DNA from: Promethearchaeia archaeon
Lineage (GTDB): Archaea; Asgardarchaeota; Lokiarchaeia; Sigyniarchaeales; SOKP01
Assembly: GCA_029856145.1 (NCBI GenBank)
Contig: JAHQWK010000024.1
Span: 1-64,000 of the forward strand
Length of the DNA stretch: 64,000 nucleotides
Direction: 5' to 3'
The notes under the pieces were generated by a model, which was not told where the DNA came from, did not search any database, and saw nothing but the letters and a program-made list of their open reading frames with translations. Below are positions 1 through 64,000 of this stretch, piece after piece; the first letter of the stretch is position 1, and every line of letters begins with the position of its first letter. A program made the translations under genes and the position numbers.

Positions 1-1
1 C

Positions 2-1573
2 ACCTATCATGTGTGGGATTCTGCTCAAGATCATGGAACTTTAGAAAGTTGGATGAGATTTACTTCAAATACAGAACCAAGTGCTTTTCTTCTAAGAAGT
101 GATGGAACTCTTTTATGTGCTTTAGTAGTTTCAAATGGTAATTTCATGTATACAAATAATACTGGAAACCATGACATTAGTGGAGCCCCAACCCCACAAA
201 TTAATACATGGTATCATATCCGATTCGATTTCAGGGGATCCTATGGTAGCACTTATCAAGGATTAACAAGCCAATATACATATAGAATTTATATTGATGG
301 AGTAGCATATGGTCCCTATAACTATGCTACAACTAATGATCTTAATCGTTTTCTGGTACATACTGCTATTGCTGCTACTGGAGTTACAATTTATTGGGAT
401 GCTGTAGGATATTCTTGGGATCCCGATTATAATATTGGAGATAATCTAAATGAAGGGTTATTACTTAGTTTTGATCATGGCTTCAATCCAGATTGGATGG
501 GATATTCTTTAGACGGACAATTAAATAAAACAATTTTAGGAAATACCACATTTTCATTTCCTACTAATGAAGGGTTGCATAGTATTCAAGTGTTTGGGAA
601 TGATACTTTTGGAACTATGTATGAATCTGATGTTAGATACTTTACGACATTATACTATCCTGAAGTTTCCATTACTTCACCTAATCATCATGAGTTCTTT
701 GGTAATACTGCTCCAGGTTTCGTTCTTTCTATTATAGAATCCAACTTGCATTCTAGTTGGTATACACTCGATGGTGGAATAACGAATATCACATTTAGTG
801 GATTTACCGGTCAAATTAACCAGACAGAATGGGATAAATCTGGAAATGGAACAGTTTCAATAAGATTCTATGCAAATGATACATGGGGGTTAGAGGGATA
901 TGATGAGGTAACTATCTGGAAAGATACATATTCACCAGCTAGTTCTATTCTATTCGTTCCACACACTGGCATTGATGTAGTTAATGAAACAACTGAATTT
1001 TCTCTCACAGCAGATGATGGTTTAGGTTCTGGAGTCTCGTTTATAAGATATAAAATTAATGACTCAAGTTGGATTACCTATAGTTCTCCTTTTACCTTAG
1101 TTAACTATCCATATGGAGACATTCTTATTACATATCAAGCAGTCGATCAAGTTGATAATTATGAGACAGAGCAACAGTTAGTAGTCGATCGAACAGATAC
1201 AATTTCTCCTACGTCTTCAATATTATACACTCCTTATGAAGTTCCTAATATTGTTATTCAATCCACAGTTTTTACAATAACTGCCACTGATGAACCATTC
1301 GGTTCTGGACTTTCATTAATAAGATATAAAATTAATGATTCAGGTTGGATTACTTATACAGGTCAATTCGACTTAACTGGCTATGACTATGCAGCTTATA
1401 TTATTACTTATCAAGCAATTGATTTAGCTGGAAATATTGAAACTGAAAATTCAATTAATATTATATTAGCACCTGCGTCTATTCCCCCAGGAATACCAGG
1501 ATATCAATTATTTATAATGATAGGCGTTATAAGTATAGTTTCAGCAATTCTAGTTAAAAAGAAGTTTAAATAA
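2..1573 (+). CDS. Cell-surface protein with lectin-like and Ig-like beta-sandwich domains and a Loki-CTERM-type C-terminal anchor (5'-truncated by the window edge)
   Basis: The frame is open from the window start. Repeated Ig-like units (D..SP.SSI...GSG.S.IRYKINDS.WITY) and many N-x-S/T sequons. C-terminus is PGIPGY, then a TM helix, then KKKFK. Confidence 0.8.
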   Translation, partial: TYHVWDSAQDHGTLESWMRFTSNTEPSAFLLRSDGTLLCALVVSNGNFMYTNNTGNHDISGAPTPQINTWYHIRFDFRGSYGSTYQGLTSQYTYRIYIDGVAYGPYNYATTNDLNRFLVHTAIAATGVTIYWDAVGYSWDPDYNIGDNLNEGLLLSFDHGFNPDWMGYSLDGQLNKTILGNTTFSFPTNEGLHSIQVFGNDTFGTMYESDVRYFTTLYYPEVSITSPNHHEFFGNTAPGFVLSIIESNLHSSWYTLDGGITNITFSGFTGQINQTEWDKSGNGTVSIRFYANDTWGLEGYDEVTIWKDTYSPASSILFVPHTGIDVVNETTEFSLTADDGLGSGVSFIRYKINDSSWITYSSPFTLVNYPYGDILITYQAVDQVDNYETEQQLVVDRTDTISPTSSILYTPYEVPNIVIQSTVFTITATDEPFGSGLSLIRYKINDSGWITYTGQFDLTGYDYAAYIITYQAIDLAGNIETENSINIILAPASIPPGIPGYQLFIMIGVISIVSAILVKKKFK

Positions 1574-1714
1574 ATATTTTAATTCAAATTTTATTTTATT
1601 TTTTCTCTTATTGAAGTAGAACTGATTTTATTTCGGGCCTTAATCTTTGATTAAAGGAATCACAATCAAAATAAGAGGTGTTAATCCCTTTCTCTCTGTT
1701 TTTATTTAATTTTA
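1487..1714 (+). repeat. Copy 1 of a ~230-bp imperfect direct repeat (copy 2 at 2852-3085)
   Basis: Covers the IPGY-TM tail, stop region and coaD 3' end. 1591-1636 is identical to 2961-3006. Confidence 0.9.
1591..1714 (-). pseudogene. Decayed remnant of the 3' end of coaD
   Basis: Aligns to 2961-3085 with 46 bp identical at the stop end, then substitutions and indels. No start and no upstream part. Confidence 0.8.
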
Positions 1715-1858
1715 ACACAAATTCTTAAAAATCTCGTAAAATATTATTCAAATTACAAATTTAGAATCAACTACAAAATTGTGATGAAAAATTATTAAAA
1801 TAATTTCAAACTAAATATTATAACTACTAAATTTGACAAAAAATTCGGTTAGTTTAAA

Positions 1859-2947
1859 ATGTTTAAAAAAAAATTTAGGATTTTTCTTCTAATTATACTT
1901 GTAACTTCTGTTTTCAGCGTTATTTTATTCTCAAATTCGGTAAAATATGATTCTACTATAGAAAACGTTGATGATACCATTGATTTATATGATATTAGAG
2001 TTAGTGGACCACAAATTAATATTACTACTCCTGAGAATAAGACTTATTATAGACCTATGAGTGGGTATTATCCAGCGACTTATGGATTTGAAAATGATAA
2101 GATTGGAGAAGATCCAGAAGAATGGTACATGACAATGGAAGATGGAGATGCTAGAGTTACTGAAGAAGTAGATGGTCACAAAAACGTATTGGAATTGGGC
2201 TCAACTACTGGAAAAGTTAGAGCGGGTCAAAATTTTACAGCTCCACATACTACAGGAACGATTGAAGCATATATACGTCTAAATGATACTTCAAAAGTAT
2301 TATATTTTTTAATTCAAGAAGATTGGTATAATTCAATTCATTTTGCTATGAGTAGTGATGGAAATTTTTATTATTATGATGGTTCTTGGCATAATTTGAC
2401 AACTTATAATGCAAATCAATGGTATCATGTAAAATTTGAATTTGATGTTGCTACTGATTGGCATTTATGGATAGATGGGATTTCAATTGATGGTGGAAGC
2501 GGATATAATTTTCGAGGTGCTCCGAGTTCACTTAATTTATTGATGGTTGCAGCAGAAAATCCTAATTCTATTTGCTATACTGATGCAATAGGGTTTTCAT
2601 GGGATCCAAATTATAATATTGGAAATAACTTGGATGAAGGATTATTTGTTAGTTTTGATCTTGGGTTTATTCCAGATTGGCTCGGATATTCTTTGGATGG
2701 GCAAACCACTAGATCTATTTTAGGAAATACCACTATTCCAATTCCCGCAGATGGTTTGCATACAATTCAAGTGTTTGGAAATAATTCAATAGGAACCCTA
2801 TACCAGTCAGACAAAAGATACTTTACTATTGGAGAGATACCTATAGACCAACCAGGAATACCAGGATATCAAATTTTTGTAATAGTAGGTGTTATAAGTA
2901 TAGTTTCAGCAATAATAGTTAAAAAGAAGTTTAAATATATATTTTAA
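1859..2947 (+). CDS. Cell-surface protein: signal peptide, ConA/LamG-like domain within an Ig-like domain, Loki-CTERM-type anchor
   Basis: Basic-hydrophobic N-terminus and a NQWYHVKFEFD...LWIDG lectin-like motif. The DAIGFSWDPNYNIGNNL...RYFT block is shared with the upstream gene. Ends in a PGIPGY-TM-KKKFK tail. Confidence 0.8.
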   Translation: MFKKKFRIFLLIILVTSVFSVILFSNSVKYDSTIENVDDTIDLYDIRVSGPQINITTPENKTYYRPMSGYYPATYGFENDKIGEDPEEWYMTMEDGDARVTEEVDGHKNVLELGSTTGKVRAGQNFTAPHTTGTIEAYIRLNDTSKVLYFLIQEDWYNSIHFAMSSDGNFYYYDGSWHNLTTYNANQWYHVKFEFDVATDWHLWIDGISIDGGSGYNFRGAPSSLNLLMVAAENPNSICYTDAIGFSWDPNYNIGNNLDEGLFVSFDLGFIPDWLGYSLDGQTTRSILGNTTIPIPADGLHTIQVFGNNSIGTLYQSDKRYFTIGEIPIDQPGIPGYQIFVIVGVISIVSAIIVKKKFKYIF

Positions 2948-3085
2948 TTCAACTTTTTTTTTATTTTATTTTTTCTCTTATTGAAGTAGAACTGATTTTA
3001 TTTCGGTCTTTATCTTTAATTAAGGGAATAACAACCAAAATAAGAGGTTTAATTCCTTTTTTTTCTCTGTTTTCATTTAATTTTA
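2852..3085 (+). repeat. Copy 2 of the ~230-bp imperfect direct repeat
   Basis: Matches 1487-1714. Confidence 0.9.
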
Positions 3086-3407
3086 AGGCATTTTCGTATG
3101 TTTCCTGGCTGACAACCAATCCTTCGTATTCTGGATCTTGAGCATATTTGTCCATATCCGTCCAATTTTTTATTTCAACAATATTAATACGATTTAAATC
3201 AGCAATAGAACTAATATAAGTTATAAGATTCGCTTTTCTAGTTTCATAATCTTCTAATTTTGATGCATATTGCTTATTTTTTAATAAATCCTGAGATGTT
3301 AACCCTATCTCTATGAATTCCGATATAGATAAAGCAATTTTCAATAAAAACTTATGACCCTCGTGGAAATGATCGAAAGTTCCACCTAATCCAACCTTCT
3401 TGAGAAT
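2961..3407 (-). CDS. coaD: Archaeal phosphopantetheine adenylyltransferase; start extended to an ATT codon at 3407
   Basis: In-frame extension of the 127-aa ORF reads ILKKVGLGGTFDHFHEGHKFLL (HxGH motif). It also has LVVSQET and KISSTSIR motifs. An in-frame TAA lies at 3410-3408 and AGGGTG lies 7 nt upstream of the ATT. Confidence 0.85.
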   Translation of the reverse strand: MLKKVGLGGTFDHFHEGHKFLLKIALSISEFIEIGLTSQDLLKNKQYASKLEDYETRKANLITYISSIADLNRINIVEIKNWTDMDKYAQDPEYEGLVVSQETYENALKLNENREKKGIKPLILVVIPLIKDKDRNKISSTSIREKIK

Positions 3408-3414
3408 TTAAAAA

Positions 3415-3420
3415 CACCCT
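3415..3420 (-). promoter_or_regulatory. Shine-Dalgarno-like AGGGTG for coaD
   Basis: 7 nt upstream of the proposed ATT start. Confidence 0.55.
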
Positions 3421-3448
3421 ACTAAGTTAAAAATGATAGTAATTAATT

Positions 3449-3883
3449 TTATTTTTTAACTTTTAAACTTTCTTTCTTTTCTTCTTGCAATTTGGTTTTT
3501 TCAGTAGGGCTTTTTAATTTTACAGAATAAATTTGCTTTATCTCCATTAAGTCCTCACATTTTTCACATTTATCTAACCTTTTAAACACGAAGTCTCCTT
3601 TCTCATAATTTCTAACTTTTGTAAGTCCACATAACTTACAGATCAAAATCGTTAAAGTTTGCCTAATAGGTTCAGGAGGACTTTTTTTGAATTGAATTAA
3701 TGTAGCTCCAAAGCAAATTAGCATAAAACCAATTGACCAACTTGTTAATTGATCAAACCCAAAATCCATATATATAAATAACATACCAATAACAATTAGT
3801 ATAATTAAAACAAGGTTCTTTATAAAGCTTTTAAAGGTGATTCCTTTTTTTAATACTTCCTCATCGTCTTCTTCTTCAATCAT
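3449..3883 (-). CDS. Two-TM membrane protein with a C-terminal zinc ribbon
   Basis: Two hydrophobic helices followed by CKLC...CEKC. Divergent from the DUF1512 gene. Confidence 0.7.
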   Translation of the reverse strand: MIEEEDDEEVLKKGITFKSFIKNLVLIILIVIGMLFIYMDFGFDQLTSWSIGFMLICFGATLIQFKKSPPEPIRQTLTILICKLCGLTKVRNYEKGDFVFKRLDKCEKCEDLMEIKQIYSVKLKSPTEKTKLQEEKKESLKVKK

Positions 3884-4002
3884 AGAGCATGTTGTAATAT
3901 CTTCTTTTCTATGGTTTATAATCGAAAAGAATAAATAAATTTTTTTATTATAAAAACTTAGAAGGTTAATATTTGTGAAAAACCTTTAATTTTAACAAAG
4001 AG

Positions 4003-5139
4003 ATGAATAATATTTATCAATCACCCACTACAGATCCCATTCAACTTATCATATCTTTATTGTGGTTCTTGCTTATATTTATTTCTATGTTTTATGGGCA
4101 AAAACTACAAGCATGGAAAGCGTCCAAAGAAATCCAAGCTGCTTTAGAGAAATTAAAAAAATGGAATGATGAATGTAAAGAAATTTTAATCACAAATTTT
4201 AAAGAATTTGCTGATAAAAAGAAGACCCAGAAAGATTTAATGTTTCAACTTGAAGATTTCCTTACTTTCATAACTATATCTCCAGTTTCTCTCGATCCTT
4301 ATGGAATCATTCCAAAATTTGATCATATTGTTGATGTAAGAGACAATAGGTTCAAAGAAGAAGTTGAATTATTAGCTCCAAATGCCGATATAGTTAAAAG
4401 ATCCAATTTGGAGAATTTAGTAGAAGTCACTATGGCAATTGACTTTATTTATAGACTAATTCGACACTACCTTATACTAGGGAAGAAATCAAAATCAATG
4501 ATATTATTACTTCAGATATCCTACCAATTAGGACTAATTATGACCATGGCTAAAGCTTACTATCAAGCTGCTAAAGCTTTCTCAGAAGGAAGCCCTATTG
4601 GAGATGGACTTGGACCGCTAGTTGCTGCAAGTTTTATCAGGGCTGTATCAAATGATGATATTTCTGCTAATGAAGTTGAAAGAGATACAATTGTACAAGA
4701 ATTAGAGTTTGAAGAAAGAACAATTTATATTGTTCGAGCTAAAGGTCCAGGTGGAACCGTTGGAAAACCAGGTAAAGCCATTAAGAATTTAATTGAACAA
4801 TATGGAGATTCAATATCAAGGATAATTATGATTGACGCTGGTTTGAAACTTTCAGGGGATAAAACTGGCTCAATGGCAGTTGGAGTTGGAGCCGCTATAG
4901 GAGGTATTGGAATTGAAAAACATTATATTGAGGAATCAACAACAGGTAAAACAATTCCTATTGATGCCCTAATTTGCAAACAGTCATTAGAAGATGCTAT
5001 TACCACAATGAAACGCCCCATAACTCAATCTGTTCCAAAATTCGTTGAAAAAATCAAGATGGCTATCAGAAAACGAACTCAAAAAGGGTCAAAAATTATT
5101 ATTGCTGGTATTGGAAATACTATTGGAATTGGAGTTTAA
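4003..5139 (+). CDS. DUF1512 family protein with an N-terminal TM helix
   Basis: PVSLDPYGI, PIGDGLGPLVA, AKGPGGTVGKPG, IDAGLKLSG, GVGAAIGGIG and GIGNTIGIG motifs. Confidence 0.8.
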   Translation: MNNIYQSPTTDPIQLIISLLWFLLIFISMFYGQKLQAWKASKEIQAALEKLKKWNDECKEILITNFKEFADKKKTQKDLMFQLEDFLTFITISPVSLDPYGIIPKFDHIVDVRDNRFKEEVELLAPNADIVKRSNLENLVEVTMAIDFIYRLIRHYLILGKKSKSMILLLQISYQLGLIMTMAKAYYQAAKAFSEGSPIGDGLGPLVAASFIRAVSNDDISANEVERDTIVQELEFEERTIYIVRAKGPGGTVGKPGKAIKNLIEQYGDSISRIIMIDAGLKLSGDKTGSMAVGVGAAIGGIGIEKHYIEESTTGKTIPIDALICKQSLEDAITTMKRPITQSVPKFVEKIKMAIRKRTQKGSKIIIAGIGNTIGIGV

Positions 5140-5334
5140 TTACTATTTGTTTTTTTAATATCATATCTTTTTTTTTTAAATTTATAAATTCATGTTTAAA
5201 CTCGAAAAGTTAATTGTAATAATTAGTTTGTTTGAAAAATAGAAATAATTTTATAATTATAGGAATAAAATTAATTAATTGAATTTTTTAATTATTTGAA
5301 AATAGAAATAGTAAATTAAGAAAAAATTTGTATT

Positions 5335-5340
5335 GAGGTG
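5335..5340 (+). promoter_or_regulatory. Shine-Dalgarno GAGGTG for aor
   Basis: 8 nt upstream of the in-frame ATT at 5349 and 20 nt upstream of the ATG at 5361. Confidence 0.65.
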
Positions 5341-5348
5341 TAAAAAAA

Positions 5349-7220
5349 ATTTACGGTTATATGGGAAAGATTCTAAGAGTTGATTTAACAAATGGTAAAA
5401 TCAGTGAAGAATTTCCTGATGAAGAGACATTAAAATTATATCTAGGTGGATCTGGTATAGCTACTAAATATATGATTGATGAAATACCAAAAGGTATCGA
5501 TCCATTAGGTCCTGAAAATAAATTGATTTTTATGACAGGACCCTTAACAGGAACTCCTTCTCCTAGTACTGGAAGATATAGTGTGAATGCAAAATCTCCT
5601 CTTACTGGTGTTTGGGGTGAAGCAAATTCAGCTGGTTTTTGGGGTCGAGATCTTAAAAGATCAGGCTTTGATGGAATAATATTTGAAGGGATATCTCCAA
5701 AACCAGTATATCTTGTTACTGAAGATGGAAAGGCTGAACTTAGAGATGCTTCACATCTTTGGGGAAAAAATACTTCAGAAACAACAAGAATAATAAAAGA
5801 AGATCTTGGTAATAAGTTTAATATTGCTTGTATAGGAATTGCCGGTGAGAATCTAGTCAAATATGCTGCAGTTATGAATGATTGTGATAAACCAAACTAT
5901 GGAAGAGCTGCAGGAAGATGTGGAATGGGTACTGTAATGGGTTCTAAAAAGCTGAAAGCTATAGCAGTTAAGGGTAATGCTAAAATCGAAGTGGCAAATC
6001 CCGAAGAATATAAAATAGAAGCTAAGCAGAGATATGATTGGGTTAATCAAAGTTTATTAAAGATGACGCTTGAAGTGTTTGGGACAGCTACTATGGTTGA
6101 TTTAGTGAATATTAAGGGTGGTTTACCTACGAATAATTGGCAAACTGGTGTCTTTCCAGCAGCTGATAAAATTAATGGAACAGCTATTAATGAGACGATC
6201 CTAACGGGGAGAAAACCATGCTTTGCATGTCCAATAGCTTGTGGACGATTAGCTGAGATCAAAGAAGGAAAATATAAAAGTACTGGAGAAGGACCAGAAT
6301 ATGAAACACTTGGAGCTTTCGGGACGATGTGTGGTGTTGATAATTTAGAAGCAATTACCATGGCTCATTTCCTTTGTAATGAATATGGGCTTGATGTAAT
6401 TTCCGCTGGAAACACAATTGGATTTGCTATGGAATGTTATGAAAAAGGAATATTGACAAAAGAGGATACAGGTGGTCTTGAGTTTAATTTCGGTAATACA
6501 GATCTTATTGTAGACCTTGTTTCTATAATTAGCAAGAGAGAAGGAATTGGTGACTTACTAGCTGAAGGAACAAGAAATATGGCTCATAAGCTAGGAAAAG
6601 ATTCAATTAGATTTGCTATGCAGGTAAAAGGTTTAGAGCTTCCCGCTTATGATAGTAGAGCTGCCAAAATCACTGGACTTGCTTATGCGACAGCAAATCG
6701 AGGTGGGTGTCATATTACAGCATATATCGAAGGTCCAGCCTTTTTAGCTATGCCATTTATGATAGTTGAGAATGCTACAGTAGGAGATTCTCTAACGGAA
6801 AATCCCGAAGATACTAAAGTAGTAAAAGATTTTGAAGACGCCTTTGGATTATTTGATGCGATTGGGGGATGTAAATTTATGGGAATGGTATTATCTTCTG
6901 AAGATTGGGCATCATTATTGTCAAAACTTCTTGGTTATGAGATTACTAAAGAAGATTTTGCTAAAATAGGAGAGAGACTTTACAATTTAGCAAGAATCTA
7001 TAATGTAAGAGAAGGAATAACAAGAGCAGATGACACGTTACCTCCGCGCTTGCTGGAAGATCCCTTACCAGAAGGTCCTGCAAAAGGAATGACAGTTAAT
7101 TTAGATCCTCTTCTTGATGCGTATTATGATTATCGAGGTTGGGATAAAGAAACTGGAAAACCAACAAAGGAGAAACTTAAAGAATTAGGATTAGATTGGA
7201 CAATCAAAGAAATATATTAA
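5349..7220 (+). CDS. aor: Tungsten-dependent aldehyde:ferredoxin oxidoreductase (start ATT 5349 or ATG 5361)
   Basis: YGYMGKILRVDLT, AKSPLTG, AAGRCGMG.VMGSKKLKAI, CFACPIAC, GPEYET and VKGLELPAYD motifs. Confidence 0.93.
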   Translation: MYGYMGKILRVDLTNGKISEEFPDEETLKLYLGGSGIATKYMIDEIPKGIDPLGPENKLIFMTGPLTGTPSPSTGRYSVNAKSPLTGVWGEANSAGFWGRDLKRSGFDGIIFEGISPKPVYLVTEDGKAELRDASHLWGKNTSETTRIIKEDLGNKFNIACIGIAGENLVKYAAVMNDCDKPNYGRAAGRCGMGTVMGSKKLKAIAVKGNAKIEVANPEEYKIEAKQRYDWVNQSLLKMTLEVFGTATMVDLVNIKGGLPTNNWQTGVFPAADKINGTAINETILTGRKPCFACPIACGRLAEIKEGKYKSTGEGPEYETLGAFGTMCGVDNLEAITMAHFLCNEYGLDVISAGNTIGFAMECYEKGILTKEDTGGLEFNFGNTDLIVDLVSIISKREGIGDLLAEGTRNMAHKLGKDSIRFAMQVKGLELPAYDSRAAKITGLAYATANRGGCHITAYIEGPAFLAMPFMIVENATVGDSLTENPEDTKVVKDFEDAFGLFDAIGGCKFMGMVLSSEDWASLLSKLLGYEITKEDFAKIGERLYNLARIYNVREGITRADDTLPPRLLEDPLPEGPAKGMTVNLDPLLDAYYDYRGWDKETGKPTKEKLKELGLDWTIKEIY

Positions 7221-7261
7221 AATAATAATATTTAATTTTTTTTAAAAAACGGGAGAAAATC

Positions 7262-8962
7262 ATGACTGAAGAAAAAAAGCTAACATATGCCGATAAGCCA
7301 TGGATAAAGAGTTATAAGCTTGGACCTTTCAAACTTGCAGAAACTATGGCACCTTTCCCTGAAATATCAGCGTATAAATTACTTGAGGATTCCGCAACAA
7401 ACTTTCCTGATAGTAGAGCGATTAATTTTATGGATGAAGAGATAACTTACCAGGAATTAAAACTGCAAGTAGATAAATTTGCAACAGCATTATCGGATTT
7501 AGGGATAAAAAAGGGTGATACAGTAGCAACAATCCTTCCAAATTGTCCACAGTTCATCATTTGTGACTTCGCAATTTTACGCTTAGGTGCAATTCATGTT
7601 CCTCTTAGTATATTACATAAAGCTCCCGATTTAATATATGAATTAGGTGAATCTAAAGCTGAAACTGTGATTTGTTCGTATAGACGTATTGAACGAATCC
7701 ATCAAATAAAAGATCAAACATCTGTTAAAACTATGATTTACACACCTGTTCCCATTTTCCCTGATTTTTCCTTACCCGAAATAAAAGAAACATATGGTGC
7801 GATTCGCTTTGAAGATTTAATAAATAAATATGATCCAAATCCCCCTGAAGTTGAAATAAACCCCAAAGAGGATCTTGCAGAATTACCTTTTACAGGAGGT
7901 ACTACAGGTGTTCCAAAAGGTACTATGTTAACTCATTATAACGTGACAACTACTGTTATTCAGACTTTTCAGTGGTATACAAAACCATTGGAGGCAGGAA
8001 TAAAGGGTAAAGCTTCTGCATTGGTATGTGTTCCATTATTTCATCAATATGGTCATATGATTGTATTCGCTGCTGTTTTAATGGGTATGGGTATGTTTTT
8101 AGTTGATCCAAGGGATATTAAAAGAATCTTAGAAATAATAAAGAAACATCGACCTTTTATGGTTTGTGCGGTTCCTACTCATTATATGCTATTTGCTGAG
8201 GGAGATATACCAAGAATGCCTATTTTTTATTATTCTGCTGCAGCTGCGCTTCCTTCTGAAGTTGCTGAAAAATTTGAAAAAAAAGCGGGTGTACCTATGG
8301 GTGAGGGTTATGGTATGACAGAATCATCTATAACACATATAAATATTTCTGCTCTTTCAAAAGTAACGGGATTTATGGCGGAAGTAAAAAGAGGTGTAGG
8401 AGTACCTGTACCCGATACTGATGTTAAACTTGTTGATCCAGAAACAGGTGAAGAGGTTCCATTTGGTGAAGCTGGAGAAATACTTGTTCGGGGACCACAA
8501 CTGATGAAAGGTTATTGGCCTACTCCTGGTAAAGGAATAACTGAAGATGGATGGGTGTCAACTGGTGATATTGGAAAAATGGACGAGGATGGTTACTTCC
8601 ATATAGTTGACCGAATTAAAGATATGATAAATGTATCCGGTATGAAAGTATATTCTAGAGTATTTGAAGACCTTTTATATGAACATCCCGCAGTTAACGA
8701 AGCAGCTATTATTGGTGTCCCAGACCCAGAACGTCTTGGAAGTGAAAGGGTAAAAGCCTTTATCCAACTAAATCCTGGATATAAAGGAACAACTACAGAT
8801 GAAATTATTGAATACTGTAGAGAAAAATTTCCCCCCTATGCAGTACCGAAATCTATTGAGTTTAGAAAGACTTTACCTTTAACTCTAGCTATGAAAATTT
8901 TTAAGAGAAAGCTTAGAGATGAAGAAATCGCTAAAATGAAGGAACGGGGAGAAATTAAATAA
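7262..8962 (+). CDS. Long-chain fatty acid--CoA ligase (AMP-binding)
   Basis: FTGGTTGVPKG, EGYGMTE, TGDIG and DRIKDMINVSG motifs. Confidence 0.9.
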   Translation: MTEEKKLTYADKPWIKSYKLGPFKLAETMAPFPEISAYKLLEDSATNFPDSRAINFMDEEITYQELKLQVDKFATALSDLGIKKGDTVATILPNCPQFIICDFAILRLGAIHVPLSILHKAPDLIYELGESKAETVICSYRRIERIHQIKDQTSVKTMIYTPVPIFPDFSLPEIKETYGAIRFEDLINKYDPNPPEVEINPKEDLAELPFTGGTTGVPKGTMLTHYNVTTTVIQTFQWYTKPLEAGIKGKASALVCVPLFHQYGHMIVFAAVLMGMGMFLVDPRDIKRILEIIKKHRPFMVCAVPTHYMLFAEGDIPRMPIFYYSAAAALPSEVAEKFEKKAGVPMGEGYGMTESSITHINISALSKVTGFMAEVKRGVGVPVPDTDVKLVDPETGEEVPFGEAGEILVRGPQLMKGYWPTPGKGITEDGWVSTGDIGKMDEDGYFHIVDRIKDMINVSGMKVYSRVFEDLLYEHPAVNEAAIIGVPDPERLGSERVKAFIQLNPGYKGTTTDEIIEYCREKFPPYAVPKSIEFRKTLPLTLAMKIFKRKLRDEEIAKMKERGEIK

Positions 8963-9071
8963 ATTTTATTCTTTTCTTTTACTTTTTTGATTAAAAAATA
9001 GATTACTTATAAAAATCAATTAAAATTTAAAATAAATAAAATATTCAAAGTTTTATTATAAAAAAATTGGA

Positions 9072-9503
9072 ATGAATCTTATGTTATTTGGATCAAAAGA
9101 ATGGGTTGACGCTTTTAGGAAAGCAATTAATGAAAATGAAAATTATAGAGACGCTGCTGGACCAGAGGGTTTTCCTCCCGATGGATGGGAAGGTGATTTT
9201 CTTTTTGTTGTTGAACCCTCTGGGAATTTAGACCACGAAATTCGCATGTTTGTAGGGCTTTACCATGGAGAATGTACTGACTGTAGAATAGTAGAAGAAG
9301 GAGAAGAAGTAGATGTAGAATATGAATATGCTGGTCCTTACGATGCTTGGGTGCAAATCGTAAAAAAAGAATTAGATCCTATTCGTGCCTTACTAGCAGG
9401 AAAAACTAAACTAAAGGGGGATATGGCTAAAGTTTTAAAAGCTACCAGAGCAGCACAAGAACTTGTAGTTTCTAGCACGATGGTAGATACAGAATTCTAT
9501 TAA
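9072..9503 (+). CDS. SCP2 sterol/lipid-binding domain protein
   Basis: FGSKEWVDAF N-terminus and LDPIRALLAGKTKLKGDMAKVL C-terminal motif. Confidence 0.85.
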   Translation: MNLMLFGSKEWVDAFRKAINENENYRDAAGPEGFPPDGWEGDFLFVVEPSGNLDHEIRMFVGLYHGECTDCRIVEEGEEVDVEYEYAGPYDAWVQIVKKELDPIRALLAGKTKLKGDMAKVLKATRAAQELVVSSTMVDTEFY

Positions 9504-9568
9504 AAAAATATATATTTTTAATATTTTTTTTCTTTTAATTCAATCTTCAAACACACATAAAATTTAAG

Positions 9569-10378
9569 ATGGATATCAATACTAGTAATTTATTCGAATT
9601 AACACATAAACAAGTGTTTTTTTTTGACTTAGATGGAACTATCTATTTAGGAAATAAACTTTTTAAGGGAGTTCTTGAATTAATTGAAGTTTTAAGGACT
9701 AAAAAGAAAAAATTTTTCTTCCTTTCAAACAATTCGAGTAAATCAACCGAAGATTACATCAAAAAATTAAATAAATTTGACCTAAACATTACTCGAAATA
9801 ATCTTATTTTATCCCAACATCCTACCATAGAATACCTTAAAAAAAATGACTTTAAAAAAGTATTTTTATTAGGAACTCAATCTCTTAAAAACGAATTTAA
9901 GAAAGAGGGATTTGAATTAACTGAGGATAATCCTGAAATATTGGTCCTAGCATTTGATCAAGAATTAACTTATGAGCGATTAGAAAAAGCTGCTTATATC
10001 CTTCAGAAAGAGGAATTTCCATATATTGCTACTCATCTTGACAATAGATGCCCTACTGAGAATGGTTATATTCCAGATGCCGGAGGTATAGCTGCTCTTC
10101 TCTACAAAGCTACAGAAAGAATGCCAAAAGTGTTTGGTAAACCAAATAAAGAGATGCTTCTTTTTAAGTTAGATCAATTAAGTATTTCACCTAAAAATGC
10201 TGTAATGTTTGGAGACCGCCTTTATACTGATATAAAAATGGGAAGGGAGGCAGGAGTAACAACTTGTTGTGTATTATCTGGAGAAATAACAATAGAAATG
10301 ATAAAAAATAGCATTTTTAAACCCGATTTCATTATAAATGGAATTTGGGTGCTTTTAGACGAATTCAACAAGACATAA
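9569..10378 (+). CDS. HAD-IIA family hydrolase (NagD-like)
   Basis: FDLDGTIY, SNNS, GKPN and GDRLYTDI motifs. Confidence 0.9.
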   Translation: MDINTSNLFELTHKQVFFFDLDGTIYLGNKLFKGVLELIEVLRTKKKKFFFLSNNSSKSTEDYIKKLNKFDLNITRNNLILSQHPTIEYLKKNDFKKVFLLGTQSLKNEFKKEGFELTEDNPEILVLAFDQELTYERLEKAAYILQKEEFPYIATHLDNRCPTENGYIPDAGGIAALLYKATERMPKVFGKPNKEMLLFKLDQLSISPKNAVMFGDRLYTDIKMGREAGVTTCCVLSGEITIEMIKNSIFKPDFIINGIWVLLDEFNKT

Positions 10379-10544
10379 TTAAGAATTTCTGTTAATTATT
10401 TCTATTTTTCGAAAATTTTATTTCATTAAAGAAATTTCTAGAATAAAAAGTATTTTACAAGTCATCTACGTAAAATATAAAAATTAAAAGTGTTGTTTTT
10501 AACTTATCTAGTTTTGATGATTATAGATATGTTGGTATAGTAAC

Positions 10545-13238
10545 ATGACAACAACTGAAAACAAAAAATTTGTTTATGATTTTAGTGAAGGTAATAAAGA
10601 TCTGAAGAATTTACTAGGCGGAAAGGGCGCCAACCTAGCTGAAATGACTAAGTTAGGACTTAATATTCCCCCAGGTTTTACAATAACAACTGAAGCGTGT
10701 TTACTCTATTTTGGGAATCCTGAAAAAATAATGAAAGAAATTAAGCCTGTTGTGATGGAATATTTAAAAACGTTGGAAAAAAACACAGGAAAGAAATTCG
10801 GAGATGAACAGAATCCTTTATTAGTAAGTGTTAGATCTGGAGCCCCAATGAGTATGCCAGGGATGATGGATACCGTACTCAATCTGGGGCTAAATGATCA
10901 AAGCGTTTTAGGTTTAGCGGAACAAACAGAAAATCCTCGTTTTGCTTATGATTCTTATCGTAGATTCATTCAAATGGCTGGTGATGTAATCATGGGAATT
11001 GGTGACGAGAAATTCGAGAGGATTTTGGATAAATATAAAAGAGCTCTTGGTCGAAATGCTCAAGATACAGATTTGGGTGTAAATGAATTACAAAAAATAA
11101 TCGCTGATTATAAAGCATTATATGAAAAAGAAATTGGTGCACCATTTCCTCAAGATCCATATGAACAGCTTTTTCTTGCTATTGAAGCAGTCTTTAAATC
11201 ATGGAATACTAGGAGAGCTATCACATATCGAAAAATCAACAGCATTCCAGATTTCGGTACTGCTGTTAATATTCAAACAATGGTATTTGGAAACAAAGGT
11301 TGGAATTCTGCTACTGGAGTTGCTTTTACTAGAGACCCTTCAACAGGGGAAAATATAAAATTTGGTGAGTATTTAGCAAATGCCCAAGGAGAAGATGTTG
11401 TTGCGGGGATAAGAACTCCTAAAAAATTGGAAGAAATGAGTGAGGAATTTCCTAAGATACACAAGGAATTACTAAAAACGATGGAGAATTTGGAAAAACA
11501 TTATAGAGACATGCAAGATATTGAATTTACGATTGAAGATGGAAAATTAAATATTCTACAAACACGAAATGGGAAAAGAACACCTTCAGCAGCAGTTAAA
11601 ATAGCTGTTGATATGGTTAAAGAAGGTCTAATCTCAAAAGAAGAGGCAATAATGAGTATCGATCCAAAAAAGGTTGCTAAATTATTATTTAAAAGTATTG
11701 ATGAAAATTCAATTGTTCATGTTTTAGCTCATGGTATTAATGCTTCTCCAGGAGCGGTTTCTGGAATTGCTATCTTTGACTCTGACAGAGCGGAGGAATT
11801 AGTAAATCAAGGTGAAGAAGAAATTATCCTGGTACGCCCACAAACAAAACCTGAAGATGTACATGGGCTTTATGCTTCAAGTGGGGTCTTAACTCAATTT
11901 GGAGGAAAAACCTCACATGCAGCAGTAGTGGCTAGAGGAATGGGTAAACCTGCTGTCGTTGGTGCTCAAGATGTCGAAATCGATGAAGAAAATAAAGAAT
12001 TTAGAGTTGCTGAAATGGTTGTACAAGAAGGCGACTGGATAACCATTGATGGAACAACTGGACGTATTATTGAAGGAAAAGTTCCATTGGTTGAGCCTGA
12101 AATAAAAGGAGAGTTCCTTGAATTGTTAGAGATAGCAAATCAGATGAAGACATTAGGTGTAAGGGCTAACGCAGATACTCCTATTGATGCAAAAAAAGCT
12201 TTAGAATTCGGTGCCGAGGGAATTGGGCTTTGCAGAACAGAGCATATGTTCATGGCTCAAGAAAGATTGCCCGTTGTGCAGAATATGATAATGGCAAGAA
12301 CAACAGAAGAACGTCAAGATGCTCTTAATAAGATATTGCCAATGCAAAAAGGGGATTTTATGGAAATATTTAAAATCATGGAAGGAAAACCAGTAACCAT
12401 CAGGTTATTAGATCCTCCATTACATGAGTTTTTACCTGAGTTATCTACAATGTTATTAGAAAGTCAAGAGCTTAAAATGACAAACGCATTATCGAGATCA
12501 TTATTAGAAACAAGCCCGTTAGATGATGAAATTAAAAAAAAGAAAAAGGTTATCAGCCTAATCAGGTCACTCTCAGAGGAGAATCCCATGATGGGTTTAA
12601 GAGGTTGTAGATTAGGAATTGTATGGCCTGAAATCAATGAGATGCAAGTAAAGGCAATATTTCAGGCAGCTTGTGAACTGAAACTGAAAGGAATTGATGT
12701 TATACCAGAAGTAATGATTCCTCTTGTAGGGATGATATCTGAATTACAATTTGTTAAGTCACAGTTGATGGAAGTAGCTTTAGAAACGATTAAAAGTTAT
12801 AATGTAGATTTAGAATATAAGTTTGGAACAATGATAGAAATTCCCAGAGCTGCCTTAACAGCCGATGAAATTGCTAGTGAAGCGGAATTCTTTTCTTTTG
12901 GTACAAATGATTTAACTCAAATGACATTTGGGTTCTCTCGAGACGATGCTGAGGGAAAATTCATTCCAATCTACTTAAATAAAGAAATTATGGAAAATAA
13001 TCCCTTTGAGATACTAGACCAAAGTGGAGTAGGGAAATTAATGAAGATGGCGATAAAATTAGGTAAACAGACTCGCCCTGATTTGAAATTAGGAATCTGT
13101 GGAGAACATGGAGGTGAACCAAGCTCAATTAAATTTGCTCATTCCATTGGCTTAGATTATGTTTCCTGTTCCCCATTTAGAATCCCAGTTGCAAGAATAA
13201 CAGCAGCTCAAGCTGCATTAGAACAACAGCAAAAATAA
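10545..13238 (+). CDS. ppdK: Pyruvate, phosphate dikinase
   Basis: LLGGKGANLAEM, SMPGMMDTVLNLG, GGKTSHAAVVARG (phospho-His), GIGLCRTEHMF and FSFGTNDLTQ motifs. Confidence 0.97.
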   Translation: MTTTENKKFVYDFSEGNKDLKNLLGGKGANLAEMTKLGLNIPPGFTITTEACLLYFGNPEKIMKEIKPVVMEYLKTLEKNTGKKFGDEQNPLLVSVRSGAPMSMPGMMDTVLNLGLNDQSVLGLAEQTENPRFAYDSYRRFIQMAGDVIMGIGDEKFERILDKYKRALGRNAQDTDLGVNELQKIIADYKALYEKEIGAPFPQDPYEQLFLAIEAVFKSWNTRRAITYRKINSIPDFGTAVNIQTMVFGNKGWNSATGVAFTRDPSTGENIKFGEYLANAQGEDVVAGIRTPKKLEEMSEEFPKIHKELLKTMENLEKHYRDMQDIEFTIEDGKLNILQTRNGKRTPSAAVKIAVDMVKEGLISKEEAIMSIDPKKVAKLLFKSIDENSIVHVLAHGINASPGAVSGIAIFDSDRAEELVNQGEEEIILVRPQTKPEDVHGLYASSGVLTQFGGKTSHAAVVARGMGKPAVVGAQDVEIDEENKEFRVAEMVVQEGDWITIDGTTGRIIEGKVPLVEPEIKGEFLELLEIANQMKTLGVRANADTPIDAKKALEFGAEGIGLCRTEHMFMAQERLPVVQNMIMARTTEERQDALNKILPMQKGDFMEIFKIMEGKPVTIRLLDPPLHEFLPELSTMLLESQELKMTNALSRSLLETSPLDDEIKKKKKVISLIRSLSEENPMMGLRGCRLGIVWPEINEMQVKAIFQAACELKLKGIDVIPEVMIPLVGMISELQFVKSQLMEVALETIKSYNVDLEYKFGTMIEIPRAALTADEIASEAEFFSFGTNDLTQMTFGFSRDDAEGKFIPIYLNKEIMENNPFEILDQSGVGKLMKMAIKLGKQTRPDLKLGICGEHGGEPSSIKFAHSIGLDYVSCSPFRIPVARITAAQAALEQQQK

Positions 13239-13399
13239 GAAACTCTTTTTACTTTTATTTAGTTTACTATTTTTTATTTTCTTATCTCTTTAATATTATA
13301 GCAATTATATATTGAAAGCACCAATAACATAAAACAAATACCAATTAAAATATCATTTATCTTAAATTATAATTTAAATAATAGTATATTATAAGTATT

Positions 13400-13942
13400 G
13401 TGCTAACCAAGTTAAAACCTTCAGTAAAAGAAACACTTATAATTTATGGGAGTGGATTGATAATAACCATTCTTTCAGTAATTTTTTTCTTTATTAGAGG
13501 TTATCCTTTAGTTACTACTGCTACTGAAACATTAAATATTCATACTCCTCCATTGTACATGATTCCAATCTTTCTTCCTTATGGGATTTTAATAGGCGAG
13601 GTAATTTGGCTTTGGAATGAACAAAAAGAGAGACATACTTACATTTTACTGTTTATTGAATGCATAATCGTTGGTATATTTTCTTTCATTCGATATATTA
13701 TAAGCATTCCATTTAGCGGTCATGTAATTATATTACTTTTTTATTTATTTCATCAAGCAGTAAATAATAGATTTAACCATCCAATAAGATTTTTAATTGG
13801 AATAGTGGTTCTTGTTATAACAATTATCTTCAAAATTTATCTGTGGAACGATTCAATTACTTTTTTATTAGGTGTTTTATTAGGAATCACTCTATGGCTT
13901 CCAGGATTTATATATAGACTAAGAATATTTAGAAAAGAATAA
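13400..13942 (+). CDS. Hypothetical multi-pass membrane protein
   Basis: 180-aa ORF with about 5-6 hydrophobic segments and a PFSGH motif. Confidence 0.65.
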   Translation: MLTKLKPSVKETLIIYGSGLIITILSVIFFFIRGYPLVTTATETLNIHTPPLYMIPIFLPYGILIGEVIWLWNEQKERHTYILLFIECIIVGIFSFIRYIISIPFSGHVIILLFYLFHQAVNNRFNHPIRFLIGIVVLVITIIFKIYLWNDSITFLLGVLLGITLWLPGFIYRLRIFRKE

Positions 13943-14064
13943 TTTAAATTCACACCCTGAATACAGATATTGTTATCTACCATCAATTTCACTGGTTAAT
14001 GTGCATTTCTAAAATCCATAAAGGTTATATCAATCAAATAATTTACTAATTCATTATATATTTA

Positions 14065-15180
14065 GTGAGTGATGATATGTCTTTAACTTTAGATGAAAAA
14101 ATTACTTTATTAAAAGAAGTTGGGGAAGAAATAATTGATTTAGATGAATTAAGAGAACTGATCCAATGGAAAGTTGAACATAACAAAAAAATTTATGCTT
14201 ATGATGGATTTGAGCCCTCTGGAAATATACATATAGCTCAAGGTCTTTTACGAGCTATTAATGTAAACAAAATAACAAAAACAGGAATTCGATTCAAATT
14301 TCTAGTTGCTGATTGGCACGCAGCGGCAAATAAGAAATTTGGAGGTAATTTAGATGTTATAAAAAAAGTTGGAGATTTCTTCATAGAACTTTGGAAAGTA
14401 TGTGGAATGGATTTAAGTAAAATAGAATTTATTTATGCTTCAGATCTTGTAAAAGAAGATAAATATTGGGAATTAGTGCTCAAAATTGGAATAGAAACAA
14501 CTTTAAAAAGAGTAAAACGATGTACTCAAATAATGGGAAGAAGTGAATCTGATAAACTTTATGCCTCACAAATTCTATATCCATTGATGCAATGCGCTGA
14601 TATTTTTTATCTTCCCGCTGATATTTGCCAACTTGGTTTAGATCAAAGAAAGGTAAATATGTTGGCAAGAGAGGTTGCTAAAAAGCTAAATAAACCTAAA
14701 CCAGTTGCAATTCACCATCATATGTTAATGGGGTTATATAAACCGCCCTCTACAGATTTAACTGGTGTGGATAGGACAATACAAATTAAAATGTCCAAAT
14801 CTGATCCTGATTCATCAATATTTATGTTAGATTCTCCTGGTGATGTAAAACGTAAGCTAAATAAGGCATATTGTCCCCCTAAGCAGATTAAGGAAAATCC
14901 CGTTTTAGAATATTGTAAGTATATCATATTTGAACTTGTAGATATAGTTGAAATTGAACGACCTGAAAAATACGGTGGGAATATTAAATATACCTCTTTT
15001 GAGGAATTGAAAAAAGATTATGCCGAAGGTAAGTTGAATCCTCCTGACTTAAAACCTGCTGTAGTTAAATATATTAACCAATTTCTATCTCCTGTTATAA
15101 ACCATTTTGAAAATGACGATCACGCTAAAAAATTATATCAATTTGTTCAAAAAGAATATAGAAAATATAAAGAAATTTAA
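14065..15180 (+). CDS. tyrS: Tyrosyl-tRNA synthetase (archaeal/eukaryotic type)
   Basis: YDGFEPSGNIHIAQ (HIGH-like), YPLMQCADI, GLDQRK and KMSKS motifs. Confidence 0.95.
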   Translation: MSDDMSLTLDEKITLLKEVGEEIIDLDELRELIQWKVEHNKKIYAYDGFEPSGNIHIAQGLLRAINVNKITKTGIRFKFLVADWHAAANKKFGGNLDVIKKVGDFFIELWKVCGMDLSKIEFIYASDLVKEDKYWELVLKIGIETTLKRVKRCTQIMGRSESDKLYASQILYPLMQCADIFYLPADICQLGLDQRKVNMLAREVAKKLNKPKPVAIHHHMLMGLYKPPSTDLTGVDRTIQIKMSKSDPDSSIFMLDSPGDVKRKLNKAYCPPKQIKENPVLEYCKYIIFELVDIVEIERPEKYGGNIKYTSFEELKKDYAEGKLNPPDLKPAVVKYINQFLSPVINHFENDDHAKKLYQFVQKEYRKYKEI

Positions 15181-15208
15181 ATGAGAAGTCTAAGAAACTG
15201 GTATAACA

Positions 15209-16687
15209 TTGTCAAATAAAGAAATAATTGATTTGTTTTTAAACCCAAAATCTGTAGCTATAATTGGTGCGTCAAAAAATCTAACAAAAGGCGGACACCG
15301 CATTGTAGACAATCTTGTTACAAATAATTTTAAAGGGAAAATTTATCCTATAAATCCTAACTCCGAAGGAGACTTATTTGGTTTAGAATTCAAGAAATCC
15401 GTTTTAGATATCGAAGAAGAAGTAGATCTTGCTGTATTTTATGTTCCAAATCTAAAAATTCCAAGTATATTAGAAGAATGCATTCAAAAAGGAATTAAAG
15501 GTGCTATTATTGAAGCTTCTGGATTTGAAGAAGTAGGTGAGAAAGGACTTGAGTTACGAGACCAAATTCTCAAAATTACAGATAATTTTTCAAAAATCCG
15601 TATTTTAGGACCTAATTGTATGGGGCTTACTCGGATTGATGGAGATAGCGATTCAAAAGACATTAAAAAAGGTGGATTTTTCACTAGTTTTGCTGTCTTT
15701 CACAAATATAAGAGTGGAAATATTGCTATAATTAGTCAGTCGGGGATGTTGAATGGTGGATATTTGATGTATATGATGGAGAAATATCCAGATTTGGGTA
15801 TTAGATATTCCTGTTCAATTGGAAATAAAATGGATTTAAGCGAAATTGAATTTTTAGAATATTTTTTAGAAGACCCTTCGGTTAATGTTATTGCTATATA
15901 TCTTGAATCATTTAAGGATCCAAGAAAATTTATCGAATTGTGTAGGAAAACGAGAGAAAAACCTAACAAAGCAATAATTCTTGTCAAAGGAGGGTTAACT
16001 CCACAAGGTCAAAAAGCTACTTTAAGTCATACAGGTGCGTTAGCAGAGAACTCGCAATTAATTAACGCGATCATAATACAATCTGGTGTAATTCAGGCAA
16101 AAAACTTCCATGAACTATTTCAATTTGCCCGAACTTTTTCAATGATGTATACTGAAAATAAAATTATGCCAAAACAAGGGAATATTTCTTTAATTACTGG
16201 ATCAGGTGGGGCTGGTACAATAGTTGCCGATATTACTGCTGAGTATGGTTTGAAATTCCCTATTTTTGGAGATAAAATATATTATAAACTAGTAGAAATA
16301 TTTCCAGAATGGATGCCCCCAAATCGATTTGCGCTTGTAGATTTTTGGCCAGCAATGGAAAAGGCCATGATGAATAATATAAATCCCGGAGTGCTTATGA
16401 TTTCTGTCTATGAACTTTTATTAAATGATGAAAAAATAGAGGGGATACTTAATATGATGTTTTGCTCAAAACAATTTAGAAGTTTTACTAATTACAAACA
16501 AGTAGTTGAAAGTATCAATAATGCTTCTAAACCAATTTTTTTTTGGTTAATAGGTGAAGTTAAAGAAGTTCAACGAGTATCTCGATATATGGCTGACCAT
16601 AATATCCCTACATTTCCTAGTTTAGAAGATATGATTAAAAATTTCTGGATTCTAGTCCAAGATTCGAAAAATAAAAATTACAATTAA
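15209..16687 (+). CDS. ADP-forming acyl-CoA synthetase, alpha subunit
   Basis: PKSVAIIGAS, LGPNCMG, ISQSG, SIGNKMD, YLESF and SHTGAL (phospho-His) motifs. Confidence 0.88.
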   Translation: MSNKEIIDLFLNPKSVAIIGASKNLTKGGHRIVDNLVTNNFKGKIYPINPNSEGDLFGLEFKKSVLDIEEEVDLAVFYVPNLKIPSILEECIQKGIKGAIIEASGFEEVGEKGLELRDQILKITDNFSKIRILGPNCMGLTRIDGDSDSKDIKKGGFFTSFAVFHKYKSGNIAIISQSGMLNGGYLMYMMEKYPDLGIRYSCSIGNKMDLSEIEFLEYFLEDPSVNVIAIYLESFKDPRKFIELCRKTREKPNKAIILVKGGLTPQGQKATLSHTGALAENSQLINAIIIQSGVIQAKNFHELFQFARTFSMMYTENKIMPKQGNISLITGSGGAGTIVADITAEYGLKFPIFGDKIYYKLVEIFPEWMPPNRFALVDFWPAMEKAMMNNINPGVLMISVYELLLNDEKIEGILNMMFCSKQFRSFTNYKQVVESINNASKPIFFWLIGEVKEVQRVSRYMADHNIPTFPSLEDMIKNFWILVQDSKNKNYN

Positions 16688-16704
16688 ATTACAATTAAAA
16701 TATT

Positions 16705-17331
16705 ATGCGAATATTATGCATAGGAGATTCTCATGTGCCTATTCGTGCAAAAGACCTACCTACACAAATATATGAAAAAATTAATGAATTAACTCAAACA
16801 GAACTTTATGATTATACTTTTTTTACAGGGGATGTAGTTAACTTCCCAAAATTACTTGATTTTTTAAATCTGAAGACAAAGAGAACTCTTTTTAGAGTCA
16901 TAGGAAATATGGATTACTATTATGGAAATAGGGATTCGCCTAATTATCAAAAATTAGAAATTTCTTTTGAAGATAATGATAAAATTACATTAGGTTTAAC
17001 CCATGGAGCACAGATAAGACCTCGAGGAGATCACGGGCAATTGGAAAATCTAGCTATTGAAAAAGAATTTGCTATTTTAGTTTCAGGACACACTCATAAG
17101 GAAGAAATCTTTCTAACTAAAAAGGGAATATTACTTATAAATCCAGGTAGTATTACTGGTGCATGGTCATTTGTTGCTAGTGGTATTCCTTCTTTTATTG
17201 AATTATATATTGACGAAAAAATTAAAGCTATTATTATAAATCTCTTCCAAATTAATAAGCAAACAAGAGAAATTGTAGTTTCAGAATCCTATTTCATATT
17301 AAAAAATAACCAGATTTATAAAAAGGTTTAA
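16705..17331 (+). CDS. Vps29-like metallophosphoesterase
   Basis: IGDSHVP.R, GNMD, HGAQIRPRGD, SGHTH and INPGSITGAWS...PSF motifs. Confidence 0.8.
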   Translation: MRILCIGDSHVPIRAKDLPTQIYEKINELTQTELYDYTFFTGDVVNFPKLLDFLNLKTKRTLFRVIGNMDYYYGNRDSPNYQKLEISFEDNDKITLGLTHGAQIRPRGDHGQLENLAIEKEFAILVSGHTHKEEIFLTKKGILLINPGSITGAWSFVASGIPSFIELYIDEKIKAIIINLFQINKQTREIVVSESYFILKNNQIYKKV

Positions 17332-17351
17332 TTAATTTTTTAAAGATATAT

Positions 17352-17759
17352 TCAATCTAAGACGAGAATTTTCGAAAGCTTTAATAAAATTCCTAAGTTG
17401 CGTTTTCCAGTTGATCCTTTTAAGAATTTTAATTTCTTAAATCCATATTGATTCTTTTTGAGCACCATATTAAGAACTGAATTCTCCCCATTCACAAAAA
17501 ATATTAAATCTTCAGGAGCAGCTTTTAGTTCTAAATCATACTCATCCAATTTTCCCTTCCCTAAGGAATAATTTCCCTCATTAGCAACTAGATTTACCCA
17601 AAAATAATAATCCTCTTCAATTTGCAAACCAATAATTACTCTAGCGTTAAATTTATTTAACAATTTTTCATTCTTTGGATTCTCTCTCTTTTCTTTTATT
17701 ACACTTTCAATAGTTTGCTGAAAAGTGATGTATAGATTATCTTGTTCTAATTCTTCCAT
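17352..17759 (-). CDS. Probable SCP2-like lipid-binding fold protein
   Basis: Pattern GNYSLGKGKLDEYDLELKA.PEDLIFFVNGENS. Divergent from the ADH gene. Confidence 0.55.
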   Translation of the reverse strand: MEELEQDNLYITFQQTIESVIKEKRENPKNEKLLNKFNARVIIGLQIEEDYYFWVNLVANEGNYSLGKGKLDEYDLELKAAPEDLIFFVNGENSVLNMVLKKNQYGFKKLKFLKGSTGKRNLGILLKLSKILVLD

Positions 17760-17939
17760 ATTTTTACCAACTTTCCTAATATCCTAATTATTTTAAAATG
17801 AAACTTGTGTATTAGAAAATTATTAATTAAATTTTAATCTGAATATTAAATTTAATAAAAACCTAAGTATTATTATCAAATTAAAAAATTAATATAATTT
17901 CTTTAAATAAAGTAGAAAATATTAAGGTGAAAAATATAA

Positions 17940-19139
17940 ATGTGGCATTTTTATAGTCCTAATATAATATATGGTGATGGTGCATTAGATTTCATAGAAA
18001 AAATAAAAGGAGAAAAATGTTTTGTTGTTACAGATAAAGTTATTGAAGAATTAGGTTATCTGAAACTATTAACAGATAAACTTGATAAATATGGGAAAAA
18101 ATATGAAGTATTCAATGATACAGTTCCAGATCCTCATGAAGAGGATGTGATGAAAGGTAAAGAACGGTGTAATAAATATGGTCCTGATTTAATAATTGCT
18201 TTGGGTGGAGGTTCTGTGATAGATTCTGCCAAAGCACTCTGGGCTATGTATGAATATCCTGAATATACACTGAACAACATTGATCCCTTTAGTGATCAAC
18301 TGTATGATTTCGCTAATAAAGCAAAAATGGTTGCAATTCCAACTACTTCTGGAACTGGCGCAGAAGTAACATGGGCAGCAGTCATTTCTAGATTTGAAAA
18401 TGGTGTATGGAGAAAGATGTCGTTACCTCACATGTCATTAGTACCAACCTTTGCTATAGTAGATCCGATCTTTCCTAAGGGAATGCCTTCAAATTTAACG
18501 GTTAATACAGCAATTGATGCATTATCACATTCCATTGAAGCATATGTTTCAGCTTGGAGAAATGAATTTAGTGATGCTATGGCCTTGAAAGCAATTGAAC
18601 TTATTTTTAAATACTTACCAATTGCTTATAAGGATGGAGAAAATAAAGATGCAAGAGATTATTTACATCAAGCAGCAACTATGGCAGGATTAGCTTTTGG
18701 AAATTCGCAAGCTCATCTTGCACATGCAATGGGTCATAGTTGGGGGGGTGTCTTTCATACTCAACATGGTCAATCAGTAGGTCTTTTTCTCCAATATATT
18801 ACCCAATATTGTTTAAATGCGCCCGGTGAACCTAATGAATCAGTTAAATTATATTCAATTCTAGCAAAAAAGTTAGGATGGGCAAACTGGGATGATAATG
18901 ATAAGAAAGCTGCTTATCTAGTCGTTGATAAATTAAAAGAGCTTCAAAAGATAGTGAATTTTACTTCTAATCTTAAAGATTTAGGGATTTCTAAAAAAGA
19001 TTTTGAGAATAATTTAGATAAATTGATTAGTTTATTTTTCCAGGATCCTTCAGGAACTATGGCTCCTAGAATCCCAAATAAAGGAGATGTGAAACTTTTA
19101 TATCAATATGCTTATGATGGAAAGGACGTAGATTTCTAA
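17940..19139 (+). CDS. Iron-containing alcohol dehydrogenase
   Basis: ALGGGSVID.AK, PTTSGTGAEVT, DALSHSIEA and HAMGH...H motifs. Confidence 0.93.
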   Translation: MWHFYSPNIIYGDGALDFIEKIKGEKCFVVTDKVIEELGYLKLLTDKLDKYGKKYEVFNDTVPDPHEEDVMKGKERCNKYGPDLIIALGGGSVIDSAKALWAMYEYPEYTLNNIDPFSDQLYDFANKAKMVAIPTTSGTGAEVTWAAVISRFENGVWRKMSLPHMSLVPTFAIVDPIFPKGMPSNLTVNTAIDALSHSIEAYVSAWRNEFSDAMALKAIELIFKYLPIAYKDGENKDARDYLHQAATMAGLAFGNSQAHLAHAMGHSWGGVFHTQHGQSVGLFLQYITQYCLNAPGEPNESVKLYSILAKKLGWANWDDNDKKAAYLVVDKLKELQKIVNFTSNLKDLGISKKDFENNLDKLISLFFQDPSGTMAPRIPNKGDVKLLYQYAYDGKDVDF

Positions 19140-19290
19140 TTTAAAACCTTAATTTTTTTTTTTAAATTTCTTGACTACAAAATTTTGGCAAATTTCTAAA
19201 ATATTAAACATAAATATCATCAGATTATATTATTTTTTAAAGTATACTTGATAATATTTCTAGAATAACATTAAAACTAAAATACTAAAA

Positions 19291-21024
19291 ATGACAATTT
19301 CAGAAAATGAATTGGAAGCATTGGAGATATTAAAAAAACAAATAGGAGAATCGATATCTGAAATTTCTCAGTTAGAACGATACTCTCTCGGATATTATGT
19401 AGAGGAAGGGCATATTACAGGATTGAATCTTTTTTCTTGTGGATTATCAATAATCCCTAAAGAAATCGAGTTATTTACTTCACTAAAGAGGATTTTCATC
19501 AGAGGTAACAATTTAAATACCATTACCGAAGAACTATTTTCACTTCCAAGCCTTGAAATCTTAGATTTAAGCGAAAATCAATTAACAGAGTTACCCAAGT
19601 CTATAAATTTACTTTCTTCCCTTAAGGAACTACATTTAGAATCAAATCAATTAAATTTTTTACCAGAGACTATTGGATCTCTAAAATCTTTAGAAATTTT
19701 AGATTTAAGTGAAAATAAGCTAAATAGTGTTCCAAATTCAATAGGAGAAATGCACCAACTGAAAACATTAGATCTGAGTGGTAACAAAATTGAAGAGTTG
19801 CCTGATTCAATTGGAAAGTTGAAATCATTAGATATTCTTTTTTTAGGAAATAATAGATTAACTATACTTCCTGATTCCATTTGTGAATTAACATCATTGA
19901 AAAGATTGAATTTAAGGAATAATAAGATAACAGCACTCCCTAAATCAATTGGAAATTTATCATCATTAACATCTCTGTTTTTGAAGGGCAATTGTCTTAC
20001 TCAATTACCAGAATCTATAGGGCAATTTAAAAACTTAATTTACTTAGGTCTAACTTCAAATAAATTAACTTCTCTCCCTAATAGTATAGGTTCACTTTCT
20101 TTACTGGAAAATCTAAGTGTTTCATCTAATAACTTATTAGAGATTCCGAAATCAATAGGATCTCTTAAATCCTTATTAAGATTTGAAATTTCAGATAATA
20201 ATATAAAAAATATACCAGATTCAATTGGAGAACTTTCATCACTCACGATATTAAGATTTGGTCGTAATGATTTAACACTTATTCCAGAAACCATTGGAAA
20301 ACTTAATACCCTTTGGATCTTAAGACTTAATATCAATAAAATAGTAGAATTACCTGAAGCTATCGGTCACTTAAAATCTCTTCGTGAATTAAATTTATAT
20401 GACAATCAAATCAAATATCTACCACAGTCAATAGGCGCGCTACCATCTCTAGAAATATTAGATCTAAGTAAGAATCAATTAAACAAGCTTCCAGAATCAA
20501 TAGGTTCATTAGAATCACTAATAGAATTGGATATTTCCACAAACAAATTAGAAAATATCCCTCCCTCAATTGGTGCTCTTCCTTTAATAAAAAACCTTAT
20601 TCTTGGCTTTAATAAGCTAATATCAATTCCTAAATCCTTAGGTTTTCTTACCACTCTCGAAGTATTAGATTTAGGTAAAAATCATTTAATTGCAGTACCA
20701 GAAACTTTAGGTTCTCTTACTTCCCTTAAGCATTTATATTTATATTACAATGAATTAGAAGATATACCCGAATCGATTGGTTCATTACAATCTTTAAAAT
20801 ACTTATATTTAGGGAACAATAAATTATCGAGTCTTCCAGTATCAATAGGAAGGCTTAAGCAGTTAAAATATTTATTTTTAAGATCAAATTATTTAACTGA
20901 TCTTCCAGAATCTTTGGAATCATTACCTTCACTTCAATATTTAAATATAGAGAAAAACAATCTTAAAGGGTATTTAGATTTTTTACACAAATTAGAACTT
21001 AGAGGTATAAAAATTCTAAAATAA
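19291..21024 (+). CDS. Leucine-rich repeat protein with about 23 tandem 23-aa repeats
   Basis: Consensus LxxLxLxxNxLxxLPxSIGxLxS runs over nearly the whole length. No signal peptide or TM helix. Confidence 0.93.
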   Translation: MTISENELEALEILKKQIGESISEISQLERYSLGYYVEEGHITGLNLFSCGLSIIPKEIELFTSLKRIFIRGNNLNTITEELFSLPSLEILDLSENQLTELPKSINLLSSLKELHLESNQLNFLPETIGSLKSLEILDLSENKLNSVPNSIGEMHQLKTLDLSGNKIEELPDSIGKLKSLDILFLGNNRLTILPDSICELTSLKRLNLRNNKITALPKSIGNLSSLTSLFLKGNCLTQLPESIGQFKNLIYLGLTSNKLTSLPNSIGSLSLLENLSVSSNNLLEIPKSIGSLKSLLRFEISDNNIKNIPDSIGELSSLTILRFGRNDLTLIPETIGKLNTLWILRLNINKIVELPEAIGHLKSLRELNLYDNQIKYLPQSIGALPSLEILDLSKNQLNKLPESIGSLESLIELDISTNKLENIPPSIGALPLIKNLILGFNKLISIPKSLGFLTTLEVLDLGKNHLIAVPETLGSLTSLKHLYLYYNELEDIPESIGSLQSLKYLYLGNNKLSSLPVSIGRLKQLKYLFLRSNYLTDLPESLESLPSLQYLNIEKNNLKGYLDFLHKLELRGIKILK

Positions 21025-21145
21025 TTATTAATTCCTACAATCCTTTTTTTAATTTACTACAAACCGTTCCTAGTTAATAATAAACACACTAATCAAATTT
21101 GTTTTGACAAGAAGTAACTATAAAATGATATTATTTATATATTAA

Positions 21146-23185
21146 ATGGAGTTAGATAAAACTATGGATATTTCGAAAGCTATGAAAATCAAATTACCAG
21201 AAGAACTACCCTCTTATCCCAAATTCTTTGAAGGTATAAGAAGAGCACCATCTAGAGGTTTTAAATTAACTCCCACTCAGACAAAAATAGCACTAAAAAA
21301 TGCTTTAAGATACATTCCTCCCTCCTTACATGAGAAATTGGCTTCTGAATTTATGGAAGAATTAGTATCGAGAGGGCGAATATATGGTTATAGATACAGA
21401 CCAGAAGGCCCCATTAAGGCAAAGCCCGTAAATGAATATAGAGGAAATATAATTGAGGGAAAGGCGCTACAAGTTATGATTGATAATAATCTAGATTTCG
21501 CTGTAGCACTTTACCCTTATGAATTGGTAACATATGGTGAAAGTGGGCAAGTTTTTCAAAATTGGATGCAATATCAACTGGTTAAAAAATATCTTGAGTT
21601 AATGAATGAAACTCAAACCCTTGTCATAGCATCAGGACACCCTGTTGGTCTATTCCCAACATCACAAAACGCTCCAAGAGTTATCTCAACTAATGGATTA
21701 ATGGTTGGAATGTTCGATAATCCAGAGGATTTTTCAGTTGCGGCAGCTCTAGGTGTGGCTAATTACGGTCAAATGACAGCTGGAGGCTGGATGTATATCG
21801 GACCTCAAGGTATTGTCCATGGTACTTATATTACTTTGTTAAACGCGGGTAGATTATACCTGAATTTACCTCAAGACAAAGATTTAAGTGGTATATTGTA
21901 TCTATCTTCTGGGTTAGGTGGCATGAGTGGAGCACAAGCTAAAGCCGTAGAAATTGCAGGGGGAATAGGAGTAATAGCAGAAGTTGATGAATCAAGAATT
22001 AAAACCAGATATGAACAAGGATGGGTTTCACGAATCTCTGATGATTTAGATGAAATTTTTGAATGGGTTGATGATGCCAGAAAATCAAAAAGATCTTTAT
22101 CGATAGCATATAATGGAAATGTTGTTGATTTATGGAAATATGTTGTTGAAAATAACATTAAAGTAGAATTTGCCTCAGATCAAACTTCTTGTCATGCGGT
22201 TTATGAAGGTGGCTATACTCCATATCAGATAAGCTTTAAAGAGGGTAGAGAATTAATAAAGTCTAATATTGAGAGATTTAAAAAACTCATTGATGAGTCT
22301 TTAAAGGAGCAGTTCAAACTCATTAATATCATGACAAAAAGAGGTACATTTTTTTGGGATTATGGAAATTCTTTTATGAAAGCCGTATTTGATGCAGGTT
22401 CCAAGGATATTGCTAAAAATGGAATTAATCTCTCAGAAGGATTTATATTTCCTTCTTATGTGGAAGATATTATGGGACCAATTTGTTTTGATTATGGTTA
22501 TGGACCTTTTAGATGGGTTTGTCTTTCAGGAAAAAATGAAGATTTAGATAAAACGGATCAAGCAGCAATGAGTTATATTAATCCAGAGAGAAGAGCTCAA
22601 GATCGAGACAACTATTATTGGATTCGAGATGCGAAAAAAAATAAATTGGTAGTTGGAACAAAAGCAAGAATTTTATACGCTGATGCTAAAGAACGTATTA
22701 ATATCGCTTTGAAATTTAATAATTTAGTAAAAAAAGGTGAAATTGGGCCAATAATGCTAGGTAGAGATCATCATGATGTTTCTGGAACAGATTCACCTTT
22801 TAGGGAAACATCTAATATTAGAGACGGAAGTAATGTAATGGCAGAAATGGCTATTCATTGTTTCACTGGAAATGCTGTAAGAGGAATGACCTATGTAGTT
22901 CTATCAAATGGAGGTGGTGTTGGTATTGGAAAATGTTTTAATGGAGGATTCGGATTAGTTTTAGATGGTTCTGAGAGAGTTGATAAAATTATTAAAACTG
23001 CTGTTGAATGGGATGTAATGGGAGGGATAGCAAGAAGAAGTTGGGCTAGAAACACTAATGCTTTCGAAACTGCTTATAATTGGAATTTAGAAAATGAAAA
23101 AAAGGGGCACTTAACATTACCATTTGTAGCAGAAGATAAGCTTTTGGATAATATTATAGAGATCTATTTAAAAAAACTCAAATGA
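21146..23185 (+). CDS. hutU: Urocanate hydratase (long form)
   Basis: ELVTYG, YGQMTAGGWMYIGPQGIVHGT, GLGGMSGAQ, DQTSCH, GPFRW and GRDHHDVSGTDSPFRET motifs. Confidence 0.96.
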   Translation: MELDKTMDISKAMKIKLPEELPSYPKFFEGIRRAPSRGFKLTPTQTKIALKNALRYIPPSLHEKLASEFMEELVSRGRIYGYRYRPEGPIKAKPVNEYRGNIIEGKALQVMIDNNLDFAVALYPYELVTYGESGQVFQNWMQYQLVKKYLELMNETQTLVIASGHPVGLFPTSQNAPRVISTNGLMVGMFDNPEDFSVAAALGVANYGQMTAGGWMYIGPQGIVHGTYITLLNAGRLYLNLPQDKDLSGILYLSSGLGGMSGAQAKAVEIAGGIGVIAEVDESRIKTRYEQGWVSRISDDLDEIFEWVDDARKSKRSLSIAYNGNVVDLWKYVVENNIKVEFASDQTSCHAVYEGGYTPYQISFKEGRELIKSNIERFKKLIDESLKEQFKLINIMTKRGTFFWDYGNSFMKAVFDAGSKDIAKNGINLSEGFIFPSYVEDIMGPICFDYGYGPFRWVCLSGKNEDLDKTDQAAMSYINPERRAQDRDNYYWIRDAKKNKLVVGTKARILYADAKERINIALKFNNLVKKGEIGPIMLGRDHHDVSGTDSPFRETSNIRDGSNVMAEMAIHCFTGNAVRGMTYVVLSNGGGVGIGKCFNGGFGLVLDGSERVDKIIKTAVEWDVMGGIARRSWARNTNAFETAYNWNLENEKKGHLTLPFVAEDKLLDNIIEIYLKKLK

Positions 23186-23279
23186 AAAATAATTCGATTT
23201 AAATTATTTAAAAAATTCTTATTTGAAGACTATTTAGCTTTTTGTCTTATTTAATAATAATAATTAAAAGTTGGCTTTT

Positions 23280-24806
23280 ATGAAAAAGGGATTTAAGTAC
23301 GGTATTGATAAACTTACTGTAAAAAAGGCTCTAGAAATATCAAGAGAATCGATGAGAGGTATTGTAACTGATGAGGTCAAAGAACAGATTGTTAAAAATT
23401 ATAATGCTATCCAATCAATTGTGAAAGGAGAAAAATTAGTTTATAGCATAAATACGGGATTTGGTTCTCTTTGTACTACCAGAATATCAAAAGAAGAGAC
23501 AGGAAATTTACAGGAAAATCTTCTTAAGAGCCATAGTGTTGGAGTGGGCTCACCAATAGAACCAGAAATATCAAAATTAATGTTAATTTTAAAAGTTCAT
23601 ACATTATGTATGGGATTTTCTGGAATATCTCTTAAAGTAGTAGAAAGAATTTGTTGGCATATTGATAATAATTATATCCCATTGGTTCCTAAGCAAGGCT
23701 CAGTTGGAGCATCAGGAGATCTAGCACCATTAGCTCACCTGTTCTTGCCATTAATAGGAATAGGATTTTTAACTCATGATAATAATAAATATATACCAAC
23801 AGATAGAGTGTTAGAAGAACAAAAATTAATGCCATTAAAACTTCAAGCAAAAGAAGGTTTAGCATTAATTAATGGTACACAATTTGTTTCTGCTCACGCA
23901 ATTAAAATATCAGAAAAATTCTCAAGTTGCTTGGATCATGCTGATCTCATCGGAGCTCTAACTCTTGAAAGTTACTTAGCCTCACCTCAACCCTTTGTCG
24001 AGAAACTAATAAAATTACGACCCCATACGGGGGCGTTGATTGTTGCAAAAAGGATGAGAAAATTTCTTGAGAATTCCGAATTGGTGGAATCACATAAAGA
24101 GTGTGAACGTGTGCAAGATCCTTATTCTATTCGTTGCATTCCCCAAGTTCATGGTGCTTCAAGAGACGCTTTAATACATTTAAATGAAAAATTAGAGTGT
24201 GAACTTAATTCGGTCACAGATAATCCTATTGTTTTTAGCGAAAATGAAACTTATAGTGGTGGTAATTTTCATGGGCAACCTCTTGCTTTACCTTTAGATT
24301 ATGTAAGTCTAGCCGCATCTGAACTAGGTAATATTTCTGATCGTCGTATCTTCTTATTACTTGAAGGAAAATGGGGATTGCCTACGAATTTAATAATGAA
24401 AACCGGCTTGAACTCCGGATTTATGTTAACGCAATATACATCCGCAGCTCTAGCTAGTGAAAATAAAACACTTTGTTTTCCTTCAAGTGCCGATAGTATT
24501 CCTACAGGAGCGGGACAAGAAGATCATGTTAGTATGGCGCCAATTAGTGCTAGAAAAGCTCTTAAAATAATTAGTAATCTTGAAAAAATTCTTGCAATTG
24601 AACTTTTATGTTCTGCCCAAGCTTTTGATTTTAGGAGACCTTTGAAATCTAGCATAATTTTAGAAGAATTTCATAAATATGTGAGAAATGAAATACCTCA
24701 TGTCATCAAAGATACTGTTTTATCTGAATATATTAAATCCGCATTAGAAATCATTAGAAGTAAGGAATTATTAAAAATCAGTATAAAAAGATTAGAGTTG
24801 GATTAA
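23280..24806 (+). CDS. hutH: Histidine ammonia-lyase (ATG 23280; ORF track starts at 23271)
   Basis: YSINTGFG, GSVGASGDLAPLAH (MIO-forming ASG), QDPYSIRC and GGNFHGQP motifs. Confidence 0.96.
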   Translation: MKKGFKYGIDKLTVKKALEISRESMRGIVTDEVKEQIVKNYNAIQSIVKGEKLVYSINTGFGSLCTTRISKEETGNLQENLLKSHSVGVGSPIEPEISKLMLILKVHTLCMGFSGISLKVVERICWHIDNNYIPLVPKQGSVGASGDLAPLAHLFLPLIGIGFLTHDNNKYIPTDRVLEEQKLMPLKLQAKEGLALINGTQFVSAHAIKISEKFSSCLDHADLIGALTLESYLASPQPFVEKLIKLRPHTGALIVAKRMRKFLENSELVESHKECERVQDPYSIRCIPQVHGASRDALIHLNEKLECELNSVTDNPIVFSENETYSGGNFHGQPLALPLDYVSLAASELGNISDRRIFLLLEGKWGLPTNLIMKTGLNSGFMLTQYTSAALASENKTLCFPSSADSIPTGAGQEDHVSMAPISARKALKIISNLEKILAIELLCSAQAFDFRRPLKSSIILEEFHKYVRNEIPHVIKDTVLSEYIKSALEIIRSKELLKISIKRLELD

Positions 24807-24807
24807 A

Positions 24808-26124
24808 TTGTTTGTATCATCTACATATTCAAAAAAAGAATTATTCTCTAATCTCGAGCCAGATTTAGTTATCTTTCACTCTAATGAACTTGTAACTATG
24901 AATACAAAATATGGGGCTCCAAGAATAGGTGAAGATATGGCTGAATTGGCTATTATTAATGATGGAGCAGTAGCAGTAAAAGATGATAGGATTATTTTTA
25001 TTGGACCTACAGATGAACTCATATCAAAATTTGAATTTGGGAAAATTCCTACTAAAATAGACGCAACAAATAAGCTTGTTACCCCTGGTTTTGTCGATCC
25101 TCACACTCACATAATTTTTGATGGCACACGAGAAAATGAATTATCTATGAAACTTGAGGGAAAGACATACCTTGAAATTTTAAAATTAGGAGGAGGTATT
25201 TTAAAGACTGTTCGTGAAACCAGAAAAGCTCCATTAGAGAAATTAGTTGAAAATGGAAAGAAAATCTTAGATAGAATGATGTCATATGGGACAACTACCT
25301 TGGAAACTAAATCTGGTTATGGATTGACAACTGAAAGTGAAATTAAACAATTAAAAGCTATAGAAATTTTGAATGATAAACACCCATTAGATATAGTTCC
25401 AACATTTTTAGGCGCACATGCAATACCACCTGAATATAAAGATAAAACTGATAAATATGTTAAATTAATTATTTCGGATATGATTCCTAAAATCGCAAAA
25501 GAGGGTCTTGCTGAATTTTGTGATGTGTTTTGTGAAGAAGGAATCTTTACAATAAAACAAACGCATAAAATATTGAAAACTGCTATTAGATACGGTCTAA
25601 AACCTCAAATTCATATTGATGAGATTGTTGATACAAATGGTGCACTCTTAGCTTCTAAAATAAAAGCGATTCAAACAGGGCATCTACTAAAATCGAATGA
25701 TGAAGGTTTGAAAGCTATGGCCGAAGCAGGAGTTATAGCTACTCTCTTACCAGGAACACCATTTTGTTTAATGTTAGATCAATATGCTCCTGCCAGAAAA
25801 ATGATAGAATTAGGGATACCTATTGCCTTAGCAACCGATCTTAACCCAAATTGCTGGACAGAATCAATGCAAATAGTTATAGCATTAGCGTGCTATCATA
25901 TGAAACTCTCACCCGCGGAAGCCCTCACAGCATCTACGATTAATAGTGCATGTGCGATTCAAAAGGAAGATGAAATTGGGAGTATAGAAATCGGAAAAAA
26001 AGCAGATTTACTAGTTTTTGATGTACCAAATCATCAGTTCTTACCATATCATTTTGGAGTAAATCTAGTATCCAAAGTAATAAAAAATGGTAAGATTGTA
26101 GTTGATAATCGATTATCAACTTAA
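24808..26124 (+). CDS. hutI: Imidazolonepropionase
   Basis: PGFVDPHTH, GGGI, KSGYGL, FLGAHA, DVFCE and ATDLNP motifs. Confidence 0.95.
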   Translation: MFVSSTYSKKELFSNLEPDLVIFHSNELVTMNTKYGAPRIGEDMAELAIINDGAVAVKDDRIIFIGPTDELISKFEFGKIPTKIDATNKLVTPGFVDPHTHIIFDGTRENELSMKLEGKTYLEILKLGGGILKTVRETRKAPLEKLVENGKKILDRMMSYGTTTLETKSGYGLTTESEIKQLKAIEILNDKHPLDIVPTFLGAHAIPPEYKDKTDKYVKLIISDMIPKIAKEGLAEFCDVFCEEGIFTIKQTHKILKTAIRYGLKPQIHIDEIVDTNGALLASKIKAIQTGHLLKSNDEGLKAMAEAGVIATLLPGTPFCLMLDQYAPARKMIELGIPIALATDLNPNCWTESMQIVIALACYHMKLSPAEALTASTINSACAIQKEDEIGSIEIGKKADLLVFDVPNHQFLPYHFGVNLVSKVIKNGKIVVDNRLST

Positions 26125-26127
26125 TTC

Positions 26128-27045
26128 TTAAAAATCAAAATAATACTCTAGCAAATGATTTTCTTCTAGTTTATCAGGTGTTTCTAGTTGTAAATAATAT
26201 TCTAATGAATTAAGAACCGCACCTAGTGGCAGTACACCAACTAACTCAGAACCTATTACTGGCACACCGTATCGAGCTGCTTCCATCCTTACAAGCTCCA
26301 TTTGCCTATATAAAGGAGTTTTCCTATAATTAATATTAGAAATTCCAACTTGCACATAATCCCGATTTGTCAATTCTGTACCCATCGCTTTGATATTTAC
26401 TAGTCCCCCAGAACGTAAGTGTATAGCCTTAGCAACTTTCCTAGCAATTTTCACATCTTTTGTACCTAAATTAATATTAAAGCTTATTAATGGATTTCTT
26501 GCTCCAGTTATTATTGCACCTGCAGTAGGATGAAATTCAGAAGGACCATAATCGGGTTTCCGTTCTGGATCAGTTTTAATGGCTTCTTTAAGTTTTTCAA
26601 ATTCTCCTTTCCGAATATTATCAATATTTTTTCTATCCATTTTCCGAGCAGATTCTTCATAAAGATAAACAGGTATTCCTTCTTTTGCCATAGCTTCCGC
26701 AAATTTTACTGATAATTCAATACATTCTTCCATCGTCACATTTTGTGCTGGCACAAAAGGAACTACATCAATAGCACCAATTCGAGGATGTTGACCCTTA
26801 TGTGTATTCATATCAATTAATTCAATAGCTTTTTTAGCAGCATTGATATTTGCCTGAAAAACAGCTTCAGGAGTTCCAACAAATGTGACAACTGCTCTAT
26901 TATAATCAGAATCGTACTGAACATCCACAATACGAGTGTTAGGAGTATTTTTTATCTTATTGACAATTAACTCAATCTTTTCTGCATCAATCCCCTCACT
27001 GTAGTTTGGGACTGATTCTACTATCTTCTTTTTTTCTTTTTCCAT
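26128..27045 (-). CDS. ftcD: Glutamate formiminotransferase (no cyclodeaminase domain)
   Basis: ESVPNYSEG, YNRAVVT, HKGQHPRIGAIDVVPFVP and GSELVG motifs. Convergent with hutI. Confidence 0.93.
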   Translation of the reverse strand: MEKEKKKIVESVPNYSEGIDAEKIELIVNKIKNTPNTRIVDVQYDSDYNRAVVTFVGTPEAVFQANINAAKKAIELIDMNTHKGQHPRIGAIDVVPFVPAQNVTMEECIELSVKFAEAMAKEGIPVYLYEESARKMDRKNIDNIRKGEFEKLKEAIKTDPERKPDYGPSEFHPTAGAIITGARNPLISFNINLGTKDVKIARKVAKAIHLRSGGLVNIKAMGTELTNRDYVQVGISNINYRKTPLYRQMELVRMEAARYGVPVIGSELVGVLPLGAVLNSLEYYLQLETPDKLEENHLLEYYFDF

Positions 27046-27093
27046 AAAAAAACCTCTATTAATTAAGTTCTTACTTGAAATAATATGAATAAA

Positions 27094-28356
27094 TCATAAT
27101 GAATATTTCTTTTTATGGTATGTTTTATCAGTAAATACGTATATGTTATCTTGCCCATTCCCAATAACTTTATCATTTACTTCTAATTCAATTATAGCTT
27201 TTTTATTATTCGTCCCTCTTGGCGTTTTCTTAACTATTCTTCCTTGGTACTTTATTACTCCAACTTTTTGATAAATATATGTATCAGTATTATTACCCAT
27301 GATTATAATATCATCATTTATAGAAAGATATCCATTATTTAATGATATGGTCGTGAAACCTGTCTTTTGATTATATTTCTTTATTTGCCCAACTTTTATA
27401 TATCTATAATGAGATAAGTTTGTTGGCGATCTATGTTGATGATCTTCTTCAGTCATTCTTTTAAAATAAAAACCTGGTGTAAAACCTCTATTATATACTT
27501 TCTTTAACTCGGTTACCCATTGTCCTGCTTTCTTTTTTGAAAATGTTCCATTATAATATGCATCAATAGCCTCTCGATATGTTTTGGAAACAACTTCCAC
27601 ATAATGCGGATGACGCATTCGACCTTCTATTTTAAAAGCGTCAATATTTGCTTCGATTAGATTAGGGATATAAGCAATTGTGCATAGATCTCTTGAATTT
27701 AAAAACCTTACTCCATCGTATATATATTCTGTTCCGCCTTCTTCGCGAACCCACCAACGTCTCCTGCAAGGTTGCTCACAATTGCCCCTATTGGCAGACT
27801 TTTCCTCAGACCCACAAATATCTTGAGAAAAATAACATCTGCCACTAACCGAAGTACACATTGCTCCATGAATAAACGTTTCTATTTCAGTTTTAATTAA
27901 ATTTCTTTTAATTTCTTTAATTTTTTCAAGAGATAGTTCTCTGGCTAAAATGATGCGTTCAGCACCAAAATTTTCATAAAAATTAGCAGATAGAGAATTA
28001 GAAACATTACATTGTGTAGAAATATGAAAAGGGATACCCAATTCTTTAGCTATTTGTATTGCTGCTAAATCATGAACAATAACAGCATCTACTCCCTCTT
28101 CTTTGCTTCTTTCTATTATTTCACGAAGAAAATTCAATTCATTATCATAAATTAAAATATTTGTTGTTAGGTATACTTTTAAATCGTTTCTATGGCAAAA
28201 TTCTACCACTTTATTTAAATCTTTTAACGAAAAATTATCTGAACGCATCCTCATATTAAACTTTTTGATCCCAAAGTAGACAGAATCCGCGTATTTAATA
28301 GCTGCTTTAATAGCTTTTATATTTTTTGCAGGGGCTAGTAATTCTACTTTTTTCAT
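27094..28356 (-). CDS. U32 peptidase family Fe-S protein (TrhP/RlhA-like RNA hydroxylase)
   Basis: ELLAPA, HISTQ, LARELS, HGAMC.SVSGRC, NRGNCEQPCR and KIEGRM motifs. Confidence 0.88.
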   Translation of the reverse strand: MKKVELLAPAKNIKAIKAAIKYADSVYFGIKKFNMRMRSDNFSLKDLNKVVEFCHRNDLKVYLTTNILIYDNELNFLREIIERSKEEGVDAVIVHDLAAIQIAKELGIPFHISTQCNVSNSLSANFYENFGAERIILARELSLEKIKEIKRNLIKTEIETFIHGAMCTSVSGRCYFSQDICGSEEKSANRGNCEQPCRRRWWVREEGGTEYIYDGVRFLNSRDLCTIAYIPNLIEANIDAFKIEGRMRHPHYVEVVSKTYREAIDAYYNGTFSKKKAGQWVTELKKVYNRGFTPGFYFKRMTEEDHQHRSPTNLSHYRYIKVGQIKKYNQKTGFTTISLNNGYLSINDDIIIMGNNTDTYIYQKVGVIKYQGRIVKKTPRGTNNKKAIIELEVNDKVIGNGQDNIYVFTDKTYHKKKYSL

Positions 28357-28425
28357 CTTAAGAAAATATGTATAATTTCCTATTTTTCTTTTACTGCAAA
28401 ATATAATTAAAGTTTTATAAAATAA

Positions 28426-29661
28426 TTAGAAAAATTCCTTAAATTTCTCTTTTGCGATTTCTCTTCTTATATTTTCCCCTTGTTCTGGAGTAATTTTTTC
28501 TTTAAGAGCTTCATTGCAAATTTTTTTTCCAATGATTACTTTTGGATTATTTGCCCAATTAACGTTTATTAGTAAACAAAGATAATAAATTGAAGATAGT
28601 ATAAGAGCAATAAGATGTCCAATATTAGTCTCTGATGGACTTTCGATTGAAATCTTTGCTGATGGTACTCTTTGTTGAAGTAAAGCTTGAAATGTAGCAT
28701 TTGCTTGATAGTTAACAATAGTTTGAGCACTCTGTCCATCAACGTACGATATAGAGGAACTTAAAATGATATCAGGATCTTCATTACTTATTGTCCATAG
28801 AATCGGTATAACAACGCTTTTGGTTCCTCCTAATAAGTACTCTAAAACAGAATGCTGGCAAATTGGAGCTTGTTGATACGTACCGATCAAACCTTTTTCA
28901 TCTTTTCCGGTGCTTTCTGATATTCCTTGAACCCATAATCCAATACTTCCCTCAAGGTTTTTTGAGTATGGCATTGAAAAAACTATATTATAGTTCTTTT
29001 TATATAAATTGAATAGAAAGGTTGCAAGTTTTATAGCTGGTTGATTTTCATATTTTGAAAATATTTCATAACCATCTTCCAATCCCTTTAAAAAAACTTC
29101 AATATTTATGCCTGCCATATAAGCAGGTACAATTCCTACATTGGTAACAGATCCTGCATAACGTCCAGAAAGATTAGGTACATCTAAAATTGGGCAATTT
29201 ATTTTTTTTAAGATTTCATTCATTGTTCCCATGGACGATAATCCTAAAAATTTATAACCCCTTTTTTGAAATGTTCCAATAGTTGAATTAATATCTAAGG
29301 TTTCTCCTCCTCTTGATATTGGAATTACAATTGAATCTTCTGGAGATGTTTTATCTAAGCACCCCTTTAATTCTACAGCTCTGGAGCTAGTAACAGGAAA
29401 AATTTTTCTTTTTGCTAAATGTTTTAATGCAATTAAAGTCTGAATTGATCCTCCCGTCCCTAAAACTATAACGTTTTTAAGATTATCAGTGATAAATTGG
29501 TCTGTTATTTTTCGAAGTTTTTGTATATCTAAATTAGTTTTAGTGTCAAAGAAAAAAGGAGGATCCCAATTTTCTTTATTCTTGTTAATAATATTAATAG
29601 AATCTTTTATCCTTGTATCATTTATTTCTGGATAACATTCAAATTTTACTTTAGTTTTCAT
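28426..29661 (-). CDS. Divergent glucose-6-phosphate isomerase / double-SIS sugar isomerase
   Basis: VLGTGGS, SRGGETLD, GRY, ESTGKD.KG, QHS and NP.V..GK motifs. Confidence 0.7.
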   Translation of the reverse strand: MKTKVKFECYPEINDTRIKDSINIINKNKENWDPPFFFDTKTNLDIQKLRKITDQFITDNLKNVIVLGTGGSIQTLIALKHLAKRKIFPVTSSRAVELKGCLDKTSPEDSIVIPISRGGETLDINSTIGTFQKRGYKFLGLSSMGTMNEILKKINCPILDVPNLSGRYAGSVTNVGIVPAYMAGINIEVFLKGLEDGYEIFSKYENQPAIKLATFLFNLYKKNYNIVFSMPYSKNLEGSIGLWVQGISESTGKDEKGLIGTYQQAPICQHSVLEYLLGGTKSVVIPILWTISNEDPDIILSSSISYVDGQSAQTIVNYQANATFQALLQQRVPSAKISIESPSETNIGHLIALILSSIYYLCLLINVNWANNPKVIIGKKICNEALKEKITPEQGENIRREIAKEKFKEFF

Positions 29662-29922
29662 AAGATTTCATCTAGTATAAATTGGTAATTTTAATAATAA
29701 CTTTATATAATCTATTCATGTTTATATTATTTTATCAATTAACCATAGAGGAATCCTATTCTTAGCTAAATTCTCAAATCTTAGAATATTGTCGGATTTT
29801 GTTTTTTCATCAATAAAAATAAATTTGAAAATTAGAACTCTATTTTACTTAAAATAAACACCTATCCAACTATGCATAATAAATAGTATCTATAAAAATT
29901 ACACTTATTTTAATGATTTTAT

Positions 29923-31188
29923 ATGGCTAAAGCAAGAGATATTGGAGATAATAATAGTTTTGAAATGGGTAAACCATATTATTGTAAAGAATGTAAGCGA
30001 AATCATACAAAAGGAAAAATCTATAAAGAACATCTTAATTTTGCTCAATTTAAAAGCCAAAGTGAAGAAGATTTCGAGGAAGAAGACACTGAATTAACTA
30101 ACGATAAGTATGATGATGAAGCAGAATTAATTGAGGCTTTTGATGAACTTGAAAATGATGAAAATAATAGTGAATTTGAAAACCAATTTGACGATAACAT
30201 AGATATAGACAATGAAGATATAGATAATAATGGAGGTGCTATACAAGAATCCATTAACGCTGTAAAAAAACTTCCTGGTGTAGGGGAAGCTACATTAAAT
30301 AAATTAATAAAAGCAGGATTCTCTAGTTTAGAATCAATAGCATTTACACCTCCTAGTATTATCCAAGACGAAAGCGGTTTAGGAGAAAAAACAACAACAA
30401 AATTAATAAAGGCGAGTATGGAAGAATTAAATATCGGATTCAAGAGTGCTGAAGATGTGTGGGAACATAGAAAAAATATCGCTCGCATTACTACAGGAAG
30501 TCAAGAATTAGATGATTCATTAGGTGGAGGTGTTGAAACAGGTAGTTTAATCGAGTTCTTTGGGGAATTTAGAACAGGTAAAACTCAAATTATGCATCAA
30601 TTATGCGTAAATGTCCAATTACCTGAAGAAAAAGGAGGACTTGAAGGAAAAGCTTTATATATTGACACTGAAGGCACATTTAGACCAGAAAGAATTATTC
30701 AAATGGCTGAAGGGTTGGATTTAGATCATCAAAAAGTCCTTAAAAATATAGTTTTTGGCCGAGCATATAATTCTGATCACCAAGTTCTTTTAATTAAAGA
30801 AGCGGCAAATCTGATTAAAGAGCAAAACATCAAATTGATTGTAGTAGACTCAATTATAGGGCATTTTCGAAGTGAGTATATAGGTCGTGGTACATTAGCA
30901 AGTCGTCAGCAAAATATTAATTCCCATTTACATGATTTATTAAGATTATGTGATATATATTCAGATTTGGCAGTTGTTGTTACTAATCAAGTGCAATCGA
31001 GACCAGATGTTTTTTATGGCAATCCGTTAAAAGCCACTGGAGGAAATATTATAGCTCACGGTTCCACAATTAGAGTTTATTTGAGAAAGGGGAAAGGAGA
31101 ACAGAGAATTGCAAAAATTGTTGATGCACCTCATTTACCGGAAAGAGAAGCTATTTTTTCTATAACTGAAAGTGGTATTTCTGATTGA
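29923..31188 (+). CDS. radA: DNA repair and recombination protein RadA with an N-terminal extension
   Basis: HhH domain LPGVG, FKSA polymerisation motif, Walker [24 protein letters not shown] and TNQV. Confidence 0.95.
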
Positions 31189-31209
31189 ATGATAAAATTC
31201 TACGTTAAA

Positions 31210-31713
31210 TTAAATTCTTATTTTCCAACCGTCTTTTTGAGTAAATATTATTTTCTCTTCTTTATTCAGTTGATAAATTATCTGGTTTATAGGTTTTTCA
31301 GAAATCGTAATTTTTTCTTTATTAGCTCTTTCTAAGACTTTTTCAGTTAATTGTTTTAATGATTTCACCGATTTTTCATCAAAAAGAATTTTTAAGATAA
31401 TTCTTTCCATTTTTTCTTTAATATTTAATGGAATCATCATGGTTCTATCATTTTCTAAGTCAGATACTGAGAAATTAATTCCATGATCTTGTTCTATAAC
31501 AATAGTTTTTAATTTTTGCTTTTCTGGTTTTTCCTGCATTTCTTCGTATTTCGCAACGACTTTGCCTTCTTTAGTAACCCTTATTACTTTTTTCTCTCCA
31601 TCATTAACGAGAGTATTTTTTTTAAATAAAACTGAATTTGATTCTGAACGTTCTTCCTCTTCTACATTCTTTTGCTTCTTTTCTCTTTTTTTCTTGATTA
31701 ATCTGCGAGGCAT
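31210..31713 (-). CDS. Hypothetical basic protein with a probable C-terminal winged helix
   Basis: Lys-rich N-terminus. C-terminal helix-helix-hairpin pattern INQIIYQLNKEEKIIFTQKDGWKI. Confidence 0.55.
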   Translation of the reverse strand: MPRRLIKKKREKKQKNVEEEERSESNSVLFKKNTLVNDGEKKVIRVTKEGKVVAKYEEMQEKPEKQKLKTIVIEQDHGINFSVSDLENDRTMMIPLNIKEKMERIILKILFDEKSVKSLKQLTEKVLERANKEKITISEKPINQIIYQLNKEEKIIFTQKDGWKIRI

Positions 31714-31884
31714 TTTATAAAATAGACTATTGGAATTCGGTAATTTATAAAACCGATTATTATAGATAAAAATATAGTTTCTGCTTTAAATATCTATCTT
31801 ACTCATTTAAAAGTTCATTCAAAAAACTCTAATTTTTACTTGAGGAATAAATAAAATAAAATTAAAAAAAAATAAAAAAAAAAA

Positions 31885-34800
31885 TTATACTAGTTTTTCA
31901 TATTCCTTTGCCTTATTTGATAATCGCTTAACTTCTTTTGTTAAATCTTCTCCTAATTTGAAGATTTCAGATGCTATTTTTGAAGACATTTTATATCTTT
32001 GAGCCGCTTCATTATATTTTTCTTCTTTAGCTGCTATTCTGGCTTCCTTTTCAAGGGTTTTCATTTTTGTCTTAAGATCTTCGATTTTAGTCAAACGTAT
32101 AAAATCATCGAATTCATGAGATTCTTTTACTAGTTCCCAATTTGAAGCAATTTTTAAAGCATTTTGGAAGATTTTAATAGATTTATCGTAATCTTTCTCT
32201 TTTCTTGCTACTATTCCATTCTTTTTTAAGTTTTTAATTTCTTTTTTGGCTCCTTTTATAGATTCAATTACAGCAGCTCCAGCTTTAGCCTCAATAGGAG
32301 CAGAGATAATTTCATGCCGTTCAGATAAACTTACAAAATATGCTTCCCTTTCAGCGGGTCCCATTTGAGCAAGGTCATTAACTAATTTTTGCTTTTCTTC
32401 TGGCGATAAACTGACTAATTGAGAAACTTTCTGATTAATTAAGTTCAATTCTTGTTGAGAAATAGGCTTAGCTTCAATGGCTGATATCTCAAGTGGCATT
32501 AATATTTTTTTATCTCTCAATTCTTTGATTCCCATGAAAATTTCTGCTGTATCTTTACCAGTCTTTTCAGTAGCATCTTTTAATAATGTGGCAATAAAAA
32601 AGAAATTTCTTTCTGAATCTTTCATTAAGTTTTTTGCGATTTTTAATACATCTCTAGATTGGGGTATCTTTAAAGCTTTAGCAGTAGAAAATTCATAGGT
32701 TATCTCATGAGGCAAAATAATTGAAGTACTTAGTATCTCATCTACAATAGTTCCGGCTCCTCTAAATATATTTAGCTGGCCTCTCCAATTAGGAAGGTCA
32801 TTACCATAAGCTCTCTCAAAACTATGTATGAATTCCATCAAATTTCTACGTAAAATCATTGAAGCTTTTTTACCTAATACTAAAGCAACTCTTATATATT
32901 CTCCATCTGACAAAAGCAGCATTTTATCTCCATATGATATTTCATTTAATTCTTCTTGGCTCACTAAATCTTTACCAAAGCTACTTATGGCAGAAATAAA
33001 CCCTGAAATTAATTCAGGATCAATTTGATCAGAACCAAACGATTTAAAATAGACACAAGTCCCCGTTCCTTTATAGAGAACTAATATATGTTCCAAATTA
33101 ATTGCATCATCAAAAATAGTTTTTACTTCTGTAAGAACACGAGATTTTTCCCGTTTTTTAGGAACTACAACACCTCTATAGATCGCAACTGAGCTTGCTA
33201 TAGCAACAGCAGCAACTCCAATGATAATAAGATATGGAAGCAAATCTTCAAAAGTTAAACCAGAAGATGGAGCATGTACTATAATATTATAGACATTTTT
33301 TGTGTCTCCTTCATGATAATACCTACTTTGTACTTCTATAGTCAATGTTATATTTCTAATAGTATTACTGGTTAAAATTTCAAATTCAACTTCGCCTGTA
33401 CTATTTGTAGGAGTCCATATGGTTGTTGTGCCCGGGGTTCCATCGAAAATAGGTGTGATTCTTACATTTGATCCGCTAGCAATTATCCAATCAGACCCAT
33501 TGTTATATTTTACTTGCAGGATTATATGAAATGAATCTCCTGCAGTAATTTGAGTTGGTTTATCCACTACAGAGATATTGATTATATATAGGGCCCTTAA
33601 TGTCAAATTGAAACTTAATATTGAAGTCTCAAAATCAGTTATAAATACTTTAACAGATATTTCATAGGTTCCCAGTGCGGTAATATCTGAAGTATCTATA
33701 GTTCCTTGATATGAATTTGTAGCATTATTCAAAGAATTGCCAATGTTACCTTCATTTGTGGGATTCCCAATTTCAACATAGGTTACTAGATAAGAGTTAG
33801 CCATACCAGTAACTAAAGAATCACCATTATCATTATCTGTAATATTAAAGTCAATGTATAGATCTCTTCCAACAAAACTTGTATAAGTGTTAGCTATACC
33901 TGTGAGAGTTCCTTCTCCTCCAGGATCAGATACAGAAATAATATAAGTCTGAGTATTATTCCCTTGATAATAGAAAATTACAGGTTCCAAACTTGTGGCA
34001 TAATTAGGTTCAAATGTGACATTTATCATTAGTTGAATCCATCCAGAATTTAATGCTGTTATTGAAATATTTAATATATAATACCCATTAGTTCCATTAG
34101 GATATAACCAAATTTTTCTTGGGAGTCCTGTTTGATTATCTTTTACCGTGACATCACCTACAGGAAGACCTGTGATTGGAAGATTATTATCTGTGTCATT
34201 GAAATAGAATAAGACTGTTTGGTTTAAACCATCTTTCTTTATAAGATAAGGTTCAGAATCAATAATCTCAAGATCAGTTTGGGATAATATAATTGTTAGA
34301 TAAACTGTGATATTTTTTGTTTCTTTCCCCGTTGCAATAACATTGAAAATAGATTTATATGGTAAAGCCGATGCCTGAACATTGCTTGTATCCAGTTGAA
34401 TTGTATAATTTCCTGGTTCTCCTACATTTTCAGTTATCGAGGATCCTGGTAGAAATGATGGATTTAATTGCAAAATAGCAGGAGTAGCTCCTATAATGGG
34501 TGTTCCTAATACATCTGAATAATTAAATTCATATTGTACAATTGTACCTCTTATTATATCACCAAAATCTTTTGTATCTGATGGAGCTATAGAAGTATAC
34601 TGTCTTAAATGGAATGAAAATTCTGTAGAGTCACTGTTGTAATTTGTTTTGGAAGCATCTATTCCGATATAATTCATTCTATAGTTATAATCGCTTGAAT
34701 TTATCTGAATTTGATAATATCCATTACCTTCATCAACAATAGGAGGTATAAATGTAGTATTTACAATAATCGTAGCTCCAGGAATACCTTGGTCTCCTGA

Positions 34801-36546
34801 ATTCAAACCAGTGTCATTATAAAATACTCTAATATTAAAAATATCATCAGGAAAATGATCTTCACCGATAGGAGGTGAAATTAAGACTAAATCTGTTACC
34901 GCCATGATAGTCAAATCTTTTTCTAAAAATCCTCCTGCAGTTTCATTATGCCACCATATTTGAACTTTAAATATTCCATATTCACTAGCAGTATCAGATA
35001 TAGTCCAACTTCCTAATGTTAGTTCTGAGTCCGGAGTTATTAAATCATCGTAATATGAATGATTATCATAATAACCCGGGGCAGGACTATAAACAGTTAA
35101 ATTAATAGCGCCATCGGAAATGATTTCTGAGAAATTCGCAAGAAAATTTACAGTATCGGTAAAATCAACTGTTATTAAATCATCTATGCCTACAACTGTA
35201 TGGATTTTTTTTAATAGATTTTTAGATTGAGCAGTAATATACCAATTAATCCCATTTTCTGCTTTAGAGATTTGAAGATCCAGATATCCTTTATTGATAG
35301 GGCCTAAACTAATATCACTAGTTTTATCCTGTGAAGGACCATTAAATGCTGTAAAATTTTCCCATATTCGAGGAACTGTGAAATTGATTCTGTAATTATC
35401 AAAATTTGTGTCAAAAAATGTTAATCCTCCACTTCTGGTAACATTCCAGTCAAGTGATTGACCGCTCCCTGAAATAGTAAAATCTGATGTGGCTTTTAAG
35501 TCTGTTTTAGTAAAATTGATTTGAACTTCTGAAACATTACATGAAACATCCCACCAATCAGCTGAAATTTCAAACTCTAGTGATCCACTAGGATCAAATA
35601 ATTCATTTGGAGTTGTCCAATACCCAGACCCCAGGCCAACATCAGTCACATCAGTATTGTTAATTTCAAGATTTATATCTGAAGGTCTTGCATCATTATT
35701 TTCAGGACTTAAGCCAAGCAATAACGACATATCCGCATTAACTTCAGGAGCCCCACCAGTTTGTCTCCAAACAATACTATTATATGTCCCATCGGTACCA
35801 TGATGCCAATAACCATTATTTGAACTTAAACAAGAAACTCTAATAAAAAATGTATTGCTGTAGGTGTTTGTAACATCAAGTTTCTGATGCCAACCCGTAA
35901 AATTTACCCAATATGCATTACCCGCAGCGATAAATGTGCTTAAAAAAGCTGCTCCTGTTATATCTTGGTCAAATTTAATATTTCCTCCTGTAAAAGTTGC
36001 ATTATAAATATCTACAAAAAAAGTATCACCTCCAATAGTTTGACTCAGATAAACTGAAATATTTTCTACATATCCATCACCTGGGACTTCAAACGAAGTA
36101 TAATAAGCTTCACTTAAGTGTTTAGTACTTGAGATTTCATCTTCAATTAATAATGTTTTATTTGGAGCGTAGATTCCTTCAATATCAATATTTATATATG
36201 AACTATTAAAACCAACGACTGTTGGTGAAGGCTCATAGAATGTATTTGCATTATCTAAATTTGGAAATTCAATATTTGTTGTGTTTAATAAAGCTTGATG
36301 TAAAGAAATATTGATATTTTCGCCATCTTTTCCAAATGAGGAAGAATAATCTGCCAATAAAGGAATATTTTCATTATCGAAAGGTATATCAGTATCTTTA
36401 TTGTTTTCAGAATCTCTTGTTAATTGATTTTGACTTAAGTTAATATAGTTTAAATTAATGGTTGTAACAACTGTTGTAAGTATTAGTAAGAAAAGGATAA
36501 GAAGACGTTTTGTTTTTGTAATTTTTAAATAGCTCATGATTGTCAT
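31885..36546 (-). CDS. Large receptor-like membrane protein: ~1100-aa beta-rich ectodomain, TM helix, longin-like domain and helical tail
   Basis: N-terminal hydrophobic leader and sequon-rich Ig-like repeats (G.PI.GA, G.Y.I.). TM is LLPYLIIIGVAAVAIASSVAIY. Longin pattern is HILVLYKGTG...DPELISGFISAISSF. Confidence 0.8.
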   Translation of the reverse strand: MTIMSYLKITKTKRLLILFLLILTTVVTTINLNYINLSQNQLTRDSENNKDTDIPFDNENIPLLADYSSSFGKDGENINISLHQALLNTTNIEFPNLDNANTFYEPSPTVVGFNSSYINIDIEGIYAPNKTLLIEDEISSTKHLSEAYYTSFEVPGDGYVENISVYLSQTIGGDTFFVDIYNATFTGGNIKFDQDITGAAFLSTFIAAGNAYWVNFTGWHQKLDVTNTYSNTFFIRVSCLSSNNGYWHHGTDGTYNSIVWRQTGGAPEVNADMSLLLGLSPENNDARPSDINLEINNTDVTDVGLGSGYWTTPNELFDPSGSLEFEISADWWDVSCNVSEVQINFTKTDLKATSDFTISGSGQSLDWNVTRSGGLTFFDTNFDNYRINFTVPRIWENFTAFNGPSQDKTSDISLGPINKGYLDLQISKAENGINWYITAQSKNLLKKIHTVVGIDDLITVDFTDTVNFLANFSEIISDGAINLTVYSPAPGYYDNHSYYDDLITPDSELTLGSWTISDTASEYGIFKVQIWWHNETAGGFLEKDLTIMAVTDLVLISPPIGEDHFPDDIFNIRVFYNDTGLNSGDQGIPGATIIVNTTFIPPIVDEGNGYYQIQINSSDYNYRMNYIGIDASKTNYNSDSTEFSFHLRQYTSIAPSDTKDFGDIIRGTIVQYEFNYSDVLGTPIIGATPAILQLNPSFLPGSSITENVGEPGNYTIQLDTSNVQASALPYKSIFNVIATGKETKNITVYLTIILSQTDLEIIDSEPYLIKKDGLNQTVLFYFNDTDNNLPITGLPVGDVTVKDNQTGLPRKIWLYPNGTNGYYILNISITALNSGWIQLMINVTFEPNYATSLEPVIFYYQGNNTQTYIISVSDPGGEGTLTGIANTYTSFVGRDLYIDFNITDNDNGDSLVTGMANSYLVTYVEIGNPTNEGNIGNSLNNATNSYQGTIDTSDITALGTYEISVKVFITDFETSILSFNLTLRALYIINISVVDKPTQITAGDSFHIILQVKYNNGSDWIIASGSNVRITPIFDGTPGTTTIWTPTNSTGEVEFEILTSNTIRNITLTIEVQSRYYHEGDTKNVYNIIVHAPSSGLTFEDLLPYLIIIGVAAVAIASSVAIYRGVVVPKKREKSRVLTEVKTIFDDAINLEHILVLYKGTGTCVYFKSFGSDQIDPELISGFISAISSFGKDLVSQEELNEISYGDKMLLLSDGEYIRVALVLGKKASMILRRNLMEFIHSFERAYGNDLPNWRGQLNIFRGAGTIVDEILSTSIILPHEITYEFSTAKALKIPQSRDVLKIAKNLMKDSERNFFFIATLLKDATEKTGKDTAEIFMGIKELRDKKILMPLEISAIEAKPISQQELNLINQKVSQLVSLSPEEKQKLVNDLAQMGPAEREAYFVSLSERHEIISAPIEAKAGAAVIESIKGAKKEIKNLKKNGIVARKEKDYDKSIKIFQNALKIASNWELVKESHEFDDFIRLTKIEDLKTKMKTLEKEARIAAKEEKYNEAAQRYKMSSKIASEIFKLGEDLTKEVKRLSNKAKEYEKLV

Positions 36547-36809
36547 AAATTTTTTAATTTTTTATATAACAATTAATCATTTATACTAATATTTTTATAG
36601 ATTAAAATTGAATGTTATTTTTCAATTTAAATTGTATAAATTATATCACGATTAACTGCTATAAATCTATCTTTTTTTAAGGAAATTATGATTGATTGAG
36701 TACATAGAAATAATCCAATATAGAAATTGAAACCCAATTTTAAGAAATAGGAAGAAAATTTATTGGATTTAAAAAGAAATAATAAAATAAAGGTATTAAA
36801 ATAGATTTG

Positions 36810-37508
36810 TTATTCGCGAGATTCTTTCTTCTTTAAAATAATTCTTGCATCTACACAAATTAATCCTTTTTCGTAAATAAACACGGGGTTGAGATCCATT
36901 TCATTAATCTCTTCGTGTTTAACCACGAGATCAGATATCGTTAATAACACATTTATTATTGCTTTAATATCTGCTTTAGGCTTTCCACGATATCCATCTA
37001 ATATTGGAAAACCCTTAATTTCATGAATCATCTCTTTAGCATCATATTCTGTTATTGGAGCAATTCTAAAACTAACATCCTCTAAGAGTTCAACTAAAAT
37101 ACCACCAATTCCAAACATTAACGCAGGACCAAATTGAGGGTCTGTAGTCATACCAATAATAAGTTCAGTAATTGGTTCATCAGCCATTTTTTGTACTGAA
37201 ATCTTTTTTTCCCTCTGAGATGGAATTTGCATTAGTTCATCGTAAGCTTTGTCTACGTCCTCTTTCGATTGTAAATTTAACTTTACCGCTCCAGTATCAG
37301 ATTTATGAACAACATCTTCTGCCATAAGTTTCAATACAATAGGAAAGCCAATCTCCTCGGCTGCAGAGACAGTTTCTTTTTTAGAAATAGTTAATTTTTG
37401 AACTGGAACAGGAATTCCAATTTCTCTAAGAAGCTCCTTAGATTCAAATTCAGTCAAAACTGTTTGGTTTGATTCAATCTTATTTTTCAAAACTTCAGCT
37501 ATATTCAT
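36810..37508 (-). CDS. ADP-forming acyl-CoA synthetase, beta subunit (ATP-grasp)
   Basis: LTEFESKELL, GFPIVLK, HKSD.G, DPQFGP, GIGGILVE and EMDLNP motifs. Confidence 0.9.
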   Translation of the reverse strand: MNIAEVLKNKIESNQTVLTEFESKELLREIGIPVPVQKLTISKKETVSAAEEIGFPIVLKLMAEDVVHKSDTGAVKLNLQSKEDVDKAYDELMQIPSQREKKISVQKMADEPITELIIGMTTDPQFGPALMFGIGGILVELLEDVSFRIAPITEYDAKEMIHEIKGFPILDGYRGKPKADIKAIINVLLTISDLVVKHEEINEMDLNPVFIYEKGLICVDARIILKKKESRE

Positions 37509-37669
37509 TATAATATTCCCGTTTTAGGATATTGAACTATTCCGTTCTAATTATTAAATTAAATTATAAAAAAAATATAAAATTAATTAAAAAGAATCAA
37601 AGAATAAAGTAAGGATAATTGAAAAAGACTATAAAATAAAATATAATTAAGAATAAAATTAAATGCGTA

Positions 37670-40513
37670 TTAAGATTTTTTCCATATTGTCATCCCTCTC
37701 CTCTTACGAATTCGCCATTTCCTCATCTCATCAACAACCGAAACGCTAAAAGCACCAACAAAAAGGGTTATCCAGTAATATGGGTGGAATAAAGGTACAA
37801 CATGAAATGCTATTCCCAATGGTGTAAATAGTATAAGTAATTGTAATCCTAAAGAAAGTCCAGTTGCCCAAAATAAATGTTTATTTGGAAACAAGTAAAA
37901 TGGTTTGATATTGGAAGTACATGTGTAAACAAACAATAATTCGCAAATGACTAGATTTGTAAATAATATCGATTGCGCTAATGAGATCGCATATAAGTTT
38001 GAAGCCGTACCCGCAGTTATAAAATCAGTACCTAACCTAGGATCAATTCCTGTTTGAGCCCATGCAGGGATTAATACACCCCAAAGTAGCAAATACAACG
38101 TTATATCTGTAATAGCTGTATAAATTCCAAGTAAAAGAACTGGACCTTTTATCTCAGGTAGTAAAGTGAATCCCTTTCTTGGTTTCTCTTTCATTACATC
38201 TGGATCCGTGGGCGTAAAGCCCAATACCATAGCGGGAATTCCATCCGTAGCTATGTTAAGCCATAAAATCTGAATTGGCGCAACTGGAAGGGCAAGAAAC
38301 ACAGATGAAAATAGTTTCATTACAATATATGCTACAAGAATTAAAAAGATCTCATCAAAATTAGTGCTTAACATGTATCGGAAGAATCCTTTAGTTGTTT
38401 CGAATATTCCACGTCCTTCTTCTATGGCATTTACAATTGTTGCGTAGTTGTCATCTATCAATATCATTTCTGAGGCTTCTTGAGTCACCTCAGTTCCTTT
38501 TAAACCCATCGCTACACCTACATGTGCTCCTTTCACAGCGGGGGCATCATTTACACCATCTCCGGTCATCGAAACCACTAAATCCAATTCCTTTAATCTA
38601 CGTAGAATCCTGAGTTTATGCTCTGATGTAACTCTCGCAAAAATATCTACAGCTTTAACTCTTTCCCGGAGATCATCATCACTCATTTCTTCTAATTCTA
38701 AGCCAGTAATAGCTTCACTTGATTCTGTTAATCCGATTTCATGTGCGATGGCAATAGCAGTAATCTTATGATCTCCTGTTATCATGATTGTCCTGATTCC
38801 TGCCATCCTGGCTTCTTCAATTGCGTCTTTTACTTCATCTCTAGCGGGATCAATAATTCCGGCTAAACCTAGATATATATAATCGCTTTCAATTTCTTCT
38901 TCAGTAAAATCTTCATTTAAAGGTTTATAAGCAATACCAAGAACTCTTAATGCATTTTTAGCAAATTCCTCATTCTTATTTAATATAATCTCTTTTACTT
39001 CATTAATTGGCTTCTCTTGTCCATGAAAAACCGCCTTACTAGCATTATTCAATAGAATATCTGGAGCACCTTTAATTAAAGCATAATTTCGATTATCTAT
39101 TTTTGATACTACGGACATCATTTTTCTATCAGAACTAAATGGAATTTCATAAATTTTTTCCGATTTAGTATCTAATTCCATTTTCATAGCTAAAACTTTA
39201 AGTGAGATCTCAGTTGGATCGCCGACCACATCTGTATCACTAGTCCCATCATTTCTAAGGGCAACATTGGAATTATTACAATACATACATACATCAAGAA
39301 ATCTTTTAAGATTGTTTTCATATGTTGCGGTAACTTGCTTTCCTTTCTCACCTACAATCTTTCCTTCAAGAGCATAACCAACACCTTCCACATTATACTC
39401 ATTTCCTCCAACAAAAACTTTTACAACTGTCATTTCGTTTTTTGTTAATGTACCTGTTTTATCTGAACAAATAACGCTTACCCTTCCCAATGTTTCTACT
39501 GCTGTAAGTTTACGAACCAGAGCATTACGATCAGCCATTTTGCGCATTCCTAAGGACATAACAACAGTAATTACAACTATTAAACCTTCGGGAACTGCAG
39601 AAACCGCTAAACTTATTGATATTTCAAATGCTTCAATAAGTTCATCAAGATTAAATGTTGTTGCTAATAAAAGAATTAGTTCCATTAGAAAAACTACTCC
39701 ACAGATTATTAGTATTAATATTCCTAAAAGCTTTCCAAATCTGTTTACCTCTTTTTGAAATGGACTAAGCTCAATTTTCTCTTCTTGCAAACTTACTGCT
39801 ATTTTACCTATCTCCGTATGCATTCCTGTTCCAATAACGATTCCTTCTCCATTTCCTCTAGTGATAATAGTGTTCATGTAGCCAAGATTAGTCCTATCGG
39901 CCAAAATCATTTTCTCCTCAACAGGATTTAATTGTTTTTTAACTGGTATTGATTCTCCAGTCAAAATTGCTTCATCAACATAAAGTGAGAATTCTCTATA
40001 AAGTCTGATATCCGCAGGGAATTTATCTCCATCTTCAAAAAGTGCGATATCTCCAGGAACAACATCTTCTACTCCAATTTCAATAACTCTTCCAGCCCTT
40101 CGAACTTTAGCAAAATGTGGTGCAAGTTTCTTAAGACTTTCAAGTGATTTCTCTGCTTGATACTCTTGGTAAAATCCTAAAATAGCATTTACTATCAAAA
40201 TTGCTGCAATCACTATAGCATCAGTATATTCTGAGGGCCACTCTTCTCCAGATTCAATGGATTCATATATTCCAATTGCTATTGAGATAATTATTGCAAA
40301 GATTAGAAGATAAATAAGGAAATCCTTAAATTGTCCTATGAAAATTTGCCAAGCCGTCTTACCCTTTTCTTTAATTAATTCATTTCTTCCATATTTCTCA
40401 AGTCTGGTTTGAGCCTCATTTTTAGTTAAACCCACCTCCATAGATGTATTCATTTTTTTAGCTACTTCTTCATAACTATTTGAGTGTGCTTGAATGTTAT
40501 CTAAATCCATCAT
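37670..40513 (-). CDS. P-type cation-transporting ATPase (P2A, Ca2+-like)
   Basis: TGES, PEGL, CSDKTGTLT, KGAP, MITGD, TGDGVND and QILWLNIATDG motifs. Confidence 0.95.
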   Translation of the reverse strand: MMDLDNIQAHSNSYEEVAKKMNTSMEVGLTKNEAQTRLEKYGRNELIKEKGKTAWQIFIGQFKDFLIYLLIFAIIISIAIGIYESIESGEEWPSEYTDAIVIAAILIVNAILGFYQEYQAEKSLESLKKLAPHFAKVRRAGRVIEIGVEDVVPGDIALFEDGDKFPADIRLYREFSLYVDEAILTGESIPVKKQLNPVEEKMILADRTNLGYMNTIITRGNGEGIVIGTGMHTEIGKIAVSLQEEKIELSPFQKEVNRFGKLLGILILIICGVVFLMELILLLATTFNLDELIEAFEISISLAVSAVPEGLIVVITVVMSLGMRKMADRNALVRKLTAVETLGRVSVICSDKTGTLTKNEMTVVKVFVGGNEYNVEGVGYALEGKIVGEKGKQVTATYENNLKRFLDVCMYCNNSNVALRNDGTSDTDVVGDPTEISLKVLAMKMELDTKSEKIYEIPFSSDRKMMSVVSKIDNRNYALIKGAPDILLNNASKAVFHGQEKPINEVKEIILNKNEEFAKNALRVLGIAYKPLNEDFTEEEIESDYIYLGLAGIIDPARDEVKDAIEEARMAGIRTIMITGDHKITAIAIAHEIGLTESSEAITGLELEEMSDDDLRERVKAVDIFARVTSEHKLRILRRLKELDLVVSMTGDGVNDAPAVKGAHVGVAMGLKGTEVTQEASEMILIDDNYATIVNAIEEGRGIFETTKGFFRYMLSTNFDEIFLILVAYIVMKLFSSVFLALPVAPIQILWLNIATDGIPAMVLGFTPTDPDVMKEKPRKGFTLLPEIKGPVLLLGIYTAITDITLYLLLWGVLIPAWAQTGIDPRLGTDFITAGTASNLYAISLAQSILFTNLVICELLFVYTCTSNIKPFYLFPNKHLFWATGLSLGLQLLILFTPLGIAFHVVPLFHPYYWITLFVGAFSVSVVDEMRKWRIRKRRGMTIWKKS

Positions 40514-40854
40514 AATAATATCAGTTTTTTTTATATGTTTTTGAAAAAAAAATAATTATTTTTCTTATATTCTAATTATTTAATTAATAAATTTAAATTC
40601 AATTATACTGATTAATAAAGAAAATATATTTCAAAAAATTGATAGTTCTCTAAAGTTAGAAGAAAAGAGCTCTAAAAAAAGATCTGAAGTTTTTATAATC
40701 ATTTCAAAAACATGTAATTTTCGATTCAACAGATCTAAGTCAAAAGAACCTAAATTGCTAATAAATATAAATACAAAATTTATATGTATAATATTTCTAA
40801 TAAAAGTTAAATTAAGTCTTCAAATTAAAAAAAAAACATTTGCTCTAGATCAAT

Positions 40855-41421
40855 ATGAGACCATCTCGAATTTTTAGAATGTTATTTAAGATTTTTATTT
40901 CCATACTAACTTTATCAGTTACCGTTGTTTCTATACTTGGTGGAATGTCTGCTTTTATGATCCTTCTAAATCCAGATAATATAGGAATAGATCCTGGTGA
41001 AATTGATATCAATTTTAATCCATCTCCATTAAATATTAACTTTACATTACCCTTTAATTTGACCAATGCAGGATATTTTGATTTGGAAAATCTTGAACTT
41101 AAAGTCGATCTTGCTATGAATTATAGTCATGTAGATTATCCTGTGCTAGGAGTAAATGAATCAAGAGTAATTCAAATATTCAATAAATCACAAAATTTTG
41201 GGACAATACCAAAAGGTATGACAGGGAACTTTAATTTTACCGGATTATTTAGTGACTTCAATTTTCCACCTTCATTCAATTTCACTTCAGATGTAGATTG
41301 GTCTATAGGTCCTCCCGCTATATTATTTTTTGCTAATTTCACTGTCAGTTTAGATTATTCAGTTGGGTTGCATTCAGTAATAATAGGTTTTATTAATATT
41401 CCTTTAGGAGGATTTCCATAA
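40855..41421 (+). CDS. Membrane-anchored protein with a LEA_2/Ig-like beta domain
   Basis: N-terminal TM helix, TLPFNLTNAGYFDLENL pattern and about 8 N-glycosylation sequons. Confidence 0.55.
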   Translation: MRPSRIFRMLFKIFISILTLSVTVVSILGGMSAFMILLNPDNIGIDPGEIDINFNPSPLNINFTLPFNLTNAGYFDLENLELKVDLAMNYSHVDYPVLGVNESRVIQIFNKSQNFGTIPKGMTGNFNFTGLFSDFNFPPSFNFTSDVDWSIGPPAILFFANFTVSLDYSVGLHSVIIGFINIPLGGFP

Positions 41422-41433
41422 GAGGTGTAACAA

Positions 41434-41913
41434 ATGGGTTCTTTTAAAAATATGCTAAGAGGTTTTATTTACACTGCTATATATGCTGTTGTTACAATTG
41501 TTATTCCGTTAGTTACATTCTCATGGCTTTTTCAGTTGACTGTTCAAGGGTTTCCCTTAGATTTTGAACAACAAGAATATCAAAGTATTTTATTTTGGGT
41601 AATTGCTTTTGGTTTAATTATTTGCGGTTGTGCATTTTTCTCACACTCATCCCCAAAACAGTCAGTCCGAAAAGCAGTGTTTGCTTTGATTCAAGTTATT
41701 GTTAATTGTTTATATTTATGGAGCTATAAATTTTCTGGAGCAACTGATATACAATTTACGATAACTGGTTATGGATTTTTCTCTTTGAACATTCAACAGA
41801 TGGTTTTAATATATATGGGTATATACTTTCTCACAATTGTTATAAAAATGTATGATATAATAGATTTTGCTGTTAATAGAGAGGAGATTCGAGAGAATCG
41901 AATGAAAGCATAA
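41434..41913 (+). CDS. Hypothetical four-TM membrane protein
   Basis: Four hydrophobic segments, with GAGGTG SD at 41422-41427. Confidence 0.7.
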   Translation: MGSFKNMLRGFIYTAIYAVVTIVIPLVTFSWLFQLTVQGFPLDFEQQEYQSILFWVIAFGLIICGCAFFSHSSPKQSVRKAVFALIQVIVNCLYLWSYKFSGATDIQFTITGYGFFSLNIQQMVLIYMGIYFLTIVIKMYDIIDFAVNREEIRENRMKA

Positions 41914-41927
41914 AAGGGGTAAAAAAA

Positions 41928-42320
41928 ATGATTTTACAAGGAGCAGATTTTTATCAAGTTCTTGCCGATATTATTGGAGCAATATTAACCTTCTTAATGC
42001 CACTAGTAGCCCCGATTGGGCTCTGGATGACTGATTGGATTACAGTTGTATTTGGGTTTTTACAGCAAAACTTAGGTGGGGACTTAACACTATTTATTGT
42101 TATTTGCGTAGTTTTAATAGTATTGGGTATGATCGTTAATATTATTTGGCCGGGTGATCGCCCAGGTAGTATCTTTTCAAAAGAAAAAATCGAAGATTTA
42201 GAAGATAAAATTGAATCACATGAAGGAAAAGGTATAATTGATGAGATTACACGATGTAAAGACTGCGGTAACCCTATTGGCGATGCTGAAACGTGTTCTT
42301 TATGTGGTGCTCGAAATTAA
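41928..42320 (+). CDS. Membrane protein with a C-terminal zinc ribbon
   Basis: Hydrophobic N-terminal half, and CKDCG...CSLCG at the C-terminus. Confidence 0.7.
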   Translation: MILQGADFYQVLADIIGAILTFLMPLVAPIGLWMTDWITVVFGFLQQNLGGDLTLFIVICVVLIVLGMIVNIIWPGDRPGSIFSKEKIEDLEDKIESHEGKGIIDEITRCKDCGNPIGDAETCSLCGARN

Positions 42321-42345
42321 TAATTATAATTTCCTTATTTTCTTA

Positions 42346-42972
42346 TTATTTTTTGATTTTAAGTAGAAATTCAGCAACTCTTTTCCCAAGATCTTTAGCT
42401 ATCAAACCTCCTAATTCATCAACTTCATCTTTTCCTAAAAATTCCTTCAACTTATGTTTTTGTAAACTAGTAATCGGGATATTACCTTCAATTACAGGGT
42501 TCCCTAAAGCATTACCAATAACAACCATTCCTTGAATGAGAGCAAAATTAATTAAATCAGATATTACACCTTCTCCACCATTCCTTAAACCGGTTGAAGC
42601 CATTGGAGCAAAAATTACATCTTTTAACAAATAGTTTTTCATTTTCCATGGCCTGGAGCGGTCTATAAGGACTTTAATCTGAGAGCTCACTGAACCAAAA
42701 TAATTTGGAGCAGCTATCATTAATGCAGATGATCCTAATATAATGGTTTCTAATTTCTTAGTATCATCTTCTTTAGCTAACGGGCAATCATTTGGTGGCC
42801 GTAAGCATTGATCACATCCATTACAAGGAGTTAATTTATAGTCTGTAATATGAATTTTCTTTATTTCAAATTCTTCGTTTACAGATCTTATACCTTCAAT
42901 TGCTTCATCAATAAGAAAATTACAACTTTTATTCTTTCTGGGTGATCCAACTATCAAAGTTATTTTTATCAT
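42346..42972 (-). CDS. Iron-sulfur flavoprotein / FMN reductase family (ATG 42972)
   Basis: GSPRK, CNGCDQC..PPNDC, P.YFGSVS.Q.K.LIDR and RNGG motifs. Confidence 0.88.
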   Translation of the reverse strand: MIKITLIVGSPRKNKSCNFLIDEAIEGIRSVNEEFEIKKIHITDYKLTPCNGCDQCLRPPNDCPLAKEDDTKKLETIILGSSALMIAAPNYFGSVSSQIKVLIDRSRPWKMKNYLLKDVIFAPMASTGLRNGGEGVISDLINFALIQGMVVIGNALGNPVIEGNIPITSLQKHKLKEFLGKDEVDELGGLIAKDLGKRVAEFLLKIKK

Positions 42973-43101
42973 ACTCAAAATTTTCTCCAATAATAAATTA
43001 TATGTTTTATTAAATGAATAATATTAAATTTAAATTTAGTATCTATTCTAATTAGGTATAATAATAAGAATATTTATCATCGATATTTCAGTAGAAGATA
43101 T

Positions 43102-43851
43102 ATGGGCACTAATTACAATCTTGAAAGTTTTAAAAACAAAAAGGATCTTGTTGAGGAATTAAATTATTATAAATCTCTTATTATAAAGAAAATAAAGAAG
43201 GGAGATTATAATTCAGCTTTAGAAAAAGTAAGATCTGCATTAGTATTACTTGAAGAACACCAAGATTCTTTTAATATTAAAAAAGAGCATCTTGAATTTT
43301 ATGAATTAGCCAAACAAGTAAGGTCAGAATTATTGGATCATAGAACAATCTATGATCGCCGTTTCAATAATCTTTTAAGAGAAAAGCTCAATGAATCTAA
43401 TCTTGAAAATTTCTCGAAATTATTAGCCATGTTAAAAAATGATGTAGACCAAAATCTAGATAAATATAATTTAGGAGACATTTGTGCTAATATTAATAAA
43501 TACTTCAGATTTATTAAGAAAATGTATGAAATTCTGAGTTGTTATAAAGTTCTAAATTACCATGATGCTTCTGACAAAATTTTCGAATTTGTGAAAGAAA
43601 TTAAATCCGAGAATTTCCCAAATCTGAAGATGTTGATATTATTAACTTATCAAAATTTAGTAAAAGACAGATTATTCGAGTTTTCAAAGGAATTCGATAA
43701 ACTTCCAATTTCCACTCTTTCTAAAAAAATGGCTATAAACCAAAACCAGTTAATGAATTTTATTAATCTTATAAGAGAGCAACCTAGAAGTCCAATACAA
43801 GATTATAAGTCTAGAACACAAGAAATCGTATTCAAAAGATCGAGATTTTAA
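43102..43851 (+). CDS. Helical protein with a possible C-terminal PCI-type winged helix
   Basis: TPR-like KKGDYNSALEK. C-terminal LFEFSKEFDKLPISTLSKKMAI...QEIVF fits the PCI pattern. Confidence 0.5.
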   Translation: MGTNYNLESFKNKKDLVEELNYYKSLIIKKIKKGDYNSALEKVRSALVLLEEHQDSFNIKKEHLEFYELAKQVRSELLDHRTIYDRRFNNLLREKLNESNLENFSKLLAMLKNDVDQNLDKYNLGDICANINKYFRFIKKMYEILSCYKVLNYHDASDKIFEFVKEIKSENFPNLKMLILLTYQNLVKDRLFEFSKEFDKLPISTLSKKMAINQNQLMNFINLIREQPRSPIQDYKSRTQEIVFKRSRF

Positions 43852-43863
43852 TATTAATAAGAA

Positions 43864-44787
43864 TCATAAACCCCGATAAAGTTCTGGTCGTAAAGTATCT
43901 TTATGAGTTATTCCATAATTTATGGTACTTAAGATATTTTCTTTTTCTCGATCTAAAATTCCCTTAATGGGTAAATAATTTGAGGCATGATTACTTCGGA
44001 ATATGCATTTTGCATTCTTGTTTTTAAAATCAATTTGATTTATAAAAGTTTTTAATTCTTGAAGAATCTCTATTGAATTCATCTCTAGAAATCCTCCTTT
44101 TAACTTTTTTTTAAAGATTTCAGTCCCTGAAGGAACCATGAGCGTAAGGAATGCAATATACCAAATCCTATCGTCATCCGGACATATTTTATTAACCAAA
44201 TCAGCTGATTCTAAAGCATGTTCTTGTGAAATTTCAGGATTATTTCCACCACCAAGGCCATTTATTAACGTTGCTGATAAAGTTATTCCAGCTTTCATCA
44301 ATTTTTTAGAAGCTTTAATGTGATCTGATTTATTTGCTTGTTTGTGTACCATTTCAAGTAAATTATCAGAACCAGACTCAAAACCAACATAAGCGATTTT
44401 AAGACCCGCCTCAAACAACATTTTTAGTTGTTCATCTGATTTTTTAAGTATATCTTTAGAGTGAGCATATACACCACACCTTTCTAAATTTGGAAAAAGT
44501 GTATATGCATATTTAGTTACATCTAATAGCTTCTCAGTAGGGGTAACCATTGCATTTCCATCTAAGAAAAAAATTTTTTTCACATTTGATCCATATTGTT
44601 TTCTTGCAATATCTAAATCTTTTTTTACTAATTTTACATCCCTAACTAAAAATTTTTTGCGAAGATTTGACATACAAAAATCGCATTTAAATGTACAACC
44701 TTCAGTTAATTGAATTAATAGAGAATATGCTTCACTTGGAGGTCTGAATACAGGTTGGCAATAATAAATTTCTTCCTTGTTTTGCAT
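43864..44787 (-). CDS. Radical SAM protein (RPPSEA family)
   Basis: RPPSEAYS, CTFKCDFC, YVGFESG and FRSNHASNY motifs. Confidence 0.9.
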   Translation of the reverse strand: MQNKEEIYYCQPVFRPPSEAYSLLIQLTEGCTFKCDFCMSNLRKKFLVRDVKLVKKDLDIARKQYGSNVKKIFFLDGNAMVTPTEKLLDVTKYAYTLFPNLERCGVYAHSKDILKKSDEQLKMLFEAGLKIAYVGFESGSDNLLEMVHKQANKSDHIKASKKLMKAGITLSATLINGLGGGNNPEISQEHALESADLVNKICPDDDRIWYIAFLTLMVPSGTEIFKKKLKGGFLEMNSIEILQELKTFINQIDFKNKNAKCIFRSNHASNYLPIKGILDREKENILSTINYGITHKDTLRPELYRGL

Positions 44788-44825
44788 TATTTAGTAAAAA
44801 AATAGTTATAATATTTTAATAGATT

Positions 44826-45509
44826 TCATTTCTTATCATCTGCATCAGCAGGTTTTTTCGGACAAGAATTTAGGTGGCGTCCAAGTCTAATAAATTCTTT
44901 GTTACAATAAGGGCATATCTTTTTTTCGGTAGATGTACTAGCTTTTCCTTCTGAATCTGTACTAACCTTTTTTCGTTTTTTCTTAAGCTTCGAAGGTATA
45001 ATATCCTCTATACTTGCGTCGTCAGGTGCAAACTCACAACTCTGAATATGCGAAGCCAGATTTTCCACGAACTCACCACAAAATGGACATTCATTAGTAA
45101 TATCAGCAAATTCTTCTGAATCTTCTAAACTCGCCTTTCCAGTTTTTCTTTTTTCAAATTTTAATGGAGTTTCTTCATCTTCTTCCTCAAATTCGTCAAG
45201 TGTTAAGTCAATTTCATTCTTAGATGTTATTTCTGCAATTTCAAACTCTTCTAATCTAATTTCTCTTTCCTTTATTTTTTTTTCAGCTATCTTTTTACTC
45301 TCTTCATATACTTCAGAAAAGCGTCGACTATTTTTACCTGGGTCATACAACCTGCATACTTGGCAGACAAATGCTCGAGAGCCTAAAGTTAGATCTCTGG
45401 CAATACAGTAGCACAAAGATTGAAGACTGTTACTGATATTACCTTTTGGCTCAAGGTTTTTACACACAATTTTTCTTGAATATTTAATTTTCTGTTTACG
45501 TCGCGGCAT
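44826..45509 (-). CDS. Protein with two C2HC zinc fingers and charged linkers (ATG 45509)
   Basis: CPFC-x9-H-x3-C and CPYC-x9-H-x3-C, plus an additional N-terminal Cys cluster. Confidence 0.7.
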   Translation of the reverse strand: MPRRKQKIKYSRKIVCKNLEPKGNISNSLQSLCYCIARDLTLGSRAFVCQVCRLYDPGKNSRRFSEVYEESKKIAEKKIKEREIRLEEFEIAEITSKNEIDLTLDEFEEEDEETPLKFEKRKTGKASLEDSEEFADITNECPFCGEFVENLASHIQSCEFAPDDASIEDIIPSKLKKKRKKVSTDSEGKASTSTEKKICPYCNKEFIRLGRHLNSCPKKPADADDKK

Positions 45510-45610
45510 AATGTAAATCACTAAAAAGAAGTATATAAAATAGTGATACTTAAAATTTAATTTTTTTGGATTGCAGTTTAATAAATAGATTTTTTTTTTA
45601 AAAATTTAAT

Positions 45611-47230
45611 CTAAAAATTAAAATTTATATTTTTGAGATCTTTAATAATTTTTTTCTTTAAATCAATGTTTTCTAAATTTAACAATAACTCTTCAACTAT
45701 ATCTCTTAATTCTACAACTTTTTGAATAAGTAATTCTGGCTTATTCCAAAAATCTGTTCTTAATGGATGCATTTTTAAGATAGCTTTATTAAAATTTTCA
45801 ATTGCTGCTCGATAAAAAAGGCAAGCATTTTCTAATTTATTAAGTCGTGATTGATAGATTGAGCCAATTTTATTAAAACACATTCCTGCGCCAGCAAAAT
45901 CGCCTTCTTTTTCAAAATTTACGGCAGCATCTTGAATTTTATTTAAAGCTTCGTCCAAAACCTCATTGTCTCCCTTCTTTAATAGTACATATCCTTTAAT
46001 ATAATATACAACCCCTAAATAAAAACGATGATTTTGTTGTTTAGCAAGTTTAAATAACTTGTCAACAAATTCTTCAGCAATGGGTAGATGTTCATTAGAG
46101 ATACATATTTGGGAGGCATTCCTTAATAACTCTAATACTCTCTCAAAATCTTTAATTTCTTTATATTTTTCAATCCCCTGCCTGAATCGTTCGACTCCTG
46201 TAATAGCATCTTTTTTTTTAAAAGCCAGATTTCCTTCATAAATCAATTGTTCAGCCTCTTCTTTTATTTTGTTCTCCTTCTGCTTTTTTTTCTCTTCGCT
46301 CTCACCATAAAAAAAGTCATTAACTCCAAATGCGATATCTTGAGTCATAGGAATTTCAGTTAATATATCCTTATTTGAAAAATCATTTTGATTAGAGGAA
46401 TAATGATAAGTCCTTTCATCTTCTAATGGTTTTGCTCTTGATGGTACTTGAGTATTTTTTTCTAATGCAAATTCTTCTTTATAAGCAGATTGTAAAGGTT
46501 TTCCTTCGGTTACCAATGCAGACAGCTCGGATAAAACATTTGCAAAAAAATATTTATTTAATCCATCCACAACATAATCTACTTTATGATAGTTATTATC
46601 AAACACAGGATCATTAATATCCATATTTACATTTGTTATTCTATAAATTTCAAATCCCGTATCATATTTAGTCATAGCATACTCAGAACCATCTTCGCTT
46701 TTTATAACTTCTTCTTTTTTCTTTCCTAAGAGAGTATGATCAAATACTAACCCACAAAAATCATTATTATTCTGTTGAAAGCCTAATTGGTTAATTAAAT
46801 CTATGTAAGAAAAAAATAAGTTTAAACCTGGATGACTATGGAACCATCCAACCATATAATACTTTTTTCCTTCTTTATCAAGTCTTTCTTGTATTTCCTC
46901 AATAAATCCATAATGTCTTTCATCCAACTGGACATCTGTAGCATGTCCAAATGTTAAAGCTTCAGCACGTTCAACGTATACTAAATCTTCATCAGAATAC
47001 CCAATTAATATACCATATATTTCTTTCCATTCTTCAGGAGGAATTGATTTATTTGCATATCTACTTGTATATAAAATTATTGTCTTATAAGCATCTGCTC
47101 TAATAACAACAGGCTTAGTACTTTTTTCTGTTTGCTTTTCACCTTTAATTTCTTCTTTTTCCGAATCAGCTTCTAAATTTTCTTTTTTGGGAACTTCGTC
47201 ATTATTAGTTTTCTTGAACTCCTCTGTCAT
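45611..47230 (-). CDS. JAMM/MPN+ metallo-isopeptidase domain fused to TPR/SNAP-like repeats
   Basis: EIYGILIG...VGWFHSHPGLNLFFSYID gives E...HxH-x7-S-x2-D. Helical repeats occupy the C-terminal ~220 aa. Confidence 0.85.
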   Translation of the reverse strand: MTEEFKKTNNDEVPKKENLEADSEKEEIKGEKQTEKSTKPVVIRADAYKTIILYTSRYANKSIPPEEWKEIYGILIGYSDEDLVYVERAEALTFGHATDVQLDERHYGFIEEIQERLDKEGKKYYMVGWFHSHPGLNLFFSYIDLINQLGFQQNNNDFCGLVFDHTLLGKKKEEVIKSEDGSEYAMTKYDTGFEIYRITNVNMDINDPVFDNNYHKVDYVVDGLNKYFFANVLSELSALVTEGKPLQSAYKEEFALEKNTQVPSRAKPLEDERTYHYSSNQNDFSNKDILTEIPMTQDIAFGVNDFFYGESEEKKKQKENKIKEEAEQLIYEGNLAFKKKDAITGVERFRQGIEKYKEIKDFERVLELLRNASQICISNEHLPIAEEFVDKLFKLAKQQNHRFYLGVVYYIKGYVLLKKGDNEVLDEALNKIQDAAVNFEKEGDFAGAGMCFNKIGSIYQSRLNKLENACLFYRAAIENFNKAILKMHPLRTDFWNKPELLIQKVVELRDIVEELLLNLENIDLKKKIIKDLKNINFNF

Positions 47231-47346
47231 TTCAACATTTCCTAATTTAATTATTATTTCTAAAAAAATAATAAGTGTATTCTTAATTAAAATTATGCTT
47301 AAAAATTTATATTAACGGATTTTAGCAAATAGATTAGAATTGAATT

Positions 47347-47907
47347 TCATTTTTTTTTAGAAATTACCTTTCTAAACCGCTCTTTTATTTCTTCTGGAAG
47401 TAAGGGGATATTTTTCACCTGTGCATTTCCTGGTTGAGCTTTAATAAGCACAAAATGACAACCTAATGTTAAATTCTCTAATATAGGTTTAATCTGTTCC
47501 TCTTTATCAATAACTGTGATTGAGTTAAATCCAGCGCCTTTAGCGATTATTTCCAACCTTGTTCTATTACTTGTATACGTTTTTTGATCCCCTGTAGATC
47601 CATAAGAAGAATTATCAATAACTATCAGAGTTAAATTATTCGGGTCATTATTCGCTAATGTGCTTAAACTGCCAAGATTCATTAAAATAGAACCATCACC
47701 ATCAATACAAATTACTTTTTTCTCAGGTTTAGAAATCGCGATACCAAATGCAATTGAACTTGATAAGCCCATTGAACCTAACATATAAAAATTTTCTTCT
47801 CGATCCAATATATCATATAATTCCCTTGAAGGTGCACCAAGGTTACAAACAATTAATTCATCATCTAATGACTCTACTATTTTTTTTATAGCATCGTATC
47901 TTTTCAT
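47347..47907 (-). CDS. comE: Sulfopyruvate decarboxylase beta subunit-like (TPP-binding)
   Basis: G.PSREL, NFYMLGSMG, GDGSILMN and DNSSYGSTGDQ motifs. Confidence 0.85.
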   Translation of the reverse strand: MKRYDAIKKIVESLDDELIVCNLGAPSRELYDILDREENFYMLGSMGLSSSIAFGIAISKPEKKVICIDGDGSILMNLGSLSTLANNDPNNLTLIVIDNSSYGSTGDQKTYTSNRTRLEIIAKGAGFNSITVIDKEEQIKPILENLTLGCHFVLIKAQPGNAQVKNIPLLPEEIKERFRKVISKKK

Positions 47908-47908
47908 G

Positions 47909-48403
47909 TCATTCCCTCCACAAATTCCTTTTTAAAAGGATGCCAACTAAATTTTTTGATTTTTCACTAATAATTACTGCTTTATTTATTTCAATGACAT
48001 TATCTACTGAATTAATAATGAATTTTCTAATATTTAATAAATCTAAGAGATCTGGCGTAAGTTTACCCATTGGAATTTGAGCTGAAATCTTTTCTCCCTC
48101 AGCACCTCTATGACTCATTATAAATATAACAGGAATCTTATATAGTTGCAATAATGATTTTATAGCATTTACTGAATTACCTAATCCAGAATTTTGCATC
48201 AATATTGCTGGTGTTCGTCCTCCCAAATAAGCACCTGCTGCAATTCCCATTCCCTCTTCTTCACGCGTTATTGGAATATGCTGAATCTCATTTTTTTCAT
48301 CAATAAGTTTCAAAAGACCTTTTAGCAAAATACAGGGTAATGATAATATCAAATTTATTCCAGATTTTTTAATAGCCTCATATAATAAAATATCTGTATC
48401 CAT
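47909..48403 (-). CDS. comD: Sulfopyruvate decarboxylase alpha subunit-like
   Basis: SLPC, TREEEGMG, MQNSGLGNS.N and SHRG..GE...AQ.PMG motifs. 1-bp gap to comE. Confidence 0.85.
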   Translation of the reverse strand: MDTDILLYEAIKKSGINLILSLPCILLKGLLKLIDEKNEIQHIPITREEEGMGIAAGAYLGGRTPAILMQNSGLGNSVNAIKSLLQLYKIPVIFIMSHRGAEGEKISAQIPMGKLTPDLLDLLNIRKFIINSVDNVIEINKAVIISEKSKNLVGILLKRNLWRE

Positions 48404-48610
48404 AATACTAATGTCTAATTTTACTTAATTTAATTATAATCATTAATTTTCAAATATCTTTAAAGCTTAAGAATAAACTAAAGTTAGATTTTACTAACAA
48501 TAAATAATTACATTAAAGTTATTTCAAGATCATTATTTAAGTAATATTGTTTACAGAAAATTTAAGTAAATTTAGTGATTAATAAATTTGATTCAATCAA
48601 ATATTAGAAG

Positions 48611-48997
48611 GTGAATAAAATAGTAATTGAATTAGTTGCTTCAATTTATATAATTATAATAGGAATCGCATTGCTATGTATGTGGCTCTTGTTATTAATA
48701 AAGAGAGAAGTACCCGAACTTAATACTAAGCCAACACAAATATTTTTTCATTTAGTTGCTGAATTTCTGACATCTATAATGCTTATAATTGGAGGGATTG
48801 GATTGATAATGAATCAATTTTGGGGTGTAGCAGTATTCTTTATTGCTATTGGAATGGCTATCTATTCTACCATAAACGCAGCAGGTTTTTATGGGCAGTT
48901 AAAAGATTGGCCTATGTTTATTACTTTATTAGTATTTACATTTATTTCTCTTTTAATCACATCATTAATCTTAATTATCGAGTTCCAAATATCATGA
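48611..48997 (+). CDS. Hypothetical four-TM membrane protein (start uncertain)
   Basis: Four hydrophobic helices and an FHLVAEFLT motif. Confidence 0.7.
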   Translation: MNKIVIELVASIYIIIIGIALLCMWLLLLIKREVPELNTKPTQIFFHLVAEFLTSIMLIIGGIGLIMNQFWGVAVFFIAIGMAIYSTINAAGFYGQLKDWPMFITLLVFTFISLLITSLILIIEFQIS

Positions 48998-49004
48998 TAA
49001 AAAC

Positions 49005-50219
49005 TTAAATAATCCCTTTTTTCCTAAATTCCCGAATATCTTCATCTGAATATCCAAAGTTTTTAAGAATCTCCATTGTATGTTGGCCAAGTTTAGGAGC
49101 AAGTTCTTTTATCTTTAATGGTGTTCGTGAATATTTTATAGGTGAAGCTACATTTTGAATTTTCCCAAACTTTGGATGATCCATTTCAATGATCATATTA
49201 CGTGCTTTAATCTGAGGGTCCTCACAAGCTTCAGCAAAAGACTTTACTGGCATGATACAAGCGTCGAGATTTTTAAAAATATCCATCCATTCTTTTTGAG
49301 TTTTTTTTAAAAATTCTTTTTGTAACTCTATAAAGACTTTTTCTCTTTCTTCTCCCTGAGCAAATTGTTTTAGAAATAAATCATCACGTCCTAGAGCTTC
49401 ACATAATACTCGCCAGAACTTGACTTCAATAATCCCTATAGATAAAAATTTATTATCTTTTGTTTTGTAAATGTTGTAAAAAGGAAAATCTCCATGTAAG
49501 GGATTTTGTGTTTCAACTCCATCATTTAAATCTTTAGAAAAATGGTAGGCAGCTACGAGGGGCATAAAAGAAAAAACAGAATCTGTCATTGATATATCTA
49601 TATATTGTCCCTTTCTTTCAAGGTTCTTCTCTCTTTCGATTATTGCACCTAAAATACCTATAGCTGTAACTAGTCCGCCCCCTATATCCGCAACTTGAAC
49701 ACCTGGATTTATCGGCTTTTTTTCTTGAGATTCGTCACCATAAACCTTTCGTTCCCTATTTAAATCCAAAATGCCACATATTCCAATGTAATTAAGATCA
49801 TGACCTGCTATTTGCTCATATGGGCCATATTGGCCATAACCCGTTAGAGAACAACAGATTATTGATGGATTAATTGTAGTTAACGTTTTATAGTCAATTT
49901 TCAATTTATTCGTAACCTTAGGTCGAAAAGAATCAAGAACTACATCCGCTTCTTTTACCAATTTATAAAAAATTTCTCGAGCTTTTTCCTTTTTTAAATT
50001 AAGTGTAATTGACTTTTTATTTCTATTAAGAATTGAAGTAAAAGCACTCTCACGATATCTTCCTTTTTGAAAGAATGGAGGTGGTTGACCATAAAAATAA
50101 CGAGGATCTTCTACCCTAATAACATTAGCACCAAGATCAGAGAGTATCATGGAACAAAAAGGTCCAGGTAGCATTCTCGTTAGATCTAATATAATTTTCC
50201 CTTCCAAAGGTAATGACAT
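49005..50219 (-). CDS. Family III CoA-transferase (CaiB/BaiF/AMACR-like); likely ATG 50219
   Basis: PLEG.IILDL, PGPFC...L.DLGA.VIRVE, NRNKKS, TGYGQ.GP and AGHDLNY motifs. Confidence 0.92.
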   Translation of the reverse strand: MSLPLEGKIILDLTRMLPGPFCSMILSDLGANVIRVEDPRYFYGQPPPFFQKGRYRESAFTSILNRNKKSITLNLKKEKAREIFYKLVKEADVVLDSFRPKVTNKLKIDYKTLTTINPSIICCSLTGYGQYGPYEQIAGHDLNYIGICGILDLNRERKVYGDESQEKKPINPGVQVADIGGGLVTAIGILGAIIEREKNLERKGQYIDISMTDSVFSFMPLVAAYHFSKDLNDGVETQNPLHGDFPFYNIYKTKDNKFLSIGIIEVKFWRVLCEALGRDDLFLKQFAQGEEREKVFIELQKEFLKKTQKEWMDIFKNLDACIMPVKSFAEACEDPQIKARNMIIEMDHPKFGKIQNVASPIKYSRTPLKIKELAPKLGQHTMEILKNFGYSDEDIREFRKKGII

Positions 50220-50280
50220 AATAATTAAAAAATTATATAACATAAAAGTATAAGTAAAAAGCTTGAAATCATAAAGGAAT

Positions 50281-51693
50281 TTATTTTTTCCTTCTTTGAA
50301 TCCATTCAATATTTCCTTTTTTACTTAATCTAAATATTTCATATTCATTATTTTTCAAGAGGATCATCCAAGATGATTTAGTAAGGAATTTAATAAGTTC
50401 TTCAGTATCACTTAACTCTTTAACAATTAATTTTGATGTAAAATTAGTTGTGATAAATTTAACATCTCTTATTATCTCTGATTTATTAGCTAGCTTATCT
50501 GAATCATTTAATTCATAAGTAGATAAATCCCATAAAGAATTTGGAATAAAATCTTCCTCAAGATTTTTTATATCAAGAACTTTTATGTTCTTAAACTTAT
50601 CAGAAATTTCAATTTCTGATATTTGGTTAAATCCAATGTAAAGATGCTGTAATTTTCTTAATTTTTCAAGCCGATTAATCTTGATTATTTTGTTATTTCT
50701 TAAGTCTAAAAATTTTAACTTTCTAAGATTTTCTAATCCTTTTATTTCTTTTATTTGATTATAACTTAAATCTAGAAATTCTAGCTTAGTAAGCTTATCG
50801 ATTCCTTTGATTTCTGATATCATATTATTACTAAGATCTAACCTCCTTAAATTAGTAAGCTTTTCTAATCCCTTTATTTCTGATATATGATTATTTCGAA
50901 GATTTAGCACTTCTAAATTTGAATGCTTTTCAAATTCTTTAATATCAGATATTTTATTATCAAATAACATTAAATATTTCAAATTAGGAAGACAATTTAT
51001 ACCTTCTATTACAGAAATCTCATTATTATTTAAGTATAGAAACTCAATTTTTTCTAAATTTGATAATCCCTTTATTTTCATAATCCTATTTCCTTGTAAA
51101 TGTAAAGACGTCAGATTGGTTAATGTATCTAAACCTTTGATTTCTGGTATTTGATTATAATTTAGATATAATTTCTGTAAATCGATAAGATTTTCCAAAT
51201 TTTTAACTTTTTCAATATTATCAATGTTATTATTATTGAGATTAATGATAGGATAATCCTTAGAAGGAAAAAATATATTTCCTTCAAAATTTACGAATTT
51301 TACAATTTTTAACAGAGATTTTAATTTCTCATTTGAAATTTTTTCTAATAGTTTAATTATTTGAACCAAACAAAATGAGTTGTTATCATGTTTTAACACC
51401 CATGAAATAGGTTTTATCGCTCTTTCTGGAAAATTAAATATTATAACACTTGCTGCTTGTCCTCGCACCTGATCATTCAAATCTGAGATTAGTAAATTCT
51501 CGAGGAAATTAAACACTTTTTCACCTTTAGGATATATTAATCCTAAAAATTTTAAACTTAATATCCTAGTCTTATCATCATTATCATGGATATCATCAAT
51601 TACTGATATTAATAAGTCTGAAGCTTGATTTTTATTTAATATTTTATTCTTAAAATCCTCATAAATCTTAATTGGCGTTAGAACTGGCATCAA
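50281..51693 (-). CDS. HEAT-like N-terminus plus SDS22-like LRR protein
   Basis: About 10 22-aa repeats LxxLxLxxNxIxxIKGL. ENLLISDLNDQVR is a HEAT-like motif. Confidence 0.85.
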   Translation of the reverse strand: MMPVLTPIKIYEDFKNKILNKNQASDLLISVIDDIHDNDDKTRILSLKFLGLIYPKGEKVFNFLENLLISDLNDQVRGQAASVIIFNFPERAIKPISWVLKHDNNSFCLVQIIKLLEKISNEKLKSLLKIVKFVNFEGNIFFPSKDYPIINLNNNNIDNIEKVKNLENLIDLQKLYLNYNQIPEIKGLDTLTNLTSLHLQGNRIMKIKGLSNLEKIEFLYLNNNEISVIEGINCLPNLKYLMLFDNKISDIKEFEKHSNLEVLNLRNNHISEIKGLEKLTNLRRLDLSNNMISEIKGIDKLTKLEFLDLSYNQIKEIKGLENLRKLKFLDLRNNKIIKINRLEKLRKLQHLYIGFNQISEIEISDKFKNIKVLDIKNLEEDFIPNSLWDLSTYELNDSDKLANKSEIIRDVKFITTNFTSKLIVKELSDTEELIKFLTKSSWMILLKNNEYEIFRLSKKGNIEWIQRRKK

Positions 51694-51813
51694 ATTAATA
51701 AATTCATGAAATTAAATGATGATTTATTACTAATTTATCTTATTTTTTAAAAATAATAAGATAATTAAAAGATACTATTTATTAATTAAAAAAGAAAAAA
51801 AATTATTTGAATG

Positions 51814-52326
51814 CTACAACTCAATTATTTCAGATTCCATTCTTTCTGTATCTACAATAGCAAAAGTAGCTTTACCCGTTATGTAACCACAAATTTCACC
51901 GGGATTAATCACTAAAGTACCATTATCCAACTTTTTATTAGATAAGAAATGTGTATGACCTGATAGAATTATATCAAAATTACCTGAATTTCCTAAGGCT
52001 TCTATTGTCTGTTCTCTGGGCATGTGAGATGCAAAAATTCGTTTACCACCTAATTCTAAAATCAATTCATTCCCATTCTGAGGAAATTCACATATTTGAC
52101 CTAAATTTTCTTTTAGAAAAAGACGTTCTCCATCATTATTTCCAAAGACCCCCAAAAAATTCTTTTTTATAGAGTCATTTAATTCGTTAAACCATCTCCT
52201 AACAAATGGTGCAACATAATCTCCACAGTGTATAAGTGCATCAACATTTCTTTCATTTATTATAGAAATTGCTTTTAAGATGTTAATTTTGTGGTCATGG
52301 GAATCGGAAATTACCGCAATTTTCAT
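51814..52326 (-). CDS. YfcE/MJ0936-family metallophosphoesterase
   Basis: SDSHD, HCGD, GNND, GHTH and NPGE motifs. Confidence 0.9.
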   Translation of the reverse strand: MKIAVISDSHDHKINILKAISIINERNVDALIHCGDYVAPFVRRWFNELNDSIKKNFLGVFGNNDGERLFLKENLGQICEFPQNGNELILELGGKRIFASHMPREQTIEALGNSGNFDIILSGHTHFLSNKKLDNGTLVINPGEICGYITGKATFAIVDTERMESEIIEL

Positions 52327-52446
52327 TCTTAAAACTCTCCTTTTATATAGAATTTTTAGGTTTTGTATATAATAAAAATAAATTATTAAATGTTTTATAT
52401 TAATATTATTGCATTAGTTAAACTAAAGCAAATTTTTGTTTTTATC

Positions 52447-53520
52447 ATGAGTTATAAATTCTTAAAAACCGAAAAAACTCTAGTAGATAAGCAATTAGAA
52501 ATGTATTTTGCTAATTTACACAAGAAAGAAAAAGATATACTTCTAAATGATTTTATTAATCAACTTGAAGAATTCATTTTAAATGAAAAAGCGAAAAGAA
52601 TCCATCCTATTTTGTTGAATGCCGCTTTTGCGGGTATTGTAAATCCTATGTATTTAGAGGATCAAATAGAACAAATTCGTGAAGTGTCCATATCAGTCGA
52701 ATTATTACATAGCGGTCACTTAATACATGATGATCTCCTAGATAATGATGAGATAAGAAGGGGTAAACCTACATTTCATGTACAATTAAAAAATGAAATA
52801 AGTCAAGTGTACAAGGACTTAGAACTCCCTAATAAAGACGAGTTGAGTGGATTATATGGAAGGGATATGTCAATATTAGGGGGTACACAAGGATATCTTT
52901 TAGGTTTAGACATTTTAAAATCTTCAAAATTCCCAGAACAATTAAAACTCTTTGCTATTAATGAATATACACAAGCAATGGATTATTTAATGAAAGGACA
53001 GTTAGTAGAAGAATACATGAATTATCATAATATTACCATGACATTAGAACAATATTTGAATATAATGGAATTTCAAAAAGCAAGAATATTTGAAAAATCT
53101 ACAAAAATTGGAGCATTTTTGGCTAAAGGGAATCTTCATTATCAAATCAATCCTCTAAGTAATGCAATGTTACTTATTGGTCAAGCTCATGCAATTCGTG
53201 ATGATATTATTGATCTAGAAGACGACATTAAAGGAAAGCAGAAAAAAATCGTGTATATTTTAGCTATCTCAAATACTGATGAAGATCAGTCTAAGAGATT
53301 GAATGAAATATACCATAAAGATCATTTGACAAATAATGATGTAAAAGAAGCAGAAGATATCTTCACAAAAACCAATGCCTTAATGATTGCTGAACATTTA
53401 GCAAAAAATTTTATCGAACAAGCTAAAGATTCTCTTAAAGATATTTATCCAGATCTAAATAAAGAACAAAAAATGTTCTTTAGTGAATTTTCAGATTTTG
53501 TTTATACAAGAGAATTTTAG
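52447..53520 (+). CDS. Polyprenyl diphosphate synthase family (ATG 52447)
   Basis: ELLHSGHLIHDDLLD...RRGKPT (FARM), GQ, and RDDIID (SARM). Confidence 0.85.
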   Translation: MSYKFLKTEKTLVDKQLEMYFANLHKKEKDILLNDFINQLEEFILNEKAKRIHPILLNAAFAGIVNPMYLEDQIEQIREVSISVELLHSGHLIHDDLLDNDEIRRGKPTFHVQLKNEISQVYKDLELPNKDELSGLYGRDMSILGGTQGYLLGLDILKSSKFPEQLKLFAINEYTQAMDYLMKGQLVEEYMNYHNITMTLEQYLNIMEFQKARIFEKSTKIGAFLAKGNLHYQINPLSNAMLLIGQAHAIRDDIIDLEDDIKGKQKKIVYILAISNTDEDQSKRLNEIYHKDHLTNNDVKEAEDIFTKTNALMIAEHLAKNFIEQAKDSLKDIYPDLNKEQKMFFSEFSDFVYTREF

Positions 53521-53537
53521 AATTATCCTCTAATATT

Positions 53538-54134
53538 TTATACTACAACAAATGGAATATGTTGTTTTTTCAACATTAAGTTATTTAATTCTTTGAAAAC
53601 TTCTAAAACGTTTTGATTCTCCAAAGCAGATGTTCTAGCAAATCCATCTAATTTTCTTTTTTCTAAATATTCGGAAATCAAGGTATCATTAATAATTTCT
53701 GATTTTGAGGTTTTCTTTATTAAATCACTTTTACTCGCAACTAAAATTATTGGAATCTTTGAATCTATAGCATTCTCAATTATTATATCATACCAGAAAT
53801 CTAGTTGATTAAAAGATGGAAAATTCACTGAATCGAATACTAACAAGGCTCCATTAGCACCTTCTATAAATTTGGGGATTAATGGAGCAAATCTTTCCTG
53901 CCCTCCAAAGTCAAAAATCGAATTTACAACATAATTTTCCTTCTGTGGATTTATTTCTTTTGTAAAATTGATTTTTAAATAGACTGAATGAAAATTTATA
54001 CCAATTGTTGGAGAACTATCAAAACTAAATGAGTTAAAACAATAACGATTAAATAATGATGTTTTACCTACTGAACTGGCACCACAAATCACAGTTTTGA
54101 AACTAAATAATATATCTTTTCGATTATAACTCAT
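53538..54134 (-). CDS. Rab-like small GTPase
   Basis: G1 GASSVGKTS, G2 PTIG, G3 DFGGQERF, G4 SKSD and G5 SA. Confidence 0.9.
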   Translation of the reverse strand: MSYNRKDILFSFKTVICGASSVGKTSLFNRYCFNSFSFDSSPTIGINFHSVYLKINFTKEINPQKENYVVNSIFDFGGQERFAPLIPKFIEGANGALLVFDSVNFPSFNQLDFWYDIIIENAIDSKIPIILVASKSDLIKKTSKSEIINDTLISEYLEKRKLDGFARTSALENQNVLEVFKELNNLMLKKQHIPFVVV

Positions 54135-54350
54135 CTTTTAATAGAGCCTTGAATGTAAATAAAATTATCTTAAGTAATTTTAATGTTTAAATATTGGAAT
54201 GTTAGATTCTCTAAATTTAATAGAGTGAATATGCAACACCTTAAATAGTTTCCGAGAATCGTTAATAATAAACTAAACTAGTAAAATATATTCTAGAGAT
54301 GGTTCGATTTAATTTCTAAACTATTTTCTTTCTTTTATTATTCAATCTTT

Positions 54351-54497
54351 TTAAAATCCAACTGCTTGCTCGTCTTTCCACCAATCTGAAGCACCCAAAT
54401 AACACTCTCCAAGTTTGTATATAATTTGAGCTCCTTCAATTTTATAAAAGTCCTCTTTATACACTTGATGACTAAGATTAGATAAGCATTGAATCAA
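54351..54497 (-). other. Possible 48-aa small ORF or gene remnant
   Basis: TTG...TAA frame MIQCLSNLSHQVYKEDFYKIEGAQIIYKLGECYLGASDWWKDEQAVGF in a gap with coding-like composition. Confidence 0.3.
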
Positions 54498-54604
54498 ATT
54501 TTCTTATTATTTTATAATAATAATATCTAAAAATCCCTTTTCTTTTATTATAATTGTAAATAAGGTTGTTTAAATTCTTTAATTATTATTCTTAATGAAT
54601 CTGT

Positions 54605-55513
54605 ATGGCTACTAAAATTCCACCTGATCAGATAGTTATTAGGCCTCCTGTAGAAGCTTATTCTGTTTTAATACCTGTAACAGGTGGATGTTCATGGAAT
54701 AAATGCCGTTTCTGTGGAACTTATAAAGGCGTATATGGAGTTTCCCAAGACTATGCTATACGAACTTTAGAGGATGTAAAAAAGGATATTGATAAATATG
54801 CTGAGAGTAATTATCATGGTTTTCCTGTATTTTTAGCAGGAGGTAATCCTACTTCCGCACCAACAGATTATTTAGTTGAAATTATTAAATATGTTAGAGT
54901 TAAGTTAAAAAATGTTCCACGAGTAAGTTGCTACGCTAAAGCTTTAGATGTTTTAAGAAAGTCAGATGAAGAATTAAAAGCGATAATGAATGCAGGATTA
55001 GATATAGTCTATATGGGATTAGAGAGTGGCTCAAATACCATATTAAGAATTATGAAAAAAGGAACTAATGCTGAATCTATGATAGAAGCAGGGAAGAAAA
55101 TTCTAAATGCTGGAATTAAACTTTCATTATATATCATTTTAGGATTAGGAAGTCATAAATATTCAGAAGAACATGTGAAAGAAACTGCTAGAGTGTTAAC
55201 TGAAATTAACCCAACTATTTTCCGGTTCAGAACCTTAAATATTTTACCTGGTACTCCACTTTGGGATGAATGGAAATCTGGTGAATTTAAACTATTGAGC
55301 CCATTGGAAAATATTACAGAAGAGAGAAATATCATAGCTAATTTAGGTGAAAATGTTACTTCTCAAGTCTTTAACGACCATGTGTCTAATTATTGTACGA
55401 TAGAATCTTCTAATATAAAAGTAGATCGAGAAATGTTTATAAAAACCTTAGATTCTTATATTAATGACCCAAAAATCCAAAACTTGCCAAGAAAAAACTT
55501 AATAAGAATGTGA
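54605..55513 (+). CDS. Radical SAM protein (paralog of 43864-44787)
   Basis: RPPVEAYS, CSWNKCRFC, YMGLESG and NDHVSNY motifs. Confidence 0.9.
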   Translation: MATKIPPDQIVIRPPVEAYSVLIPVTGGCSWNKCRFCGTYKGVYGVSQDYAIRTLEDVKKDIDKYAESNYHGFPVFLAGGNPTSAPTDYLVEIIKYVRVKLKNVPRVSCYAKALDVLRKSDEELKAIMNAGLDIVYMGLESGSNTILRIMKKGTNAESMIEAGKKILNAGIKLSLYIILGLGSHKYSEEHVKETARVLTEINPTIFRFRTLNILPGTPLWDEWKSGEFKLLSPLENITEERNIIANLGENVTSQVFNDHVSNYCTIESSNIKVDREMFIKTLDSYINDPKIQNLPRKNLIRM

Positions 55514-55544
55514 ATATTTGAGGATAGAACAAATATAATCTTTT

Positions 55545-56621
55545 TTAAGCCTCAAGAACTTTATCCACCAGATCAATGAATTTTTTATATTTAGATATTG
55601 AACCTAAAAGGAATTCATATATTTTGTAAATCCGGGTATAACCATTTAATTTTTCCAAAGTATTTCTATTTTCCTCAAGTTCTAGTCTTAGTTTTTGTAA
55701 CTCATCATCCCATTTTGCCATTCTGTCAATAACGGTTCTAGAGAATTTTAAAAGGATTATTCCCGCGGATTCAGCACAATACGTAATTTTACCTTTAGGT
55801 GAAATATCTGATTTCTCTATTAATCCATTTTCTAAAAGTAAGTTTACTTCTTCAGAAATCTTCCCTGCTGACAATCCGGTGATCCTTTGTAATGTTTTTT
55901 GGGTAAGCAATTTTCTTGTAATAAAGTACACGAGAATCCTAATGAACATTGGATCTCGACTTGAAAACATGGGGGAAGTGGCAAGTTGATTTAACATATC
56001 ATCCTCAACTAAATAAACTTCTGGGTCAAAAGAAATCTTCTTCACTTCTTCTTCTCTTCTAATCAAATTGAAAGATTTTGAAGATATATCTTTCAATGTT
56101 TCATTAGTTGAATTTTCTATCAATATTGGAAATATAATTTTATAAATTTCAAAAGTTTCAAGCAATTCATCAATTCTATTTGAGAGATGTTGCGCTCCTT
56201 TTTTAGATTGCTCAATAAATTTTATCAATTCTTCCTTTTTATTTTTCAAATAAGTTTCTAAAGGACCAAAAGTACTTAATGCAATTTCAATCCCTCTTGT
56301 TGTAAGATCTTCAAGCTTGCCGGTAAATGAATATATAAATGTATGAGTGTGAGGAATACGTTCTTTTTGAAAAGTTCCAGTACCCGTCATAACTGATAAA
56401 ATTGTTGATATAGAGCCCATTGAGAATCCCGTTAACTTTTTTAATTCCTTCTGGGTTAAACTTTCATGAATTAGTAAATAAGAAGAAATCATAGATATCT
56501 TTGGATTAACTCTTTTACTTTGAGCAATATCTAATAAAAATTCTACAAGCTTATTTTCATATTTGCGAAGTTTATCACTAAAAAGATGACTAAAATTTTC
56601 TGTATCTTCTTCAACTGTCAT
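55545..56621 (-). CDS. Tandem two-domain GbsR/MarR-like winged-helix regulator
   Basis: Two HTH motifs: LTQKELKKLTGFSMGSIS and LTQKTLQRITGLSAGKIS. Confidence 0.85.
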   Translation of the reverse strand: MTVEEDTENFSHLFSDKLRKYENKLVEFLLDIAQSKRVNPKISMISSYLLIHESLTQKELKKLTGFSMGSISTILSVMTGTGTFQKERIPHTHTFIYSFTGKLEDLTTRGIEIALSTFGPLETYLKNKKEELIKFIEQSKKGAQHLSNRIDELLETFEIYKIIFPILIENSTNETLKDISSKSFNLIRREEEVKKISFDPEVYLVEDDMLNQLATSPMFSSRDPMFIRILVYFITRKLLTQKTLQRITGLSAGKISEEVNLLLENGLIEKSDISPKGKITYCAESAGIILLKFSRTVIDRMAKWDDELQKLRLELEENRNTLEKLNGYTRIYKIYEFLLGSISKYKKFIDLVDKVLEA

Positions 56622-56667
56622 TTCTTATTTAAATATAGGTTAAACAGGTTTATAAATGTTTTTATAT

Positions 56668-56682
56668 TTCAAACTTTATGAA
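56668..56682. promoter_or_regulatory. TTCA-N7-TGAA operator-like palindrome
   Basis: TTCAaactttaTGAA lies next to TTTATAAA (56649-56656), upstream of the fused regulator. Confidence 0.7.
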
Positions 56683-56753
56683 AGGTGAAGAAAGTTAAAT
56701 CTCTAATTTTTTTTAATTATCTTGATGAAGAAATTAAAAAAAAAGAAATTTTC

Positions 56754-56957
56754 ATGCCGGAAAAAGACACCAAATATAATCAAATTTTTGACATGGGGGA
56801 TGTGAAATATAAGAAATGCCCCGTTTGCAAAAAGACGCGGGAGTATCCAGATGAGTTTCAGCCTGAGAGTCTATGCGTCTTTTGTACCGAGGATATCTTT
56901 ACAGAGCCCGAGTTTTTTAAAATATATCTGAAAGCTATTAGAAAAGAATATGTTTAG
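56754..56957 (+). CDS. Small zinc-ribbon protein (ATG 56754)
   Basis: CPVC...CVFC, with GC content above the flanks. Confidence 0.55.
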   Translation: MPEKDTKYNQIFDMGDVKYKKCPVCKKTREYPDEFQPESLCVFCTEDIFTEPEFFKIYLKAIRKEYV

Positions 56958-57118
56958 CCTGTTCAGGATATGCACACTTATTTTTTTTCCAAGAACTAGC
57001 CAATAAATAATTAAGGAAAAATTAAAAGAAAATTATAGAATCTTTAGGATTAAGGTTTAATAAATAAATAGGATCCTACTATTTTTTCTACAGTTGTAAT
57101 TAATAATTCTTTATAATT

Positions 57119-57262
57119 TTCAAACTTTATGAAACAGAAGTTTGAGCTATGATTCTGTTGCAAAATTCGTTTCACGACTTTTGAAAAATAAAAACATTTA
57201 AATATGTAGTTGATTATAATATTAATGGGTTTCATAACTTTTGAAACTTAAAAAATTATGAA
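57119..57262. promoter_or_regulatory. Cluster of TTCA-N7-TGAA sites around a TATA box
   Basis: Perfect sites at 57119, 57171 and 57231, a one-mismatch site at 57248, and TTTAAATA at 57197-57204. Confidence 0.75.
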
Positions 57263-57292
57263 ACTTCACATTCCCACCAAGTGTGTAAAAAA

Positions 57293-58003
57293 ATGATTGA
57301 AATTATTTCTCAGGAAATATGGATTGGAGATATTGATGCTAATATCAAAGAAGTAAAACCTGAACATATTTATTCAAGATGGGTTTTATTAATTGCGGGT
57401 ATAAGTTATTTCATTGTATTTATTACAAGTATATTAATAGCAATCTTTCTAGGACCTTTAGGTTATAATCCTTATTTTAATGCGATTAGCGATTTAGGGT
57501 CGTCTCATATTACTCCTGTGGCATTTCTTTTCGATAGTTCATGTTTCATCAGTCCTGGGTTTATAATTCCTTCCTTAATTATAATAGAGAAGAGGGTAGC
57601 CCCTGAATCTTTTTTTAATGGAATTAAGAATAAGAGTGTATCATTAAAACAGAAATTTGCAGTCTTTGGAGTAGCCTTTGGACTTATTGGACTTATTGGA
57701 TTGATTTTAGTAGGAGTCTTTAGTTTAGATCGAGCAGGTCCAATGGGAATTTATCATGGGATTGCAGCAATATTAACTTTCGGAGGTTTTGTCCTTTGTA
57801 TTTTCATATTTACTTTATGTTTAATTTGTTTTCGAGGCGAAATATCTAAAGTTTATGCAATAGCCACATCTTTACTTCCTATTATTATGCTATTTTTGTG
57901 GTTTTATACGAGAATCTTAATTTTTGAGTGGCTCTCTTATTTGTCAATCTTATCATACCTACTCTTTTTTCATTTTACTAATTTTAAGAGGGGAGGTTGG
58001 TAA
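57293..58003 (+). CDS. DUF998-like multi-pass membrane protein (ATG 57293)
   Basis: GYNPYFNAISDLG, LVGVF and H..AA.L.F motifs, with about 6 TM helices. Confidence 0.75.
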   Translation: MIEIISQEIWIGDIDANIKEVKPEHIYSRWVLLIAGISYFIVFITSILIAIFLGPLGYNPYFNAISDLGSSHITPVAFLFDSSCFISPGFIIPSLIIIEKRVAPESFFNGIKNKSVSLKQKFAVFGVAFGLIGLIGLILVGVFSLDRAGPMGIYHGIAAILTFGGFVLCIFIFTLCLICFRGEISKVYAIATSLLPIIMLFLWFYTRILIFEWLSYLSILSYLLFFHFTNFKRGGW

Positions 58004-58236
58004 AATAGGGCTCTCTAACAGAAAAAATAATTATTGACTTATAAAAAATTAGTTTTTCAAGCCTTAAGAACATTAATTAATAACCTATTTTTATTTACTT
58101 TTGATTTTAAGAAATTTCTTGAATACTAAGACTTCCTTTTTTTTTATTACAAAAATAAATAATGTAGAGGTTTTAAGTTCTATTTTTAATTTATAAATGG
58201 AATTATTTTTTTAATTCAATTTATATAATTCGTAGA

Positions 58237-59541
58237 TTATATATCAAGGATTTCCTTCGTAATTGATAAGATTTCAACTTCATCAAACAAATTAGTCTTC
58301 CCAGTTTTTTTAAACAACTCAATTTGTTCATGATAAAGCGTTTCAAAAAGATTAGTAAGATAATTAAGTCTTTCCTTAAAACTTGAATCTGATGGTTTAA
58401 ATAGAAAACAGACTATTTCAATATATTTACCGTAAACGGCTTGAACATAGAGACCTTTATAATTAATTTCTTCCATTTTTGAACCCCCAATTTGAGTTAC
58501 AAATGAATCCATTGCTGTTAAAAAACCTGATACTAATGCTTGTTCCTTGAAATTTTCACTGGCATAATTTATAATTGGCGTTCCACTAGTCTTTTCTATT
58601 ATTATTAAATCTCTGAATATTTCCGAATATTTTGGTTGATTAGCTTCTTTGAGCATTAATTTATTATGTTCTAAGTCATTGTAAATATCAAATAATCTAA
58701 AGTTATATGAGTCAAACGAATTTGTTTCGTTGAAATAATAATCTGATAATTTTATAACTTGTGAAGGAGCTCTCATTGGTTCTTTTGGAAGCTTTTTAAT
58801 AAACTTATTTCGTATTTCAAGATCATAATTATCGTTCTTTTTTCCTTTTCTTACACCGTAAACTATTTTCCGTGATGGATCAACTACATAAAGCCAACAA
58901 TTCAAATCTTTCATGTCGTAAATTAAATTTTGTAATCCTAATTTAAGAACACCAATAGGAGTTGTTACAAAAATATTCCAACTCGCAACCTTTGCAGCTT
59001 CTTTTATTGATTCTTTTGTTTCAAGATAAGTCTTTTCATTAACATTAACACCATTCATGACGAATACAGCTGCGGTCTTTACTTTCGATTTTTTCATTGT
59101 TAAATACATGTCCATTTTAGGTGAAATTGAATCATAGGAGGTATTATGAACTGTTGTTTCGAGATCAGCACAATGATCTGCAAAAGTTTCACTTAAATCT
59201 TGCTTTGCTATGAAATCTAAATGATATAGATACCTCTTGAATGTTTTTGAATTAATGACTGCGTATCCACAATATTCCAAAGGGTTATCAAATCTTTTTT
59301 GCCAATCAGTTGAATTATATACATTAGTTAGGTGTGTTAAAATGAGTTTTATATATTCAAGTCTACTAACAAATGATTTTTCAGGAATAGTTATCCCATA
59401 ATCCGCAATAAATTCTAACAATTCTTGAATTTTGCAATTTATTAAAATATAATTAATAGAAAATAAACCAAATTTGCTTTTGCTTTTTTCTATAAGGTAT
59501 TGAATTACATTATCCTCAGTAATTTCAGTTTCAGCGCTCAT
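58237..59541 (-). CDS. Protein with a C-terminal longin-like domain
   Basis: LIIIEKTSG.PI...LVSGFLTAMDSF...EINY pattern, homologous to the cytoplasmic domain of 31885-36546. Confidence 0.7.
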   Translation of the reverse strand: MSAETEITEDNVIQYLIEKSKSKFGLFSINYILINCKIQELLEFIADYGITIPEKSFVSRLEYIKLILTHLTNVYNSTDWQKRFDNPLEYCGYAVINSKTFKRYLYHLDFIAKQDLSETFADHCADLETTVHNTSYDSISPKMDMYLTMKKSKVKTAAVFVMNGVNVNEKTYLETKESIKEAAKVASWNIFVTTPIGVLKLGLQNLIYDMKDLNCWLYVVDPSRKIVYGVRKGKKNDNYDLEIRNKFIKKLPKEPMRAPSQVIKLSDYYFNETNSFDSYNFRLFDIYNDLEHNKLMLKEANQPKYSEIFRDLIIIEKTSGTPIINYASENFKEQALVSGFLTAMDSFVTQIGGSKMEEINYKGLYVQAVYGKYIEIVCFLFKPSDSSFKERLNYLTNLFETLYHEQIELFKKTGKTNLFDEVEILSITKEILDI

Positions 59542-59846
59542 TTTTCCACTAAACCCATCAAATTAATATCTAGTAAATTGTACAACTTTTACACCTAGGT
59601 TCTTCTATACAAATTTTATCTAATTAATATATACTAGAAATATATCTTTTCGTGATATCCGTATATATAATTTCATAAAATTTACTAAGGAAGAATTTGT
59701 AAAAATAATGATTTAGATTGTTCTAGCCCTATTAAGCTTATAAAAAAAAAGAAAAATATGGAATAATTTTTAATAAATAAATGGAATTAATTTTTAAAAC
59801 TTTTTTTTTATTTGAAAATATTTTAAATTCTCAATTCCCTTATAAT

Positions 59847-60359
59847 TTATTTTTCAAGAGATGCTAGTTCTTTTTCTAATACTTCAATTACTTTCATAGT
59901 TAAGGGTAGAGATGCTGTAAGTAATGTAAGGAGCTCATAAACATCAGTATAGCCGTAGAGATTTTCTATTTCATTTTTCTCTGCATTCATTTCTTTTTTT
60001 AATTCATTAAGCTCATTATAAAAATCAAATATTTCTTTTTGCGAATTAAAAAAATTCTTAATAATAGCTTTTTTGGGAGAATCCATTGAATAAGTAATCT
60101 CGCCTGTTCTAGATATTTTAGATTTCTCAATAAATGCATTCTCAACTAGTTTTTTCAACTCCTGGGAAATCTTGCCTCGGGAAAATCCGGTTAGTTTATG
60201 TATCATATCTTGGGTTAGATTTTTCCTTGTAATGAAATAGGCCTTTATTGTGTAATATATGGACTTCTGAAAACCAAAAAGTGGAGCACTTAGTAGAAAT
60301 TCTATTAACTCACCTTCAAAGTTCTTGATCTCATCATCAAATGGCTCATTTTCACTCAT
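59847..60359 (-). CDS. GbsR/MarR-like winged-helix regulator (type B)
   Basis: YFITRKNLTQDMIHKLTGFSRGKISQEL. ATGA overlap with the upstream gene. Confidence 0.85.
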   Translation of the reverse strand: MSENEPFDDEIKNFEGELIEFLLSAPLFGFQKSIYYTIKAYFITRKNLTQDMIHKLTGFSRGKISQELKKLVENAFIEKSKISRTGEITYSMDSPKKAIIKNFFNSQKEIFDFYNELNELKKEMNAEKNEIENLYGYTDVYELLTLLTASLPLTMKVIEVLEKELASLEK

Positions 60360-61141
60360 GAGTTTTCCCTCCCAAGGCCTTTTACGAATTCTGAATCAGT
60401 GATTAAACCAACTATTTTGCGGTGAAATTCTAAAAAAGAGAGAATCCCTTGAATTCTTTCTAATAAAATTTTATGGCCTTTTCTGAACTGAAAAGGCTCT
60501 AAATTTATAATCATTGATTGTAAAAACTTTTTAGTATACTCATTTGTTTCAAATTTATAGACGCTCGTACCTGAAGCAATTGCTGAAAAATCTCCTCCTA
60601 AAGAATATAAATATTTTCTAGTCCCCTTAATCAATTCCTTTTTAAGAATTGGAGACGCTTCCATTAATTTCAAATTTTCAGAAATTGCACCCTTTGAAAG
60701 TCCTGTAAGCTCTTTCATTTGAGCCTGCGTTAAACCATTACGTTTATGTAAAAGTAGACAACCAATAATTGTGGCTAAAACATAATTTTGTCCTTTTAAT
60801 TTGCCTGCCCTTACGAAGAATTTAATAACTCTTTTTTCATATTCACGGATCTTTCCCTCAAACATGTGAGATTTTCTTTCCACGTAATCCGAATAATCTT
60901 CATCAAGTCTTCGATTAATAACATTCCATAATGATGTAAAATCTTCATTTGAGAGATCCAACTTATTAATTTTGTTTTTTAATTCGAGGATTAATTTTTC
61001 ATTCCATATTGGATCAGTAAGAAAATCTTTAAGTTTTTCTTTTAGTAATTTGATATGCCCACCTTTATTATTCTCCAAATAATTCTGAGCAATTTTACCT
61101 ATTATTTCCAATAAATTATTAATTTTCTTCTGATCAATCAT
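60356..61141 (-). CDS. GbsR/MarR-like winged-helix regulator (type A) with an N-terminal extension
   Basis: LTQAQMKELTGLSKGAISENL...GTRKYLY. Confidence 0.85.
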   Translation of the reverse strand: MIDQKKINNLLEIIGKIAQNYLENNKGGHIKLLKEKLKDFLTDPIWNEKLILELKNKINKLDLSNEDFTSLWNVINRRLDEDYSDYVERKSHMFEGKIREYEKRVIKFFVRAGKLKGQNYVLATIIGCLLLHKRNGLTQAQMKELTGLSKGAISENLKLMEASPILKKELIKGTRKYLYSLGGDFSAIASGTSVYKFETNEYTKKFLQSMIINLEPFQFRKGHKILLERIQGILSFLEFHRKIVGLITDSEFVKGLGRENS

Positions 61142-61214
61142 TACTGGTACAGCTAATAATATTAAACATCATTTTCTTTTAGTCTTTCCTATAAATAATA
61201 TTGCTTTTCTATTA

Positions 61215-61325
61215 TTTAAAGATTATGAATTTCATAGATTGTGAAGTTCATAGGAAATGAAAATATTTAAATATGCAATTTCACTCTTAATAATTGTAAG
61301 ATCTACTATTTTCATTATAAATGAA
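61215..61325. promoter_or_regulatory. Cluster of TTCA-N7-TGAA sites in the divergent regulator/ABC promoter
   Basis: Perfect sites at 61231, 61247 and 61311, a one-mismatch site at 61215, and TTTAAATA at 61266-61273. Confidence 0.75.
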
Positions 61326-61352
61326 AAATAAAAACAATAAAGGTTGATAAAA

Positions 61353-62309
61353 ATGAATGCTATAGAGGTAAAAAATCTAATAAAATATTATGACAAAGGA
61401 AAAATTAAAGCTGTAGATGATATTTCATTTGAAGTGCCTCGAGGCTCTCGATTTGGTTATTTAGGACCAAATGGAGCTGGAAAAACTACCACGATTCGAT
61501 GTATACTTGGTTTTCTCAACGCAGATGCGGGAGATATTACAATATTAGGTGAAAAGATTAATCCAAAAAAAGATGTAAAAATTCGGAATCATATTGGATA
61601 TTTACCCGGCGAATTGGGACTATATAAAAATATGACCGCAAATGATTTGATTAATTATTTTGCGAAGCTCTATGATATTGAAATAGATTGGAATTTTGTT
61701 AAAGAAGTAACAGAACGTCTTAAATTAGATATGAATCGAAAATTGGGCGTATTAAGCAAAGGTAATAAACAAAAAGTTGGTGTATTATCAGCTCTTATGG
61801 GAAAATTTGATGTGCTTATTATGGATGAACCCACTTCAGGACTTGACCCATTGATGCAATTAGAATTTTATCGAATTGTATCTGAGAGACAGAAAGAATC
61901 AAAATGCACCGTATTTCTTTGTAGCCATGTGCTCGCAGAGGTAGAAAAATTCTGTGATAGAGTTGCAATCATAAAGAAAGGAAAAATTGCTGAAATATCT
62001 GATGTAAATGATCTAAAAGCAAAAAATTTGAAACATATAGAATTGATTTTTGAAACTCCAGGTAGTATGGAAGCATTTAAATCTCTTTTAGAAACTGAAT
62101 ATTCTGAATCAATCATAAAATATGAATTCCAGACTCAACTTGAATTTTTATTACCCCCTCATCAAGCCCGGAAAATATTATGTGAAATTAGCGAAAGAGA
62201 CTGGGGTGGTGTTCCTGTAAAAGACTTCTCGATTAGACATTCCACACTAGAGAATATTTTTATGCAATATTATGAAGAGGGCAAATCAAAAGGAGGTAAA
62301 ATCGCATGA
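61353..62309 (+). CDS. ABC-2 type transporter ATP-binding protein (ATG 61353)
   Basis: GPNGAGKTT, LSKGNKQK, MDEPTSGLDP and CSH motifs. Confidence 0.93.
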   Translation: MNAIEVKNLIKYYDKGKIKAVDDISFEVPRGSRFGYLGPNGAGKTTTIRCILGFLNADAGDITILGEKINPKKDVKIRNHIGYLPGELGLYKNMTANDLINYFAKLYDIEIDWNFVKEVTERLKLDMNRKLGVLSKGNKQKVGVLSALMGKFDVLIMDEPTSGLDPLMQLEFYRIVSERQKESKCTVFLCSHVLAEVEKFCDRVAIIKKGKIAEISDVNDLKAKNLKHIELIFETPGSMEAFKSLLETEYSESIIKYEFQTQLEFLLPPHQARKILCEISERDWGGVPVKDFSIRHSTLENIFMQYYEEGKSKGGKIA

Positions 62310-63121
62310 AAGTATTGCAGATTGTATGGAAAGAATTAAAGAAGGATTACAAAAGTCTCTTAATTTTCACAGGTATTATGTCCCTTTTCTTCATGTGGTT
62401 TGTAACTTTTTTTGATCCTGAGCTATTTGCGGGTTTGGAGGAAGTTTTTGAGAGTTATCCGGAAGCAATCCGACAGATGATTGGAGAGTTTTATAATCTC
62501 GCTGAATTTGGAGGTTTTCTTAACGTTTATTTATTTTCAATGTCGTGGTTCTACTTTGGAATATATTTTATTTTAAAGTCAGCACAGAACATCCCAAAAG
62601 AGATAGAGGATAAAACAATTGATTTGGTGTTGTCAAAGCCTATCCCACGGACGGAGTTTACTCTAGGTAAGTATCTAACCCATATAATCGAAATATTATT
62701 AATTTATTATGGTGTCATGATGAGCGTTCTTTTAGGAATATTGATATTTCCATCTGTAACTATCAATGGTATCTTTTTGAATGAAATAATTTTCGCATTT
62801 CTATATAATTTTATTTTTATGGTTACATTAATAAGTACGGGGTTCTGTTTCTCTACTTTCTTATCTTCTAAAAAGGCATTAGCTTTAGGGTTAGGGGTGG
62901 TGATATTTTTCTACGCTGTAGGTCAATTTTGGAAATCATTTCCCGAAGTAGCACAAGAAATTAAACGTATCAGCATATTTTTCTATTCAGACATGTCAAA
63001 TCTTCTCGTAAATCATGTTTGGGATAACGTCGGATTACATATTTTAGTCCTTTTAGGCTATTCTGTAGTATTAACAACATCTTCGGTTATAATATTTAAT
63101 AAACGGGATATTCCCGTCTAA
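62306..63121 (+). CDS. ABC-2 type transporter permease
   Basis: Six TM helices, EIEDKTIDLVLSKPI.R motif and F.KRDI C-terminus. ATGA overlap with the ATPase gene. Confidence 0.9.
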   Translation: MKVLQIVWKELKKDYKSLLIFTGIMSLFFMWFVTFFDPELFAGLEEVFESYPEAIRQMIGEFYNLAEFGGFLNVYLFSMSWFYFGIYFILKSAQNIPKEIEDKTIDLVLSKPIPRTEFTLGKYLTHIIEILLIYYGVMMSVLLGILIFPSVTINGIFLNEIIFAFLYNFIFMVTLISTGFCFSTFLSSKKALALGLGVVIFFYAVGQFWKSFPEVAQEIKRISIFFYSDMSNLLVNHVWDNVGLHILVLLGYSVVLTTSSVIIFNKRDIPV

Positions 63122-63302
63122 ATTTATATTATTCTTTTTTTTTTTTAAATCCTATAGGCTAATAATTAGTTTAGAAATACTAATTAAATAGTCAATACCA
63201 AAAATTTATAAGTTTGTCATAATACGAATATCTTTAATATTATAACATCTATTTTTACGTTATAATAAGAATATTATATTAGATCTTTAACGAGGTTAAC
63301 AA

Positions 63303-64000
63303 ATGTCGAATTTCCGTGAAAAAATACATTCAAAAGAGCTTATAGCTACATTTGATGATGTACTAATACTACCCGGATTCACGAATTTCTCGCCTTCAGA
63401 GGTTAATATATCTTCAAACTTAGGAAAATATCATCTTAAACTTCCTATATTATCATCGGCGATGGATACAGTCACTGAAGAAAGTATGGCAATCAATATG
63501 GCTTTACGAGGTGGTCTTGGAGTTTTACATCGTAATTGCTCTTATGAAAGGCAATTAGAAATGGTAAGAATTGTTAAGCGAGCTAGATCTTTTGTAATTG
63601 ACGACGTAGCAACAATTAGTCCTAATGCTAAAGTCACTAAAGCAAAATATATGATGGATAATTATAATATAAGCGGGATCGTAGTAGTAAATGAAGCTAA
63701 GAAAGTATGTGGCATTTTTACCAAGCGCGACATTCCTTTCTTTGAAAAAGATATACAAAATGGGACAATTAAAGACTATATGACCAAGGATGTAATTTCC
63801 ATCAATCCTGGAGCTTCGAGAGAAGAAGCACTGAAAGTTTTATACGAGTCACGTAAAGAGAAGTTACCCATTATAGATAAAGATGGTCTGTTGAAAGGGT
63901 TAATAACAAAGAAAGATTTAGCTCCAGAATTTCCATTCGCTTCTAAAGATAATGAAGGACATTTATTATGTGCTTTAGCATTATCCCCAAAATTCCCAGA
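63303..64000 (+). CDS. guaB: IMP dehydrogenase with CBS domains (3'-truncated; absent from the ORF track)
   Basis: ATG 63303 behind GAGGTT. Reads ...TFDDVLILPG...PILSSAMDTVTE...GGLGVLHRN, then CBS domains (GIFTKRDI, EKLPIID..G.LKGLIT.KD). Confidence 0.92.
   Translation, partial: MSNFREKIHSKELIATFDDVLILPGFTNFSPSEVNISSNLGKYHLKLPILSSAMDTVTEESMAINMALRGGLGVLHRNCSYERQLEMVRIVKRARSFVIDDVATISPNAKVTKAKYMMDNYNISGIVVVNEAKKVCGIFTKRDIPFFEKDIQNGTIKDYMTKDVISINPGASREEALKVLYESRKEKLPIIDKDGLLKGLITKKDLAPEFPFASKDNEGHLLCALALSPKFP

Follow-up and report, generated by a model that had tools for sequence, protein, structure and literature searches.

Asgard archaea encode a family of two-subunit regulators that probably work as built-in heterodimers controlling nearby export pumps through a common DNA motif. 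For the 64,000-nucleotide stretch of lokiarchaeial DNA analyzed here (the window), we think it likely that the products of two adjacent genes, A and B, form an obligate heterodimeric winged-helix transcription regulator of the GbsR/Mj223 type within the MarR superfamily, that the product of a third gene, F, is an intramolecular pseudo-dimer, and that an ABC-2 pump is controlled locally via the sequence TTCA-N7-TGAA (Table 1). In the mechanism that we propose, an old duplication within Asgard archaea would have produced the A and B types, which would thereafter have been inherited only jointly, A before B, as translationally coupled neighbors or as fusions. The A:B unit would carry two similar DNA-reading heads and bind the palindromic TTCA-N7-TGAA in the promoter region of its own genes, in most loci a region common to a divergent ABC-2 exporter operon. 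Purely by analogy, its most likely mode of action would be that of a local repressor, rather than an activator, of the pump and of itself, released by a ligand. A broader proposition, to which we give an even chance, is that this is a lineage-wide Asgard class of obligate heterodimers and pseudo-dimers, with several orthogonal A:B pairs per genome, in which symmetric heads sit on an asymmetric body with a single effector or partner site.

Table 1. Genes and operator-like sites of the A/B/F locus, with predicted targets, in window coordinates
Feature	Position	Strand	Remarks
A, predicted subunit gene	60356..61141	(-)	261 aa; ORF; A-HMM 431 bits; placed in upstream-domain clade
B, predicted subunit gene, B-type module	59847..60359	(-)	170 aa; ORF; B-HMM 238 bits; placed in downstream-domain clade
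F, fused A-type + B-type single chain	55545..56621	(-)	358 aa; FN 324 bits, FC 299 bits
ABC-2 exporter operon	61344..63121	(+)	ATPase 61344-62309, DrrA/GldA-like; permease 62306-63121; predicted main target
Three TTCA-N7-TGAA operator-like sites	61231-61245, 61247-61261, 61311-61325	.	Divergent region between A and ABC ATPase gene
TTCA-N7-TGAA site	56668..56682	.	Between F and divergent 90-aa ORF; 47-61 nt upstream of F start
Three TTCA-N7-TGAA sites	57119..57245 (57119, 57171, 57231)	.	Upstream of 240-aa membrane-protein gene
240-aa predicted membrane protein	57281..58003	(+)	No known family; three operator-like sites 5'; candidate F target
90-aa ORF, CxxC...CxxC (zinc-ribbon-like)	56685..56957	(+)	Divergent from F, operator region in common

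All three ORFs named in a preliminary description of this DNA are present, and BLASTP and the sequence itself bore out its alignment of the N-terminal half of F with A and of the C-terminal half with B. Residues 3-169 of F match residues 79-249 of A (30% identity, E 3e-17), and residues 198-358 match residues 7-167 of B (35% identity, E 6e-30). Cross matches are weaker, both between the C-terminal half of F and A (7e-05) or the N-terminal half and B (3e-11) and between A and B (4e-10) or the two halves of F (6e-07). At the level of sequence, the assignment of the N-terminal half to A and of the C-terminal half to B, in a common order, is real and well past chance. A and B are themselves homologous by profile-profile comparison (probability 99.1%, E 8.7e-19). 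The stop codon of A and the start codon of B overlap in ATGA, as described earlier (A ends ...TCA TGA and B begins ATG AGT), and a purine run resembling a Shine-Dalgarno sequence, GGGAGGG, lies immediately 5' of the B start. The genome from which the window derives has three family members in total, namely A, B and F.

Pairing of the two types held throughout the 38 loci examined, namely 37 related Asgard loci and the window. Every split B-type gene (41 of 41) comes immediately after a gene of the A type, both on one strand; the intervening gap ranges from -8 to +77 nt, and 19 of the 41 pairs have the 4-nt overlap. No lone A-type or B-type member was found among these loci, which were gathered via B-type motifs, so that the absence of lone A genes is a weaker result than the absence of lone B genes. 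The same order prevails among fused proteins: 93 of the best 150 representatives from a library of 1.84 billion proteins are fused, of which 92 are A-B, one is ambiguous (A-A) and none is B-A. The few members that carry names in this representative library, which is without taxonomy, are all Asgard. The preliminary description had expected A and B to fall into separate, always paired clades, and in a tree of 122 domains a single branch (SH-aLRT 93) parts all 61 upstream or N-terminal domains from all 61 downstream or C-terminal domains, with no intermixing. When distant members from other Asgard families were added, all 52 downstream domains formed one clade (SH-aLRT 98). The A subtree mirrors the B subtree (r = 0.78 versus a permutation maximum of 0.23), a result also expected for any tightly linked genes.

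Fusion and fission have recurred in this family, with at least five changes between the fused and split states on each subtree. The idea that A and B are distinct subunits and F a single-chain pseudo-dimer, which the preliminary description drew from Rosetta-stone logic, fits every computational test that we ran. Its view of F as the fused form of the window's own A and B did not survive: at 30-35% identity F is a paralog of that pair rather than the same genes fused, and a direct fusion is ruled out by the tree, in which F's separate clade has its own split orthologs (cleanly split in loci L021, L022, L053 and L054). By sequence, F is an old, separate paralogous lineage relative to the A+B pair.

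Structure models were obtained for F and for the A:B complex. The AlphaFold model of F (pLDDT 87.5, pTM 0.83) is a compact single body with winged helix-turn-helix modules at residues 16-168 and 200-357, each half containing the succession helix-helix-helix-strand-strand, joined by a linker of lower confidence at about 169-199. The modeled complex of A residues 85-261 with B outscored its controls (ipSAE 0.77 versus 0.00 for the best control), although this comparison cannot separate a heterodimer from a homodimer. Of 80 solved complexes, 58 attain the ipSAE mark of A:B, as do 2 of 110 mismatched pairs. A close relative of the real partner will also pass, and memory of solved MarR dimers can yield passes. 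Repeated A:B runs share at least 81% of contacts with a partner pLDDT of at least 86. The predicted interface involves residues 91-118 and 199-256 of A and residues 6-31 and 94-164 of B, that is, the N-terminal helix and the C-terminal helices of each chain, as in MarR dimers.

One alternative is that A and B are co-transcribed tandem paralogs that make ordinary homodimers of their own, A2 and B2, acting at the same or neighboring operators in response to different effectors, and that the fusions dimerize via A:A and B:B contacts. GbsR/MarR proteins are known as homodimers (PMC6207618; 1KU9), the predicted operators are symmetric, with two to four of them clustered at each promoter, and other Asgard families include lone single-domain relatives (165-193 aa; loci L049-L052), from which it follows that the fold of these modules is presumably able to homodimerize. 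However, the strict 1:1 co-occurrence with invariant order across the family, the recurrent fusion and fission with loss of neither type, the packing of the two halves against each other in the monomer model of F and the advantage of the A:B model over its controls all argue against independent homodimers, and we regard this alternative as unlikely.

The obligate heterodimer would act on DNA through the motif TTCA-N7-TGAA. The 13.0 kb that lie upstream of family genes contain 122 copies (9.4 per kb), compared to 32 copies in 548 kb of other sequence (0.058 per kb), an enrichment of ~160-fold; shuffled versions of the upstream regions contain 0.47 copies on average and 3 at most. Within the window, seven of nine matches fall in three intergenic regions of the A/B/F locus. 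The site positions in the region upstream of A are conserved in the orthologous regions of loci L004-L013, and the site at 57119 is identical to that at 56668. The pooled motif, built from 97 unique sites, is two-fold symmetric except at one spacer position. An asymmetric operator, which would have been a signature of a heterodimer, is therefore unsupported; because the predicted operator core is symmetric, subunit specialization is not evident from DNA reading, which need not involve two different heads.

Sites are grouped two to four per control region, with spacings of 16 and 64 nt in the A region of the window, and with 7-nt overlapping sites in the commonest class of pair. These multiple sites with conserved spacings could reflect bridging of operator copies, and looping of the divergent control region, by a higher-order assembly (A2B2 or an F dimer) with A:B as its building block. 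No analysis presented here points to contacts between such units, and an assembly of this kind would extend the heterodimer explanation rather than replace it; we judge it slightly less probable than independent homodimers.

Synteny points to the probable target of the A:B regulator. The operon transcribed divergently from A-B in the window was assigned to ABC-2 exporters by matches to Pfam ABC_tran and ABC2_membrane_2 and by NCBIfam matches. Homologs of its ATPase and permease are present in 34 and 33 of the 38 loci, respectively, typically divergent from an A-B pair, and most loci have the gene order ABC permease < ABC ATPase < A > B >. Several F genes have a divergent ABC pair of their own, and homologs of the 90-aa CxxC...CxxC ORF beside F occur in loci L004 and L024. 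Acyltransferase and methyltransferase genes are also among the neighbors.

Similarity to known regulators places the modules near GbsR and Mj223. The sole significant sequence match in the PDB is 1KU9 (Mj223 of Methanocaldococcus jannaschii), which the F profile matched at E 1.8e-4 over chain residues 37-149 of 152. The fold match to 1KU9 is nearly full length (Z 9.9, 142 of 151 residues), and Mj223 and 4NB5 are the best whole-module fold matches to the family. The modules are built like GbsR and Mj223, with a winged helix-turn-helix between an N-terminal helix and C-terminal helices that are predicted to serve in dimerization, and in A this A-type module spans residues ~90-250. Many family members carry the JGI label "GbsR (MarR family)", and A matches the GbsR-type NCBIfam profile CudC below its cut-off (E 5e-6, 26.5 bits versus 218). 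Judged by sequence similarity, membership in the GbsR family (COG1510) would be distant at best. Known GbsR-type proteins are homodimers of a single gene product, whereas here two diverged paralogous modules are always together or fused; transporter genes adjoin some GbsR-type genes (PMC6207618), but the osmoprotectant context of GbsR consists of Opu-type importers and the Asgard pairs neighbor ABC-2 exporters. An aromatic cage for trimethylammonium inducers is confined to the osmoprotectant subgroup of GbsR. The archaeal GbsR members known in 2018 were without exception from Euryarchaeota.

MarR-type one-component prokaryotic regulators are textbook homodimers, and the genes of classical MarR efflux regulators typically adjoin the efflux genes under their repression, the proteins binding palindromic operators. 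The heads of MarR, MexR and MepR match the winged helix of the Asgard modules with Z ~10 and rmsd of 1.3-2 A; F alone passed the Pfam MarR_2 cut-off (32 bits versus 27), with A and B below it. MarR, MexR and MepR are homodimers, some of which control efflux systems, whereas the family described here is paired as A/B.

Precedent for the single-chain form exists in SarS of Staphylococcus aureus (1P4X), one chain with two homologous winged-helix modules that mimics a dimer of its one-domain relatives. F, as modeled, has this two-module single-chain architecture, with homologous halves packed as a pseudo-dimer. 1P4X was among the Foldseek matches (303 aligned columns, TM 0.21-0.29, rmsd 18.6), a match that does not show homology to F. 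SarS, a bacterial protein of another MarR branch, is without the long C-terminal helices of the Asgard family. SarU and SarY are further two-domain SarA homologs of S. aureus. We know of no split two-gene counterpart of the A+B type among Sar proteins and no family-wide A/B specialization.

It is very improbable that the family is instead part of a general machine of serial winged helices, such as RPC82/RPC62 of RNA polymerase III or a relative of TFIIE, since, although RPC82/RPC62 chains top the Foldseek list (E 2e-5) and the conservation of F (54-98% identity across about 100 clusters) is unusual for a local regulator, those matches have a TM of 0.23 and an rmsd of about 25 A, Pfam HTH_9 gave E 0.92, and divergent transporter operons, a palindromic motif at the genes' own promoters and several paralogs per genome are traits of local regulators. 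On realignment, RPC82 (Z 9.8, rmsd 12.3, 137 residues) was no better than generic winged helices, and kinship with it or with TFIIE was set aside.

Literature searches found no description of heterodimeric GbsR/MarR regulators or of Asgard regulators of this kind. If correct, the heterodimer explanation would illustrate symmetry breaking and paralog heterodimerization in transcription factors, among the archaea that are closest to eukaryotes. The broader, lineage-wide proposition would amount to a precedent among prokaryotes, and in the nearest kin of eukaryotes, for the pairing of paralogs into heterodimers that typifies eukaryotic transcription factors. In eukaryotic E2F/DP, paralogous winged-helix subunits have helical dimerization regions and only the heterodimer acts, on a near-symmetric site. 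E2F/DP was absent from all fold lists and gave no sequence match in our searches, and the comparison is one of analogy, with no claim of homology. TTCA-N7-TGAA, the ABC-2 exporters and autoregulation make up the first concrete prediction of a cis-element and regulon for lokiarchaeial regulators. The fused and split pairs form a natural collection on which to test interface specificity between paralogs, and the proteins are small and soluble-looking, which would allow in vitro work without growing the organisms. Residues ~1-89 of A form an N-terminal extension for which Pfam and NCBIfam profile searches found no family; in the model of A folded alone (pLDDT 77, pTM 0.42), four helices are predicted at residues 4-89.

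We consider it likely, as the best explanation of the data, that A and B, the split upstream and downstream genes, encode the two subunits of a heterodimer, and that the fused gene F encodes a single-chain pseudo-dimer. This interpretation, offered in the preliminary description, is supported by the domain clades and by gene pairing, except in its account of how F arose. The ORF calls and BLASTP confirm the reported alignment of split and fused genes, their common order, and their ATGA overlap: A residues 79-249 align with F residues 3-169 (30% identity, E 3e-17), and B residues 7-167 align with F residues 198-358 (35% identity, E 6e-30). Crosswise matches of the F halves and the match between A and B are weaker by BLASTP, chiefly over the helix-turn-helix; by profile-profile comparison, A-B homology spans the entire module (probability 99.1%, E 8.7e-19, 154 columns). 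The window is AT-rich (GC approximately 30%). A GGGAGGG run just 5' of the B start, together with the ATGA common to the A stop and B start, fits the expectation for translational coupling of A and B. No further family members were found in the genome (3.55 Mb, 32 contigs searched).

Close relatives of F form approximately 100 clusters (54-98% identity, approximately 355 aa) in Lokiarchaeial and other Promethearchaeota MAGs, and relatives of B and A form 114 and 16 clusters, respectively. A B-type motif scan of one genome per species yielded 37 loci, in which ORFs were called and scored with HMMs of A, B, and both F halves. In these loci and the window, B is always paired with A: all 41 split B-type genes lie directly 3' of a same-strand A-type gene, at distances of -8 to +77 nt, and 19 have the same 4-nt overlap. 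Two unpaired matches are F genes truncated by contig ends. Searching 1.84 billion representatives with the B profile recovered 350 proteins at E <=0.001, the named members of which are all Asgard. Among the best 150, 92 have the A-B order and none the B-A order; a further 57 are short proteins with B only, and one is ambiguous.

The family comprises several paralogous classes, frequently adjacent within a single locus: the split pair class of the window (an A of 260 aa plus B), two further split pair classes (approximately 171+171 aa), the single-chain class F, a second fused class (approximately 370 aa, also a single chain), and single divergent fusions, such as one in Lokiarchaeum ossiferum (L038). 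F orthologues are clean split pairs, also with 4-nt overlaps, in four of the compared Asgard loci (L021, L022, L053, and L054); F and the A+B pair are paralogues, and F is not, as proposed earlier, a fusion of the window's own A and B. Residues 1-85 of A (window 60887-61141) form a four-helix N-terminal extension of approximately 85 aa with conserved Trp46 and Trp72, which is confined to the window's pair class, has no counterpart in B, and matched no known family.

A maximum-likelihood tree of 122 domains is divided by one branch (SH-aLRT 93) into 61 upstream or N-half (A-type) and 61 downstream or C-half (B-type) domains; shuffled labels require approximately 41 changes. The two subtrees hold an identical set of sub-clades. 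We enlarged the tree with fused (347-394 aa) and split members of other Asgard families from a phylum scan of 301 genomes, 109 of which matched. All 52 downstream domains again form one clade (SH-aLRT 98), so that A and B domains intermix in neither tree, and four lone single-domain proteins group by themselves in a separate A-side clade. A-type domains and their partners have correlated patristic distances (r = 0.78, compared to at most 0.23 across 2000 permutations), and the fused or split state changes at least five times on each subtree. Single-module relatives of 165-193 aa without an adjoining partner occur in other Asgard families (L049-L052; genomes G242, G136, and G241), and may represent an ancestral homodimeric state.

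The complex model of A(85-261) with B scored 0.77, compared to 0.00 for the best control; the level of 0.77 was attained for 58 of 80 solved complexes and for 2 of 110 mismatched pairs. Runs share at least 81% of contacts with partner pLDDT of at least 86, and the modelled interface consists of the N-terminal helix and C-terminal helices of both chains. The model supports binding, with a score that applies to A:B alone and may echo solved MarR dimers. The evolutionary argument for pairing is stronger, because split and fused states interchange repeatedly, the fused chain imposes a one-to-one ratio of A to B, and its model is that of a compact pair within one molecule.

Pfam and NCBIfam give weak winged-helix matches alone (MarR_2, DUF7343, TrmB), and the GbsR-type NCBIfam model CudC matches A at 5e-6, far under its cut-off. 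For the F-family profile, the single significant solved structure is 1KU9 (E 1.8e-4), the M. jannaschii protein Mj223. Mj223 serves as template for the GbsR family, whose members are described as homodimers (PMC6207618). F is modelled confidently by AlphaFold (pLDDT 87.5, pTM 0.83) as two alike-built modules, each a helix, a winged helix-turn-helix, and long helices, connected by a lower-confidence linker (residues ~169-199). Only 1KU9 (Z 9.9, 142 residues) and 4NB5 (Z 9.2, 136 residues) match the module at near full length; other fold matches are generic winged-helix heads. Kinship with RNA polymerase III RPC82/RPC62, suggested by the top Foldseek rows, was lost on re-alignment. The family is best filed among GbsR/MarR-type regulators as a novel variant. 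In architecture, the two-domain SarS type comes closest to it as a precedent, and we found no description of such a regulator family in the searchable literature.

By ORF clustering, ABC ATPase homologues are present in 34 of 38 loci and ABC-2 permease homologues in 33, almost always ordered permease < ATPase < A > B >; the transporter type is a DrrA/GldA ABC-2 exporter. F has a separate divergent ABC pair in L024, L026, L035, L036, and L007. The window is syntenic with the backbone IMPDH < ABC < A > B > ... F > radical-SAM < small GTPase >. The GTPase and radical-SAM genes, directly downstream of F, each have homologues in 16 of 38 loci, usually arranged as F > rSAM < GTPase >. The 434-aa protein has no Pfam or NCBIfam match and has homologues at the same position in six other loci (cluster 17: L005, L023, L030, L031, L034, L035). 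Other recurring neighbours are an ICMT/PEMT-like membrane methyltransferase (cluster c5; L025:4739-5419) and the c12 gene, which is divergent from the second fused class, with TTCA-N7-TGAA sites common to both. These acyltransferase-like and methyltransferase genes hint at a lipid-like or otherwise modified hydrophobic substrate for the pumps.

Features of the A/B/F locus and of compared loci
Feature	Position	Strand	Remark
F	55545-56621	minus	358 aa ORF
B	59847-60359	minus	170 aa ORF
A	60356-61141	minus	261 aa ORF
434-aa protein	58237-59541	minus	between B and F
Ras/Roc-like small GTPase	53538-54134	minus	Pfam Ras, 2e-28
Radical-SAM protein	54605-55513	plus	
439-aa condensation-domain/alcohol-acyltransferase-like gene (cluster c12)	L020:3146-4465, L022:159-1574, L024, L026		
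TTCA-N7-TGAA sites	61231, 61247, 61311		between A and ABC operon
TTCA-N7-TGAA site	56668		between F and 90-aa ORF
TTCA-N7-TGAA sites	57119, 57171, 57231		upstream of 240-aa membrane-protein gene
TTCA-N7-TGAA site	52573-52587		within 5' part of 376-aa ORF (52390-53520)

Conserved TTCA-N7-TGAA palindromes, a putative operator, emerge from alignment of the divergent regions. The window holds nine occurrences compared to 4.4 expected overall, and seven lie in three intergenic regions of the A/B/F locus. Extending the survey over 38 loci gave 122 sites in 13.0 kb of sequence upstream of family genes and 32 in 548 kb elsewhere, an approximately 160-fold enrichment; shuffled upstream regions had 0.47 on average and 3 at most. 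ABC/regulator divergent regions hold 66 of the 154 sites, and sites also occur beside distant members (L048, L053, L054). Pooling the sites gives a symmetric motif, (T)TTCA(T)-N5-(A)TGAA(A), in keeping with the recognition-helix motifs, which are nearly identical in A and B (LTQ..L..LTG.S.G.IS). The 376-aa ORF looks like a polyprenyl synthase, judging by its DDxxD-type motifs, and its site is either a conserved internal site or the sign of a mis-called gene start; homologues in L023 and L036 also contain internal sites. An identical 17-mer, TTTCAAACTTTATGAAA, is present at window 56667-56683 and 57118-57134, 451 nt apart. The spacers of F-associated sites share ACTTT, which may be a determinant of paralogue specificity.
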